Assembly: GCA_963848295.1 (NCBI GenBank)
Contig: CAWKDB010000010.1
Coordinates: 672,001-736,000 of the forward strand
Direction of reading: 5' to 3'
Source: an uncultured delta proteobacterium
GTDB taxonomy: Bacteria > Myxococcota_A > Polyangia > Haliangiales > Haliangiaceae
Length of the DNA: 64,000 nucleotides
The notes under the pieces: generated by a model
What the model was told of the DNA's origin: nothing
The model's input: only the letters and a program-made list of their open reading frames with translations
Databases searched by the model: none
Shown here: one piece after another, positions 1 through 64,000 of the stretch
How positions within the stretch are numbered: the first letter of the stretch is position 1
How the letters are laid out: the number at the start of each line of letters is the position of its first letter
Translations under genes and position numbers: made by a program

Positions 1-970
1 GCCGATGTTCGAGCGCGCGGGGTTTCCGCACGTCCATCCCGAGCCGTCGCAGGACCAGCCCGATCCAGATTTTCCGACCGTCGCGTTTCCGAATCCCGAG
101 GAGCAAGGCGCGATGGACCGCGTGCTCGCGCTCGCCCGCAACGTCAAGGCGCAGCTCGTGCTCGCGAACGATCCGGACGCCGACCGGCTGTGCGTGGCGG
201 TGCCGGAAGGTGCTGGCTACCGCGTGCTCACCGGCGATCAAGTCGGCGCGCTGCTCGCGGACTTCCTGCTCGAGGTCACGCCGAAGGATCGCCGGCTCGT
301 CGCGACGACGATCGTATCGTCGCAGCTGCTGTCGCACCTCGCGCGCGCCGCGGGCGCGGACTATCGCGAGACCTTGACCGGCTTCAAGTGGCTCGGCAAC
401 GCCGCGATGGACTTCGAGCGTACGACCGGCGGTCGATTCGTGCTCGGCTACGAAGAGGCGCTCGGCTACTCGGTCGGGCCGCTCGTGCGCGACAAGGACG
501 GGATCTCGGCGTGCCTGATCTTCGCCGAGCTCGTCCTGTGGAACCGGGCGCGCGGCCGGAGCGTGCTCGAGCACCTCGACGACATCTATCGCCGGGTCGG
601 GTTGTTCGTCACCCAGCAGGTCTCGCTCACCAGGCCGGGCGCCGACGGGCTCGCGCAGATCGCCGCGACGATGCAGCGCGTACGCGCCCATCCGCCGACC
701 GAGATCGCCGGCTATCGCGTCGTGGAGGTCGCCGATCTACAACATGGCGCCGGCGGCTTGCCGCCGTCCGACGTGCTCGTGTTCCGACTCGATCGCGCCG
801 GTCGGATCATCATGCGACCGAGCGGCACCGAGCCGAAGCTGAAGAGCTACTACGAAGTCCGGACCGAGCTCGCCGCCGGCGAGGCGATGGCGGCGGCGAA
901 GGCGCGCGCTCAGGCCGAGCTCGTCGCGCTGCGCGACGCGCATCAGCGCCTGCTCGCTACAGCGCGTTGA
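1..970 (+). CDS. Phospho-sugar mutase (PGM/PMM family), 5'-truncated by the window
   Basis: Metal loop DPDADR, GYEEALG sugar-binding loop, C-terminal RPSGTEPKLKSY. Confidence 0.92.
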   Translation, partial: PMFERAGFPHVHPEPSQDQPDPDFPTVAFPNPEEQGAMDRVLALARNVKAQLVLANDPDADRLCVAVPEGAGYRVLTGDQVGALLADFLLEVTPKDRRLVATTIVSSQLLSHLARAAGADYRETLTGFKWLGNAAMDFERTTGGRFVLGYEEALGYSVGPLVRDKDGISACLIFAELVLWNRARGRSVLEHLDDIYRRVGLFVTQQVSLTRPGADGLAQIAATMQRVRAHPPTEIAGYRVVEVADLQHGAGGLPPSDVLVFRLDRAGRIIMRPSGTEPKLKSYYEVRTELAAGEAMAAAKARAQAELVALRDAHQRLLATAR

Positions 971-1676
971 CCGCGCCCGGCGTCGGCGTCGTACAGAACT
1001 TCCAGTCGGTCGCGGCATCGTCGGTGTCTTGCCCGTTCGGCGACCGGCACAGCGAGCCATCGACCGTGTTCGAGTCGGCGATGGTGGTCGGCGTGCCTTC
1101 GACGAGCGAGACCATGCCCATGCCGCTGATCGCGACCGAGGTCATCGCGCCTTCGTACGACAGCGCATCGACCAGCGTCGCGTTCGACGTGTCGACGAGC
1201 GCGACGCCATCCGGCGAGCCGTTCTGGATCGCGTTGGTCGTCCAGCTGTACATCGCGGTCGCGCCGGCGGCGACGCTGACCGCGCTATCGGCGACCACGA
1301 GGTAACCACCGGACGCGAGCGCGGGCTCGGACGACAGGTCGACCGTCGTGTACACCGCGCCGTTCGCGCCGTTGACGAGCTCGACCATGATGCCGGTGAG
1401 ATCGATCGACGCCGGCGTCGGATTGAAGATCTCGACGAACTCCTTGGTGTCGGTGCCGACCTCGTCGTAGTCGATCTCGTTGATCACGAGGTGCGTGCCG
1501 GTCAAGCCTTGGGTCTGCGGCGCATCGAGGTCCGGGTCGTGCGCCGCATCGGGGCTCGAGCCGCGGGGCGCGTCCGGTCGTCCGTTCGGGCTGCTCGCAT
1601 CGGGATTCGCCTTGAACGAATCGGCCTGCGCGCACGCCCCCAGCGTCAGTGCCACGATCACATAGCGGCTCAGCAC
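957..1676 (-). CDS. Lamin-tail-domain lipoprotein
   Basis: 3' part of ORF 957..3329; GTG at 1676 gives signal peptide with lipobox LGAC; LVINEIDYD...EFVEIFNPT and terminal TPTPGAVN are typical of bacterial lamin-tail domains. Confidence 0.75.
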   Translation of the reverse strand: MLSRYVIVALTLGACAQADSFKANPDASSPNGRPDAPRGSSPDAAHDPDLDAPQTQGLTGTHLVINEIDYDEVGTDTKEFVEIFNPTPASIDLTGIMVELVNGANGAVYTTVDLSSEPALASGGYLVVADSAVSVAAGATAMYSWTTNAIQNGSPDGVALVDTSNATLVDALSYEGAMTSVAISGMGMVSLVEGTPTTIADSNTVDGSLCRSPNGQDTDDAATDWKFCTTPTPGAVNAL

Positions 1677-1790
1677 GGTGGTGCGATACCGCGGGGCCCA
1701 TTCCCCCGGCAAGCACAATGATCTGACTGCACCTCTCCTAACTGCGACGCACTTTGGTAGGGTGATCCCGCCCCACGCAAGGAGCCCATC

Positions 1791-2357
1791 GTGAGTGAAG
1801 TTACCCTCGAAGAGCGCGGTAAAGCCCTGGAAAACCAGTTCTACGACAAAGAGAACCAGGCCAAGCTCGCGACGATGAAAGACCAGCTCGACAGCCAGCG
1901 CTCGCGGGACGAGTTGCGCAAGGCATCGGGGATGTCCGACGAAGCCGTGCTCGAGCGGCTCGTCGCGCTCGGGTTGCGTGGCAATACGATCGCAGCGCTG
2001 TCGCTCGTTCCGCTGATCCAGGTCGCGTGGGCCGACGGCGAGGTCCAGGACAACGAGCGCACCGCGATCCTCCAGGGCGCGCATGGCAAGGGGCTCGAGA
2101 AGGGCACGCCGGGCTACGAGCTGCTCTCGACCTGGCTCGCGAAGCCGCCGGGCGACGAGCTGATGGTCGCGTGGGAGGCGTACATCACGGCGCTCGCGTC
2201 GCAGCTCAACGACGAGCAGAACCGCCTGTTGCGCAACCAGATCGTAGGGTTCGCGAAGATGGTCGCGGGCGCGGCGGGTGGCTTCCTCGGCATCGGCAAA
2301 GTGTCGGCATCGGAGGAGAAGGTGTTGCACCGGATCGAAGCGGCCTTCGAGCGCTAG
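1791..2357 (+). CDS. TerB-like protein with charged N-terminal helix
   Basis: AAGGAG RBS; VAWADGEVQDNER and KVSASEEKVL are TerB-like motifs. Confidence 0.65.
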   Translation: MSEVTLEERGKALENQFYDKENQAKLATMKDQLDSQRSRDELRKASGMSDEAVLERLVALGLRGNTIAALSLVPLIQVAWADGEVQDNERTAILQGAHGKGLEKGTPGYELLSTWLAKPPGDELMVAWEAYITALASQLNDEQNRLLRNQIVGFAKMVAGAAGGFLGIGKVSASEEKVLHRIEAAFER

Positions 2358-2360
2358 CTC

Positions 2361-3347
2361 GTGAACCTGCTCGGCAAGACTGGCGTCAAGGTCTCGCGCA
2401 TCGCGCTCGGTGCGATGTCGTTCGGCGGCGATGCCGACGAGGCTGCCTCCGGGCGAATCTGGCGCGCCGCGCGCGATGCCGGCGTCAACTTCGTCGACAC
2501 CGCCGACGTCTACAACGAAGGCCGGTCCGAGCAATTTCTCGGCAGGCTGATCGGCGCCGAGCGCGACGATCTCGTCCTCGCGAGCAAGGCGTACTTCCCC
2601 ACCGGGCCCGGTGCGAACTCGCGCGGCGCCTCGCGCTATCACCTCGTGCGTGCGGTCGAAGCGAGCTTGCGCCGGCTCGCGACCGATCGCATCGACCTGT
2701 ACTACGTGCATCGCTTCGACGATGCGACCGACGTCGGCGAGACGTTGCGCGCGCTCGACGACCTGGTCCGCGCCGGCAAGATCCTCTACCCCGCGTGCTC
2801 GAACTTCGCCGCCTGGCAGGTCGCGCACGCGCTCGGCGTGGCGGCCGCGCACGGCCTCGCCCCGTTCGTCGCGATCCAGCCGATGTACAACCTGGTCAAG
2901 CGCGCGGCCGAGATCGAGATCCTGCCGATGGCCCACGCGCTCGGGCTCGCGGTCGTGCCGTACAGCCCGACCGGCGGTGGCCTGCTCACCGGCAAGTACG
3001 GTGCGGGCAAGCGCCCCGACCACGGCCGGTTGCGCGACTGGAAGATGTACGAGACGCGCTACGGCGATCCCGCGTGCTACACGACCGCGGATGCGTTCTG
3101 TGCGCTCGCCGCGGAGCTCGGTCATGCACCGACGACGCTCGCGATCGCCTGGGTCGCCTCGCATCCGGCGGTGACGAGCGTGTTGGTCGGCGGCCGAGAC
3201 GAGCACCAGCTCGCGCCGGCGTTTGCCGCCGGCGATCTGCGCCTCGATCCGGCGACCCGCGCGCGGATCAGCGCGCTCTCCGCCGAGCCTCCGCCCGCGA
3301 CCGATCGCAACGAAGAGAGCACCGCGCACAACTACGGCACGCGCTAA
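2361..3347 (+). CDS. Aldo/keto reductase
   Basis: LGKTGVKVSRIALGAMSFG, DTADVY, SLRRLATDRIDLYYVH, QPMYNL, YSPTGGGLLTGKY. Confidence 0.95.
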   Translation: MNLLGKTGVKVSRIALGAMSFGGDADEAASGRIWRAARDAGVNFVDTADVYNEGRSEQFLGRLIGAERDDLVLASKAYFPTGPGANSRGASRYHLVRAVEASLRRLATDRIDLYYVHRFDDATDVGETLRALDDLVRAGKILYPACSNFAAWQVAHALGVAAAHGLAPFVAIQPMYNLVKRAAEIEILPMAHALGLAVVPYSPTGGGLLTGKYGAGKRPDHGRLRDWKMYETRYGDPACYTTADAFCALAAELGHAPTTLAIAWVASHPAVTSVLVGGRDEHQLAPAFAAGDLRLDPATRARISALSAEPPPATDRNEESTAHNYGTR

Positions 3348-3357
3348 GCGACTCTCT

Positions 3358-3606
3358 CTACGAGGATGCGCCCTTCGGCGGAGCGGAACGCGTTGACGAA
3401 GTGGTCGGTGAGCGTGAATGCACGCTTGTTCGACGCGCGCCGTCGCGAGGGCTGTACCCCACGAGGCCGAGCAGCTCCGGCGAAACGGTCGTCATCGTGG
3501 CGCCGGTGTCGAGCAACATCCGCGCAGTCGTCGTCCCTCGCGGGCCGACGATGTTCGCCTCGACGACGATCAGCTTGCCGGCGTCGAAGAGTGTCTCATG
3601 TCTCAT
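3358..3606 (-). pseudogene. Retropepsin-like (clan AA) aspartic protease, apparently 3'-truncated
   Basis: ATG at 3606; LLDTGATMTTVS catalytic motif; similarity lost after ~65 aa, second ILG-type motif absent. Confidence 0.6.
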
Positions 3607-3886
3607 CTTCGACGATCGCTCGGATGATGGGAGGTGGGGCCCTGAGTGTTCCCGTGTAAAAATGGCCGATCGTCGAATACCGACTCCACCAGGCCTTCGC
3701 CTGCACGATCGGCTCGCGCTTCGTCTTGCCGTGGCCAATAACCCGCGCGGTCGAGATCCTCACGTCGTTCGGTCGACCGTGCGCGATCTCGACGAGGCAC
3801 ACCCACTCGTCTGGATGGCGCTCGCAGATCTCCGGCCATGTGAGGGTGTCGGAGATCGCAGATTCACACTTCTCGGCAGAGACCAC
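3596..3886 (-). CDS. Small hypothetical protein overlapping the aspartic protease gene
   Basis: LTWPEICERHPDEWVCL motif; stop overlaps the protease start region. Confidence 0.6.
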   Translation of the reverse strand: MVSAEKCESAISDTLTWPEICERHPDEWVCLVEIAHGRPNDVRISTARVIGHGKTKREPIVQAKAWWSRYSTIGHFYTGTLRAPPPIIRAIVEDET

Positions 3887-3942
3887 GTGACCATCGTCGG
3901 CTCGGCGCGATGTCTGTCAAGTTTTCGGCAAAGCGGTCGAAC

Positions 3943-4380
3943 TTAGATCGTGTTCGGGATCGCGCCCCAGATGATCGCGAGCCACGCGGCGCCGCTCAGC
4001 ATCGCGATCACGCCGACGACCGGCTGAGCCGGCGCGAGCGCCCGGCCGACTCGCTCACCTTGGGCGCCGAGCGCCAGCGCGCCGAGCATCACGCCGAGCA
4101 CCACCGCGCACACGACGCCGACGAGATCGACCGTTGCGAACACCGGCGTGTGGATCAGCGCGGAGACGAGCCCCGGCGCGAGCCACGCGATCCGCCACAG
4201 CCCGCAGAACAACAACGCCGCACCGATCAGGGACCGGTACGGTGCGACCGCGGCGATCACGTCGGCGACGCGCGATCTGCGCGCGATACCGAGGGACGAC
4301 GCCGCGAGCAGACCGCCGAGCATCAACAGGAGCGGAACGACGTAGAGCAGATAACTCCGTTCCGCTTCGGCGACTGCCAA
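3943..4380 (-). CDS. Four-TM membrane protein, paralog of 4400..4825
   Basis: Hydrophobic segments; LLMLGGLLAASSL aligns with LLILGGILAASSL in the neighbour. Confidence 0.7.
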   Translation of the reverse strand: MAVAEAERSYLLYVVPLLLMLGGLLAASSLGIARRSRVADVIAAVAPYRSLIGAALLFCGLWRIAWLAPGLVSALIHTPVFATVDLVGVVCAVVLGVMLGALALGAQGERVGRALAPAQPVVGVIAMLSGAAWLAIIWGAIPNTI

Positions 4381-4399
4381 TCCAGTACGCGAGAGCGAG

Positions 4400-4825
4400 C
4401 TACGGCTTCAGGATACCCCAGATGAACAGCAGGCCGAGCACCGCCGAGCCGATCGCGATCAGGCCGATGATCACCTGGAACGGCGCCAGCTTCTTGGCCA
4501 TCTGCTCGCCCTTCGCCGCACCCGACGCCGACATCTTCGCCAGCATCGGCATGCCGAACATGATGCCGAGCAGGACCGAGGTGGCGAGCATCGCGATGAT
4601 GTCGATGCCGAGCAGCGGCGCGGCCTTGATGACGTCGATGGCGTACTTTGGTCCGATGCGGATGAAGTTGTAGATGCCCCAGACCAGCAGGATGATGCCG
4701 ATCGTCGCCTGATACGGCGCGATCTTCGCGATCATCTCTTTCGCGTCGGGCTTCTTCGCTACGATCAGGCTAGAGGCCGCGAGAATACCGCCAAGAATGA
4801 GCAGGAATGGTTCTATGTAATCCAT
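4400..4825 (-). CDS. Four-TM membrane protein
   Basis: ATG with GGGGGA upstream; four hydrophobic helices; strong GC3 bias. Confidence 0.8.
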   Translation of the reverse strand: MDYIEPFLLILGGILAASSLIVAKKPDAKEMIAKIAPYQATIGIILLVWGIYNFIRIGPKYAIDVIKAAPLLGIDIIAMLATSVLLGIMFGMPMLAKMSASGAAKGEQMAKKLAPFQVIIGLIAIGSAVLGLLFIWGILKP

Positions 4826-4910
4826 CGGTCGTCCCCCAAAGCCGGCGTTGATCGCGGCTGGGAGAAATCGTATCGGCTCGCGCTACAGCAATCAATGCGG
4901 CCGCCTCACT

Positions 4911-6593
4911 TCAATACGCATCCGCCATCATCAAATTGACTTGCGGGCGCCCTTGATAACGCCTGCGACCTGCGGTCCGGAGCTCACCTACACCGTCGCC
5001 GACGAGACGATCGAGCTCGTCGCGCCAGCGCTTGGCTAACTCGGGGTCCGCGCCCGCCGCGGCGCGAGATCCCCACAGCAACAACTGACCGCGGCGATAG
5101 GCTTCGACCTCTTCGCCGAGGCCGGCGTGAACATGGACGATCGCGCGGTCGCGGGCGCCATCGGCGAGCGCGAGCCACGCCGCCGATAGGCGAAGCGATG
5201 GATCGGCGGGAGCGAGCGCGACCGCGCGCTCGATCGCCGCGCGTGCCGCGGACACGTCGTGATCGTGCTCGTAGGCCCGAACCGCCTCGCGAACGTGAAG
5301 CGTCGCCGGCGCGTGGGGCCGCGCGAGGTCACACGGCGCGACCCGAAACCGCGAAGCCGGTGCCACGCCGTCGTGATCGGCGGTCCAGCCACCGGCCGGC
5401 CCGTCCCAGCTCCAGCCGACCTCGGCCCATTGCCCCTCGCAGCACGGTGCGCGATCGATGCCGACCCAGGCCCGCATCGCCGCCGGCTCGACGACGGCGC
5501 TATGGACGTTCGTCGGCTGCGCGACGATGGCGCCGAGGTGACGCTCGCGGTCGGGCGCGGCGGGATCGCGGCGATCGCCGAGCATCGCGACGAGCTTGCG
5601 CGGCGTGAGCGGTCGTTCGGCGGCGAGCTCGGTCAGCCGGCGTTCGCGGCGCTGCGAGTGAAGACCCCACGCGGCCGACGCCGCGAGCTCGCCGGCGACG
5701 AGCGACGGCGTGCGATAGTGGTTGTTGCACACCAGCGTCGACGCTCCCGGCGCGGGCCGCACGACCTCGAGCTGCGGCCCGGCGAGCTCGAGCACGAGCG
5801 CGGCCTGCTCGCGTGCGCTGCCGATCGCGATGCCCCACGTCGACGACGCCGGATATTCGCGCGCGATCGCGATCGCATCGGCGAGCGTCTCGGCCCGGCG
5901 CGCGAGCTCGTGGATGACGTCGACGATCATCGCGCCTCGCCACGTCACGCCGCGATGCCAGCGCGTGTGCGGCGCGAACACGAGCCCGGCTTCGTTGACC
6001 ACGGTCACGACTGGCGCGTCCCCGCCCTTCGCGGTGAAAAAGCCGTAGCGCTGGCCGCGATCCGGCGCGCACACGACGAACGCGGGCGCCACGTCCCACA
6101 CGCCGACGCCCGGGAAATCGAAGTTGCGCGCGAACAGCAGCTCGCCGTTCGCGGTCGCGTCGCCCCAGGCGATCACGGTCGAGCACGCCGGCACCGCCGC
6201 GGCGGTCGCGCGCGCGATCAACTTGCGATCGAACGGGCCCAGACCGCCCCGCGCGGCGAGCGCGACGCAGTTCTGCAGCGAGTCCATCGTCGCGAGCGCG
6301 CGCATGCCGGCGTCGACCTCGCGCAGGTCCACCGCCTCGACATACGCGCGTGACCTCGCGAGTAGCGCAGCCGGACGATCGCGGACGAGCCGCGCCTGCC
6401 ACGCGTGCGACAACGCACGGACCGCGCACCGCGCGACGACGCCACCGGCACCAGGCGCGCCGCCGACGAGCACGCGCTCGGGCATCGACCGGTAGAACGC
6501 GAGCAAGCGCCGCGCTTCGTCGCCGGCGAGCCGGCCATGTTGCGCGCCCATGTCGGGCTGAGCGCCGGTCAAACGAGCGAGCCAGAGCGGCAT
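4911..6593 (-). CDS. Peptidase C45 / acyl-CoA:6-APA acyltransferase-like Ntn hydrolase with C-terminal TPR-like region
   Basis: MGAQHG, autocleavage site AC-STVIAWG, LLFARNFDF, VNEAGL, CNNHY. Confidence 0.8.
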   Translation of the reverse strand: MPLWLARLTGAQPDMGAQHGRLAGDEARRLLAFYRSMPERVLVGGAPGAGGVVARCAVRALSHAWQARLVRDRPAALLARSRAYVEAVDLREVDAGMRALATMDSLQNCVALAARGGLGPFDRKLIARATAAAVPACSTVIAWGDATANGELLFARNFDFPGVGVWDVAPAFVVCAPDRGQRYGFFTAKGGDAPVVTVVNEAGLVFAPHTRWHRGVTWRGAMIVDVIHELARRAETLADAIAIAREYPASSTWGIAIGSAREQAALVLELAGPQLEVVRPAPGASTLVCNNHYRTPSLVAGELAASAAWGLHSQRRERRLTELAAERPLTPRKLVAMLGDRRDPAAPDRERHLGAIVAQPTNVHSAVVEPAAMRAWVGIDRAPCCEGQWAEVGWSWDGPAGGWTADHDGVAPASRFRVAPCDLARPHAPATLHVREAVRAYEHDHDVSAARAAIERAVALAPADPSLRLSAAWLALADGARDRAIVHVHAGLGEEVEAYRRGQLLLWGSRAAAGADPELAKRWRDELDRLVGDGVGELRTAGRRRYQGRPQVNLMMADAY

Positions 6594-6783
6594 TTGCGCG
6601 GAATTCTGCCACTAAACCGCGGCCGTGAACGGGGCCTTCGATCCAAAAAAGTCGGCCGTCGTTGCTCGCCGGACCGCCGAACGATCGACGGAGCTCGGGG
6701 CGGGAAGTCCGGCGGATATTTCGCCGTAAGAGGACCATGCGGGAGCCAACCTCCGCGTTCGTCGTGTACGCTGCTTCGCGATC

Positions 6784-7395
6784 GTGGAGCTGAGCGTGAC
6801 GCGCGACGATGTGGTGCTTCAGCGACCGGAAGACATGCGCTTCCTGGTGCCGGTGTTTCATACGCCGACCGCATGTGCGGGCGCGGCGACCGCGTATCTC
6901 CTCCGCCGGATCGCCTACCGCGCGGGCTCGTACGCCCCCGGCATTCAGGAGCACATCTTCCACGAGCTCAACACCTCGCGCGAAGGCGGCTCGATCGAGC
7001 GCGTCCAGGGCTGGTTCTCCCGGCGTTCGACCGCGCTGGCCGAGCTCGGCTATCGCCTGCAATGCCGGCGCGTCGCGGCTCAGACCCCGGAGTTGCTCGG
7101 CTGGGTCAAGGAAGGCCGCGGCTATCGCGGCGCGATGCTGGCGACCAACTACGGCAAGCTCCATCCGCCTGGCTCGTCGGGCAAGGACGTCCTCGACGAA
7201 GCCGTGGTCCACGCGGTCGGCATCACGGTCGATCGGCTCGACGCGAAGACCGACGAACAGCTCGTGATGATCGATCCGTGGCCAGGGGTGATCGGCGATG
7301 CGCCCGATCGCGGCAAGGTGTCGCCCGCGCTCGAAGCGGCACACCGAGCGCGCAACTACCACGCGCTCGTCTTCTACTGGTCCGGCTGGTCGTAG
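6784..7395 (+). CDS. Hypothetical protein, possible C39/papain-like peptidase fold
   Basis: TACAGAATAYLL, HAVGI and MIDPW in the order of a Cys-His-Asp triad. Confidence 0.55.
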   Translation: MELSVTRDDVVLQRPEDMRFLVPVFHTPTACAGAATAYLLRRIAYRAGSYAPGIQEHIFHELNTSREGGSIERVQGWFSRRSTALAELGYRLQCRRVAAQTPELLGWVKEGRGYRGAMLATNYGKLHPPGSSGKDVLDEAVVHAVGITVDRLDAKTDEQLVMIDPWPGVIGDAPDRGKVSPALEAAHRARNYHALVFYWSGWS

Positions 7396-7508
7396 AGCGA
7401 TTCGCGACATCGCTGCCCGGGTTTTCGATGAATGCGCTTTCTCGCCCGGGCTAACCGCGCGCGGGCGCTTCGCGACCGCGTGGTCCGGTTGCTGCTGATG
7501 CGGCCGGA

Positions 7509-8021
7509 ATGCATAAGTTAGCTCTCTTCACCACGTTCGTACTCGCTGTGGGCTGCGCGTCGAAGCCGGGTTCGGGCTCGGGCTCGGATGGTCCCGACTC
7601 GGGAGTTGCGGCGGCCTGCGCCCCCCACGGGTTCGAGATCTCGGGCGCGATGTCGTTCACGAGCGCGGTGTCGACGACCGCGACCCGCGACGGCGCGGTC
7701 ATCGGCGTGGTCGGCTTCGACACCACCGCGGCGTACGGCCTGTCGATCTACGACTCGCTGACCGCCGACCTCGACGGCGTCGGCGCGCATGACATCAGCA
7801 CGGCGCACGTCGACTTCCTCGAGATGCCGCCGAGCGGCGTGTGCGGTACGCCCGGCACGTGTCCCGGGTTCGTCGCGACGTCGGGTAGCTTCGTGGTCAG
7901 CTCGACGAGCCCGTATGCCGCGACATTCACGCTCGGCGATCTCTACGCCTACGACGGGTCGTCGACCGCGGTCGGCGCGGCGATGGCCGGTCAGGTCACG
8001 GGCTGCGTCGCGGTCGAGTAG
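7509..8021 (+). CDS. Lipoprotein of unknown function
   Basis: Signal peptide with lipobox AVGC, Gly/Ser linker. Confidence 0.75.
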   Translation: MHKLALFTTFVLAVGCASKPGSGSGSDGPDSGVAAACAPHGFEISGAMSFTSAVSTTATRDGAVIGVVGFDTTAAYGLSIYDSLTADLDGVGAHDISTAHVDFLEMPPSGVCGTPGTCPGFVATSGSFVVSSTSPYAATFTLGDLYAYDGSSTAVGAAMAGQVTGCVAVE

Positions 8022-8027
8022 CAACGG

Positions 8028-9245
8028 TCATCGCCGGACGAGCACGATGCCGTGAGTGGCCGTCGCATCTCCGACGAGCGCGAGCGAACCGTCGAGGAAG
8101 CCACGCCAGACCGCGCCGAGGACGTCGCGGCGCCAGGTCGCGAGTGCGGGCAGCGCGGCGGTCGAGCCGAGGCCAGCTTCGTCGGCGGTCCGCGCGAACT
8201 CCTCGGCGTCGCCGCGGGTCGCGAGCAGGCGCGATGCGATCCGCGTGTCATCGGCGACGACGTGGGCGATCGCGAGCAGCAGCTCGGCCCAGCGTTGCGC
8301 GCGCATGCTCGGTGGATGCGACGGCTGCCGGGCGATCGCGTCGACCGCGCTGACGTCGGCGTTCGCGATCGCGTCCGCGATCTCGCCGGCGCGTTGCCGC
8401 GCGATCGGCGAGAGGCCCTTGGCGTTGCGCACCGCATTGCCGTCCGCGCGATGGCGCGCGAGCTCGATCAGCAGCTTCTCGGCGAGCACCTGGCCGAGCG
8501 GGCGATCGAGCTCGGTCGCGGTCCGAAACCGCCACGCCGCGAGCGCGACCCCAGCGGCGAGCCCAGCGCGATCGAGCATGCGCAAGCCGGCGATGCCACG
8601 CCACGCGGTCTCGACCGTCACGCTCGCCGCCTCGAGCGCATCGCGCGCGACCTCGGCGGTCTCTTCGCGCGCCCAGGCGACGCGCTCGCCGAGCTTGTCG
8701 CGCAGCAGCGCGTAGATCGCGTGCAGATGCGCGACGTCACCGGGCGCATAGTCGAGCTGCGCCGGCGACAACGGCCGGCGCGCCCAGTTCGTGCACTGCG
8801 AGCCCTTCTCGAGCTCGATGCCGAGCAGCTCGCGCGCGAGCGAGCCGAGCCCGACCTGATCGCCGATGCCGGCGAACGCGGCCATCAACTGCGTGTCGAC
8901 GAGGCCGGGCATCGTCGCGGCGTCGAGCCCGAACCGCTGCGCGAGCACCTGGAGGTCTTGGCGCGGCGCGTGCGCGACGACCATGCGATGCGCGGCGAGC
9001 GCGCGTACGACCGGCGCGACGTCGACCGCGAGCGGATCGAGCAGCCGGATCTCGGGCACCGCCGCGACGATCTGCCGCGCCGGCGCATCCAAGCTGACGT
9101 GCTCGCCCAACCACGCGACTTGAAGCAGGCACAGCTGCGGGACGAGCCGGTCCGACGACGCGAACTCGACATCGAACGCGACGAGCGGCGCGGTCGCGAG
9201 CGCCCGAGCCGTCGCGTCGACGTCGCCGACCTCTGTCACGAGCAC
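8028..9245 (-). CDS. rnd: Ribonuclease D (DEDDy exonuclease + HRDC)
   Basis: VAFDVEF, LCLLQVA, HAPRQDL, DTQLMA, NWARRPLSPAQLDYA; GTG start at 9245 inferred. Confidence 0.88.
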   Translation of the reverse strand: MLVTEVGDVDATARALATAPLVAFDVEFASSDRLVPQLCLLQVAWLGEHVSLDAPARQIVAAVPEIRLLDPLAVDVAPVVRALAAHRMVVAHAPRQDLQVLAQRFGLDAATMPGLVDTQLMAAFAGIGDQVGLGSLARELLGIELEKGSQCTNWARRPLSPAQLDYAPGDVAHLHAIYALLRDKLGERVAWAREETAEVARDALEAASVTVETAWRGIAGLRMLDRAGLAAGVALAAWRFRTATELDRPLGQVLAEKLLIELARHRADGNAVRNAKGLSPIARQRAGEIADAIANADVSAVDAIARQPSHPPSMRAQRWAELLLAIAHVVADDTRIASRLLATRGDAEEFARTADEAGLGSTAALPALATWRRDVLGAVWRGFLDGSLALVGDATATHGIVLVRR

Positions 9246-9307
9246 GGCCCACGATAACCCGCCCGCACGGCGCTCTGTTAGATTCGCAACCACCGAGGCA
9301 TGCATCA

Positions 9308-12099
<2,792 letters not shown>

Positions 12100-12118
<19 letters not shown>

Positions 12119-12158
12119 TCAACAGGCAACAGGCAACAGGCAACAGGCAGATGCCGGA
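12100..12158. repeat. Left inverted repeat: GAAGAAATTGATCAATTGATC(AACAGGC)4AGATGCCGGA
   Basis: Reverse complement of 12518..12568, differing by one heptamer unit and one base. Confidence 0.95.
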
Positions 12159-12195
12159 GGTTTGCGGTGCCATGGATGGGCGTTGACGGTTTGGG

Positions 12196-12525
12196 TTAGC
12201 CGCCGGCGCGTGCGGTTCGGCGCGAGGCCATGAGGATCGCTGAGAGCTCGATGGCTTCGCTGCGGCACGTGCGACACCGGCAGGCTCGGCCAGCCCTTGC
12301 TCGATGAGGTTCAGCCAGTAGATCGTTTCGCGGAACTCTTTGCATGCGATGCCGACCTTGTGGATAAAGTCGGCCCGGCTCTCGGCCGCGCGCAGCTGCC
12401 TCACGATCGAGATGATGTCGGCCGCGACCCCCGTCGCGCGACGCGAAATGTTCTCGCCTCGTCGCAACGCGCTGCGCGCGCGCTCGTGCACGGCATCCTC
12501 GGCCAGCCTCCGCGCTATCCGGCAT
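12196..12525 (-). pseudogene. Four-helix-bundle protein (TIGR02436 / 23S-IVS / Avd-like), degenerate
   Basis: AAESRADFIHKVGIACKEFRETIYWLNLI, then EAIELSAILMASRRTA in a second frame; the usual segment between QL and RAAES appears missing. Confidence 0.8.
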
Positions 12526-12568
12526 TGCCTGTTGCCTGTTGCCTGTTGATCAATTGATCAATTTCTTC
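12518..12568. repeat. Right inverted repeat: TCCGGCATT(GCCTGTT)3GATCAATTGATCAATTTCTTC
   Basis: Direct reading; pairs with 12100..12158. Confidence 0.95.
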
Positions 12569-12573
12569 TCCCC

Positions 12574-13938
12574 TCATTTTGGCTGAAAGCCTTTTCGATA
12601 GATGCGGATCTTCCTGCGAGGATGTAATCCCCACGCCCTCGCCCTATCCGCGAACGTCGACTTCGGCATCCCCATCGAGATCGCCGCCGCGCGAATCGAT
12701 CCATACGCCGCGAGCGCCTGCGCCATCGCGTGCATCAGCTTCGCGTCGTAGCCGCCCGGATCGGCCGGATCGACGAGCTCGCCGAGCGGCGGCGGTTCGG
12801 TGCCGATCGCCGCTCGGCTGCGGCCGAGGCCGAGATCCGGGAAGAAGTCGCCGCGCTCGAGCACCGAGCCACCGATCGCGACCGCGCGCGCGACCGCGTT
12901 GCGCAGCTCGCGGACGTTGCCCGGCCAGTTGTAGGCGGCGAGCGCGCGCCACGCGTCGTCGGAGACCGTACGCCGGCCGTGGTGGTCGGCGAGCTCGTCG
13001 AGCGTGACCTCGACCAGCTCGCCGAGGTCGGACATCCGTTCGCGCAGCGGCGGTAGCGCGAGCACGACGGTCGCGAGCCGATGATAGAGGTCGAGCCGCA
13101 GCCGCGCCGATTCGGTGCCGAGGCCGGACAGCTGGTTCGTCGCGGCGATGATCCGGACGTCGACCGCGCGATCGATCGAGCCGCCGACGCGACGGATGCG
13201 GCGCGTCTCGAGCGCGCGCAGCAGGGTCGGCTGGAGCTCGATCGGGAGCTCGCCGATCTCGTCGAGAAACAACGAGCCGGCGTTCGCTTCGACGAACACG
13301 CCGTCGCGCGCGTCGACCGCCCCGGTGAACGCGCCGCGCTCGTGACCGAACAGCTCCGAGCCGACGAGCTCGCGCGGGATCGCGCCGCAGTTGACCGCGA
13401 CGAACGGCGCCGGCGATCGCTTCGAGCCCTCGTGGACGATGCGCGCGATCAGCTCCTTGCCGGTGCCGGTCTCGCCGACGATCAGCACGTTGCAGTCGGT
13501 CTGCGCCGCGCGCAGCGCCTGCTCGACGACCGTCCGCAGCGCCGGATCGGAGCCGCGCAGCAAGTCGAGCGCGCGCGAGCGCGGCGCGCCGGGTGCGGCG
13601 GTCGCGACCAGCGTCGTGCGTCCGACCGTGAGGTACGAGCCGACGCGCAGGTCGGCGCCTTCGATCGGGTTGCCGTCGACGAACGTGCCGTTGCGCGACT
13701 TGCGATCGCGCACGACGAGCCCGCCGGCGGGTCGGCGCTCGAGCACGCAGTGCATGCCCGACACGAACGGATCGCGCACGACGACGTCACAGCTCGCGCC
13801 CGATCCGATCACCCATCGCCGCGACTCGCCGGCAAGCGCGTGGATCTCGCCGTTGATCAGCGCACGCAACCCGACGACGATCGCGGCGCGACGATCATCC
13901 TGCGCGAGGGCCTGCGTATCTCGCTCGCTAAAGCTCAT
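12574..13938 (-). CDS. FHA-domain sigma-54-dependent transcriptional activator
   Basis: FHA (VSGMHC, SRNGTFVDG), Walker A GETGTGKE, GAFTGA, LFLDEIGE, WPGNVRELRN, C-terminal HTH. Confidence 0.93.
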   Translation of the reverse strand: MSFSERDTQALAQDDRRAAIVVGLRALINGEIHALAGESRRWVIGSGASCDVVVRDPFVSGMHCVLERRPAGGLVVRDRKSRNGTFVDGNPIEGADLRVGSYLTVGRTTLVATAAPGAPRSRALDLLRGSDPALRTVVEQALRAAQTDCNVLIVGETGTGKELIARIVHEGSKRSPAPFVAVNCGAIPRELVGSELFGHERGAFTGAVDARDGVFVEANAGSLFLDEIGELPIELQPTLLRALETRRIRRVGGSIDRAVDVRIIAATNQLSGLGTESARLRLDLYHRLATVVLALPPLRERMSDLGELVEVTLDELADHHGRRTVSDDAWRALAAYNWPGNVRELRNAVARAVAIGGSVLERGDFFPDLGLGRSRAAIGTEPPPLGELVDPADPGGYDAKLMHAMAQALAAYGSIRAAAISMGMPKSTFADRARAWGLHPRRKIRIYRKGFQPK

Positions 13939-14070
13939 AACCGACCTCCGGTGCGCATATCGGACATGGCCGTGGCGGGTTGCCACAGATGTGCCGCGCC
14001 AAGTCGGCGGAATGTCGTCGACGTGCGTCCGGATTGTCCGAAATCGTGCGGGTCTGGCCGGCCGGGGGCC

Positions 14071-14107
14071 GAAAAGACAAAACGGCCAGCCGGTGAAGGC
14101 TGGCCGT
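14071..14107 (-). terminator. Intrinsic terminator of the 14131..15375 gene
   Basis: 10-bp stem ACGGCCAGCC/GGCTGGCCGT followed on the minus strand by TTTGTCTTTT. Confidence 0.75.
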
Positions 14108-14130
14108 GGTCGCGTTAGCGACGAGCTCGG

Positions 14131-15375
14131 TTACTTGACCAGGCGCGCCGAGGTCATGTACGGGTGGCGGAGCTGCGGCAACCCGGCCGGGCGGTGCCGC
14201 CTGCCGAATTGCGTGGTCACCATCCCGGTGTCGGTGCTGACGCAACCGAACTCGACGCCACCGCAGTCAGCCGAGCCCGCGTTCGTGAACGCGCAGTTCG
14301 CGTCGTTGTCGGCGGTGGTGATCGGCAGAGCCCCGCACGCCGGGAACGCGGTGCCGTCCGAGGTCGTGCCCGAGGTACCCGTGAAGTGCAGCAACGTGTG
14401 GTCGAGGCAGAGGCCGACCGTGTTCGAGGTCTTCGACAACAGCACGCCGTCGGTGTCCTGCTCGAACCACCACGAGTAGATGCACTGGTCGCCGACGCCG
14501 AAGTGGCCGTTTGCGTCGGTTGCATCGCAGGCGTGCGGCGACGCACCGAGGTCCTGCACCATCGTCGTCGCGCAGTTCGTGCTGCCCTTGTAGCAGTCTT
14601 GCGGCGCGCAGACCGCGATACACACGAAGGTGTTGATGCCGGTCTGGTCATCCTGGATGTACGGGATGTAGCCCTGGGCGCAGCCGTTCTTGTACGCGTT
14701 CGCGCCGTCGGGGGTCGCGCAGCCGTTGGCCGAGGTGCACATCGAGCGATGGTCGAGCGTGGTGTTCGGCGCGCCTGCGCAGGTCCATGCCGTCGGAGCG
14801 CCCGAGCCGCCCGAGAAGCCGGGGAAGCAACCCTCGGTCTTACCGCAGACAATGCCGGTCTTCGGCGGGCTCACGCCCGACCCGTCGAGGAAGTCGTTGT
14901 CGGTGAGCGGATCACAAACCGGATCGCACACGCCGCCCGCTTCCATGTTCGGTGGGCCAAGGAAGCCGTAGTAGGTCTGGCAAGCGTGCGTGGCGTCGCA
15001 GGCCGGGGAGCCGGTCTCCGAGCAGATCTGCTTGCAAACGCCGCCGATGCACACGTCACCGGTCTCGCAGTTGTCATCGCCCGTGGCGTTCGAGCCGCCG
15101 GTGCCGTACTGACACGCGCCGCCGAGAGCGACGGTGCCATCCGCGGCGCAGCCGATGTGGCCGATGTCCGGGTTGCCGTTCGAGCCGTCCTGGTCGATGA
15201 ACCAGGTGCACTTCTGGCCCGGATCGCAGCCGGTCTGGGTCAGCACGTTGCAGGTGGGTGCGCTGTCAACGCCGCCGGTGTCTTGGAACGAGATGGCGTC
15301 GGGCTTCTCGCTGTTCTTGCACGCGGCCAGCAGGCCGATGCAGATCGATAGCGCCCCAATGGCTAGCTTCCTCAT
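14131..15375 (-). CDS. Cysteine-rich lipoprotein
   Basis: GGAG RBS, lipobox LAAC, many Cys (CNVLTQTGCDPGQKC). Confidence 0.85.
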   Translation of the reverse strand: MRKLAIGALSICIGLLAACKNSEKPDAISFQDTGGVDSAPTCNVLTQTGCDPGQKCTWFIDQDGSNGNPDIGHIGCAADGTVALGGACQYGTGGSNATGDDNCETGDVCIGGVCKQICSETGSPACDATHACQTYYGFLGPPNMEAGGVCDPVCDPLTDNDFLDGSGVSPPKTGIVCGKTEGCFPGFSGGSGAPTAWTCAGAPNTTLDHRSMCTSANGCATPDGANAYKNGCAQGYIPYIQDDQTGINTFVCIAVCAPQDCYKGSTNCATTMVQDLGASPHACDATDANGHFGVGDQCIYSWWFEQDTDGVLLSKTSNTVGLCLDHTLLHFTGTSGTTSDGTAFPACGALPITTADNDANCAFTNAGSADCGGVEFGCVSTDTGMVTTQFGRRHRPAGLPQLRHPYMTSARLVK

Positions 15376-15717
15376 TAATTGTCTCCTCGAGCTCCGTTGG
15401 AAGTTCTGCCGCTGGGAATCGCCCCAAGTGCACGGCGGTTAAAGATGGCGGGACCCTAACGATGTTGCCTCGGGGGGTCAAGTCCAATTCGGGTCTTGAT
15501 CGTCCCCGTTCCGAGGTCCCTGTCATATGACGTCACCGACGGAGAAACGGCGATGATCAACGTCACGCGACAGCGGCGCCAGCGCTAACAAAACCTCGTC
15601 AACTGATGCGTCGAGTCGCACGCACTGCGCATGGTTTCGAGCGAATGATGAGGGTTAGCACCGTCGAGAAATGCGCCGGGCGATCCCGCTCGGCCGTCGC
15701 TGACGTAAGATGGCGCG

Positions 15718-17004
15718 GTGTCGGCCGAAGGAGGCATCCGCTTCGGTCAGTACGTCCTCCAGCGCCGGATCGCGCGCGGCGGCATGGCCGAGGTGTTCCT
15801 CGCCCAGCAGCACGGCCTCGAGGGTTTCGACCGGCGCGTCGCGGTCAAGCGGATCTTGCCGCACCTCGCGGACTCACCCGACTTCATCAAGATGTTCCTC
15901 GGCGAGGCCAAGCTCGCCGCGCAGCTCTCGCATCCGAACGTCGTCCATATCTACGAGTTCGGCAAGGTCGGCGCCGACTACTTCATCGCGATGGAGTATG
16001 TCGACGGCGTCAACACCGGCCAGCTGTGGAACTACGGCCAGACCGAGCGGCTGCCGGTCACGCTGGTCGCTCGGCTCGGCGCGGACGCCGCGACCGCGCT
16101 GCACTACGCGCACGAGCTGCGCGCGAACGGCAAGCCGCTCGGCCTGGTCCATCGCGACGTGTCGCCGGCGAACTTGATGGTGTCGTTCGACGGGGTCGTC
16201 AAGCTGTGCGACTTCGGCATCGCGAAGGCGGCCGCGATCGGCGATCAGCTGACGAACCCGGGCCAGGTCAAGGGCAAGTACGCGTACATGTCACCGGAGC
16301 AGACGGTCGGCTCGCCGCTCGACGGCCGGAGCGACGTGTTCTCGCTCGCGATCGTGCTGTGGGAGCTCGTGACCGGCAAGCTGATCGTCCGGCGCACCGA
16401 TGCGGTCGAGGCGATGCGCGCGATCCGCGACGGCCGGCTCGAGTCGATCGCGCGCGCGGCGCCGCACACACCGCCCGCGCTCGCCGAAGCGATCGAGTGG
16501 GCGCTCGAGACTCGGCGCGAAGGGCGAGCGACCGCCGCCGATCTCGCGCAAGCGCTCGAGGCGTTCATCAAGTCGGCGCCGGACATCGCAACCCCGATGC
16601 AGCTCGGCGCGTGGGTGCGGCAGCGCTTCACCCGCGATGCGACCGGCGAGGTCACGCCCGCGCCCGCGCGGACCGACGGCGCACGACCCGGGCCACACAC
16701 CGAGGTCGCATCGGTGACGCCGGAGTCCGACACCGCGGTCACGGTCGCGCTGATCCGGCCGCAATTGTCAGAGGCCGAGCTCGTCGCGACGCCCGGCGAT
16801 AGCGCGATCGCGCCGCCGCCGGCCGCGATCCAGCCGACCGCGATCGTCGCGCCGCTGCCCGCGCGCGCATCGGGGCGCAAGGCCGACCGCCGCGCGGCAA
16901 CCCGGCTCGCGGTGCGCCGCCAGCGCACGCGCCGGATCGTCGCGATCGCTGGCCTGGTCGTGCTCGCGGTCGCGAGCTTCCTGATCGCGCTCGCGGTGCT
17001 GTAG
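15718..17004 (+). CDS. Ser/Thr protein kinase with C-terminal TM helix
   Basis: ARGGMAEV, VAVKRI, HRDVSPAN, DFGIAK, GKYAYMSPEQ. Confidence 0.95.
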   Translation: MSAEGGIRFGQYVLQRRIARGGMAEVFLAQQHGLEGFDRRVAVKRILPHLADSPDFIKMFLGEAKLAAQLSHPNVVHIYEFGKVGADYFIAMEYVDGVNTGQLWNYGQTERLPVTLVARLGADAATALHYAHELRANGKPLGLVHRDVSPANLMVSFDGVVKLCDFGIAKAAAIGDQLTNPGQVKGKYAYMSPEQTVGSPLDGRSDVFSLAIVLWELVTGKLIVRRTDAVEAMRAIRDGRLESIARAAPHTPPALAEAIEWALETRREGRATAADLAQALEAFIKSAPDIATPMQLGAWVRQRFTRDATGEVTPAPARTDGARPGPHTEVASVTPESDTAVTVALIRPQLSEAELVATPGDSAIAPPPAAIQPTAIVAPLPARASGRKADRRAATRLAVRRQRTRRIVAIAGLVVLAVASFLIALAVL

Positions 17005-17028
17005 TCGGAACGGCGTCAGCGCTCGGCG

Positions 17029-17121
17029 CGGTTGACAAAGATTCCTCCGTCCCCGGCTAACCCCGCCTGATCACAGGCTGGTGCTCCATCGGACCGGTTG
17101 ACAAAGATTCCTCCGTCCCCG
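17029..17121. repeat. Two perfect 27-bp direct repeats CGGTTGACAAAGATTCCTCCGTCCCCG with a 39-bp spacer
   Basis: Copies at 17029..17055 and 17095..17121, between convergent genes. Confidence 0.9.
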
Positions 17122-17128
17122 TCCCCCG

Positions 17129-18127
<999 letters not shown>

Positions 18128-18175
18128 GGGCCCGGGTGTACTGCGATCGGCGCGCGCCGTCTAGCGCGCGGCACC

Positions 18176-18559
18176 CTACCCGCGCTCGATGATCGCGCGC
18201 AGCTCGTCGGGCAGCTTCCGCGGCCGACCATCGAGCCCGACCACCGCGTGGCGGGTCGCCCCGTCAGCGATCAGATCCGCGCCGCGCCGTACGCTGTACG
18301 CGAACCGCAGCGAGGCGTGGCGCAGCTCGGAGATCTCGGTGTGGACGTCGAGCAGGTCCTCGTAGCGCGACGGCTTCTTGTAGGCGCAGTGCGCCTCGAC
18401 CACCGGCAGCGCGACGTTCCACGCCTCGATGTCCTTGTGGGTGCGACCGAGCGACCGCCAGTACTCCGCGCGCGCACCCTCGAAGATCCGCAGGTAGTTC
18501 GCGTAGTAGACGACGCCCATCTGGTCGGTGTCGCCGAAGATCACGCGGATAGTGATAGA

Positions 18560-18563
<4 letters not shown>
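18176..18563 (-). CDS. YbgC/FadM-family acyl-CoA thioesterase (one indel near the start)
   Basis: VIFGDTDQMGVVYYANYL; ATG at 18563 overlaps the hom stop (ATGA). Confidence 0.88.
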
Positions 18564-22311
<3,748 letters not shown>

Positions 22312-22388
22312 GGCGGTCTCCTGTTCAGCTGCGGAGTGTGTCCGGTAATCGCTGCCAGATGCGGTGACTTAAGCCACCGCGCGGTCGT

Positions 22389-24230
22389 TTAATCCTGGAG
22401 GTCACAATTCGGGTCGCTGGGGTGGCCGTCGCAGTACTGCGCGCGGCAGTGCTTGTCGTGTGGGTCCTTCACGACCTTCGAGCAGTCGGGGTGTCCAGGC
22501 GGCGGGGGATGATTCGTTAGAACGTTCGGATGGCCGGAGTCCGGAATCCGTTCGAGCGAGACCACGAGTTTCTTGGTCTTGCCGTCGATCGTGACGGTCT
22601 TGTCCTTGTAGCCAGCGCGCTTGATCACGACGGTGCGCGGCGTGCCGGGCGTGATGTCGATGTTGTCCGGGCCGTCGAACAGCTTCTTGCCAGCTTCCAC
22701 CACCGCGAACGCGCCGACGTACGGCTTGGTCTCGATCAGGATTTCGAGCGCCGCGGGGGTCGCGGCCGAGCCCGCCGAGCCGCTGCCATCGCTCGGCACG
22801 GTCGCCGACCCAGACCCGTTGCTGCCCGTGCCTGGCACCGTCGCCGACCCCGAGCCGTTGCTGCCCGTGCTCGGCCCGGTCGCCGACCCCGAGCCGTTGC
22901 TGCCCGTGCTCGGCACCGTCGCCGACCCCGAGCCGTTGCTGCCATCGTGATCGGGCGGCGTCGTGCTGCCCGACCCGGGCCTCGGATCGTTCGTCGCGAC
23001 CGCGCTGCCGCTGCCGCCCTTGCCGCTCTGGCCGACGAGCACGACCGCGGTGATGCCGCCGCCCACGGCGAGCAGCGCGACGATCGCGATGATGAGGCCG
23101 GTCTTGCTCTTGCGAGCGACGTCGACGACGTGCGCACTCGGGTCGTAGAGCGGCGCGCCACCGGTCTGCGCGGCCTGCGCCGGTAGAAACGGCTGGCTGC
23201 CCGACGGGCTCGCCGCGATCGTCTGCTGATACGAATTGAGCTGCGGCACGCCGGTCATCGGGGCCGGCGTCGGTTGCGACATGTGCGGGACCGCCGCCAT
23301 GTACGTGCTCATCCCCGGGCCGGCGATGCCGCGATAGATCGCGACGAGCGCGTTGACGAGCTCGTCCATCGTCTGGAAGCGCTGCGCCGGATTCTTCTGC
23401 ATCGCGCGCGTGACGATCTCGGCGATGCCGGGCGGCGGGTTTCGACCGGCGCGCGCCGCGCGTTGCGCGAACGGCTCGGGCTCGCTCGTGATGTGCTGCG
23501 TGAGGATGCCCATGAACGACTCGCCTTGAAACGGCAGCGAGCCGCTGAAAGCCTCGTACATGATCACGCCCATCGCGTAGATATCGGTGCGGGCGTCGAC
23601 CGGGTTGCCGAGCGCCTGCTCCGGCGCCATGTAGAACGGCGTGCCGAAGATCGTGCCGGTGCGGGTCAGGTGGTTCTGACCATCGTTGCCGGAGACCTTC
23701 GCGATGCCGAAGTCGAGGATCTTCGGGATGTCTTCGCCCTGCGGCCCGATCGTGACGAAGATGTTCTCGGGCTTCATGTCGCGGTGGATGATGTTCTTCG
23801 CGTGCGCGGCGGCGAGCCCGTGACCGGTCTGGATCAAGATGTTCAACATCCGATCGACCGGCATCGGTTGCAGCAGCATGTCGTTCAAGGCAGCTCCGTT
23901 GAGGAGCTCCATGCACATGTAGATCCGGCCGTCGGCGAGCTGATTGAAGTCGTCGATCGCGATGATGTTGCGGTGTCCGATCGACGAGCTCGACCGCGCC
24001 TCTTGCTGGAAGCGCTTGACCGCTTCGGCGTTGCTCACGATCTCGGCTTTGAGCAGCTTGACCGCGTACTTCTTCTCGATGTGGATGTGCTCGGCCGCGT
24101 AGACCTCGCCCATCCCGCCCTCGCCGATCAGCTTGAGGATGCGGTAACGCCCATCGAGGATCTGACCGACCAACGATGGCTTATCGACAGGCGCCATCGA
24201 TCCGGATGCCGGAGGTCCGTCAAAGCTCAT
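22389..24230 (-). CDS. Membrane Ser/Thr protein kinase with extracellular PEGA-like region
   Basis: [34 protein letters not shown] helix, tandem [13 protein letters not shown] repeats. Confidence 0.95.
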
Positions 24231-24272
24231 GTGCGCATCATTATAACGCGCGAGCCCGGGCATTGCTGGCAG

Positions 24273-25022
24273 TTACGGCGTCCGGCATACCCCTACACCG
24301 TGGTCGGTCGCGTTTTGGTCGACGTTGAGCTCGCATACGTCGTTGTCCGGGCACGCCGAGTCGGCGGCCAGCCCGCACGCATCGAGGGGTGCCGCCGGAA
24401 CCAGCGCACAGGCCCCTTCCACGCACGCAGGCGCGAGGTCGGTCGCGCACGTATCGACGCCTGGACACTGCGGATTCATCGGACAGTCCAGCTGGGCCTG
24501 GTGCGTCGCGACATCGCCGTTCGGGACGGCGGTGTCGGTGCCGCCGAGCGCGCAACCGCAGCAATCGGCTTCGACCCGCGTGCAGTCGGTGTCGAGCGCG
24601 CAAGCCGGCGGGCTGCTACCGCCATCAGCGCACGCGCACGTCAGACAGCCGTTCGCGTCGAGCGCGAAGCCGCTGTCGCACGTCAGGTCGCACGTCATCG
24701 CCGCGCAGGTCAGCACGCACGAGCCCTCGTTACAGGCGGCGCGCACGTCGCTCGAGCACGTCTGCGACTGACACGGCACGTCCTCGCATGCCGCGTGTGC
24801 CGGATCGCTGACCGGAATCGCATAGGTCGGGCACGCGCAGCAGTCGGTGCCGGCGAGGGCGCAGTCGCTGTCTTGGTTGCATTCCTCGATGCCAGCTTCG
24901 TCCGAGCCCGAGCCGTCGCCACCACCGGGTACTTCGGACGCGTCGGTCTTGACGCCGCAGCCGACGGCGACCAGACACGCGAGGAGGATCGAAGACCGCA
25001 AGTAGCTTCCTAGCAAGAGCAC
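24273..25022 (-). CDS. Cysteine-rich lipoprotein with antistasin-like motif
   Basis: Lipobox AVGC; CDLTCDSGFALDANGCLTCAC; two CxxDxDC...DCC.C modules. Confidence 0.75.
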   Translation of the reverse strand: MLLLGSYLRSSILLACLVAVGCGVKTDASEVPGGGDGSGSDEAGIEECNQDSDCALAGTDCCACPTYAIPVSDPAHAACEDVPCQSQTCSSDVRAACNEGSCVLTCAAMTCDLTCDSGFALDANGCLTCACADGGSSPPACALDTDCTRVEADCCGCALGGTDTAVPNGDVATHQAQLDCPMNPQCPGVDTCATDLAPACVEGACALVPAAPLDACGLAADSACPDNDVCELNVDQNATDHGVGVCRTP

Positions 25023-25112
25023 ACGTCGTGCCGAGCGTAACCCGGCGAGATCAGGACGCGCTACCTCAGTTTTCCGAGGCGTGATCAGACCGATCCTTTA
25101 GGGTGCCTCGCG

Positions 25113-25751
25113 ATGGGCTCCAAGATCATCACGAAGACCGATCGGCAGATGGAAGATCAGATGCTCGCCGTCGCCGCCGACCCGATGCGCGCGGACACAC
25201 TGGCGAAGGCCCGTGCGTTCAAGCGGACGTGGCTCGAGCTCGCCGAGGCGCTCGCCGCCGTGCAGCATGGCGCGACCTGGCAGCGCTGGGGCTTCACCGA
25301 CTTCGACGCGTACTGCCGCAAGGAGCTGCACCTGCGGTCGTCGACGGTCGCGAAGCTGCTCGGCAGCTACCGGTTTCTCGAGACGTCGGCGCCGCGCGTG
25401 CTCGAGCGCGCCCGCACCGACCACTTCGAGGCGCCGATCCCGACGATGCCCGCGGTCGAGTTCGTCCAGCGGGCGACCGAGCGCGCCGCCGCCGATCCCG
25501 AAACGCTCGAGACCATCCAGCGGGTCGCGTTCGACGAAGGCCTCGAGGCGCCGATGCTCGCCCGCCGGTTCAAAGATGTCGCGTTCCCAGAGACCGACCG
25601 CGATCGCCGCGAGAAGCTGCGCTCGCACATCGCGCAAGCCGCGCGCCGGCTGTCGTCGCTGATCGCCGAAGAGGGCTCGCCGGTGCCGAAGAAGATCGCG
25701 ATCCGACTCGAGGAGACGGTCGGCGAGCTGCTCGAAGCGATCGAGAACTGA
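25113..25751 (+). CDS. Conserved-looking hypothetical helical protein
   Basis: Clean ORF with strong codon bias; WQRWGFTDFDAYCRKELHL motif. Confidence 0.75.
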   Translation: MGSKIITKTDRQMEDQMLAVAADPMRADTLAKARAFKRTWLELAEALAAVQHGATWQRWGFTDFDAYCRKELHLRSSTVAKLLGSYRFLETSAPRVLERARTDHFEAPIPTMPAVEFVQRATERAAADPETLETIQRVAFDEGLEAPMLARRFKDVAFPETDRDRREKLRSHIAQAARRLSSLIAEEGSPVPKKIAIRLEETVGELLEAIEN

Positions 25752-25767
25752 GTCGAACCGCGACGAG

Positions 25768-26427
25768 CTACGCGACCGCGAGCTTGATCGCCTGCGCGAG
25801 CAAGTACACCGCGTAGCCCATCAAGGCGATGCCGATCACGCGCGGGATCCAGGCGGCCTTCTCGCCGAGCACGCTCTTGCCTTTGTGGGTGAGGTACCCG
25901 ACGAGCGAGAACCAGCCGAAGCTGCCGCAGAACACGCCGATCGCGCACGCCGCGCCTTCGATCGTCGTCGGCGGGGTGTCGGTCACCTTCGACACGATCG
26001 AGCCCATGATCACGACCCAGGTCACGACCGCGGCGGGGTTGAGGATGATCAGCGCGACGCCGACCTTGTAGCCCTGCCACATCTCCTTCTTGTGATCGCT
26101 CGGCGCCTCCTCGCGCTCGCTGTGATGGGTTGGCTGCACCGGCTGACTGCGCGCGGTGAGAAAGCCGTAGACCAACAACACGACGCCGCTGATCGCATAG
26201 AGGATCTGCAGCACGAGCGGGTACGTCTTGAGCACCGGCGTCACGCCGAGCACGCCCAAGGCCGAGTACAAGCAATCGCCGCTCGCGGCGCCGAGCCCGA
26301 CCATCAGCGCGCGGCGCAGCGTGTGACGATACGCGGCATCGATCACCGCGACGTTGGCCGGGCCGATCGGAACGCCCGTGATGGCGCCCGCGACGATACC
26401 GGTCAACAAGAACGTCAGCGTCAGCAC
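25768..26427 (-). CDS. LysE-family transporter
   Basis: GVPIGPANVAVI, GLGAASGD, LIILNP, six TM helices. Confidence 0.88.
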   Translation of the reverse strand: MLTLTFLLTGIVAGAITGVPIGPANVAVIDAAYRHTLRRALMVGLGAASGDCLYSALGVLGVTPVLKTYPLVLQILYAISGVVLLVYGFLTARSQPVQPTHHSEREEAPSDHKKEMWQGYKVGVALIILNPAAVVTWVVIMGSIVSKVTDTPPTTIEGAACAIGVFCGSFGWFSLVGYLTHKGKSVLGEKAAWIPRVIGIALMGYAVYLLAQAIKLAVA

Positions 26428-26500
26428 GAGGGCTCGACCACCCGTGCTATACAGCAGCGTGACTTCGCCTGCTACGGCGAATGACGGTGGTTCTACCGCG

Positions 26501-27250
26501 GTGACGATCGCCGGGCCGTCCGTGACCTGGCTCGGCCATGCCACCGCGGTCGCTAGCCTCGGCACCGGCCGCGTGCTGTTCGACCCGCTGCTGCCGTGGC
26601 GCGCGCGTGCGGCCGGGCCCGTCGACGTCGTGCTCGTGACGCACTCGCATGTCGATCACCTCAACCGCTGGAGCCTCAAGGCCGTCGATCGCGCGGCGCA
26701 GCTCGTCGTGCCGCACGGCTGCAAGGACATCGTGTCCGACCTCGGGTTCTCGCGCGTGATCGAGATGACCGCGGGCGACCAGCACGAGGTCGCCGGCTTG
26801 CAGATCGAAGCGGTCGGCACGCGCCACGATAACGGCCGCTGGCGCAAACGCGCGCTGCCCGAGTGCGTCGGCTATGTCGTCAAGGGCGGCGGCGCGACGC
26901 TGCATCACGCCGGCGATGTCGACTTCTCGGATCACTCCGTGTTCGATACGATCGGCAAGCGGTTCGCGATCGACGCGACGTTGTTGCCGATCGGCGGGAT
27001 GCTGCCGGTCTGGTACTACCGGCTGCGCCGCAAGTCGTTCGACAACGGCATCCACATCGATCCGGACTGCGCGCTCGACATCTACGAGCGCCTCGGCGCG
27101 AAGCAACTCGTGCCGGTCCATTGGGGCACGGTCCACGTGCTCGGCCTGCCCGGCTCGCCGCGGCGCCGGCTCGCGAAGGCCGTCGACGTGCGCGACGCCA
27201 AGGGCGTGCGCATCCTCGGCCACGGCAGCTCGCTTCAGATCGCGCCCTGA
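26501..27250 (+). CDS. MBL-fold metallo-hydrolase (UlaG/NAPE-PLD-like)
   Basis: VTWLGHAT, THSHVDHL, HHAGD, LLPIGG, VPVHWGT. Confidence 0.88.
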   Translation: MTIAGPSVTWLGHATAVASLGTGRVLFDPLLPWRARAAGPVDVVLVTHSHVDHLNRWSLKAVDRAAQLVVPHGCKDIVSDLGFSRVIEMTAGDQHEVAGLQIEAVGTRHDNGRWRKRALPECVGYVVKGGGATLHHAGDVDFSDHSVFDTIGKRFAIDATLLPIGGMLPVWYYRLRRKSFDNGIHIDPDCALDIYERLGAKQLVPVHWGTVHVLGLPGSPRRRLAKAVDVRDAKGVRILGHGSSLQIAP

Positions 27251-27456
27251 AACTTGAGCGCGCCGATCACGCCGATCGCGCCGATCACGATGCCCATCGC
27301 GTAGCCGAACTGCTTGTCGCGGTTGACGCCGACGCTGCGATCGAGCTTGCGCGCGCGCCATAGCAAGCCGACGTCGCGCACGCCCCAGATCGCGCCGGAT
27401 CCGCCGGTGACGATCGTGAGGAACCACGCGAACGCGTTGTCGGACACGAGGTTCAT
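27235..27456 (-). CDS. Small two-TM membrane protein
   Basis: GGAGGG RBS; ATG overlaps the upstream stop (ATGA); 73 aa. Confidence 0.7.
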   Translation of the reverse strand: MNLVSDNAFAWFLTIVTGGSGAIWGVRDVGLLWRARKLDRSVGVNRDKQFGYAMGIVIGAIGVIGALKFQGAI

Positions 27457-28034
27457 GCGCCCTCCGCCGGAATCGGATCGACGAGCATCCGCTTGGTGTC
27501 GTGCGCGATGATCAGCGCCATCACCGGCACGAACAGCCAGTAGAAGTAGCGGACTTCCATCCCGCCGGTCGCGAACCCGACCAGGAACCCGGTGTACGCG
27601 ACGAGCCGCTCCATCGCGTACGACTTGTAGTTCGTGGTCCGGCCCGCGCGCTTCGTGTAGACCGCGCGGAACGCCGTGTTGATGACGCCGAGCCCGATCA
27701 CGAGCACGACGGGGATGACCGGCGCCAACCCGTACGCAGCGACGACGATCAGGCAGAAGCCGTAGCAGATCGCATCGGTGACCGCATCGAACAGCTCGCC
27801 GAACGGGCTCTTGCAGTGGAACAGCTTCGCGACCAGGCCGTCGAGCTTGTCGAGCAAGCCGCAGATCAAGACGAACAGCGTCGCGTACTGCGCATAGCCA
27901 TGCGCGACCGCCCACACGAACGGCGGCAGGAACAGAAACCGCGACGCGGTGACCGCGTTCGCCGGGTTGAGCTTCGGCACGACGCGCGGAGCCGGCACCG
28001 CCGCGGTCGGGAGCTCGATCGCTTCCGCCACCAT
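27453..28034 (-). CDS. CDP-alcohol phosphatidyltransferase
   Basis: NPANAVTASR; DKLDGLVAK...SPFGELFDAVTD matches DxxDGxxAR...GxxxDxxxD. Confidence 0.9.
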   Translation of the reverse strand: MVAEAIELPTAAVPAPRVVPKLNPANAVTASRFLFLPPFVWAVAHGYAQYATLFVLICGLLDKLDGLVAKLFHCKSPFGELFDAVTDAICYGFCLIVVAAYGLAPVIPVVLVIGLGVINTAFRAVYTKRAGRTTNYKSYAMERLVAYTGFLVGFATGGMEVRYFYWLFVPVMALIIAHDTKRMLVDPIPAEGA

Positions 28035-28720
28035 CACCCCGCCTCGGCGTCGGCGTCTTCGCTCGCCGGCGCGAGGCCCGGGTCGACGAACCGATAGCGC
28101 TTCCACGCGAACCGCACGCGTTGCAGCAACGACACGTGCGACATGATCGCGACCGCCCAGCAGCCGGCGAGCAGTGGCCGCGGATCGTGGAGCAGCGCGG
28201 TGAAGAACACGCCGAAGCCGTAGTAGATGATGAACTCGGCCGAGCCGAAGATGCCGACGACGTCGACCGGGTGGCCGATCTTGCCCTGCTCGCGCCAGAT
28301 GTCTTGCTGGCTCTCGGCGTAGATCGACAGCTTGATGATCACGTTGGTCAGCGAGCCGGTGATCCCGAACCCGAGCACGATCAACACGTGCGGATAGTCG
28401 TAGCTGAGGTTCAAGCAGCCGCCGGCGTACATCACGCCGAGCACCCAGCGATCGCAGACGTCGTCCATCACCGCGCCGAACGTCGAGCGCTGGTTGAAGT
28501 TGCGCGCCTTGTAGCCGTCGATGTGATCGATCAGCCCGCGCACGATCAACAGCACGAAGCCGAGCCACCAGTAGCCGTAGAACAGCACGACGCCGCCGAC
28601 CAGGCCGATGACCGCGCCGAGCAGCGTCCACACGTTCGCGTGGATCGGCAGCTTGGCGAGCGCGCCGACGATGGGGAGCAGGACCCGATCGATGTGCTTG
28701 CGAAACGCGAACAGGTTCAC
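28034..28720 (-). CDS. CDP-alcohol phosphatidyltransferase
   Basis: HANVWT; DHIDGYKARNFNQRSTFGAVMDDVCD. Confidence 0.9.
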   Translation of the reverse strand: MNLFAFRKHIDRVLLPIVGALAKLPIHANVWTLLGAVIGLVGGVVLFYGYWWLGFVLLIVRGLIDHIDGYKARNFNQRSTFGAVMDDVCDRWVLGVMYAGGCLNLSYDYPHVLIVLGFGITGSLTNVIIKLSIYAESQQDIWREQGKIGHPVDVVGIFGSAEFIIYYGFGVFFTALLHDPRPLLAGCWAVAIMSHVSLLQRVRFAWKRYRFVDPGLAPASEDADAEAG

Positions 28721-28748
28721 GTGGGGGTCCTTGCGGAAGTACGAGCGA

Positions 28749-30047
28749 TCATCCCTGGCGGACCGCACGCAACGTCTTGGCCAGCGCGGCCAAGAACGTA
28801 TCGATCTGCGCGGGTTTGATGGTGAGCGGCGGCTGCAGGCGCAGCACGTTGCCATAAAGGCCCGACACGGTGATCAACATACCCGCGGTATGCAGGCGGT
28901 CTTTGACCTGGCCCATCGCAGCCTTGCCGAGGATCTCCTTGGTGTCCCGGTTCTTGACCAGCTCGATCCCGCCGAGCAGGCCGGTGAACCGGACGTCGCC
29001 GATCCAGGGGTCGTTCAACGCGAACGCGGCCTCGGTGAAGTAGCGGCCCATCTTCGCCGCGTTGTCGATCAGCTTCTCGCCGAAGATCGTGTCGATCATC
29101 GCGGAGCCGGCCGCGGCCGAGACCGCATTGCCGCCCGACGTCGGGGTCGTGCCGCCGAAGAACGCCTGGCTGACCTGATCGCTCGCCAGCGTGACCGCGA
29201 GCGAGCCGACGCCGCCGGACAGGCCCTTGCCGCCGGTCATGATCTCGGGCTCGAGCCCGTAGTGCTCGACCGCGAACATCTTGCCGGTGCGACCGAGCCC
29301 GGTCTGGACCTCGTCGGCGATGAGGAGAATCTTGCGCGCCTTGCGCTCGCGATCGACGCGGTCCCACCACTTCTGCGGCGGTGCGAGGCCACCGACCGCC
29401 TGCACGACCTCGGCGATGATCGCCGCGGTCTGCGGTCGCGCGTCGAGCTTGCTCGGCAGCGAGTCGATGCACTCGGTCTTGCACGTCGACGCCGGTCCGA
29501 ACTTGCAGCGATAGCAGTACGCGGTCGGCAGCGCGTAGTTGTCCTTGCCGAGCGGCTTGCCGGCGGACTCGCGATACTTCTCGCTCGCGGTGACCTCGAG
29601 CGAGCCGAGCGTCAGGCCGTGATAGCCGTTCTCGATGTACGCGACGTCGGGCTTCTTCGTGTACTGGCGCGCCGCCTTGAGCGCGAACTCGTTCGACTCC
29701 GACCCGCCGGTCGAGAAGAACGCCTTGTGGATCGACTTCGGCGCGAGCTCGACCAGCTTCTTCGCGAGGCGAATCGCCGCGACCGTGCCGTGCTTGCCGG
29801 AGACCTGGAGCACTTCGCCGAGCTGCTTCTGCGCCGCGGCGATGATCGCCGGATGGCAGTGACCCGCGTTGTTCACGAAGTAGCCGGCGGTCAGGTCGAG
29901 GTAGACCTTGCCGTGGACATCGGTGACCTCGCAGTCTTTCGCCTTCGCGACGATGACGGGCTCGCCCGCGGGATGAGTCCACGGCCGCATGACGTACTTT
30001 TGGTCCGCCGCTTCGATGGCGTCCGGGTCTTCGAGAAGGTCGGTCAC
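28749..30047 (-). CDS. Class III PLP-dependent aminotransferase
   Basis: YLDLTAG, GHCHP, GGSESNE, YHGLT, ADEVQTGLGRTG, GKGLSGG, LRLQPPL. Confidence 0.93.
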   Translation of the reverse strand: MTDLLEDPDAIEAADQKYVMRPWTHPAGEPVIVAKAKDCEVTDVHGKVYLDLTAGYFVNNAGHCHPAIIAAAQKQLGEVLQVSGKHGTVAAIRLAKKLVELAPKSIHKAFFSTGGSESNEFALKAARQYTKKPDVAYIENGYHGLTLGSLEVTASEKYRESAGKPLGKDNYALPTAYCYRCKFGPASTCKTECIDSLPSKLDARPQTAAIIAEVVQAVGGLAPPQKWWDRVDRERKARKILLIADEVQTGLGRTGKMFAVEHYGLEPEIMTGGKGLSGGVGSLAVTLASDQVSQAFFGGTTPTSGGNAVSAAAGSAMIDTIFGEKLIDNAAKMGRYFTEAAFALNDPWIGDVRFTGLLGGIELVKNRDTKEILGKAAMGQVKDRLHTAGMLITVSGLYGNVLRLQPPLTIKPAQIDTFLAALAKTLRAVRQG

Positions 30048-30111
30048 GGCGGTGTTCCTACCATGGAATCCCGGCGTATCTCATCGCTTAAAGCGATGTC
30101 AACTTAGGCAC

Positions 30112-31053
30112 TTACCCGGACGCACCGGCGGTTGCCGGGCTCGCGCCGGGATCGGTCGCGAACTTGCCGTGCTCGCGCTGCCACACGCGGACCGAATCGC
30201 CGCGGATCACGCCGCCTTCGATCTCGTAGATCCGGTAGCGCGCGGTGCGCTCCGGCCGATCGTGCTCGTAGGTTCCGGATGCGATGCCGAGCACGGACAC
30301 CGGGCCATTCGGGCCGGCGAGCTGCTCGCTCATCATCCGGTGCTCGTGACCGTGCACGATCAGATCGGCGCCAGCGGCGGCGATCACGGACGCGAACGCG
30401 GCGTGGTCGCGCAGGCCGCGGATCCGGCTGAGCGCGCGCCGCCCCGCGGGCGGGTGATGGATCGCGACGACGCGCGCCTTGCCGCGTAGCCGTTCATCGG
30501 TGAGCACGCGCCCGAGCCGCGCGAGCTGGCCGGCGCCGACGTAGCCATACGCGGTGAACCACGGGGTCGCCCGGCTCGTCGTCACGCCGATCAACGCGAG
30601 CTCGCCGCGGACGCGCACGATCGGCCAATGCAGATCGTCGTCGGAGTCGTCGCCGTCGCGATCGGCATCGGTCCACTCCCAGCCCGCGTCGGTCGTGTTG
30701 TACGGCGCGAAGATCGCGGCGAAGTGCGCGATGCCCTCGGCGACGTACGCGTCGTGATTGCCCGGCAGCACGGTGACGTTCGTCGGCCCGCCGGCGAGCA
30801 GATCGAACTTGCCGCGCGCGAACTGGAACTCGCGCTCGAGCGCGAGGTTCGTGACGTCACCCGAGCACATCACGTGCTCGATGCCCTGCGCGTTGAGATC
30901 CGCGATCATGTCGTCGAACGCCGCGACGTGATAGTGCCGGCTGCGATTCGACAACAGATTCGCCGCGCCGAGCCAGCGCTTGTTGAGCAAGCTGCGCCAA
31001 CTCTCGCCGTCGTGCGACAGCAGGTGCAGGTCCGAGCAGTGTGCGAGTCGCAC
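30112..31053 (-). CDS. Calcineurin-like metallophosphoesterase
   Basis: SDLH, SGDVTN, PGNHD, IHHPP, HGHEH. Confidence 0.92.
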   Translation of the reverse strand: MRLAHCSDLHLLSHDGESWRSLLNKRWLGAANLLSNRSRHYHVAAFDDMIADLNAQGIEHVMCSGDVTNLALEREFQFARGKFDLLAGGPTNVTVLPGNHDAYVAEGIAHFAAIFAPYNTTDAGWEWTDADRDGDDSDDDLHWPIVRVRGELALIGVTTSRATPWFTAYGYVGAGQLARLGRVLTDERLRGKARVVAIHHPPAGRRALSRIRGLRDHAAFASVIAAAGADLIVHGHEHRMMSEQLAGPNGPVSVLGIASGTYEHDRPERTARYRIYEIEGGVIRGDSVRVWQREHGKFATDPGASPATAGASG

Positions 31054-31080
31054 GTGCCATGCGTAGCACGACCGGCGCGG

Positions 31081-32283
31081 TCAGTACGGATAGCCGATGG
31101 CGACGTAGACGCTGAGTCCCTCACCGCCGTCTGCGAGATCGATCCGCCCGACCAGCCGGGGGTGCACGAACGCGCGCAACCCGACGCCGGCGGCGAGTCG
31201 CGGGTGGGACAACGCGCCGTCGAACGAGTGAAAGACCTGTCCCGTCGCGACGAACGGATCGACGCGCCAGTCCGCGGTGACCCCGAACAGGTGCGTCCGG
31301 AGCACGCGAACCCGTTGCTCGAGCTCGAGCGTCCACGCCTGGCGATCGACGAACCGACCCTCGATGAAGCCGCGCATCAGGTCCTGGCCGCCGAGCATGC
31401 TCTGGTCGTAGAAAGGCGCGTCTGCCGAGCTCACCGCGTTCCAGTAGAACCGCGCGGCTCCGGACAGCCGCGACAGCTCCGGGACGATCGCGTTCGCCTG
31501 CACGCCGCCGCGCAAGAACGACGGCGAGCCGGAGAGGCCCTCGACGACCGTGCCCCACGCGTCGAGCCGGATGCCGCGATCGGCGTAGTCTCCGCCGACG
31601 CGATCGTCGTAGCGCACGTCGAGGCCCTCCGACAGCAGCGTGCTGCTCGCGCGCATCCCCGGTGCGTCGGGGAATTGCTCCGGTGACAGCGGGAGACCGG
31701 GGACGCCGGTGTCATCGACGCCGTCGTGGTCGATCTCGAGCGTCAGCCCGAGGTTGAAGTCCTTCATCAAGTTGAGGCCGCGACGCTCCCTCGCGAACGC
31801 CCGGCGGGCGGTGTAGCTGCTCTGCGCGCTCGCAGGCGTGTCGTCGCCGATGCCGTAGAACCGAGCGAACGCGTCGCGCTCGAGGTGGAGCTCGGCCTCG
31901 TCGGTCCATCGCCCGACCGCATGCGGCACGCGCTGCAGCGTCGCGAATGCGAGGTAATTGATGTGCGTGCTCGCCGACGCGAACACGACGACGGTGGTAT
32001 CGGGATCCGGGTAGACGTACCAGCGCACCGTGCCGGAGTAGTGGATGACCGAGTTCCACGTGACGCTCGGGGCGAGGATCCACTCGGTGTTGCCGGTCTC
32101 GCACACGTGAAGGAGAATCGGCATCGCACCCCAGGTGTTGCCCTCGTTCGGCGAGGTCGACCACACCGGCAGCCCGAGGACCTTGGTCTTCGAACCCGCG
32201 GCGCAGTCGGCGCGGGCTGGTCTGGCCGCGAGCAGCGCGCATCCGAGCGCGAGCGCCGCCGGGATGCTGGACTTGGCGGCCAC
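31081..32283 (-). CDS. Omp85/BamA-TamA-like outer-membrane beta-barrel without POTRA domains
   Basis: Signal peptide, MRGFIEGRFVDR (VRGF-like loop), GVGLR, terminal VAIGYPY. Confidence 0.78.
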   Translation of the reverse strand: MAAKSSIPAALALGCALLAARPARADCAAGSKTKVLGLPVWSTSPNEGNTWGAMPILLHVCETGNTEWILAPSVTWNSVIHYSGTVRWYVYPDPDTTVVVFASASTHINYLAFATLQRVPHAVGRWTDEAELHLERDAFARFYGIGDDTPASAQSSYTARRAFARERRGLNLMKDFNLGLTLEIDHDGVDDTGVPGLPLSPEQFPDAPGMRASSTLLSEGLDVRYDDRVGGDYADRGIRLDAWGTVVEGLSGSPSFLRGGVQANAIVPELSRLSGAARFYWNAVSSADAPFYDQSMLGGQDLMRGFIEGRFVDRQAWTLELEQRVRVLRTHLFGVTADWRVDPFVATGQVFHSFDGALSHPRLAAGVGLRAFVHPRLVGRIDLADGGEGLSVYVAIGYPY

Positions 32284-32297
32284 GGTGCCCGCTGACG

Positions 32298-33341
32298 CTA
32301 TCCGGTACCCGACTGTCGGCGTCCGCGGACGGCCAGCGGCCGATCGACCGTGATGCCGAGCGCGACCAGATCGTCTGCGCCGAGCGGCGCGGCGAGCGCG
32401 TCGCAAAACCATGCGAACGACTCCGGCTTCGCGCGGCGAAGGTTCGGCGCGGGCAGCGGCAGCGGCGGCATGAGCTCGGCAAATTGCGCTGCCAGCGCAT
32501 GGTTGTCTCCGGCGATCTGCGCGGTGCGCGCGAGCAGCTCGCCGGTCGCGGCACGCCGGCTTTGCTTCGGGCCGTCGAGGTTGGCGATCGTCGCCGCCCC
32601 CATCATCAGGCACCATGCGCAGAACGTGCGATAGCCGAGGTCGTCGCGCGGCAGCGCTTGGAGATAGGCGAGCGCTCCGCGCGCGTCGCCCCGCAGGCTG
32701 GCGAGCAGCTGGTCGCGGTCGGGCACGAAGAACCGACCCACCGCCTCGTCCTCGGCCTGATCCTTGAGGATGTTCACCTTCTGCAAGAACAACCCGAAGT
32801 GATACGCGAGCCGGGGTGCCGGCGGAGCCTCTCGCCGCCCGAGCGCCCAGAGCTCGGTCAGCATCTCGCCCACCGTACCGGCGACGAAGCAGCAGTAGCG
32901 CGCGACGTCCTCGACGTCGACCAACCGCAGCCGATCGGCGCGGCGGGTGTACGCCGCCATGCCGCTGGCCATGCGTTCGACCGTACCGAAGATCAGTAGG
33001 CGCGCCTCGGGGTCGAGCGCGTGGGCATCGTCGATCAAGGTCGCGGTGTGCGAGAGCAGCAAGCGCTCGTGATCGGTGAGCTGGTCGGGGAACCCCGCGA
33101 TGAACCCATCGACCTCGTCGTGGCGCGGCGGCCGGCGCAGGAACCCGCATAACCGTACGAACTGGCGCTGCTGGAGATCGCGGTCTTCGAACGGCGCGTC
33201 CTCGACGGTGTCGAGCACGCGCAGTAACAGGTACGCGAGCGCGACCCGGTCGCGAAACGGCGGGCTCAGCTGCGGAATGCACAGCGCGAAGCTGCGGCTC
33301 ACCGCATCGAGGAGCCGTTGATAGAGCGCGGGGGAGATCAT
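32298..33341 (-). CDS. Single-subunit squalene synthase (FDFT1/SQS type)
   Basis: VSRSFALCI, YLLLRVLDTVED, YCCFVAGTVG, GLFLQKVNILKD; ATG overlaps the shc stop. Confidence 0.88.
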   Translation of the reverse strand: MISPALYQRLLDAVSRSFALCIPQLSPPFRDRVALAYLLLRVLDTVEDAPFEDRDLQQRQFVRLCGFLRRPPRHDEVDGFIAGFPDQLTDHERLLLSHTATLIDDAHALDPEARLLIFGTVERMASGMAAYTRRADRLRLVDVEDVARYCCFVAGTVGEMLTELWALGRREAPPAPRLAYHFGLFLQKVNILKDQAEDEAVGRFFVPDRDQLLASLRGDARGALAYLQALPRDDLGYRTFCAWCLMMGAATIANLDGPKQSRRAATGELLARTAQIAGDNHALAAQFAELMPPLPLPAPNLRRAKPESFAWFCDALAAPLGADDLVALGITVDRPLAVRGRRQSGTG

Positions 33342-35281
33342 GCGCCACCTCCGATCGCCGCGCGATAGCGGCCGAGCGCGAGCAACGGAAAACAGTTGCG
33401 ATAGATGTGGTAGCGCAGCATGAAACCCGCGGACAGCTCGCGCCCCTGGCGGATCCGCGCGCCACGCTGCTCGCCGACGCCGTAGCCCGGGAACCCACAG
33501 CCGGTGAACTGCGACTCGTTCCACGCGCCGTCGTCACCCTGCGTGTTGCCGAGGAACGCGGCGGCACGACGCGCGACCGGCGTGTGCGCTCGACCGGCGG
33601 CGACCAACGCGAGCAGGGCCCACGCGGTTTGCGACGGGGTGCTCGGTCCGCGCCCGCGCAGATGAGGCACGACGTACGATTCGCAGCCTTCGCCGAAGCC
33701 GCCGTCGTAGTTCTGCCGCTCGACGAGCCAGCGCACCGCCCGCCGGGGGCGTAGGCCGTCCATCGGTTCGCCGACCGCGGCGAGCGCGGGCAGCACGGCG
33801 CCGACGCCGTAGATGTGGTTCACGCCCCAGCGGCCGAACCACGATCCCTCGGGCTCCTGTTGCGCGTAGAGATAGTCGAGCGCCCGGGACACCGCGGGGT
33901 GAGTGCGATCGTGGCCGAGCGCGCCGAGCATCTCGACCACGTGCGCCGTGACGTCCGGACTCGGCGGATCGATCATCTCGCCGAAGTCGGCGAACGGGAT
34001 CAGCGCGGGCAAGCGCGACGTGTTGTCCTTGTCGAACGCCGCCCAACCGCCGTTCGCGGATTGCATCGCCAAGATCCACCCGAGCGCTCGCTGGCGCGTC
34101 GCCTCGTCGAGCGCGCCGGCGCGATGCAGGCCGAGGATCACGACCGCGGTGTCGTCGATGTCGGGGTACAGATCGTTGTCGAACTCGAACGACCATCCGC
34201 TCGGCTCGATGTCCGCCACCGACATGCGCCAATCGCCCGCGACGCGAACCTCCTCGCCACGCACCCACCGTGCCGCGCGCTGGACCGTCGCATCGTCGGG
34301 TGCGATGCCCGACTCGAGCAGCGCCACGAGTGACAGCGCGGTGTCCCAGACCGGGGATAGGCACGCCTGCAATCGGAGCCGGCCGTCGCCGTGCCGCACC
34401 ATCCAGCGATCGTGCATCCCGGTCAGGCCCTTGCGGATCGGCGAGTCCGTCGGGCGGTAGCCGAGCGCGCTCAGCGCCATCAACGAGTACACGGTCGGCG
34501 GCTGGATCCCACCCCAGCTGCCATCCGCCTCCTGATGACCGAGGATCCAATCCTCGGCGGCGGTGCGGGCGCGAGCGCGCAACGGATGCCACGGCAACCA
34601 TGCGTACGCGCGCAGCGCGAGATCGACGGCGTGAAACACACGATCGATGGCATCGCGCGGGCGCCGCGGCGCCGGACCGGGGACGCGGAGCTCCGGGATC
34701 CGCGCCCACTCGGGCAGCGGTCGCACCGGTCGATCGTTCATCAGGATCAGCAAGGGCACGACCGTCGCGCGCGCCCACGACGAGAACCGATAGATGCTCG
34801 CCGCCGAGTGCGCGGGAACCAGCATGAGCTCGATCGGCATCGCCGGCAGATCGGTCCAGCTCCACTCGCCACACAACGCGAGCCAGATCTGCGTGAAGAT
34901 CCGCGCCGACGCGACCCCGCCGCGCGCGATGATGAACTCGCGAGCGGGCTCCAGGTGCGGTCCGGAATCGCCGGCGAGCTTGAGCGCGACGTAGCACTCC
35001 AGCGTGGTCGACAGATCGCCGGGCGCGCCCTCGTACATGCCCCAGGTCCCGTCCAGGCGTTGGTAGCTGCGGATGTCTCGCGCGACCCCGCGCCAGATCG
35101 AGTCGTCGCGCGTGCCGAGGAACTGGCTCATCAGGATGTACTCGGCGTCCATCGTCGCGTTCGATTCGAGCTCGGCCCACCAGTAGCCGTCGGCGAACTG
35201 CGCGCCGCGAAACCAGCCGCGCGAGCGTTCGACGACATCGGCGAGCTCGATCGGTGCGTGTTCGGTGCGTGAGGTGACCAT
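33338..35281 (-). CDS. shc: Squalene-hopene cyclase
   Basis: Catalytic YPDIDDTA (DxDD), QW repeats (QEADGSWGG, QSANGGW, QEPEGSWFGRWG, QNYDGGFGE). Confidence 0.97.
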   Translation of the reverse strand: MVTSRTEHAPIELADVVERSRGWFRGAQFADGYWWAELESNATMDAEYILMSQFLGTRDDSIWRGVARDIRSYQRLDGTWGMYEGAPGDLSTTLECYVALKLAGDSGPHLEPAREFIIARGGVASARIFTQIWLALCGEWSWTDLPAMPIELMLVPAHSAASIYRFSSWARATVVPLLILMNDRPVRPLPEWARIPELRVPGPAPRRPRDAIDRVFHAVDLALRAYAWLPWHPLRARARTAAEDWILGHQEADGSWGGIQPPTVYSLMALSALGYRPTDSPIRKGLTGMHDRWMVRHGDGRLRLQACLSPVWDTALSLVALLESGIAPDDATVQRAARWVRGEEVRVAGDWRMSVADIEPSGWSFEFDNDLYPDIDDTAVVILGLHRAGALDEATRQRALGWILAMQSANGGWAAFDKDNTSRLPALIPFADFGEMIDPPSPDVTAHVVEMLGALGHDRTHPAVSRALDYLYAQQEPEGSWFGRWGVNHIYGVGAVLPALAAVGEPMDGLRPRRAVRWLVERQNYDGGFGEGCESYVVPHLRGRGPSTPSQTAWALLALVAAGRAHTPVARRAAAFLGNTQGDDGAWNESQFTGCGFPGYGVGEQRGARIRQGRELSAGFMLRYHIYRNCFPLLALGRYRAAIGGGA

Positions 35282-35282
35282 G

Positions 35283-36257
35283 TCAGTTCCTTTCCGCTCG
35301 TGGCAGCGAGCTCTGCGCGAACCACCGCACCGCCTTCTCGAGCGCGGTCCGGATCGGGGTCTGAGGGAGTCCGAGCTCTCGAACGGCGCGCGCGCTGCTC
35401 GCGAAGCGGACCTCGTGTGCCGTCCGTACGCCCTCGACCGGCACGCGGCTGCCGCCGAACAGCGTCGCGATATGCGCCAGCGCGAGCGCGAGCCCGTAGG
35501 GCAGCTTCAGCCGCGGCGCCTCGCGACCGGACAGCTCGGCGAGCAACTCGAGCAACTCGCGCATCGTGACGTTCGCGTTGCCGAGGATGTAACGCTCGCC
35601 GCGCGTGCCGCGCTCGAAGGCGAGCCAGTGGCCCTCGGCGACATCGTCGACGTCGACGACGTTCATCCCGGTCTCGACATACGCGGGGAGCCGGCCGCGC
35701 AAGAAGTCCGCGATCATCTGACCGGTCGGCGTCGGCTTGATATCGCCCCAGCCGACCGGGAACGTCGGATTGACGATCACCGCGTCGAGCCCGCGCCTGA
35801 CCTCGTCGATCACGAGCTGCTCGGCGCGCAGCTTGCTCTCCTTGTACGGGCCGGCCGCGGGTCCGGTCGCGTGCTGCTGCTCGTCGGGGACCGCGCCATC
35901 TCGCACGCCGCCGATCGTCGAGATGCTCGACGTGTGGATCACCCGAGCCCCCGCGGTGCGCGCGGCGGCGAGCACGTGGCGCGTCCCGCCGACGTTGATC
36001 GCATCGAGCTCACCCGCGTCGGCCGCGAACGAGTAGCACGCGCCGACGTGAAAGATCGCATCGCAGCCCTGCGCCGCGACGCGGACCGACCACAGGTCGC
36101 GAAGATCGCCACGCACCGGCTCCACCGCGGCGGGGATCGGCACGTTCGGGGCGGTGCCCGGGCGAAGCAACACGCGCACCTTGACGCCTCGGGTCAACAG
36201 CGTCCGGGTGACGGCGCCGCCGATGAACCCGCTCGCGCCGGTGACGAGTGCCCTCAC
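35283..36257 (-). CDS. hpnA: Hopanoid-associated NAD-dependent epimerase/dehydratase
   Basis: LVTGASGFIG, YKESK, VGWGDIKPTPTG, LPAYVETGMNVVDVDDVAEGH; context. Confidence 0.9.
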   Translation of the reverse strand: MRALVTGASGFIGGAVTRTLLTRGVKVRVLLRPGTAPNVPIPAAVEPVRGDLRDLWSVRVAAQGCDAIFHVGACYSFAADAGELDAINVGGTRHVLAAARTAGARVIHTSSISTIGGVRDGAVPDEQQHATGPAAGPYKESKLRAEQLVIDEVRRGLDAVIVNPTFPVGWGDIKPTPTGQMIADFLRGRLPAYVETGMNVVDVDDVAEGHWLAFERGTRGERYILGNANVTMRELLELLAELSGREAPRLKLPYGLALALAHIATLFGGSRVPVEGVRTAHEVRFASSARAVRELGLPQTPIRTALEKAVRWFAQSSLPRAERN

Positions 36258-37273
36258 CGCCCGCCCTCGACCGGCACGAGCTCGCCGCCGACGAGCGCCA
36301 ACGACCGGACCGCGATCTCGAGCGACCGCGCCGCCGCGCGAGCCGCCACCGCGAGGCGCCACAACTCGAGCACGGCACGCCGGCCGTGCAACGCGTGGCG
36401 CAGCACCGGGCGAAGGTAGCTGTGGTGCGCAGTTCGGGTGAACGCGGGCAGCGGCGTGTCGAGCGAATCGACGATGACCCGCAGCGCGAGCCACGGGATC
36501 CCCGCCGACCGCGCGGCATCCGCGACGCACCAGCTCTCGAGATCGATCGCGAGCCTGCCCGCGCGGAAGTGGGCGCGTTTGTCCGCGCTCGATGTCGCGA
36601 CGTCGGTCGCGGTCAGCACCTCGCCGACGTACAGCTTGACTCGGCTGGCGAGCTCGCGGCTCGCCGTACGCACGGTCGGGTCATCGGCGTCGATCCATTC
36701 GCCGAGCTCGTCGCAGACCGATGACGCCAAGACGACATCGCCCGGCCGCAACCGGGCATCGAGCGCGCCGGCGAACCCGCAGCTCAGGACGACGCCTGGG
36801 TGGTGCTCCGCGATCGCTCGCGCGGCGCCGCCGCCCATCCCGATCTCGCGCGCCAACGCCCGGACCGTTCCGAGCTGGCCGTCGACCGGGCCGCGCCACC
36901 GTGTCGAGCCGAGCCCGCGGGCGATCGCGGCGGTCTCGAACGGCAGCGCGGCGAGGATCAGCGCCGGTCGGTCGCTCCACGGTCCCCAGGCCGGCGTGTC
37001 GCTCGGCTCGAGCGTGCCGCGACGCCGTTCCCATCTCGCATGAGCTTCGGCGGCCGCGTCCGTTCCGGTGAGCTCGACCTCGCGGACCTCGTCGAGGGCG
37101 ATCCTGAGGCGACGCTCCGCCGCGGTGTCGAACAGCTCGACGTGGCTCGGACCGCGATCGTAGACGAAGCCGACGAGCTCGCTGCCGTCGCGGCAGCGTA
37201 CCGTCACGAACCCGCGATAGTCGAGCGCGCGGTCGACCTGCTCGGCGAGCTGCCCTCGTGATTGCGCGGTCAT
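36254..37273 (-). CDS. hpnG: HpnG-like nucleoside phosphorylase with an extra ~95-aa N-terminal domain
   Basis: LSCGFAGALD, PGDVVLAS, AIDLES, LRVIVDS; coupled to hpnH (ATGA) and hpnA (GTGA). Confidence 0.78.
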   Translation of the reverse strand: MTAQSRGQLAEQVDRALDYRGFVTVRCRDGSELVGFVYDRGPSHVELFDTAAERRLRIALDEVREVELTGTDAAAEAHARWERRRGTLEPSDTPAWGPWSDRPALILAALPFETAAIARGLGSTRWRGPVDGQLGTVRALAREIGMGGGAARAIAEHHPGVVLSCGFAGALDARLRPGDVVLASSVCDELGEWIDADDPTVRTASRELASRVKLYVGEVLTATDVATSSADKRAHFRAGRLAIDLESWCVADAARSAGIPWLALRVIVDSLDTPLPAFTRTAHHSYLRPVLRHALHGRRAVLELWRLAVAARAAARSLEIAVRSLALVGGELVPVEGGR

Positions 37274-38286
37274 CGCCGCCCCATCACCATCGACGCGACG
37301 GTCGAGCCGAGACCGCGAGCGGACCCGAACGTCTCGTTCACCGCGGTCGGTTCGAAGCCGCAATGCACCATGCAGTCGCGGCACCGCGGGTTTCCGCTGG
37401 CGTGGCCGTAGCTCGCCCAGTCGGTCTCGTCGATCAGCTCCTTGAACGTCCGCGCGTAGCCTTCTTGCAGCAGGTAGCAGGGCCGCTGCCAGCCGAAGAT
37501 GTTGTAGGTCGGGTTTCCCCACGGGGTGCAATCGAAGTCGCGCTTGCCCATGAGGAAGTCGAGGAACAGCGGCGACTGGTTGAACTGCCAGCGCCGATCC
37601 GGCGACCCCAGTACTTCGCTGAACAGGCGATGCGCGCGCTCGCGGCGCAGGAAGTGTGCCTGATCGGGCGCCTTGTCGTAGGAGTAGCCCGGCGACACCA
37701 TCATGCCCTCGACGCCGAGGTCCATCATCTCGTCGAAGAATCGGCGCACGCGCGCGGGATCCGCGCCGTCGAACAGCGTCGTGTTCGTGGTCACGCGAAA
37801 CCCGCGACCGACCGCGAGCCGGATCGCCGCGACCGCCGTGTCGTAGACGCCCTCGCGCGACACCGACAGGTCGTGCTCGCGTCGCGAGCCGTCCATGTGG
37901 ATGCTGAAGCTCAGGTGGGCGTCGGGCTCGAATTGATCGAGCTTGCTCGCGAGCAGCAACGCGTTCGTGCACAGGTAGACGAACCGCCGTTGCGTGGTCA
38001 GCCCGCGGACGATGTCGGCGATCTGCGGATGGAGCAGGGGCTCGCCGCCGGCGATGCTGACCATCGGCGCGCCGCACTCGTCCGCCGCTGCGAGGCAGTC
38101 GTCGACCGAGAGCTGCCTCTTGAGCAGCGCGCTCGGGTACTGGATCTTGCCGCAGCCGGTACACGATAGGTTGCAGCGAAACAGCGGCTCGAGCATGAGC
38201 ACGAGCGGATAGCGCTCGCGACCGGCGAGTCGCTGCTTCGCGACATAGCGTCCGACCGCCAACATCTGCGCGACTGGGATTCCCAT
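37270..38286 (-). CDS. hpnH: Adenosyl-hopene transferase (radical SAM)
   Basis: YPLVLMLEPLFRCNLSCTGCGKI, IAGGEPLLH, CTPWGNPTYNIFGWQRPCYL, CRDCMVHCGFE. Confidence 0.97.
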   Translation of the reverse strand: MGIPVAQMLAVGRYVAKQRLAGRERYPLVLMLEPLFRCNLSCTGCGKIQYPSALLKRQLSVDDCLAAADECGAPMVSIAGGEPLLHPQIADIVRGLTTQRRFVYLCTNALLLASKLDQFEPDAHLSFSIHMDGSRREHDLSVSREGVYDTAVAAIRLAVGRGFRVTTNTTLFDGADPARVRRFFDEMMDLGVEGMMVSPGYSYDKAPDQAHFLRRERAHRLFSEVLGSPDRRWQFNQSPLFLDFLMGKRDFDCTPWGNPTYNIFGWQRPCYLLQEGYARTFKELIDETDWASYGHASGNPRCRDCMVHCGFEPTAVNETFGSARGLGSTVASMVMGRR

Positions 38287-38331
38287 ATTCGTCTCTAATT
38301 ACCGTCCCGACCTCGACCTGGCATCCGCCAT

Positions 38332-38348
38332 GATGAATATTTCTTCAT
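38332..38348. promoter_or_regulatory. Candidate operator GATGAATATTTCTTCAT (ATGAA-N6-TTCAT)
   Basis: AT-rich palindrome 46 bp upstream of hpnH; 14/17 match at 40075..40091. Confidence 0.55.
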
Positions 38349-38432
38349 TTCGGCGAGCTTCGATTCATGCACGCTCCGGAGCGCGCCATCGCTGCACACC
38401 GAGCGATCGCGCACGCGCGCCAACGCCCGCTC

Positions 38433-39224
38433 CTACTCGGCGGTAGCGGTCTTCGCGAGTCCAGCGCGGGCCGCCACGATCCACTGCGCCGCGTCCGGGT
38501 TGCCGGTGCCATGTGCGGCGATCGCCAGTGCCAGCGCTCTGCCATAAGCCGTGCGGGCGCCGTCGCTCGCGCCGGTCGCGAGCAAGGCGTCGCCGAGCAC
38601 GAGCTGATTGTCCGTGGCGTCGGGCGCGACCGCGACCGCCGCGCGGGCTTCGTGCAAGCCCGCGTCGGGATCGCCGGGACCGAGCGGCCAGCTCGGCGCG
38701 CGCAGCAAGACCAACGCGAGCACGCGATGCGGCCCGCCGTCATCGAGCTCCGGCGAAGTGACGATCGCGCGGCGGAGCAACGCGATGATCTTGCCGATCG
38801 CGTCGTTGCCGGTCGACGGGCGCTCGCGCGCCTGCTGCCCTAGCGCGATCGCGAGTCGGTAGGCGCAGGCCGCGTCCGACGGTGCTCGCCGCACGCACAG
38901 CTGACCGACCTCGACCGCCTCGCCGACGAGTCGTTTCCGCACCTCACGAGGTTCGTGCTCGATCCTGAACGACATCGTCCGCAGCGCGCCGAGCAAGCCG
39001 GCGGTGGCGCGCGGGTCGGCGGCCGCGGCGTCGAGGTAAAGCCCCTGCGCGATCTCTGCCTGCCCTGGTTCGCGTCGCCGCGCCCAGGCGACGCCACCCT
39101 CGCGGATGAGGGTCTCCGCACTCCGACCCGCGGCGCGATGAGGTGCGAGCGCCGAGATCGGCCGCGGATCGTGCATGGCAGACGCGCACGCGGCGACCGC
39201 GAGCGTGACGACGGTACACCGCAT
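38433..39224 (-). CDS. TPR/TatT-like lipoprotein, BstC-like
   Basis: Lipobox VAAC; YRLAIALGQQARE, DDGGPHRVLALVLLRAPSWPLGPGD. Confidence 0.7.
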   Translation of the reverse strand: MRCTVVTLAVAACASAMHDPRPISALAPHRAAGRSAETLIREGGVAWARRREPGQAEIAQGLYLDAAAADPRATAGLLGALRTMSFRIEHEPREVRKRLVGEAVEVGQLCVRRAPSDAACAYRLAIALGQQARERPSTGNDAIGKIIALLRRAIVTSPELDDGGPHRVLALVLLRAPSWPLGPGDPDAGLHEARAAVAVAPDATDNQLVLGDALLATGASDGARTAYGRALALAIAAHGTGNPDAAQWIVAARAGLAKTATAE

Positions 39225-40072
39225 CACCGAGACGCGCTCGCGTAGAGCTGGTCGGCTGCGGTGAGCGCGGCGCCGTCGACCGGTCCGAAACGCGCGATCT
39301 GGATGGAGTCGAGCGCCGTCGCCGCCGCCTTGTCGGCTGCCATGCCGACGAGCGCGTGCTCGATCTTGCGCCATCTCGAATCCGAGATCCGCGCGTCGAC
39401 CGTGGCGACGACCGCGACGGGCATCGCCGGCGAGCGCGCGATCGCCTCGAGCTTCGCCGCGAACGGAAGCGTCGCGAGCGCGTCGCTCTGCGAGCCATCG
39501 AGCAGCACCGCGACCGGTTCGCCGTTGGCCGCGCGACGCAGCGCCGAGATCACCGCGCGCGTTTGCTCGAGCTTGACGTTCGCCGGCAACGCGCCGAGCG
39601 AAGCCTCGATCACGCCGCGGACGAATTTCGGGGCAAACGCCGCATTCGACGCGATCGTGAAACCGGCGAGCCCTTCGGCGGTCTTGACCCGACCCTTCTC
39701 GGCTACGAGGACCCAGCGATCGAGCACAGGGCGACCCTTCTCGACGACGCCGAGCCGCGCGTGGAGCCCGAGCTCGGTCCGGTGCTCGAGATAGAATGGT
39801 AGCGAGACCAGCCCGATGCCGGCGTCGGCGAGACGGGCGACGCCGCCCGCGTCCGACGGCTCGTAGACCGCGGTCAGCGGCACGCCCGACTTCGCCGTAG
39901 CCGCTGCCGCAAACTCGTCCATCGCGGCGCGCGCGTCGTCGGTCGAGCCCGGCGATCCGGGTGCGCACACGACGATGTTTGTTTCTGGAGCCGCCGAGGC
40001 GACCGATCCAGGACCCGCTGCCGCGACGCCGGCCGCGGCGACGATGCACCTCGAGATGAACGCAGCCTTCAT
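39224..40072 (-). CDS. PhnD-like periplasmic binding protein, BstB-like
   Basis: Signal peptide; VVCAPGSPGS N-terminus; PBP-type layout; coupled to the lipoprotein gene. Confidence 0.68.
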   Translation of the reverse strand: MKAAFISRCIVAAAGVAAAGPGSVASAAPETNIVVCAPGSPGSTDDARAAMDEFAAAATAKSGVPLTAVYEPSDAGGVARLADAGIGLVSLPFYLEHRTELGLHARLGVVEKGRPVLDRWVLVAEKGRVKTAEGLAGFTIASNAAFAPKFVRGVIEASLGALPANVKLEQTRAVISALRRAANGEPVAVLLDGSQSDALATLPFAAKLEAIARSPAMPVAVVATVDARISDSRWRKIEHALVGMAADKAAATALDSIQIARFGPVDGAALTAADQLYASASR

Positions 40073-40074
40073 GC

Positions 40075-40091
40075 GATGAATGTTTCCTCAC
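40075..40091. promoter_or_regulatory. Second candidate operator GATGAATGTTTCCTCAC
   Basis: Directly upstream of the PBP start; similar to 38332..38348. Confidence 0.5.
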
Positions 40092-40238
40092 CCTCGCACA
40101 GCGTCAAGCGAGCGCTGGGGCGCGGTCGTCCGTGCGCGCTCGCCGCAACCGAGCGCGATCTCGCATCGCGCCTCACAAAGCGCGCGAGAGCGCGCGGGAG
40201 CGCCTTGACTGATCAACCCGCGGCGCTAGTTGCTGAGG

Positions 40239-41177
40239 ATGACCACCGTCGCCGCGTTCGAGCCACCGCATGGTCGTGCGCGCGAATGGCTGCTGCCGTC
40301 GCGCGACATGCACCGCGAGCTCGCTCTGCCTCTAGCCGGTGCAGCGTACGTCGTGCTCGTCGCGATTCTTGGTGGCCTCGGCCCGCAGCACGTATTCCTC
40401 GGATCGCTCGGGCTGCTCGATCTCTACAACGAGCGGTCGCGCCGGTTCTTGCGCACGTTCCTGCCGTTCATCGCGACCGGCATCGTCTTCGATTCGATGC
40501 GCTACTACTACTGGCCCGGCGTCGAGGGCCGAGTCCATGTCGCCGGCCCGTACGAGCTGGAGCGCGCGTGGTTCGGGATCGGCGGGCGCACCCTCAACGA
40601 GATCTTTCTCGAGCATCACTGGGCCGTCGCCGACCTCGTGGCCGGTTTCGCCTACCTCGTGTTCGTCGCCGAGTACGTCGCCCTCGCGATCCTGCTGTTC
40701 GCGCGCGGGCTCGATCGCTGCGCGAGCGTGTTCGCGAAGTGCTTCCTCGTCGTGAACGTGATGGGCTTCATCACGTACTTCGTCTATCCGGCGGCGCCTC
40801 CGTGGTACGTGACCGCGCACGGGCTCGGGCCGGCGAGCTCGATCGTCGCGACCTCGCCGGCCGCGGGCCAGCGCTTCGATCAGCTGCTCGGCACCCACGT
40901 GTTCGAGACGGTGTACGGGCACGGGATCGATGTATTCGGCGCGGTGCCCTCGCTCCATGTCGCGTATCCGTTCATCGCGGCGGTGCTCGCGTTCCGGTTC
41001 CGCGCGCTGCGCTGGGCGCGCTGGCCGGCCGCGGCGTTCGCCGTCGTGATGTGTTTCTCCGCGATCTACCTGCAGCACCACTACGTGCTCGATGTGCTGC
41101 TCGGCCTGAGCTACGGCGCGCTCGCGCTCGCCGCGGTCACGATGTGGGAGCGGCGCCACGGCGCGCCGGCGTGGTGA
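40239..41177 (+). CDS. Aur1/inositol-phosphorylceramide-synthase-like PAP2 membrane enzyme
   Basis: YPAAPPWY, AVPSLHVA, HHYVLDVLLG, multi-TM. Confidence 0.85.
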   Translation: MTTVAAFEPPHGRAREWLLPSRDMHRELALPLAGAAYVVLVAILGGLGPQHVFLGSLGLLDLYNERSRRFLRTFLPFIATGIVFDSMRYYYWPGVEGRVHVAGPYELERAWFGIGGRTLNEIFLEHHWAVADLVAGFAYLVFVAEYVALAILLFARGLDRCASVFAKCFLVVNVMGFITYFVYPAAPPWYVTAHGLGPASSIVATSPAAGQRFDQLLGTHVFETVYGHGIDVFGAVPSLHVAYPFIAAVLAFRFRALRWARWPAAAFAVVMCFSAIYLQHHYVLDVLLGLSYGALALAAVTMWERRHGAPAW

Positions 41178-41178
41178 C

Positions 41179-43428
41179 GTGGCCGCCGATCTTCTGTCGC
41201 GGTGGTTTGCTCGCCTCGCTCGCTGGCGCTTCGCGATCGTGGCGATCTACGGGCTCCTCGTGCCGGCGGCCGTGCTCGTCGCGACCCGTATCCCGACGCA
41301 CGGGGAGATCGAGCAGCTGATCGTGCCCGGTGATCCCGACCTCGCGGCGACGCGCGCGTTCGAGAAGATCTTCCCCGAGCCCCAGCTCGTGCTGCTCGTG
41401 CTCGAGCTCGACGATCCGTGGAGCTCGAAGGCGCTCGACCGGCTCGCTCGGGCCGAGCGCGCGATCTCGAGAGTGCCACACGTGACCGCGTTCACCGCGG
41501 TCGACGCGATCCGCCGTGCGCACCCTGGCGCGGACCCGGCGACGATCCGCAAGCTCGCGCTCGGGACCGAGTTGTTTCGTCGCCAGGGTCTCGTCGGCGA
41601 CCGGTTCCTCACGGTGATCGCAAACCTCGATGTCCACGGCGCGACCGCGCGCGACGCGGCGCTCGCCGCGATCGATCGCGAGCTCGACCGCGCGCAGGTC
41701 GGCACCGTGCACGAAGTGGGTGGGCCGGTCGTCACGTCGTGGCTCGAGCACCAGTCGTCGACCGCGACCGCACATTCGTTCGCGCTGTTCGGGGTCCTGC
41801 TCGTCGCGGTCACCTGGTTTCTATATCGCTCGTGGCGCGCGTTGTTGGCGATCGTGGTAGCGCTCGGCGCGTCGGTCGCGCTCGCGATCGCGGTTGGTGG
41901 CGTGCTCGGGTTCGCTTTCACGATCGTCTCCGCGCTCGTCCCGCTGACCGTGATGGTGACGACGATGGCCACGCTCACGTACCTTCACTCGCGGTTCATC
42001 GATCAACCATCGGGTCTCCCCCTCGCCGCACACCAGGTCGTCGCGCTGCGCAACAAGTTCCTGCCGGTCACGGCGTCGACGATCGCGACCGCCACCGGGT
42101 TCGCCGCGCTCGCGGTGTCGGACATCCGGCCGATCCGCGAGATGGGCTTGTGGACCGCCGCCGGCATCGTGATCGCGTGGCTCGTCGCGTTCACGCTGTT
42201 CCCGGCGCTCCAGCTCGTGCTCCAGACCCCGACCGGCCGGCGGGTCGCGGTCAGGAGCGCGCTGTACGAGCGGATCGCGCTCACTCTGCCGGCGCAGACG
42301 TTTCGCCACCGCCGCGCGCTCGTCGCGATCGCGTTCGCGGGATGCGCGGCGGGCGTGGTCGCGATCACCGGGATTCCCGGCGTGTGGCGCGGCGCGGCGG
42401 TGCGGATCGACGTGCTGTCGAACGTCGCCTCCGGCACGCGCCTGCACCGCGACCTCGTGTGGTTCCGCCAGCACGTGATGGATCTCAACATCGCGCGCGT
42501 GTGGATCCGGTTGCCGAGCGCGACCGCGACCGATCCCGAGGTCCTCCGCGCGATCGACGAGCTCGAGACTGCGCTCGAGACCATCCCGGGCGCGACCGGC
42601 GTGACCGGACCCACGACGCCGCTGCGCATGCGCCGCTACTTCGCCGGACACGGTGACGTCCTTCCCACCGAGCCGGTGGAGTTCGCCGACGCGGTCGCCG
42701 ACTTCGAGGAGCTGATCCTGACCGAGCCAGATCTGCGCACGTTCATCGATGTCGGCGGTCTTCGCGACCTCCAGCTCGCGGTGCTGTTTCGCGGCGGCGA
42801 CGCCGCCGGCTACACCGCGATGAGCGACCAGATCCGCGTCCGGTGGAACGCGATCGCCGCGCGTTCGCCGGCACTCGCCGGTGCGACGATGGAGGTCGTC
42901 GGAGAATCGCTGGTCCAGGTCAAGGTCGGTGAGAGCCTCGTGCCGACGCTCGCCGAGAGCCTCGCGCTGACCGTCGGGTGCATCCTCGTCGTGTTTCTCG
43001 TCGTGTTTCGCAGTGGCACCGAGCGTCTGCTCGCGATGATCCCATCGCTGTTCGCGCTGCTGGTCACGTTCTTCGCCATGCGCGTGCTCGGTGGCTCGCT
43101 GAACATCGCGACGATCCTCGTGACGACCACCGTGCTGGGTTCGACCGAGAACGATCAACTGCACTTCTTCCATCACATGCACGAGCTCGGCACCGGCGGG
43201 CTCGAGCAACGCCTCCGCCACACGCTGCGGGTGTCGGGCCGAGCGATCGCGTTCGCCACGCTGGTGAGCTCGGTCGGGTTCCTCGCGCTCGCCACATCCA
43301 GCTTTCCGCCGCTGCGCCAGTTCGGCCTGATGATGGCGTGCGCGTTCGCGCTCGCGATGATCGCCGACTTCACGATCCTCCCAGCAGCGCTGTGGCTGGT
43401 CGCGCGCGACCGGCCGCTGGAGGGTTGA
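41179..43428 (+). CDS. MMPL/RND lipid transporter (BstA/HpnN-like)
   Basis: Duplicated 1+5 TM halves; TGFAALAVSDIRPIREMG, GFLALATSSFPPLRQFG, DFTILPAAL. Confidence 0.9.
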   Translation: MAADLLSRWFARLARWRFAIVAIYGLLVPAAVLVATRIPTHGEIEQLIVPGDPDLAATRAFEKIFPEPQLVLLVLELDDPWSSKALDRLARAERAISRVPHVTAFTAVDAIRRAHPGADPATIRKLALGTELFRRQGLVGDRFLTVIANLDVHGATARDAALAAIDRELDRAQVGTVHEVGGPVVTSWLEHQSSTATAHSFALFGVLLVAVTWFLYRSWRALLAIVVALGASVALAIAVGGVLGFAFTIVSALVPLTVMVTTMATLTYLHSRFIDQPSGLPLAAHQVVALRNKFLPVTASTIATATGFAALAVSDIRPIREMGLWTAAGIVIAWLVAFTLFPALQLVLQTPTGRRVAVRSALYERIALTLPAQTFRHRRALVAIAFAGCAAGVVAITGIPGVWRGAAVRIDVLSNVASGTRLHRDLVWFRQHVMDLNIARVWIRLPSATATDPEVLRAIDELETALETIPGATGVTGPTTPLRMRRYFAGHGDVLPTEPVEFADAVADFEELILTEPDLRTFIDVGGLRDLQLAVLFRGGDAAGYTAMSDQIRVRWNAIAARSPALAGATMEVVGESLVQVKVGESLVPTLAESLALTVGCILVVFLVVFRSGTERLLAMIPSLFALLVTFFAMRVLGGSLNIATILVTTTVLGSTENDQLHFFHHMHELGTGGLEQRLRHTLRVSGRAIAFATLVSSVGFLALATSSFPPLRQFGLMMACAFALAMIADFTILPAALWLVARDRPLEG

Positions 43429-43452
43429 CGGTGTCGAGCTAATCGAAGAACT

Positions 43453-44070
43453 ATGGCCCGTATGGTCATTCCGAGGCGGTCGCGCATCCGTCGCAGGCTG
43501 CGCGAGAGCGTGAACGACGCGATCCTGGACTCGGCCGAGGAAGTGGCGAACGAAGCGGGCCTCGGCGGGATGAGGATCACCGAGGTCGCCGATCGTGCGG
43601 GTCTCGCGGTCGGCACGCTGTACAACTATTTCCCGGATGGCGACGCGATCCTATCGGCGCTGTTTCGCGCGCGGCGCCGGATGATCGCTCCGAAGATCGC
43701 CTCCGCGCTCGCCGCGACGAAGGGTCAGCCGTTCGAGCGGCGGCTCCGAGGCTTCGTGGACGGCTTGCTCCGGATCTTCGAGCAGCACGAACGGTTCGTG
43801 CGAATCGCCGCCCTCGCCGATCGCGACGGTGGCAAGTCCACGCCGCGCGACCGGTCGTTGCTGATTCACACCGTGGACGCACTCGAGCAGATCATGCGTG
43901 ACGGCGCGCGCCGCAAGTTGTTCGCGCAGGCTCGGGTTTCGGTCTACGCGCGGATGGTTCACGGCGCCGTGCGAGCGATGTTCTTGTGGCGGTTGGGGTC
44001 GAACGACGCCTCGATCGTGCGAGACGGCGAGCTGGTCGTCGACACGTTTCTCCGCGGGATCCTCCACTAG
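43453..44070 (+). CDS. TetR-family regulator
   Basis: ILDSAEEV, ITEVADRAGLAVGTLYNYF. Confidence 0.93.
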   Translation: MARMVIPRRSRIRRRLRESVNDAILDSAEEVANEAGLGGMRITEVADRAGLAVGTLYNYFPDGDAILSALFRARRRMIAPKIASALAATKGQPFERRLRGFVDGLLRIFEQHERFVRIAALADRDGGKSTPRDRSLLIHTVDALEQIMRDGARRKLFAQARVSVYARMVHGAVRAMFLWRLGSNDASIVRDGELVVDTFLRGILH

Positions 44071-44174
44071 CCTCGTGACCGCACGTGCTCTCGCGCGCGT
44101 CGCGCACTCCCGCTACGCGATCGCGCTGTCCTCCCGGCCTACGCGCTGGCACGTCGTTCGCTCGTGGGTCCGGC

Positions 44175-44450
44175 ATGACGATCGCCCAGCCGGCCACCCG
44201 CTCTCAAGTCGCAACCCTGCTCGACCCCGTCGACAATTCCGGGATCGAGCGCGTGCTCGAAGTCGGGGCGTCGCTCGACGAGCTCATCGAGGCGTTCGAC
44301 GCATTCGAAGCCGCTGGGCGTTGCCCGGCCGAGCCGTCGTCGGCGCACGTCGCCGAGATTTGCGAGATCCTCGTCGACCTCGCGCGCATCCGATCGCACC
44401 CGCCGGCGGCGGCGTCCGGACGACGCGCGCCCGGTCGTTCGCGGGCGTGA
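44175..44450 (+). CDS. Small hypothetical protein
   Basis: ATG at 44175; IERVLEVGASLDELIEA looks coding. Confidence 0.5.
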   Translation: MTIAQPATRSQVATLLDPVDNSGIERVLEVGASLDELIEAFDAFEAAGRCPAEPSSAHVAEICEILVDLARIRSHPPAAASGRRAPGRSRA

Positions 44451-44477
44451 GCTCGTCGCCGGATGGAGCGTGGCGAA

Positions 44478-47400
44478 TTACGGCGCCTGGACGACGAGCC
44501 CGTTCGGGGGATCATTCGCCGGCGTCAGCTCGTCCCAGGCCAGGACCGGCGAGCCGTGGCCGGTGGTCGCGGCGAGCGAGAAGCCGTCGAGCAACGGGCC
44601 GGTCGCGAGCGGTGTCGTCGTCCACGTCGCGCCCGAGAGCGTCGCGATGTCGACGTCCGACACCATGCCGTCCTGGTACGCGATCGTCGGCGAGCCGTTG
44701 TCGAGGTATAGCGCGGCCGCGCTGCCGACCGGGTGCGTGCGATCGCCCGGGCGCTCGCCGTCGTCGACCACGACCGGCGTGCCGGGCGTGCCGTTCCACG
44801 TCGTGTACATGAGCTGGTCGCCGATCGCGTCTTGGTACGCGATGTGGACGGTGCCGTCCTCGGCGACCGCGGCGCTCGCCCACATGCCGCGATCCTGGAG
44901 CGCGACGTTGCCGTCGAGGATCGTCGGCGTGAACTGGTTCGTGTTCGCCGCGCTCTCGACGCCGAGCACGAGCGCGCGCGCGTTGCGATCGTAGTACGCG
45001 GCGACGAGCCGGCCGTCGGACATCACGCCCATGCTGACAAACAGGCCGGTGCCGGTCGGGATGTCATCGAGCTCGGTCGTCGGCGTCGCGACCTCGGTGA
45101 CGCACGCGCCAGCGTTGCACACGTCGCCGCTGCCGCACGCCGGCGTGCAGTCGTTCGTCGCCGCGACACAGCTCTGCGGATCGCCCGCGGTCGCCGATTC
45201 GACGCAGCTCTCGCCCGCATCGCACAGGCCCGCGCACGTGCCGGGCGCGCTCGCGATCGTGATGCCGGTCGTCCAATCGCCGACGCTCTGCGGACTCGCC
45301 TTGTTCCCGCGCGCGAGCCGAAGCTCGGTCGTGCGATGACCGGCCCCATCGTCGACGCCGACCGCGAGGTACGCGATCGCCGGGTTGCCGCTCGCATCGA
45401 TCACCATGTTCGCGAACGCGCCGATCGCCTCGTTCGCGGCCGGCGTATCGATCACGTAGTTGCTCCACGAGCCGCCCGCCGACGACTCCGCCGCGTATTT
45501 GAGCGCGGTCGCGTCGCGGTCTTGGTACGCGACGCTCGCGATGTGATTCACGAGCGCGATCGAGGTCCACGCGCCGACGTCGGGGCCGGCATCGGCGATG
45601 CCGCCGCGATAGCTGCTCGGATCGTGGGTCGGCGTGACGTCGGCCGGGATGCCGTCGACCGCGACGTACGTCAGGTTCGACGTGTCGGTCGCATCGACCG
45701 CGACGAGATCGCCGAGCACCTGGTCGTAGGTCGCGACCATCACACGCTTGTCGTCGCCGGCGATGCTCGTGAACCGACCGATCGCGCCGCGCGCGATGTC
45801 GCCCGGCAAGCACGCGGTGTCCCCGCACGGCTTGTTGTTGCAACCGCAGCCATGCAGCGCGAACAACGCGACCGCCCACACCGCGACGCCCAAGCGCGGC
45901 AGCGCGCGGCGCACGGCGCGCACGATCCGACGGCGGCGCGACCGCGGCAGCGCGAGCAGGCCGAGCGCGACGAAGATCGGAGCGGACCCGCCGGGGCTCG
46001 CGTCGCCGCTGTTGCACACGCAGCCGGTCGTACCTGCCTGGCCGTGGAAGTCGTTGCGCTTGTTCTGTGGCGCGGCGTCGGCGCCGATCGTGATGTCGGT
46101 CTCCGCCGGGGTCAGGTCGATCGACCTGGGGTGACCGATCACACGCGCGCGCGCTTCGATGTGGTGCACGCCGGCGAGCCAGAACGTCTTCGGCGACAGC
46201 GTCGGCCGCGGGTTCGGGCTCCACGCGGACCACGTGCCGTGATCAAGCCGGATCGAGTACTCGAGGTTGCCGGCGTTGCCGCCGAGCTCGAGCTGAACCC
46301 GCGGCGGCGGCGTGCTCGCCCACAGGTGTGGCGTGTCGAGGACCGCCGCCGGCGGTTGCGTGACCGACGTGACCGCGAGCGTGGTCTCGACCATCGGCGG
46401 AGTAGGCGACGACGGGACGAGGTTCGCGTAGATCGCGAGGAACGACGCGTTGTCGACGTCGGTGATCGACGTGATATCGAGGTCGAGATCGCCGATCGCC
46501 GGCAACGCGATCGAGCCGAGGCCGCTCGACAGCTGCGGCAGCACGAGCCCGAGGATGCTAGGGAACAGCTGCGCGAGATCGTCCGGGCTCTCGGTCACCG
46601 CGTCGCTGTTCTTGACCGAGATGTTTGTAAACGCATCGGTCGGCGAGCCGATCACCGGCGTCAGCTTGCCCATCTCCGAGGTCTGCAAGCCGACCGGCAG
46701 GTGGACGTCGGCGACGACGGTGAACACCCGAATGTACTGCTCGTCGACCGCGGCGAAGAAGTCGAGCTCCATCCCGGTGAACTTGATATCGAGCGCGGGG
46801 TCCGCGACGACCGGGTTGCCGTTGCTGTCGGTCGTGAACGTGTTCGCGCCGAGCGTGATCACCGGCGGGCTCTGCGGGCGCAGCCCGACCGCCATCGGCG
46901 ACGCGGTCGCGACGAGCTTGGTCAGCGAGCGCGACACCAGGCCGATCGTGTCGGTCGTCAGCTCGCTGACCGTGTCGTGTCCGACCGTGAGGCAGAACAG
47001 GCCGCCGTTGTAGCCGGCGTACGCGAGCTGGTCGAGCTGCGACTTGTGGATGCCGATGCCTACGTCGTAGGTCTCGCCGGTGTCCGGGCGCGTGTTGCCC
47101 GAGAAGTACGCCGACTGCGGGATCGAGATCGGCGCCGGCTCGGTCGACGGCGGACCACATCGATCGCGCGGAGCGCCCGACGGTTCCATGCCACCGAGCA
47201 GGCCGAGCGCGATGCCACCGGTGTTAGTCGTAGCGTAGCCGCCGGCGACCTCGTAGAGATCCATCGAGCCGGTCGTACCGGGCGAGAACGAGCCGAACAA
47301 TGCGGTCCCGACCGCCCGACCGTCGATGCCGAGCTCCTCGAGGCAGTTCGCGCCTTCCATGCACACGTTGTTCGTGCAAGCGGTCGCGAACGAGCTGCCA

Positions 47401-48170
47401 CACTCTGCGGTCGTGCCGCCCGGGCACGCCTTGCACGTGGCGCTGTTGATCGCGCTCTCGATCGGCGACGTTAGCTGGCTCTCGAGCAGGCTGAGGAAGA
47501 AACTGAGGCCGAGATCCGCGATGTCGCAGGCGATGCTGCCGCCGAGCGAGACGTCGGCGCTCTCGAGGTTCGTGAGCGTGACCGTGCCTGCGGCGATGCG
47601 CGTGGTGGCGGCGGTCGCGTCCTGCGTGAAGTCGATCGGCAGCGCGACCGTGACATCGGGGACCGAGCCTTGCGTCGTATCGACGGTCACCGTGCAATCG
47701 CCGAACACCGGGACGTTGACCGGGATCGGGGTCATCGTCTTGAGTCGCGCGTTCACGGTGACGTCGAGCTCGGAAGCGCCCTGCTTCGGCGCGAGCACGA
47801 GCCGCGGCGAATCGCCGGTGTGCTGCGAGATGTCGATGTTGATCGGACCGCACGGGTTCTGCGCGACGCCACCGGGGCAGCAGATCGGCGTGGTGCCGCT
47901 GCAGCTCGCGGGGACGTTGAATGCGATCACGCCGTTCGTGCCACCCGCGAGGCTATCGACCAGCGCCGCGGGATCTGCGGTGATCGCGGCGAGGCCGGTC
48001 TGGGACACGCGAGCTTGCGCCGCGTTCGCAGTCCGCTTGCCGGGCGCGAAGCCACCGGGGATCGGCTGCAGCCCACAACCTCCGCAGCCGCTGCATCCGC
48101 CGCCCGAGCACGACGCGATCAACAACGCGGCCACGACCAAGACGAACCAATCGACACGCGGGAGCTTCAT
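44478..48170 (-). CDS. 1230-aa lipoprotein: BPI/LBP-like region, internal MYXO-CTERM-like segment, C-terminal beta-propeller-like domain
   Basis: Lipobox IASC; internal GCVC...IFVALGLLAL-RRRR; repeated FTSIA/WTSIAL/IAYQD blades. Confidence 0.8.
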   Translation of the reverse strand: MKLPRVDWFVLVVAALLIASCSGGGCSGCGGCGLQPIPGGFAPGKRTANAAQARVSQTGLAAITADPAALVDSLAGGTNGVIAFNVPASCSGTTPICCPGGVAQNPCGPINIDISQHTGDSPRLVLAPKQGASELDVTVNARLKTMTPIPVNVPVFGDCTVTVDTTQGSVPDVTVALPIDFTQDATAATTRIAAGTVTLTNLESADVSLGGSIACDIADLGLSFFLSLLESQLTSPIESAINSATCKACPGGTTAECGSSFATACTNNVCMEGANCLEELGIDGRAVGTALFGSFSPGTTGSMDLYEVAGGYATTNTGGIALGLLGGMEPSGAPRDRCGPPSTEPAPISIPQSAYFSGNTRPDTGETYDVGIGIHKSQLDQLAYAGYNGGLFCLTVGHDTVSELTTDTIGLVSRSLTKLVATASPMAVGLRPQSPPVITLGANTFTTDSNGNPVVADPALDIKFTGMELDFFAAVDEQYIRVFTVVADVHLPVGLQTSEMGKLTPVIGSPTDAFTNISVKNSDAVTESPDDLAQLFPSILGLVLPQLSSGLGSIALPAIGDLDLDITSITDVDNASFLAIYANLVPSSPTPPMVETTLAVTSVTQPPAAVLDTPHLWASTPPPRVQLELGGNAGNLEYSIRLDHGTWSAWSPNPRPTLSPKTFWLAGVHHIEARARVIGHPRSIDLTPAETDITIGADAAPQNKRNDFHGQAGTTGCVCNSGDASPGGSAPIFVALGLLALPRSRRRRIVRAVRRALPRLGVAVWAVALFALHGCGCNNKPCGDTACLPGDIARGAIGRFTSIAGDDKRVMVATYDQVLGDLVAVDATDTSNLTYVAVDGIPADVTPTHDPSSYRGGIADAGPDVGAWTSIALVNHIASVAYQDRDATALKYAAESSAGGSWSNYVIDTPAANEAIGAFANMVIDASGNPAIAYLAVGVDDGAGHRTTELRLARGNKASPQSVGDWTTGITIASAPGTCAGLCDAGESCVESATAGDPQSCVAATNDCTPACGSGDVCNAGACVTEVATPTTELDDIPTGTGLFVSMGVMSDGRLVAAYYDRNARALVLGVESAANTNQFTPTILDGNVALQDRGMWASAAVAEDGTVHIAYQDAIGDQLMYTTWNGTPGTPVVVDDGERPGDRTHPVGSAAALYLDNGSPTIAYQDGMVSDVDIATLSGATWTTTPLATGPLLDGFSLAATTGHGSPVLAWDELTPANDPPNGLVVQAP

Positions 48171-48256
48171 CGCCTCGGAGACTGCTGGAGATCGTCCGCG
48201 CGATCAACGGTGAAGAGGTGACACCGCGGCGCCCCCCCGCGGCGATCGCCAGCTTC

Positions 48257-48362
48257 GCCGCAAGTTGACAATAGAGACACCGTCCCCAGGGTTTTACGTT
48301 TGGCGGCGCGTTGTTAGCGATCGCTATGTCGGCCGCAAGTGGACAAAAGAGACAGCGTCACC
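48257..48362. repeat. Two 31-bp imperfect direct repeats (27/31 identical) with a 44-bp spacer
   Basis: GCCGCAAGTTGACAATAGAGACACCGTCCCC at 48257..48287; GCCGCAAGTGGACAAAAGAGACAGCGTCACC at 48332..48362. Confidence 0.8.
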
Positions 48363-50032
48363 TATTGGACGGCGCCCTGGACGAGGACGTAGCCGGTCTG
48401 TTCGCCGATGGTCAGGTTGGTGACGCTGACGCCACCGACGGTAGGTAGCGGAATCGCGCCGACGGAGCCGGAGCCGACGGCGATGACCCGCGACAGCGCG
48501 AAGGACAGGATCGCTTGGAACTGCTCGTTGGAGAGCTCGTTCGCACCGTCGACGCCGGTGTCATCGACATCGACGTAGACGGTCGGGGTGCCGACATCGA
48601 GCTTCATCGCGCCGGTCGCGTCGGCGGTGACCTTGAGGTCGACTTGCGCGTTGATCGCGACGCTGGTGACGACGTCGCCGTTGTTCTGGAACGAGCCGAG
48701 CAGGTCGCCGATCGTCAGCACGAGGCCATCGCCGGTGGCATCGACGTACGGCGGCACCGCGGTGGTGACGTCGACCGCGTTGTAGAGCGTGCCGAGGTTG
48801 CCGTACGATCCGTTGGTCAGGTCGATGTTCTGGTCGAGGCCGCCCGACGCCCACAGGCTGCCGAACAGCTGGTTCGCCGCGTTCTGCGCGACCGCGAGCT
48901 GGAACCCGTGTGACGTGTCCATCATCGGCGGCGTGCTCGCGATGCTGACGAAGCCGGGCGCCTTGTCGTCGCCTTCGGCGCGCAGCGTGGTGTCGAGGCC
49001 GACGATCGCGCCGGCGCTGGAGAAGTTGATCGTCGCCGGCTTGACCGTGATGTCGATCGTGCGCCCGAACACGGTGACCTGCTCGGTCTTGTTGAGGCCG
49101 GCGAGCGCGGTGTTGAGCGACGGCACGACGAACTTCTCGGCCGCCCACGCGACGATCGGGCCGAGCGAGGTGTTGAGGTCGAGCATGTCGGCGATGTCGC
49201 CGATCAGGCCGCCGAGCTCGATGTCGAGACCGGTGAAGCTGACGTTCGAGTTGTCGAGCGCGATCGCGAAGCCGCCGTTGCTGGTGTCGATGCCGATCGC
49301 GAGGTTGCCGGTGACCGACACGTGCGACGCCGAGATCGTGATGTCTCGGCTGCCGTTGATGCACGCCGCGGCGTAGTTGAGATGCATGGCGATGAACACG
49401 TTGTCGAGCTCGCCGTCGAGCGCGAGCCCGCCGGTCTGCGGCACCATGCCGACCGTCGCGCCGCCGATCGTGAAGCTCGTGATCGAGCCCTGGACGTACA
49501 GGCAGTCGGGGCCGTTCGGTGCGCCGTCGTTGATCACGGGGTTGCCGGCTTCGAGCGTGGTCGTGAGGTCACCGCTCGTCATGTAGTTGGCCGCGACCCG
49601 ACCGATCGCGGCGAACGTCTCGGCCGACAGCGCCGCGGTCAGGCCGTTCGTCACCGGGTTCGCGATCGCGGTCATCGGACCGGCGACCACCGCGCGCGTC
49701 GCGGTGCCTTGGTTGCCCGACGCGTCGCTCGCGATCGCGTGCAGCAAGTTCGTGCCCGGCGTGACGGGTACGGTTGCGGTGAACGAGCCATCGCCGGCGA
49801 CCGGGGCGGCGACGCCGTTGATCGTCAGCGAGGTGACGCCGACGTCGTCGGTCGCGGTGCCGGTGACCGTTACGGCCTGGACGTCGCCGGCGATCGTGCC
49901 GCGAGCGGGGGTGGTGATGGTGACACGAGGGGCGTTGGGATCGAGGGCGGGACCATTCGGGTTGTACGGATGGTCGGTGCACGCGGTGAGGAGTCCGACG
50001 ATGCCGAAGGCGATAATTTTGAAGTTGCGCAT
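48362..50032 (-). CDS. Lipoprotein with Ig-like domain and BPI/LBP-like region
   Basis: GGGAG RBS, lipobox LTAC, VTVTGTATDDVGV Ig-like domain. Confidence 0.8.
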   Translation of the reverse strand: MRNFKIIAFGIVGLLTACTDHPYNPNGPALDPNAPRVTITTPARGTIAGDVQAVTVTGTATDDVGVTSLTINGVAAPVAGDGSFTATVPVTPGTNLLHAIASDASGNQGTATRAVVAGPMTAIANPVTNGLTAALSAETFAAIGRVAANYMTSGDLTTTLEAGNPVINDGAPNGPDCLYVQGSITSFTIGGATVGMVPQTGGLALDGELDNVFIAMHLNYAAACINGSRDITISASHVSVTGNLAIGIDTSNGGFAIALDNSNVSFTGLDIELGGLIGDIADMLDLNTSLGPIVAWAAEKFVVPSLNTALAGLNKTEQVTVFGRTIDITVKPATINFSSAGAIVGLDTTLRAEGDDKAPGFVSIASTPPMMDTSHGFQLAVAQNAANQLFGSLWASGGLDQNIDLTNGSYGNLGTLYNAVDVTTAVPPYVDATGDGLVLTIGDLLGSFQNNGDVVTSVAINAQVDLKVTADATGAMKLDVGTPTVYVDVDDTGVDGANELSNEQFQAILSFALSRVIAVGSGSVGAIPLPTVGGVSVTNLTIGEQTGYVLVQGAVQ

Positions 50033-50679
50033 GTCGAATCTCCCGTTGATGCGGAGACGTTCAGCAAGAAGGAGGCCACGCCGTCGAACCACTTGTCCTG
50101 CGCGGGAGCGTTCGCGAGCACGACCCGACCGTCGCTGCGATCCTGCCAAGATACGCGCGTTGTTCGGGGATCTTTCGAGCCGATCGCGAGCGTGCCGCCG
50201 GTGGCTACTGGATATGTCACCAGGATGACGACGATCGGCCGGCCGCTCCCCGGCTCGACCCCGATCTTGGCCTGCGCCGAGTCCGGAATCAGGGGTTTAC
50301 CATCGATCGTGACCTCGACCGACGACATCGCGTAGGCGGTCAGGACCAGGCGCAGGGTCTCGAGCATGAGCGACGCCGGCTGGCTGGTCACCCGGGCGAG
50401 CACCGCTTCGTTCGCCGCGCCCGAGCCCGGCCGGTAGCCCACGAGCAGCGCTAGCTCGCACGGCTCGAGCTGGGCCACGACCGTGCGCAGTGGCGGGAAC
50501 GTGTGACCCCAGGCCGGCGTACCTGCCAGCGCGATGGCTAGGACAGTAGCCAGCGCGAGGGGCGATCGGACCCGCGCCGGATGGCCTGGGTTTCCGGATC
50601 GTGTACGAGGACGTGCACGTGGCACGTGGCACGTGCGCGTGCTCGTACACGATCCCTGCCGCGCCAACGCTGCGCTCAT
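49870..50679 (-). CDS. Secreted hypothetical protein (boundaries uncertain)
   Basis: ATG at 50679 in an ATGA overlap; signal-like LATVLAIALAGTPAWG-H; tail overlaps the next gene. Confidence 0.5.
   Translation of the reverse strand: MSAALARQGSCTSTRTCHVPRARPRTRSGNPGHPARVRSPLALATVLAIALAGTPAWGHTFPPLRTVVAQLEPCELALLVGYRPGSGAANEAVLARVTSQPASLMLETLRLVLTAYAMSSVEVTIDGKPLIPDSAQAKIGVEPGSGRPIVVILVTYPVATGGTLAIGSKDPRTTRVSWQDRSDGRVVLANAPAQDKWFDGVASFLLNVSASTGDSTCATSKLSPSASSDSSPRAPTIRTTRMVPPSIPTPLVSPSPPPLAARSPATSRP
50596..50655. repeat. 60-bp palindromic element with central (GCACGTG)3
   Basis: Perfect 14-bp arms GGATCGTGTACGAG / CTCGTACACGATCC. Confidence 0.9.
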
Positions 50680-53600
50680 CGGGAGACGTCCGGGATCGTC
50701 TTCGAATTGCTCCCTCACATCCGGCGGCCGCCGGGTCGCGGGGGACTTCGCCTGCGCGAGCGGCGGTCTCGGCGCGTGCCAGCCGTTCCCGTCGATGTCG
50801 ACCCAGATCGGGTTCGTCATCGCGAACGGCCTCGCGTAGTGCAGGTGTTGCGGGACCAGCGCCGACGTGATCGGCAGCGACGACAGGTTGATGCCGACCG
50901 ACAGCGCGCCGATGATCGCCGAGACATCGAGCGGCGGAAACTCGGTCGCGGAGTTGACCGGGAACATGTTCGAGTCGCCGTTGACCTCCGCGACGATCCA
51001 GCAATCGACCGAGCACTGCACCGGCACGTGAGCCTCGTAGGTCCCCTGCCCGGCCGGAATCGGCTGGTCGTAGACCACCGCGCCGCCGTTCGAGTAGACG
51101 GTGAGCTCGTTGACCGCGGCCCAGCTCGGCGCCTTGACCACGATGTCGACATCGATCGTCGGATCGCTGTCGACCACGGTGTCGCCGATCATCGCGCCCT
51201 TGATCGTCATCTCGACCAGCGGTGCGGTCGTCGCGACCGCGCGATGCGCCTTGATCGCGGCGATCACGTCGGCGCGCGTGAACGCACCGGGCGCGTCCTT
51301 GCCCTGTCCGACGTAGATCATCGTGCGCGCATAGCCCGGCTCGTCGCCGAGCGTCTGGTGGCTGTCGGACGCGCCGAGGCCGGTCGGCGACAGGCCGTGG
51401 TCGAGCATCGTGAACCAGGTCTCGACGACCCCGGGGAACGTCGGGTGGCCGTCGGCGCCGAGCACGACCTGGCCGGGCACCGGCTGCGGATCGGGGAACG
51501 GCCCCGCGGGCAGCGGGTTCGGCGCCTTGAACGTGTGGATATCTTCGAGCCGACGGCCGGTGACGAGCTCGAGCGCATCGAAGTCGGTGGCTGTACGCCG
51601 GCGCCTGGAACTCCATGCCGTACGGTGCGAACACGCCGAGGATGCCGCTCGGCGCGTACGGCAGCGCGGTGTCTTGGTCGATGAAGAACTGCGAGAAGTA
51701 GCCGAGCACGGGCTGGCGCGGATGCGCGACGTCGACGATCGCGCTGGCCGGATCGGTCGCGAGCCCGCGCAGGGTCGCGAACAGATCGCCCGGCGTCTGA
51801 TGGAACCACTGGAACTCTCCGCCGCGAGTCGAGCCCGGATCGACGGTGAGCGGAAAGCCGATGAAGTGGCCCATCTCGAACGTCGTCAGCTCCATGCCGG
51901 GAATGCCGAGCAGCCAGTTCGACAGGCCGGTCGCGCCGATCACCGGCGCGTAGTCGGTGATGAAGTTGTGATCGGTCGCGGTCGCGACATCGAGGCCCTC
52001 CGCGGCGCAGCTCGCGACCCGCAGCGGGATCGGCAAGCCGCTGTCGGTCGACGGTTGCGCGTGGATGTGAAAGTCGGCGGCGATCCAGCCGTCGCTCGAG
52101 AACGATCGCTGGAGCTGGACGAGCTCGGCGGCGTACGAGCCGGCGCCGATCGAGATCGTCTTGGTGTACAGCTCGTACTCCGGGCCGCGCGAGACGACGA
52201 GGTCGTACGTACCGGGCCGCACCGTCGCGTTGAGGTTGCCGTCGACCGTCCACCACGCGTTCTCGACGTAGCGGTCGGTGCCGTCGTACGCGGTCGGCCG
52301 CACGCGCTCGCCGAGCGTGAGCGAGTACAGGATGTCGCGGCCGTCGATGCCCTTGATCTGCGAGTTGTGGCCGATCAGCTGGATCTTGACCGGCGCGTGG
52401 CGGCCGAGCTCGTCGACGACCGAGACCGCGAGCGACGCCGGCGGCGCGATCGTGACGAACACGCCCGTCGCCTGCCCGGCGGTGATCGTGAACGGCTGCG
52501 CATCGGTCGTGACCCGATCGTCGGCGAGCACGCGATACGAGTAGCTGCCCGGCGCGAGGTGGCCGAAGAACGCGCCGCCGTCGTCGGTCGTCATCTGATC
52601 GAGCGGGTTCCCGTCGCTGTCGAGCACGATCACGTTAGCGTTCGCGACCGGCGCGGAGGTCTGCGAGTCGACGAGGTAGCCGCCGAACGTGCCGGTCGGC
52701 TGGTTGCGGATCTCGTAGATCGTGTCGAGCACCGACGCGACGTCGCCCTTGCCGATCACGAAGTACGACTCGTACGTGCGCTGCTCGCCCGCTTGCAGCT
52801 GCGCCGGCGGGTTGTACATGTACGCGCCGGTCACGCCGGCGTACGTGAACGGCAGCAGCATCGAGTACGGCGTGATCTTCTGGTTGCCGTAGCCGGTGTT
52901 GAACGTGTTGACGTAGTTGTCCGCGGTCGCCGGGATGGTCAGGCCGTACGACACGCCCGGGCCGCGGCTCGCGAGAAAATCCGCGACCATGCCGGGGAAC
53001 GCGGGGAACCCCGACGCCTGCTTGTAGCTGTCCTGGATCGCGAATCGCACGTTGAACCCGGCGATGCCGGGTACGAACAAGCTCTGCTCGCCTCCGAGCA
53101 GCGGGAACTGGCCGAGCGGCGCGGATAGCTGGAGCGACGAGATGCCCGGGATGTTCATCCCGAGCAAGCTGTCGAGCTGCGACGGCATCAAGTACGGGAA
53201 CGGGTGTGCGCCACTGTCCGGGTTCTTGATCGTCGTCTCGATCGTGACGTACTTCTTGCCCGGCTCGAGCCGGTAGACCTGGGTCATCTCGAGCGGCGGG
53301 TTCGTGCTCGGGAACACGAGCCCGGTGTTGAGCAGCGAGACCATCTCGAACAGATCGCCGCCGATACCGGTGACCGTGACCTCCGCGGGGCCGCCGTCGC
53401 TACCGTCGGCGGTGACCGAGACGTCGGTCGGATCGATCACGGTGAACACGAACCCGGGCAACAGCTCGGCGAGCTGGTCGTTGCCGTGGGTGTCGCCGGC
53501 CGGGCGCTGCAAGTCGGCGTCGATCAGCGTGCCGCCGAACGTCGTGTTGACCCGGCCGGCGGCGACCTCGGTGCCGTCTTTCAACCGGAACGACTTGTCC

Positions 53601-53782
53601 GCGATGATCAGGCGAATCTGATCGTTCTCGAGGATGAAGTCGCCGACCTCGCCGACCGCGTGCGGCCCGCCGATGACCTCCTCGAGCTTGCCGATCCGCT
53701 GGGCGCGCGACTGCGGCGCCTGCGTACCGCACGTCGCGAGCGCGATCACGATCGCGGCGCCGCATCCGGCTCGCAAGATCAA
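50676..53782 (-). CDS. CehA/McbA-type PHP metallohydrolase lipoprotein with carboxypeptidase-regulatory-like domains, indels near 51590 and 50700
   Basis: VSRGPEYE, ADFHIHAQPSTDS, ATDHN, GMELT, GHF, AHPR, GASDSH, AMTNPIWVD. Confidence 0.85.
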
Positions 53783-55035
53783 AGCGAGACCTCCGCGGCG
53801 AGCTGCGCGCGATCGTTCGCGAGCTCGCGCCCCGGTTGCTCGTCGACGTGGGTCAGCTCGAGCTGCAATCGCATGCGCAATCGTGGCACGCCGAGCACCG
53901 CGCCGATCGTGTGCTCGATCACGCGGTCGGTCGTGATCAGGCTCGACGGATCGAGGATGCCGAACCGATAACCGACCGCGACCGGCAACGCGGCGGGAAT
54001 TCGAACCATCGCCTGGGCGTGCGCGCCGTACGCGTCTTGCGCGGGCCCGCCGGTCGTGTCGAACGTCGTGTGCTCGGCGACGAGCCCGCCGCCGAGCGAC
54101 ACCGGCCCCAGGCCGAGCTGCGCTCCGAACGCGCCCTGGTAGTCGGTCTCGTCCTGGCGAAACGGCAGCGCACCGATCGTGCGCGGGTTGTAGCGCCCCG
54201 ACGCGACGAGCCACGAGTCGTGCGGCAGGCGGAGCAGCGCGGTCGCCGACAGTGCGAGCGAGTTGTTGTCGTTGTTCGACGAGAACTCGTCCGCGCCATT
54301 CTGCGCCGCGACCTCGAACCCGAACCGCGCGCCCGAGGTCGGCACTTCGGGGTCGAGCCGGATCGCCGCGCCGATCGATCGGCCCGGCGGCAACCCCGGC
54401 GTCTGGTAGCCCTGGGTCGGCAGCACGCCGCGGCTCTCGATCGGCCGGTCGACGAACGCGCGCGACGTATCCGGAATCTGCGCCTCGGGATCGACGAGCG
54501 CCTGGAAGTAGCCGCCGCGGCCGGTGACGTCGCCCGCGATCCGGGCGTCGACGTACGCGTCGCGCAGGCCGACCGCGATGTTGCCCTGCGGCGAGTTGAT
54601 CTGCGTGCGCTGATCGACCGCGCCATCGAACGACACGACGAACGCCGCGATGTTCCCGAGCTTGCCGCGGGCGCCGACGCGCGCGTTCTGCAGCTCGAAG
54701 CCGTCGTCGCGGCCGATGTACTCGACGTTCGGATCGGCCTGGATCGCGATGTACTGCAGCCGGATGAAGCCGAACGGCTGCCACGAGAATCCGGTCGCCG
54801 GCGCGACCGGCTCGGGCGGCGGGCGGTTCGCCTCGCTGTTGGCCGGGACGCGTTCGGCCGGCGGAACGGCCGGGGCCGGCGCGGCGTCGCCCGGCTTCGA
54901 CTCGTCGCTCGGAGGCTGCGTCTCGCCTACCGGCGCGGGCGCGACGGGCCCCGCCGGTTGCGCGGCGACCATGCGCGGAACGAGCAGCGCGGCGCCGAGC
55001 ACGGCGCCCTTGAACAGATGGCGTTGTGCGATCAC
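53779..55035 (-). CDS. Outer-membrane porin-like beta-barrel
   Basis: Signal peptide, Pro-rich linker, FGFIRLQY, GFELQNARVG, LRDAYVD, terminal AQLAAEVSL. Confidence 0.8.
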   Translation of the reverse strand: MIAQRHLFKGAVLGAALLVPRMVAAQPAGPVAPAPVGETQPPSDESKPGDAAPAPAVPPAERVPANSEANRPPPEPVAPATGFSWQPFGFIRLQYIAIQADPNVEYIGRDDGFELQNARVGARGKLGNIAAFVVSFDGAVDQRTQINSPQGNIAVGLRDAYVDARIAGDVTGRGGYFQALVDPEAQIPDTSRAFVDRPIESRGVLPTQGYQTPGLPPGRSIGAAIRLDPEVPTSGARFGFEVAAQNGADEFSSNNDNNSLALSATALLRLPHDSWLVASGRYNPRTIGALPFRQDETDYQGAFGAQLGLGPVSLGGGLVAEHTTFDTTGGPAQDAYGAHAQAMVRIPAALPVAVGYRFGILDPSSLITTDRVIEHTIGAVLGVPRLRMRLQLELTHVDEQPGRELANDRAQLAAEVSL

Positions 55036-55099
55036 GTGGCGTCGAGCGTAAACGCAACGCCGCGTGCGGAGCGTGGCGCTGGCGTGAAATCGCCGCTCT

Positions 55100-55324
55100 T
55101 TAGAGGTTCATGATTCGCCTCGTGCTCAACGCAGCGGCGGTGTCGTTAGGCCGGAGCGAACCAATCGCGAGCGAGCGGCCGCAGCGGGGTCGGGTGTTCA
55201 ACGCGATGCTCTCGGCGGCGCGGCCGATCTCGTCGGCGAGCGACTTGCGGCGCGAGCGCAGCTTCGGCTCGATCGGGGCGAGCTGTTCGAGGACGGTGAG
55301 CGATTGAGCGAGGACATCGAGCAT
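55100..55324 (-). pseudogene. Truncated four-helix-bundle protein, paralog of 55957..56280
   Basis: MLDVLAQSLTVLEQLAPIEPKLRSRRKSLADEIGRAAESIALN, similarity ends near 55196; GAAAGG RBS. Confidence 0.8.
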
Positions 55325-55353
55325 GGCGTGGCCTTTCGTGGATGAGCGGACGC

Positions 55354-55542
55354 CCGACTCGCCGGGGCCGTCTCGCCCCGTCGCGCCGCACTCGCGCCGG
55401 CGCCGTGACGAGCGCGGGCACAGATCTCCGCACGCGTCGGTCGATCCAACTCTGCGGCGGCCGCTCGCAGGCGTCGGTGGTCCCCGGCGCTCGGCGCGGC
55501 GCTGGCGCGAAGCGGCGCAGGGCGACGGCCCCGGCGAATCGG
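55354..55542 (-). ncRNA. Putative structured leader (long hairpin), copy A
   Basis: Outer arms CCGATTCGCCGGGGCCGTCGCCC / GGGCGAGACGGCCCCGGCGAGTCGG; homologous to 55739..55935. Confidence 0.6.
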
Positions 55543-55562
55543 AAGCCGCGAGGGCGAAAGCT

Positions 55563-55709
55563 GGCGACGGCGGCGGCATCGGCAACGGCATCGGCAACGG
55601 CATCGGCGACGGCTACGGCGACGGCTACGGCTACGGCTACGGCTACGGCTACGGCTACGGCTACGGCGTCGGCGTCGGCGTCGGCGGCGGCTACGGCGAC
55701 GGCGGCGGC
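55563..55709. repeat. Hexamer tract (GGCNNC)n with a (GGCTAC)n core
   Basis: GGCATC/GGCAAC/GGCGAC/GGCTAC/GGCGTC units read directly. Confidence 0.95.
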
Positions 55710-55738
55710 TTTAGAACCCTCGATGCTCCTTCGCTCGC

Positions 55739-55935
55739 GCCGATGGGCGGAACGTCTCTCTCGCCCTGCGCCGCTTCGCGCTTGTCCCGCGCCGAGCGCC
55801 GAGTGCGCCGGCGCCTGCGATCGATCGCCGCGGAGTTGATCGGCCGGCGAGGGCGGTGGCCAGCGCCCGCGCTCGTCACGGGACCCGCGCGACTGCGGCG
55901 CGACGGGCGAGAGAGAGACGTTCCTACCCATCGGC
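55739..55935 (+). ncRNA. Putative structured leader (long hairpin), copy B
   Basis: Outer arms GCCGATGGGCGGAACGTCTCTCTCGCCC / GGGCGAGAGAGAGACGTTCCTACCCATCGGC; ends 21 nt before the ATG. Confidence 0.65.
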
Positions 55936-55956
55936 CACTCACTTCGGAGGATCACC

Positions 55957-56280
55957 ATGTCGTTCTACGCCCTCGACTTCGCCCTCGCCGTCCTGCAGCA
56001 GCTCGCCCCTGTCGAGGCCAAGGTGCGCCGCACGCGCAAGTCACTCGCCGACGAGATCGCCCGCGCCGGCGAGAGCGTCGCGCTCAACCTCAGCGAAGGC
56101 CGCATGCGCGTCGGGCTCGATCGCCCCGACTTTTATCGCCGCGCCGCCGGCAGCGCGAGCGAGCTCACGACCGCCCTCCTGATCGCGCGCGCCCGCGGCG
56201 TCATCACCGCCGAGGACTTCGCGGCGGTCGACGAGCCGCTCGACCACGTCCGCGCGATCCTGTGGCGGCTCACGCACTGA
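55957..56280 (+). CDS. Four-helix-bundle protein (TIGR02436 / 23S-IVS / Avd-like), intact
   Basis: GGAGG RBS; LADEIARAGESVALNLSEG, FYRRAAGSASELTTAL, LDHVRAILWRL. Confidence 0.9.
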   Translation: MSFYALDFALAVLQQLAPVEAKVRRTRKSLADEIARAGESVALNLSEGRMRVGLDRPDFYRRAAGSASELTTALLIARARGVITAEDFAAVDEPLDHVRAILWRLTH

Positions 56281-56393
56281 GCTTTCGCGCCGGCCAACTG
56301 ATTTCGGCACCCTTCGCGCAAAGCGCACGACGGTGCGAAGCGGCCGGCGACGCCAGGCGTAAGCGGGCTGTCGGCGCCAGAACGTCGCCTCGC

Positions 56394-56520
56394 GGCTACG
56401 GCAAACGGAGACGGACACGAATACGGATCCGGCAAACGGAGACGGCTACGGCAAACGGATACGGATACGGATACGGCGAACGGCTACGGCTACGGCTACG
56501 GCTACGGCTACGGATCCGTC
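56394..56520. repeat. Hexamer tract (GGCTAC/GGATAC/GCAAAC/GGAGAC units)
   Basis: Same orientation as 55563..55709. Confidence 0.9.
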
Positions 56521-56549
56521 CACGGCCCCGGCCGCTGCTCAGAGACGCG

Positions 56550-58403
56550 TCAGCGGCGCCGGCGGCGGCGGACCACGAACCCGATCGCAAGGACGATCGG
56601 CCACAGCGAGGCTGGGTGCCCCACGCTGCACGAGTAGTAGCTCTTCTCGCCTCCCGGCCCACTATCCGAGCCGGTGTCCGAGCCGGCGCCGTCACCGGTC
56701 AGCGCCACGCTCGCGGTGCCACCATCGTAGTCGACCATGAACGTCGCGCTCTCGTTGCCGACCTCTTGCGCTTCGAACACGACGAGCCAAGTGGCTGCGC
56801 CGTTCGCGGGGATCTGCGCTTGATCCGGCGTCGCGACGATCGCGAACTCGCTCGCGTTCGGGCCGACGATCCGCGGATTGCTCGTCTGGATCGCGGTGGT
56901 CGAGCAGTTCGACAAGTTGATCTGCTGGCCGATCGTCGTGGTCTGGACCGGCGCGACCCCGAAGTAGACCGAGTCTGGGCTCGGCGTCACGCCCGCATCG
57001 AGCGCTTCGACCGCGAGTGCGATCGTGTCCGGCGCGCCACCCGGAATATCGGTCGTGACCGTCACCTGGGACTGCACCGCGCCCACCGCGGTCGGCGCCG
57101 CGATCACATCGAACGTCACCATGTTCGCGCCGTCGCCCGCGACCGAGGCCGGCAGCGTAGGCGGCATCACCGTGAACGGCGCGTCGGGCGTCGACAGCGC
57201 ACTGATCACGAACGAGCCGTCGGCGTCGCCGATCACGGTGAACGTCTGATCCTTGGTTTGGCCGGCGCACACCGGGCCGAAGTCGACCATCACGTCGGGG
57301 TTCACCGACATCGCGGTCGCGAGCGCCTGACCGGTGACTTGCACCGTGCGCGTCTGGCCGCCGTCATAGGTCGCGATCAGCGAGCCGGTGACCGACTCGG
57401 CCGTGCTCGCCGCGAACGAGACCTGCGCGTTGGCCGCGCCGCCACCGGCGGCGAGCACGGTGCCCGCAGCGGGGGCACTCATCAGCGTCATGTCGGTGCC
57501 AGTGAACGTCACGCTCTCGAGCGTCATCGACGCGGTGCCGGTGTTCGACAGATCGATCGTCTCCATCAGCGGCTCGCCGACGCGGGTCGTCGGGATCGTC
57601 GCGGGGCTCGGCGCGATCGACAGGTTCGAATCGATCCCGTTGCAGCTCAATGGCAGCGTCACGGTCGGGTGCGTCGGATCGTTGGACGTCACCACGAAGC
57701 TGCCGCTCATCCCCCCGGTCGCGGTCGGCGCGCACTCGAGCATGTACGGCTGCGACGAGCCCGGCGCGACGTTGTAGGCGCCGGTCGGGCCCGACGTGAT
57801 CGTGAAGCCGGCGGACGCGGTCACCGAGCTGACGCTCAACGTCGAGCCGCCGAGGTTGGCGACGCTGATCCCGACCGGCGTGCTCACCGTGTTGCGGCGG
57901 ACATCGCCGAACGCGATCGATCCCGGCGACACGCTGATCTCGATCGGCGGTGCCATCCCGGTGCCGGTCACCGAGAGTGTGGTCGACGATGTCGAGCCGG
58001 TGACGTAGATCGTGCACGCGATCGTCCCGACGACGTTCGGCGTGAAGGTCGCGGTGAACGAATACGTGTCGTATTCGTCCGGGATGCACGCGACCGGACA
58101 CACCGTCTGCGGGGGACCGGGACAGCCGACCTCGCAGGTCTCGTCGACCAACGCCGGCAAGCCCGGCGCGTTGACCGTGAACGCGCCACAGCTCGACGAG
58201 ATCGCAGTGATCAAGTCCGAGCTCGCCGCGCCACCGGATGGAGAGATCGTGATCGTCTGAGGCGGTGACGATTGCCCGATCAGCTCGGTTGGAAAGGTCG
58301 GGCTGGTGACCTTGATCAGGTACTCGGCAGTCTCCGACTCCGAGGGCACGCCCTGGCAGGCGCCGAGCACGAGCAACCCGAGACACAAGTTGGACCGCCG
58401 CAC
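56550..58403 (-). CDS. Surface protein with tandem Ig-like (choice-of-anchor D/ASH) domains and MYXO-CTERM-like tail
   Basis: Lipobox LGAC; repeated SPGSIAFG..V..NxG modules; C-terminus SYYSCSVG...LWPIVLAIGFVVRRRRRR. Confidence 0.85.
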   Translation of the reverse strand: MRRSNLCLGLLVLGACQGVPSESETAEYLIKVTSPTFPTELIGQSSPPQTITISPSGGAASSDLITAISSSCGAFTVNAPGLPALVDETCEVGCPGPPQTVCPVACIPDEYDTYSFTATFTPNVVGTIACTIYVTGSTSSTTLSVTGTGMAPPIEISVSPGSIAFGDVRRNTVSTPVGISVANLGGSTLSVSSVTASAGFTITSGPTGAYNVAPGSSQPYMLECAPTATGGMSGSFVVTSNDPTHPTVTLPLSCNGIDSNLSIAPSPATIPTTRVGEPLMETIDLSNTGTASMTLESVTFTGTDMTLMSAPAAGTVLAAGGGAANAQVSFAASTAESVTGSLIATYDGGQTRTVQVTGQALATAMSVNPDVMVDFGPVCAGQTKDQTFTVIGDADGSFVISALSTPDAPFTVMPPTLPASVAGDGANMVTFDVIAAPTAVGAVQSQVTVTTDIPGGAPDTIALAVEALDAGVTPSPDSVYFGVAPVQTTTIGQQINLSNCSTTAIQTSNPRIVGPNASEFAIVATPDQAQIPANGAATWLVVFEAQEVGNESATFMVDYDGGTASVALTGDGAGSDTGSDSGPGGEKSYYSCSVGHPASLWPIVLAIGFVVRRRRRR

Positions 58404-58457
58404 CGACCAAGGATCCCGCGCGTATCCTCGCGATGTCAACGGAAGAACCGCGGGTAG

Positions 58458-60169
<1,712 letters not shown>

Positions 60170-60170
<1 letters not shown>

Positions 60171-61192
60171 TGAAACGCATCGCCTGGGTCTTGGTTGCGC
60201 TCGTCGCGAGCGCAGGGCTCGCGACTGCCCAGCCGGCGCCATCGAGCGAGAAGGTCGACGCGAAGGCGCTGATGGCGTCGGGCCTCAAGCTGCTCACCGC
60301 GAAGGACTATCTCGGCGCGCTCGCGGTCTTCAAAGACGCGTACGCGCGGTTCCCGAGCGCGAGGATCCTGTTGAACATCGGCACGACGCTCCGCCTGCTC
60401 GACCGCAACGCCGATGCCGCGAACGCGTACCAGCGCTTCCTCGACGCGACCGACGCCGACCGCGTGAAGAAGCCAGAAGTCGTGCGGGTGCTCGCCACGC
60501 TCGACGCCACGCTCGGGACGCTCGAGATCACGTCGGATCCCGCCGACGCCGAGATCCAGATCGGCGACGACGAGTGGCGCCCGGTGTTCGACGTCAGGCG
60601 CTGGCGCGTCCCCCCGGGCACGGTCACGGTGCACGGCCGCCACGCTGGCTACGATCTCGGCGAGCGCTCGGTCACGATCGCCGCCGGCGCATCGGCGGCC
60701 GTGCCGATGGTACTCACGGCAACGGCGACGCCGGTCACGCCGACGACCACCGTGGTCTCGACCGGGTCGACCGGGATCCACGCCAGCGCTCGGCCGCTCG
60801 AGCCGCCGCCGATGAAGATCGGCGCGTTCGCGGCAGCGCACATCGACGTGCTCAACAAGGGCGGCGCCGCCGTGGTCGGCGCGCTCTACGACTTCACTCC
60901 GCGCATCGAGATCCAGGCCGCGGGCCTCATCGGCCCGAGCTCCGGCGCGTTCGTGGGCGGGCGGTTCGCGGTGTTGACCGGTGCGTTGAAGCCCCTCGTC
61001 AGCGCCGGGATGCCGGTCGTGTTCTCGAGCGGCCCGCGATTCTCGATCCGCGGAGCCGCCGGCGTCGAGTACGCGATCAATCGCCACCTCTCGATCATCG
61101 CGGAGGTGGGCGTCGAGCACGTGTTCAACCCCGAGGCGAACATCAAATCGACGCTGTTCGTGCCCGCGCTCGGCGCCGCTGGCCGGCTGTAA
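60170..61192 (+). CDS. Secreted TPR + PEGA + beta-barrel-like protein
   Basis: ATG overlaps the kinase stop; signal peptide; ILLNIG TPR; GTLEITSDPADAEI PEGA. Confidence 0.85.
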
Positions 61193-61203
61193 TCGGGACG
61201 GCC

Positions 61204-62349
61204 TCAGAGCCGGTAGTGGAGCTGGAGCAGCGACCAGCCACCCGTCGGCCCGCCCGACGGCTCGGTCGGGTTGTCGTTCGTGCGACCGAGCGCGAACAGC
61301 TCGACGCGATTGTTCAGGATCAGCTCGAGGTGCGACAGCATGAACCAATGCAAGTTGAGATCGACGCAGTCGCGCTCGAGGTTGCGGACGCGGATGTCCT
61401 CGTCGTAGTGGCCGAGCCCGACGTCGAGGAGGATCGACGAGGTGAACCAGTGCGACGCGAGTAGGTAACCGACGAGCGCGGTCGGCGCGCCTCCCGCGTC
61501 GATGACGTGGTCGGCGAGCTGCACCTCGGCCTGGACCAGGATGTCGGGGCTCGCGAAGTAGTACTTGCCGGTCAGGCCGCCGCGGTAGGTCTTCTCGTCC
61601 TTCGAGACGCCGATCAGGCCCTCGGCGCCGATCGCGGCGTGGCTGGTCGGTCGCCACTCGGCGTATACCGCCGCGCCGTTGTCGTGGTTGACCGGATCGA
61701 TGAGCGGATCGTGGACGAACCCGGTGAGGTGCGCCTCGTAGTCTTGTTTGATGTACTCGACCGCCGCGCCATAGGTCTCGCCGTAGAGCGGTGTGCCGCC
61801 GAATTGCCGGGTGTAGTCGACGTGCTCGGCGAGCCGCAGCCCGAACACCGGCATGAACCGGCCGGCGCGGATGAACAAGCCTTCGTTGCTGCCCGCGTCG
61901 GATTGCCACTGCAGGTAGTGCTCCCGCGACCACACGTACGTCGCCGCTTCGTTGCCGTACTCCGGCGGGCGGTAGCCGACCGTGACGTGCAGCTGGAACG
62001 CCTTGTAGGTCGCCGCCGCGTAGACGTCGACCTGCATCGGGAACGCCGCGAGGTAATCCTGCGGCGACTTGAAGTAGCCCCCGGTGGTGCGCACATCGCC
62101 GCCGAGCTCGAGCCAGCTCGGCAACGGGATCTTTCCGTACATGAACTCCGGCGGGTCGCCGAACTGCGACATCGCCTGCGACGCGGCCATGCCGTTCTCG
62201 TTGAGCAGGCCGCCGCCGGCGGGGTTGACGTGACAGCCGCTGCACGTGGCGTCGCGGCTCAGCTGAAATTGCGGATACGCGCGAGCGGGTCTCGCGGCGG
62301 TGGCCAGGCCCGCGACGATCGCGATGGCGACGAGCGCGTGCTTGGTCAC
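61204..62349 (-). CDS. Monoheme cytochrome c fused to a porin-like barrel (Cyc2-like architecture)
   Basis: Signal peptide then YPQFQLSRDATCSGCH; beta-strand pattern (IRAGRFMPVFG); terminal LQLHYRL. Confidence 0.75.
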   Translation of the reverse strand: MTKHALVAIAIVAGLATAARPARAYPQFQLSRDATCSGCHVNPAGGGLLNENGMAASQAMSQFGDPPEFMYGKIPLPSWLELGGDVRTTGGYFKSPQDYLAAFPMQVDVYAAATYKAFQLHVTVGYRPPEYGNEAATYVWSREHYLQWQSDAGSNEGLFIRAGRFMPVFGLRLAEHVDYTRQFGGTPLYGETYGAAVEYIKQDYEAHLTGFVHDPLIDPVNHDNGAAVYAEWRPTSHAAIGAEGLIGVSKDEKTYRGGLTGKYYFASPDILVQAEVQLADHVIDAGGAPTALVGYLLASHWFTSSILLDVGLGHYDEDIRVRNLERDCVDLNLHWFMLSHLELILNNRVELFALGRTNDNPTEPSGGPTGGWSLLQLHYRL

Positions 62350-62861
62350 TCGCAGACTCCCGTCGCGCAGGTACCCGGGCACGTCATCTGGAGCTCGCCG
62401 AAGTTGCCATCGGCCGTGCATGCGACGAGGTTGTTGCCGTCACACACGTAGCCGGTGTCCGGGACGCACTGCGCACCGTCGGCGCCCGCGGCGATCCAGT
62501 CTTGGATCAAGTAGATGTCCTCGTTCGGCATCGGCGCGTCGTACGGCATGCGGATCAAGCCGCTCAGCCCCGTGCGACTCGGTAATCCGGTGGTGATCGA
62601 CTGGTAGAGCTGCGAGCCGGTCGGCGCCATCTGATCGCCCGGCAGCACGACCAGGTTGTCGACGATCGAGGCACGTGCTCCGGCCACCGTATCGAGCACG
62701 TAGCCCTGGGCCTGCGCGAACGTCGAGTGGCACTCGGCCTTGCCGCACGTCGGTGCGAGGATCGCCTCGGTGATGTACGCCAGCGTCTGCGGTCGATCGT
62801 CGGCATCTCGAGTACAACCCGCGCTTGCGATCGCGAGCGCGAGCCACGCTAGACTTCGCAT
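62346..62861 (-). CDS. Lipoprotein with atypical CX4CH motif
   Basis: Lipobox SAGC; CGKAECH; RMPYD...IQDWIAAGA typical of small c-type cytochrome domains. Confidence 0.72.
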   Translation of the reverse strand: MRSLAWLALAIASAGCTRDADDRPQTLAYITEAILAPTCGKAECHSTFAQAQGYVLDTVAGARASIVDNLVVLPGDQMAPTGSQLYQSITTGLPSRTGLSGLIRMPYDAPMPNEDIYLIQDWIAAGADGAQCVPDTGYVCDGNNLVACTADGNFGELQMTCPGTCATGVCE

Positions 62862-62919
62862 AGGCAGCGACCATACAGCACAGCCGCGCGGCGACGCGAC
62901 TGCACGGCGGTACGCTGTG

Positions 62920-63471
62920 TTACTTGGTCGAGCGGGCGCGTGCGCGACGCAGGGTCGATCCCGCCCCACTCGAGCTCAATCGCGCGAACCGCGCGGGCGC
63001 AGTGGGCCGGCGGACGCGGCGCGACAGGGCCGGCGGCGGCGGCGCGGCGCGATACGCGACGGCATCGCGGTTCTCACCGCGCAACACCAGGCGAACGCCG
63101 GCAAACGAACCGATCGAGCACACCTTGTTGTCGATCATGCCCGCGGCGAGCGCGATCCGACGCACGACGTCTTCGGTGACGTCGGTGCCGCGCTTGGACC
63201 GCTTCGGCCACGCGACCCAGAACCCGCCTTCGGGATGCAGCCGCGCCGCGATGTCGGCGAACCGGCGCTCGAGATCCGCGATGCGATCGACGAACAGCAC
63301 CACCACATCGACCGGCGGCAATCGCAGATCGTGCGCGATCCGGACGTCATCCTCGGCCGCGGACACGGCGAACCGGCGCGCGAACGCGACCGGCGCGTTC
63401 AGCAGGCAGACCTTGTTGCCTGCTTTGATCCCCAGCTTCTTGGGGAGTGGTGTTCCCGATGTGCCAGCCAT
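62920..63471 (-). CDS. DUF3052-like protein
   Basis: SGTPLPKKLGIK, GFWVAWPK, DVTEDVVR, MIDNKVCSI. Confidence 0.8.
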   Translation of the reverse strand: MAGTSGTPLPKKLGIKAGNKVCLLNAPVAFARRFAVSAAEDDVRIAHDLRLPPVDVVVLFVDRIADLERRFADIAARLHPEGGFWVAWPKRSKRGTDVTEDVVRRIALAAGMIDNKVCSIGSFAGVRLVLRGENRDAVAYRAAPPPPALSRRVRRPTAPARFARLSSSGAGSTLRRARARSTK

Positions 63472-63707
63472 GTCCGATCGGGATAATGCAGCCGCCGCGT
63501 ACGAGGTCAAACAGGAAGCCCCGAACATCTCGTAAGTCTCGGTGGCGGTTAGGATCTTCTCCGATCTCTCCGCTCCCGCGCTTTGGTGATGATCGGTACG
63601 CTTTCGCGAGCGAATAGCGGGCATTCCGGCCGGTTGCAAAAAGTGGTGGTCGTGACCGGCCGTTTCCTTGACTTTGCAGTCCGAGTTCGTCACCAAGCGA
63701 TCACCAC

Positions 63708-64000
63708 GTGCCCAACGGTCTCCTGCTCGTCAACCTCGGCACGCCCGACGCGCCGACCACCGCCGCGGTCCGGCGCTACCTCGCGGAGTTTCTGTCCGAC
63801 CCGCGCGTGATCGACATCAACCCGGTGTTGCGCGCGCTGCTGCTCCACCTCGTCATCCTGCGCGTCCGCCCCGCGAAGAGCGCCCGCGCCTACCAGGCCG
63901 TGTGGGATGTCGAGCGCGGCTCGCCGTTGCTCTATCACTCGCGCGATCTGGCGGCCGCCGTCGCCGCCCGGCTCGGCGGGAGCTGGAAGGTCGAGCTCGC
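63708..64000 (+). CDS. hemH: Ferrochelatase, 3'-truncated by the window
   Basis: [42 protein letters not shown] (translated by hand). Confidence 0.93.

Follow-up and report, generated by a model that had tools for sequence, protein, structure and literature searches.

One family of hairpins is common to two unrelated multicopy genes of soil myxobacteria: it stands at the start of genes for four-helix-bundle proteins and at the ends of genes for HNH nucleases. The family is real and conserved, and apparently undescribed. We give about an even chance to the reading that mobile cassettes have in the hairpin a REPIN-like, polarised, folded-DNA end, which the HNH protein probably nicks and which no recognised transposase serves. 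Stand-alone genes for PF05635 four-helix proteins and HNH genes of the DUF222 type form two large orphan families that are multicopy in many bacteria, with no known route of spread. The hairpin common to both supplies a defined substrate and a candidate enzyme, together with full sites and their matching empty ones; if the HNH protein moves hairpin-ended units, this would be a transposase-free route of mobility.

The two-gene cassette and its copies

The window, a 64,000-nt stretch of the genome of an uncultured delta proteobacterium (G000; 85% complete), had been reported in a first-pass annotation to carry two rod-like hairpins upstream of two divergent four-helix-bundle genes. We confirmed both hairpins, as well as their distances of 29 and 21 nt from the ATG codons (55324 on the minus strand and 55957 on the plus strand, respectively). 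The region of hairpin A (window 55323-55548, minus strand) folds at -153.5 kcal/mol (z -6.64) and that of hairpin B (window 55735-55960, plus strand) at -146.4 kcal/mol (z -6.66); in each case none of 200 shuffled sequences was as stable. The core blocks common to the two hairpins, the exchange of a GTCCC/GGGAC helix for GCGCC/GGCGC and the C-A and C-T mismatches kept in both are likewise seen in the sequence. The locus has the following features.

55091..56549, no strand: whole insert, as compared with the empty site in sister genome G105, which has 7 unrelated bases there
55091..55195, no strand: 105-nt replacement for the left repeat array and for the 3' portion of gene A
55196..55324, minus strand: four-helix-bundle gene A, truncated to about 43 of its 106 codons; the open reading frame continues to 55100
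55332..55338, minus strand: ribosome-binding site of gene A; predicted pairing partner 55555-55560 (pair probability 0.69)
55354..55542, minus strand: hairpin A, with invariant core halves at 55487-55496 and 55406-55415; 123.7 bits with model R1
55568..55711, plus strand: middle hexamer array, (CGGC-NN)n, 24 units of 7 kinds, different in each copy
55739..55935, plus strand: hairpin B, with invariant core halves at 55790-55799 and 55869-55878; 152.3 bits with model R1
55946..55950, plus strand: ribosome-binding site of gene B, GGAGG; predicted pairing partner, here and in most copies, 55726-55729
55957..56280, plus strand: gene B, intact, four-helix-bundle protein of 107 aa (PF05635/TIGR02436)
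56393..56516, plus strand: right hexamer array, oriented as the middle array and ending about 35 nt short of the stop of the convergent host gene

The hairpins had been placed correctly, but the fold reaches further than described, to an extra 5' tract able to pair with the ribosome-binding site in the predicted fold (CTTTCG/CGAAAG in A, CTCC/GGAG in B). Both hairpins have the GA bulge that follows GGGCGA and had been taken as a shared trait, but among relatives its length and letters vary; the general trait is instead a surplus of bases on the 3' arm (170 extra bases, against 51 on the 5' arm, in the 32 stems analysed below). Only one of the two genes proved whole. Gene B passes PF05635 (45.3 bits, cut-off 33.8) and TIGR02436 (45.4 bits, cut-off 24), and a PDB sequence search with the four-helix protein gave 2GSC as its sole match (E 6e-4). 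Gene A is broken after about 43 codons: family likeness ends at about 55196, and the frame then runs through unrelated DNA to a total of 74 aa. No second good copy of the 105-nt stretch was found elsewhere in G000 (best E 0.014), and gene A is intact, with 106 aa, in the nine remaining two-gene copies of that genome. This truncation, the copy number, the empty sites and the second cargo all go beyond the first-pass annotation.

The cassette runs from gene A through hairpin A, a hexamer array and hairpin B to gene B, and has further arrays on its outer sides. It is present in G000 as ten dispersed copies, the leaders and genes of which are 89-100% alike. Three other forms occur once each in that genome: a back-to-back pair that has diverged, a unit on its own and a deleted unit. 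Scoring 150 candidates in G000 with the covariance model gave 23 whole hairpins, 23/23 of them directly before a four-helix gene. The four-helix genes of the cassettes are under purifying selection (pN/pS among the copies of 0.18 for gene B, 10 genes, and 0.14 for gene A, 9 genes; pS 0.16-0.18). Homology between copies begins at the hairpin base, and the hairpins face away from the middle of the cassette, their direction following the cargo and not the nearest host gene. The junctions are ragged, filled with repeats and located beside host stop codons, and in 10/10 cassettes a host stop codon points in on at least one side. Neither a sigma-70 promoter pattern nor a U-tailed terminator pattern was found in the cassette. 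A second genome, G053, has its own recent tenfold set of back-to-back pairs, in which a long-class hairpin is combined with a short-class one. One possible origin of the back-to-back form is the junction of a circular intermediate.

Four-helix units often occur in facing or back-to-back pairs, usually of two different subfamilies (loci L044, L074, L012, L013, L060, L319 and L327). Downstream of the single cassette at C10:1111377 of G000 (L041) there is a tandem repeat of about 145 nt in at least four copies.

Comparison with sister genomes revealed sites without the cassette. In G105, which is about 90% identical to G000, the counterparts of window 53780-55090 (91%) and 56554 onward (89%) adjoin on contig C988, with 7 bases where the window has 1459. 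The same genome is also empty at the position of the C10:4854k cassette, and another, G102, is empty at C11:317k; decayed remnants are retained by G105 at two further shared sites, one of which is empty in G102. At the window site both flanking genes lie together in one of 19 loci and in no outgroup, which leaves gain in G000 or loss in G105. We saw no target-site duplication at three empty sites, and only unpositioned 8-10-mers in the two-ended elements described below. In addition, the left flank of the C2:610k cassette is joined in G105 to the right flank of the C11:442k cassette, with 12 nt between two stops, which implies that cassette copies in G000 have recombined. Judged from these junctions, recombination between cassettes has evidently rearranged the G000 chromosome, the C2:610k and C11:442k flanks being swapped relative to the sister genome (locus L411).

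The hexamer arrays of G000 read CGG-C-N-N and all lie on the strand of gene B; CGGC is fixed, and the last two positions are even over A, G and T and poor in C. The lower strand of the hairpin folds best as DNA, as would the msd of a retron, given retron anatomy. Together with the sharp 5' border at the hairpin, the ragged ends and the location at transcript ends, these traits would fit movement through RNA, in which a reverse transcriptase acting in trans, with help from the Avd-like protein, copies the unit and the arrays are adenine-mutagenised or slippage products; the kinship of PF05635 with Avd, as given in PMC10053308, points the same way. We nevertheless consider such a route very unlikely, as the three reverse transcriptases above cut-off in G000 look group II intron-like (two read directly, one by its intron context) and none lies beside or after any hairpin in this genome, arrays of other lineages keep fixed A or T positions, and 150 of 284 array units repeat one of the two units before them. 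No template repeat was found for the arrays that vary at two C-poor positions in G000, and adenine mutagenesis as a general origin of arrays was rejected outside that genome. Binding of the fixed motif by a ring-shaped pentamer, with a free spacer, may be one candidate reading of the arrays.

The same CCG-based type of hexamer occurs elsewhere: a Ser/Thr kinase gene in the window (58458-60170) encodes Ser-Pro, Thr-Pro and VATPSP repeats with it (window 59650-59950), and 61 CCG-based hexamer loci lie apart from cassettes, many of them in protein linkers. At L335 (G005 C74) and L330, tandem partial copies of the hairpin 5' arm replace the hexamer arrays just outside the hairpin.

The hairpin family and its second cargo

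The hairpin is a 190-base palindrome with the invariant core YGCCGAGCGC ... GCGCTCGTCA, and it precedes four-helix genes across the genus. The proposal that its structure is under selection was borne out in 23 sequences, where 11 of 25 pairs have changed on both sides. The covariation score was 0.308, as compared with 0.086 for shuffles (0/500) and at most 0.123 when slid, in a test whose shuffles ignore kinship and whose structure was derived from those same 23 sequences. The apex measures 68-72 nt in 79 of 81 hairpins (search range 63-77) and, in a short class, 34-39 nt in 22/22 (search range 30-45); this tightness comes partly from hit selection, since both searches bounded the length. No Rfam family matched the hairpins (best 16.5 bits, E above 3), in agreement with the first-pass annotation, which recognised no described motif. 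No description of hairpin or cassette was found in the literature, where motif tables in RNA-discovery supplements could hold one. Beyond the genus, covered through 41 relatives picked by protein, four-helix genes of other families gave no match to the hairpin model in the fetched loci. Unpublished genomes G010 and G066 were excluded from alignments and counts, except the 61-genome HNH tally and two other tallies; the local profile for spotting four-helix genes included two G010 proteins.

At L008, L010 and L030, which belong to other families or lineages, the four-helix genes lack the core and yet follow a long hairpin; that of L008 covers the ribosome-binding site and ends at the start codon.

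A scan with a 19-letter pattern, the hits of which are mostly chance (a score above 40 bits was reached by 6 of 120 loci from genomes and by none of 20 from viruses), revealed hairpins without a four-helix gene, located beside an HNH gene of about 400 codons. Of 61 genus genomes, 52 have this gene (50 of 59 when the two unpublished ones are set aside), and the tested protein is above the Pfam cut-off for HNH and below that for DUF222 (18.5 vs 24.4 bits). Among 103 hits of the hairpin model, a set that contains two duplicates, is not an unbiased sample and counts two hits as both four-helix and HNH, 51 have a four-helix gene within 200 nt. An HNH gene lies on the 3' side in 39 (22 on the same strand, 17 opposite and facing) and on the 5' side in none, with 1.2-1.5 kb of room for it in most loci; six hits are at contig edges. 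When 28 loci were picked by the HNH protein alone, five contained six hits above 40 bits, 6/6 pointing inward, and the remaining 23 had no hairpin above that score. The inward pointing of HNH arms is confounded with position after a same-strand host gene, the stop of which lies at most 600 nt upstream of the hairpin in 60 of 87 cases.

Five elements are two-ended, with an inward hairpin on either side from which long inverted repeats start; four enclose an HNH gene and one is empty. In all five, the best match of the left end (76-87% over 236-653 nt) is the right end of the same element. The cargo label changes seven times on the hairpin tree, which has 68 members and was built without cargo-free rows and the two duplicates; strong branches force five of these changes. 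At two loci a four-helix gene is followed by an HNH gene on one strand. A clear four-helix remnant (E below 1e-5) was found at 5 of 37 HNH-side hairpins, and the idea that all HNH arms are decayed four-helix cassettes was thus rejected.

The two cargoes are distributed separately. Three genomes, 91-93% complete, have one to four hairpins with four-helix genes and no HNH match (G051, G059 and G050); two have a hairpin and an HNH gene, with no PF05635 gene found (G003 and G005); and G004 has 71 HNH matches and one weak hairpin. No hairpin was found at the two HNH genes of G000 itself. Both genomes with tenfold back-to-back pairs, G000 and G053, hold a whole-looking DUF222-type HNH frame, those of G053 belonging to a distant subfamily (139 bits).

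These distributions bear on whether the hairpin could be a REP-like repeat of gene 3' ends that is moved by a host or third-party enzyme, with four-helix and HNH genes merely settling in convergent intergenic space. Nine of the 103 hairpins have neither cargo within the cut-offs (two have one just beyond), the G000 cassettes all abut at least one host stop, and Y1 transposases are present in nine of ten genomes examined, one such gene of G051 lying 0.5 kb from a hairpin, with a hairpin on one side. However, free hairpins are a minority, a gene being present at all 23 in G000 and at 10/10 of the long class in G053 (four-helix genes there); hairpin direction in G000 is set by the cargo, away from the middle; and the two ends of one element are the most alike. 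Moreover, the G053 expansion occurred in a genome where no Y1 transposase was found. We therefore judge a settled repeat of this kind distinctly unlikely.

Pairing pattern of the stems

The first-pass annotation had left a choice between an RNA bound by the downstream protein and a folded single-stranded DNA site. We compared 32 dereplicated stems (81 of 103 hits were parsed), which contain 1102 Watson-Crick, 17 G-T and 20 A-C appositions, and 79 pyrimidine against 11 purine mismatches. By comparison, G-U accounts for 111 of 1452 pairs (7.6%) in the tRNAs of G000, as counted by a method different from that used for the stems on 66 ARAGORN calls, some of them doubtful. One core position is C.A in 22 of the 32 stems and T-A in 10, never G-T; pairing at one core position is confined to the lower strand; and the C.T mismatch is retained in 29 of 32. 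The lower strand is the more stable one in 29 of 32 stems as DNA and in 21 of 32 as RNA, although the G-T and A-C counts do not themselves pick the strand (p 0.74). The pattern holds in both cargo classes (with the 3' arm offset by one base in that comparison). The near-pure Watson-Crick pairing, the invariant mismatches and the fixed-length apex thus favour folded DNA over RNA, namely a hairpin or cruciform whose polarity is built in.

An RNA role may be superimposed on the DNA one, because the predicted fold hides the ribosome-binding site. In predicted folds of 34 leaders, several of them near-copies, this site is paired with a far 5' partner in 20, its differing letters being matched by differing partners, and the short-class stem of G053 runs through the ATG. 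With the same-strand host stops upstream and the lack of a sigma-70 pattern in the cassette, this would fit a leader that folds in a host read-through transcript and hides the ribosome-binding site; cutting by RNase III or binding of the four-helix pentamer would then act as a switch for translation and shield the cargo, and mobility would be a question apart. Avd is reported to bind an RNA stem-loop through flipped-out bases (10.1101/2023.10.23.563531), and RNase III to cut the stems of intervening sequences (IVSs) (PMC4990558). We regard such a leader as possible, if on balance doubtful, as a full explanation: G-U is five times rarer in the stems than in tRNA and no commoner than A-C. Furthermore, RNA bound by the downstream protein is not the whole story, because the hairpin is kept in the two genomes where no PF05635 gene was found and because 17 hairpins lie on the 3' side of HNH genes with no gene behind them. 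Of the two options offered by the first-pass annotation, folded DNA fits better.

The double changes could also have arisen without selection on the structure. Template switching during replication corrects imperfect palindromes, giving double changes with no G-T step. Covariation would then be a by-product, and double changes confined to Watson-Crick pairs and stems creeping over a start codon are what it predicts. However, such correction would erase the C.T mismatch and the 3' bulges, both of which persist, and the stems are nearly invariant (the apex being variable) in G000 copies that differ by 16-18% at synonymous sites, making this origin highly improbable.

Candidate enzyme and relation to known systems

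A structure model of the HNH protein (pLDDT 88) matched a ParB-like DNA-binding domain (Z 8.9, rmsd 2.4, 97 residues aligned) and an HNH domain (Z 8.6, rmsd 2.3, 88 aligned); these Z values are middling for helical folds, that for ParB being in the range usual for helical domains. Foldseek gave no match for the protein at E 0.001. As to an encoded transposase of the DDE, HUH, serine or tyrosine type, the top matches among the folds listed were to ParB-like HTH, HNH and RuvA_C. The G000 copy at C2:385k has HNH and a C-terminal RuvA_C domain above the Pfam cut-offs. RuvA_C binds the branch-migration motor RuvB, and a nickase with a handle for RuvB would suit a four-way DNA junction. The palindrome CCCACGTGGG occurs 42 times in 18 of 28 HNH loci (L269-L298) and not at all in 19 control loci; a further 16 occurrences fall in 48 four-helix loci, and G000 has only four, two of them just upstream of its HNH genes (C2:386846 and C10:2182748). 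The palindrome resembles the core of parS, and the ParB-like domain may have its site there.

In the reading that we favour, the palindrome would extrude as a cruciform or single-strand hairpin, to which a core with an invariant mismatch, C.T when read on the gene strand and A.G on the opposite one, would give polarity. The HNH protein would nick this structure in cis where it belongs to an HNH element and in trans where it belongs to a four-helix cassette; in G000 its action would be in trans, as its two HNH genes have no hairpin found beside them. The RuvA C-terminal domain of the G000 protein would recruit RuvB, after which host repair would make a copy of the unit at another gene end. As for the four-helix protein, its role is probably that of an accessory or hitch-hiker, and the same fold, once transcribed, would damp its translation. 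In G000 two units sit back to back and would travel as one. A stronger proposal, which we put forward tentatively as it is rather unlikely, is a new class of element whose ParB-HTH/HNH/RuvA_C protein nicks cruciform ends and recruits RuvB for transposase-free copying, with the Avd-like cassettes as non-autonomous partners under purifying selection. If true, it would explain at once the spread of DUF222-HNH and of stand-alone IVS-protein genes.

Of the known systems, REPINs share the anatomy of inverted conserved halves, a fixed-length spacer, compensatory changes and two length classes, as set out in PMC3116915; the spacer is likewise loose and the dispersal extragenic. In contrast to REPINs as described there, the present hairpins are about 190 nt long, with long outer stems, are polarised and usually gene-bearing, number 10-30 copies and not hundreds, and lack terminal short stem-loops tailed with GTAG or CGTC (CGTC occurs once, within the paired core). 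The bracketing of a nuclease gene by its own palindromes recalls the REPtron, a RAYT transposase gene with its REP palindromes in PMC3733652, but the bracketed gene here is ParB-HTH/HNH, not a Y1 transposase/RAYT, and none of the nine Y1 matches in G000 is beside a hairpin.

The IVSs of 23S rRNA (S23p, 2GSC) have the same protein family, a long stem, short tandem repeats and an affected ribosome site (PMC4990558). Our hairpins, however, lie between protein genes, with the gene after the hairpin and not in its loop, and the four-helix genes are under purifying selection, unlike the IVS frames, for which that paper reports decay. Diversity-generating retroelements (DGRs) likewise place a four-helix-bundle relative, Avd, beside a structured non-coding stretch, although the Avd-bound element (10.1101/2023.10.23.563531) is an 11-bp stem-loop and ours a 190-nt rod. 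Unlike in DGRs, no DGR-type reverse transcriptase stands alongside in G000 and no template/variable repeat pair was found there; unlike in retrons (msDNA), no reverse transcriptase follows any G000 hairpin and Rfam gave no match. The arrays resemble VIPR vrRNA in alternating a fixed GGC-containing motif with a variable NN, a resemblance only. VIPR combines a RAMP-fold protein with GGY/NN RNA of period 5 (10.64898/2026.04.26.720920), whereas the arrays have a period of 6, their NN form runs and the accompanying protein is a four-helix bundle.

DUF222/13E12-repeat HNH genes (PF02720 with PF01844) are also multicopy with no known mode of spread, and no paper was found that gives them structured ends; many homologues carry PF02720, whereas the tested protein is below the DUF222 cut-off and many carry RuvA_C. 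Integron attC sites have R''/L''/L'/R' boxes, RYYYAAC...GTTRRRY ends and a cassette array with an integrase. In contrast, the invariant columns of the hairpin contain no such boxes, and its copies are dispersed and not arrayed. As in classical insertion sequences and MITEs, there are terminal inverted repeats in the five two-ended elements of relatives, but the repeats of the window cassette point outward from its middle, and no target duplication was seen.

A second four-helix subfamily of G000 has its gene enclosed by terminal inverted repeats, ATGCCGCTCAGATAA ... TTATCTGAGCGGCAT, and CTAG follows a few bases beyond them. Copies are located at C2:271071-271457, C2:797125-797505, C10:3467518-3467898, C10:2646874-2647473, C10:4056238-4056570 and other positions, and several of them are invaded or abutted by pieces of group II introns.
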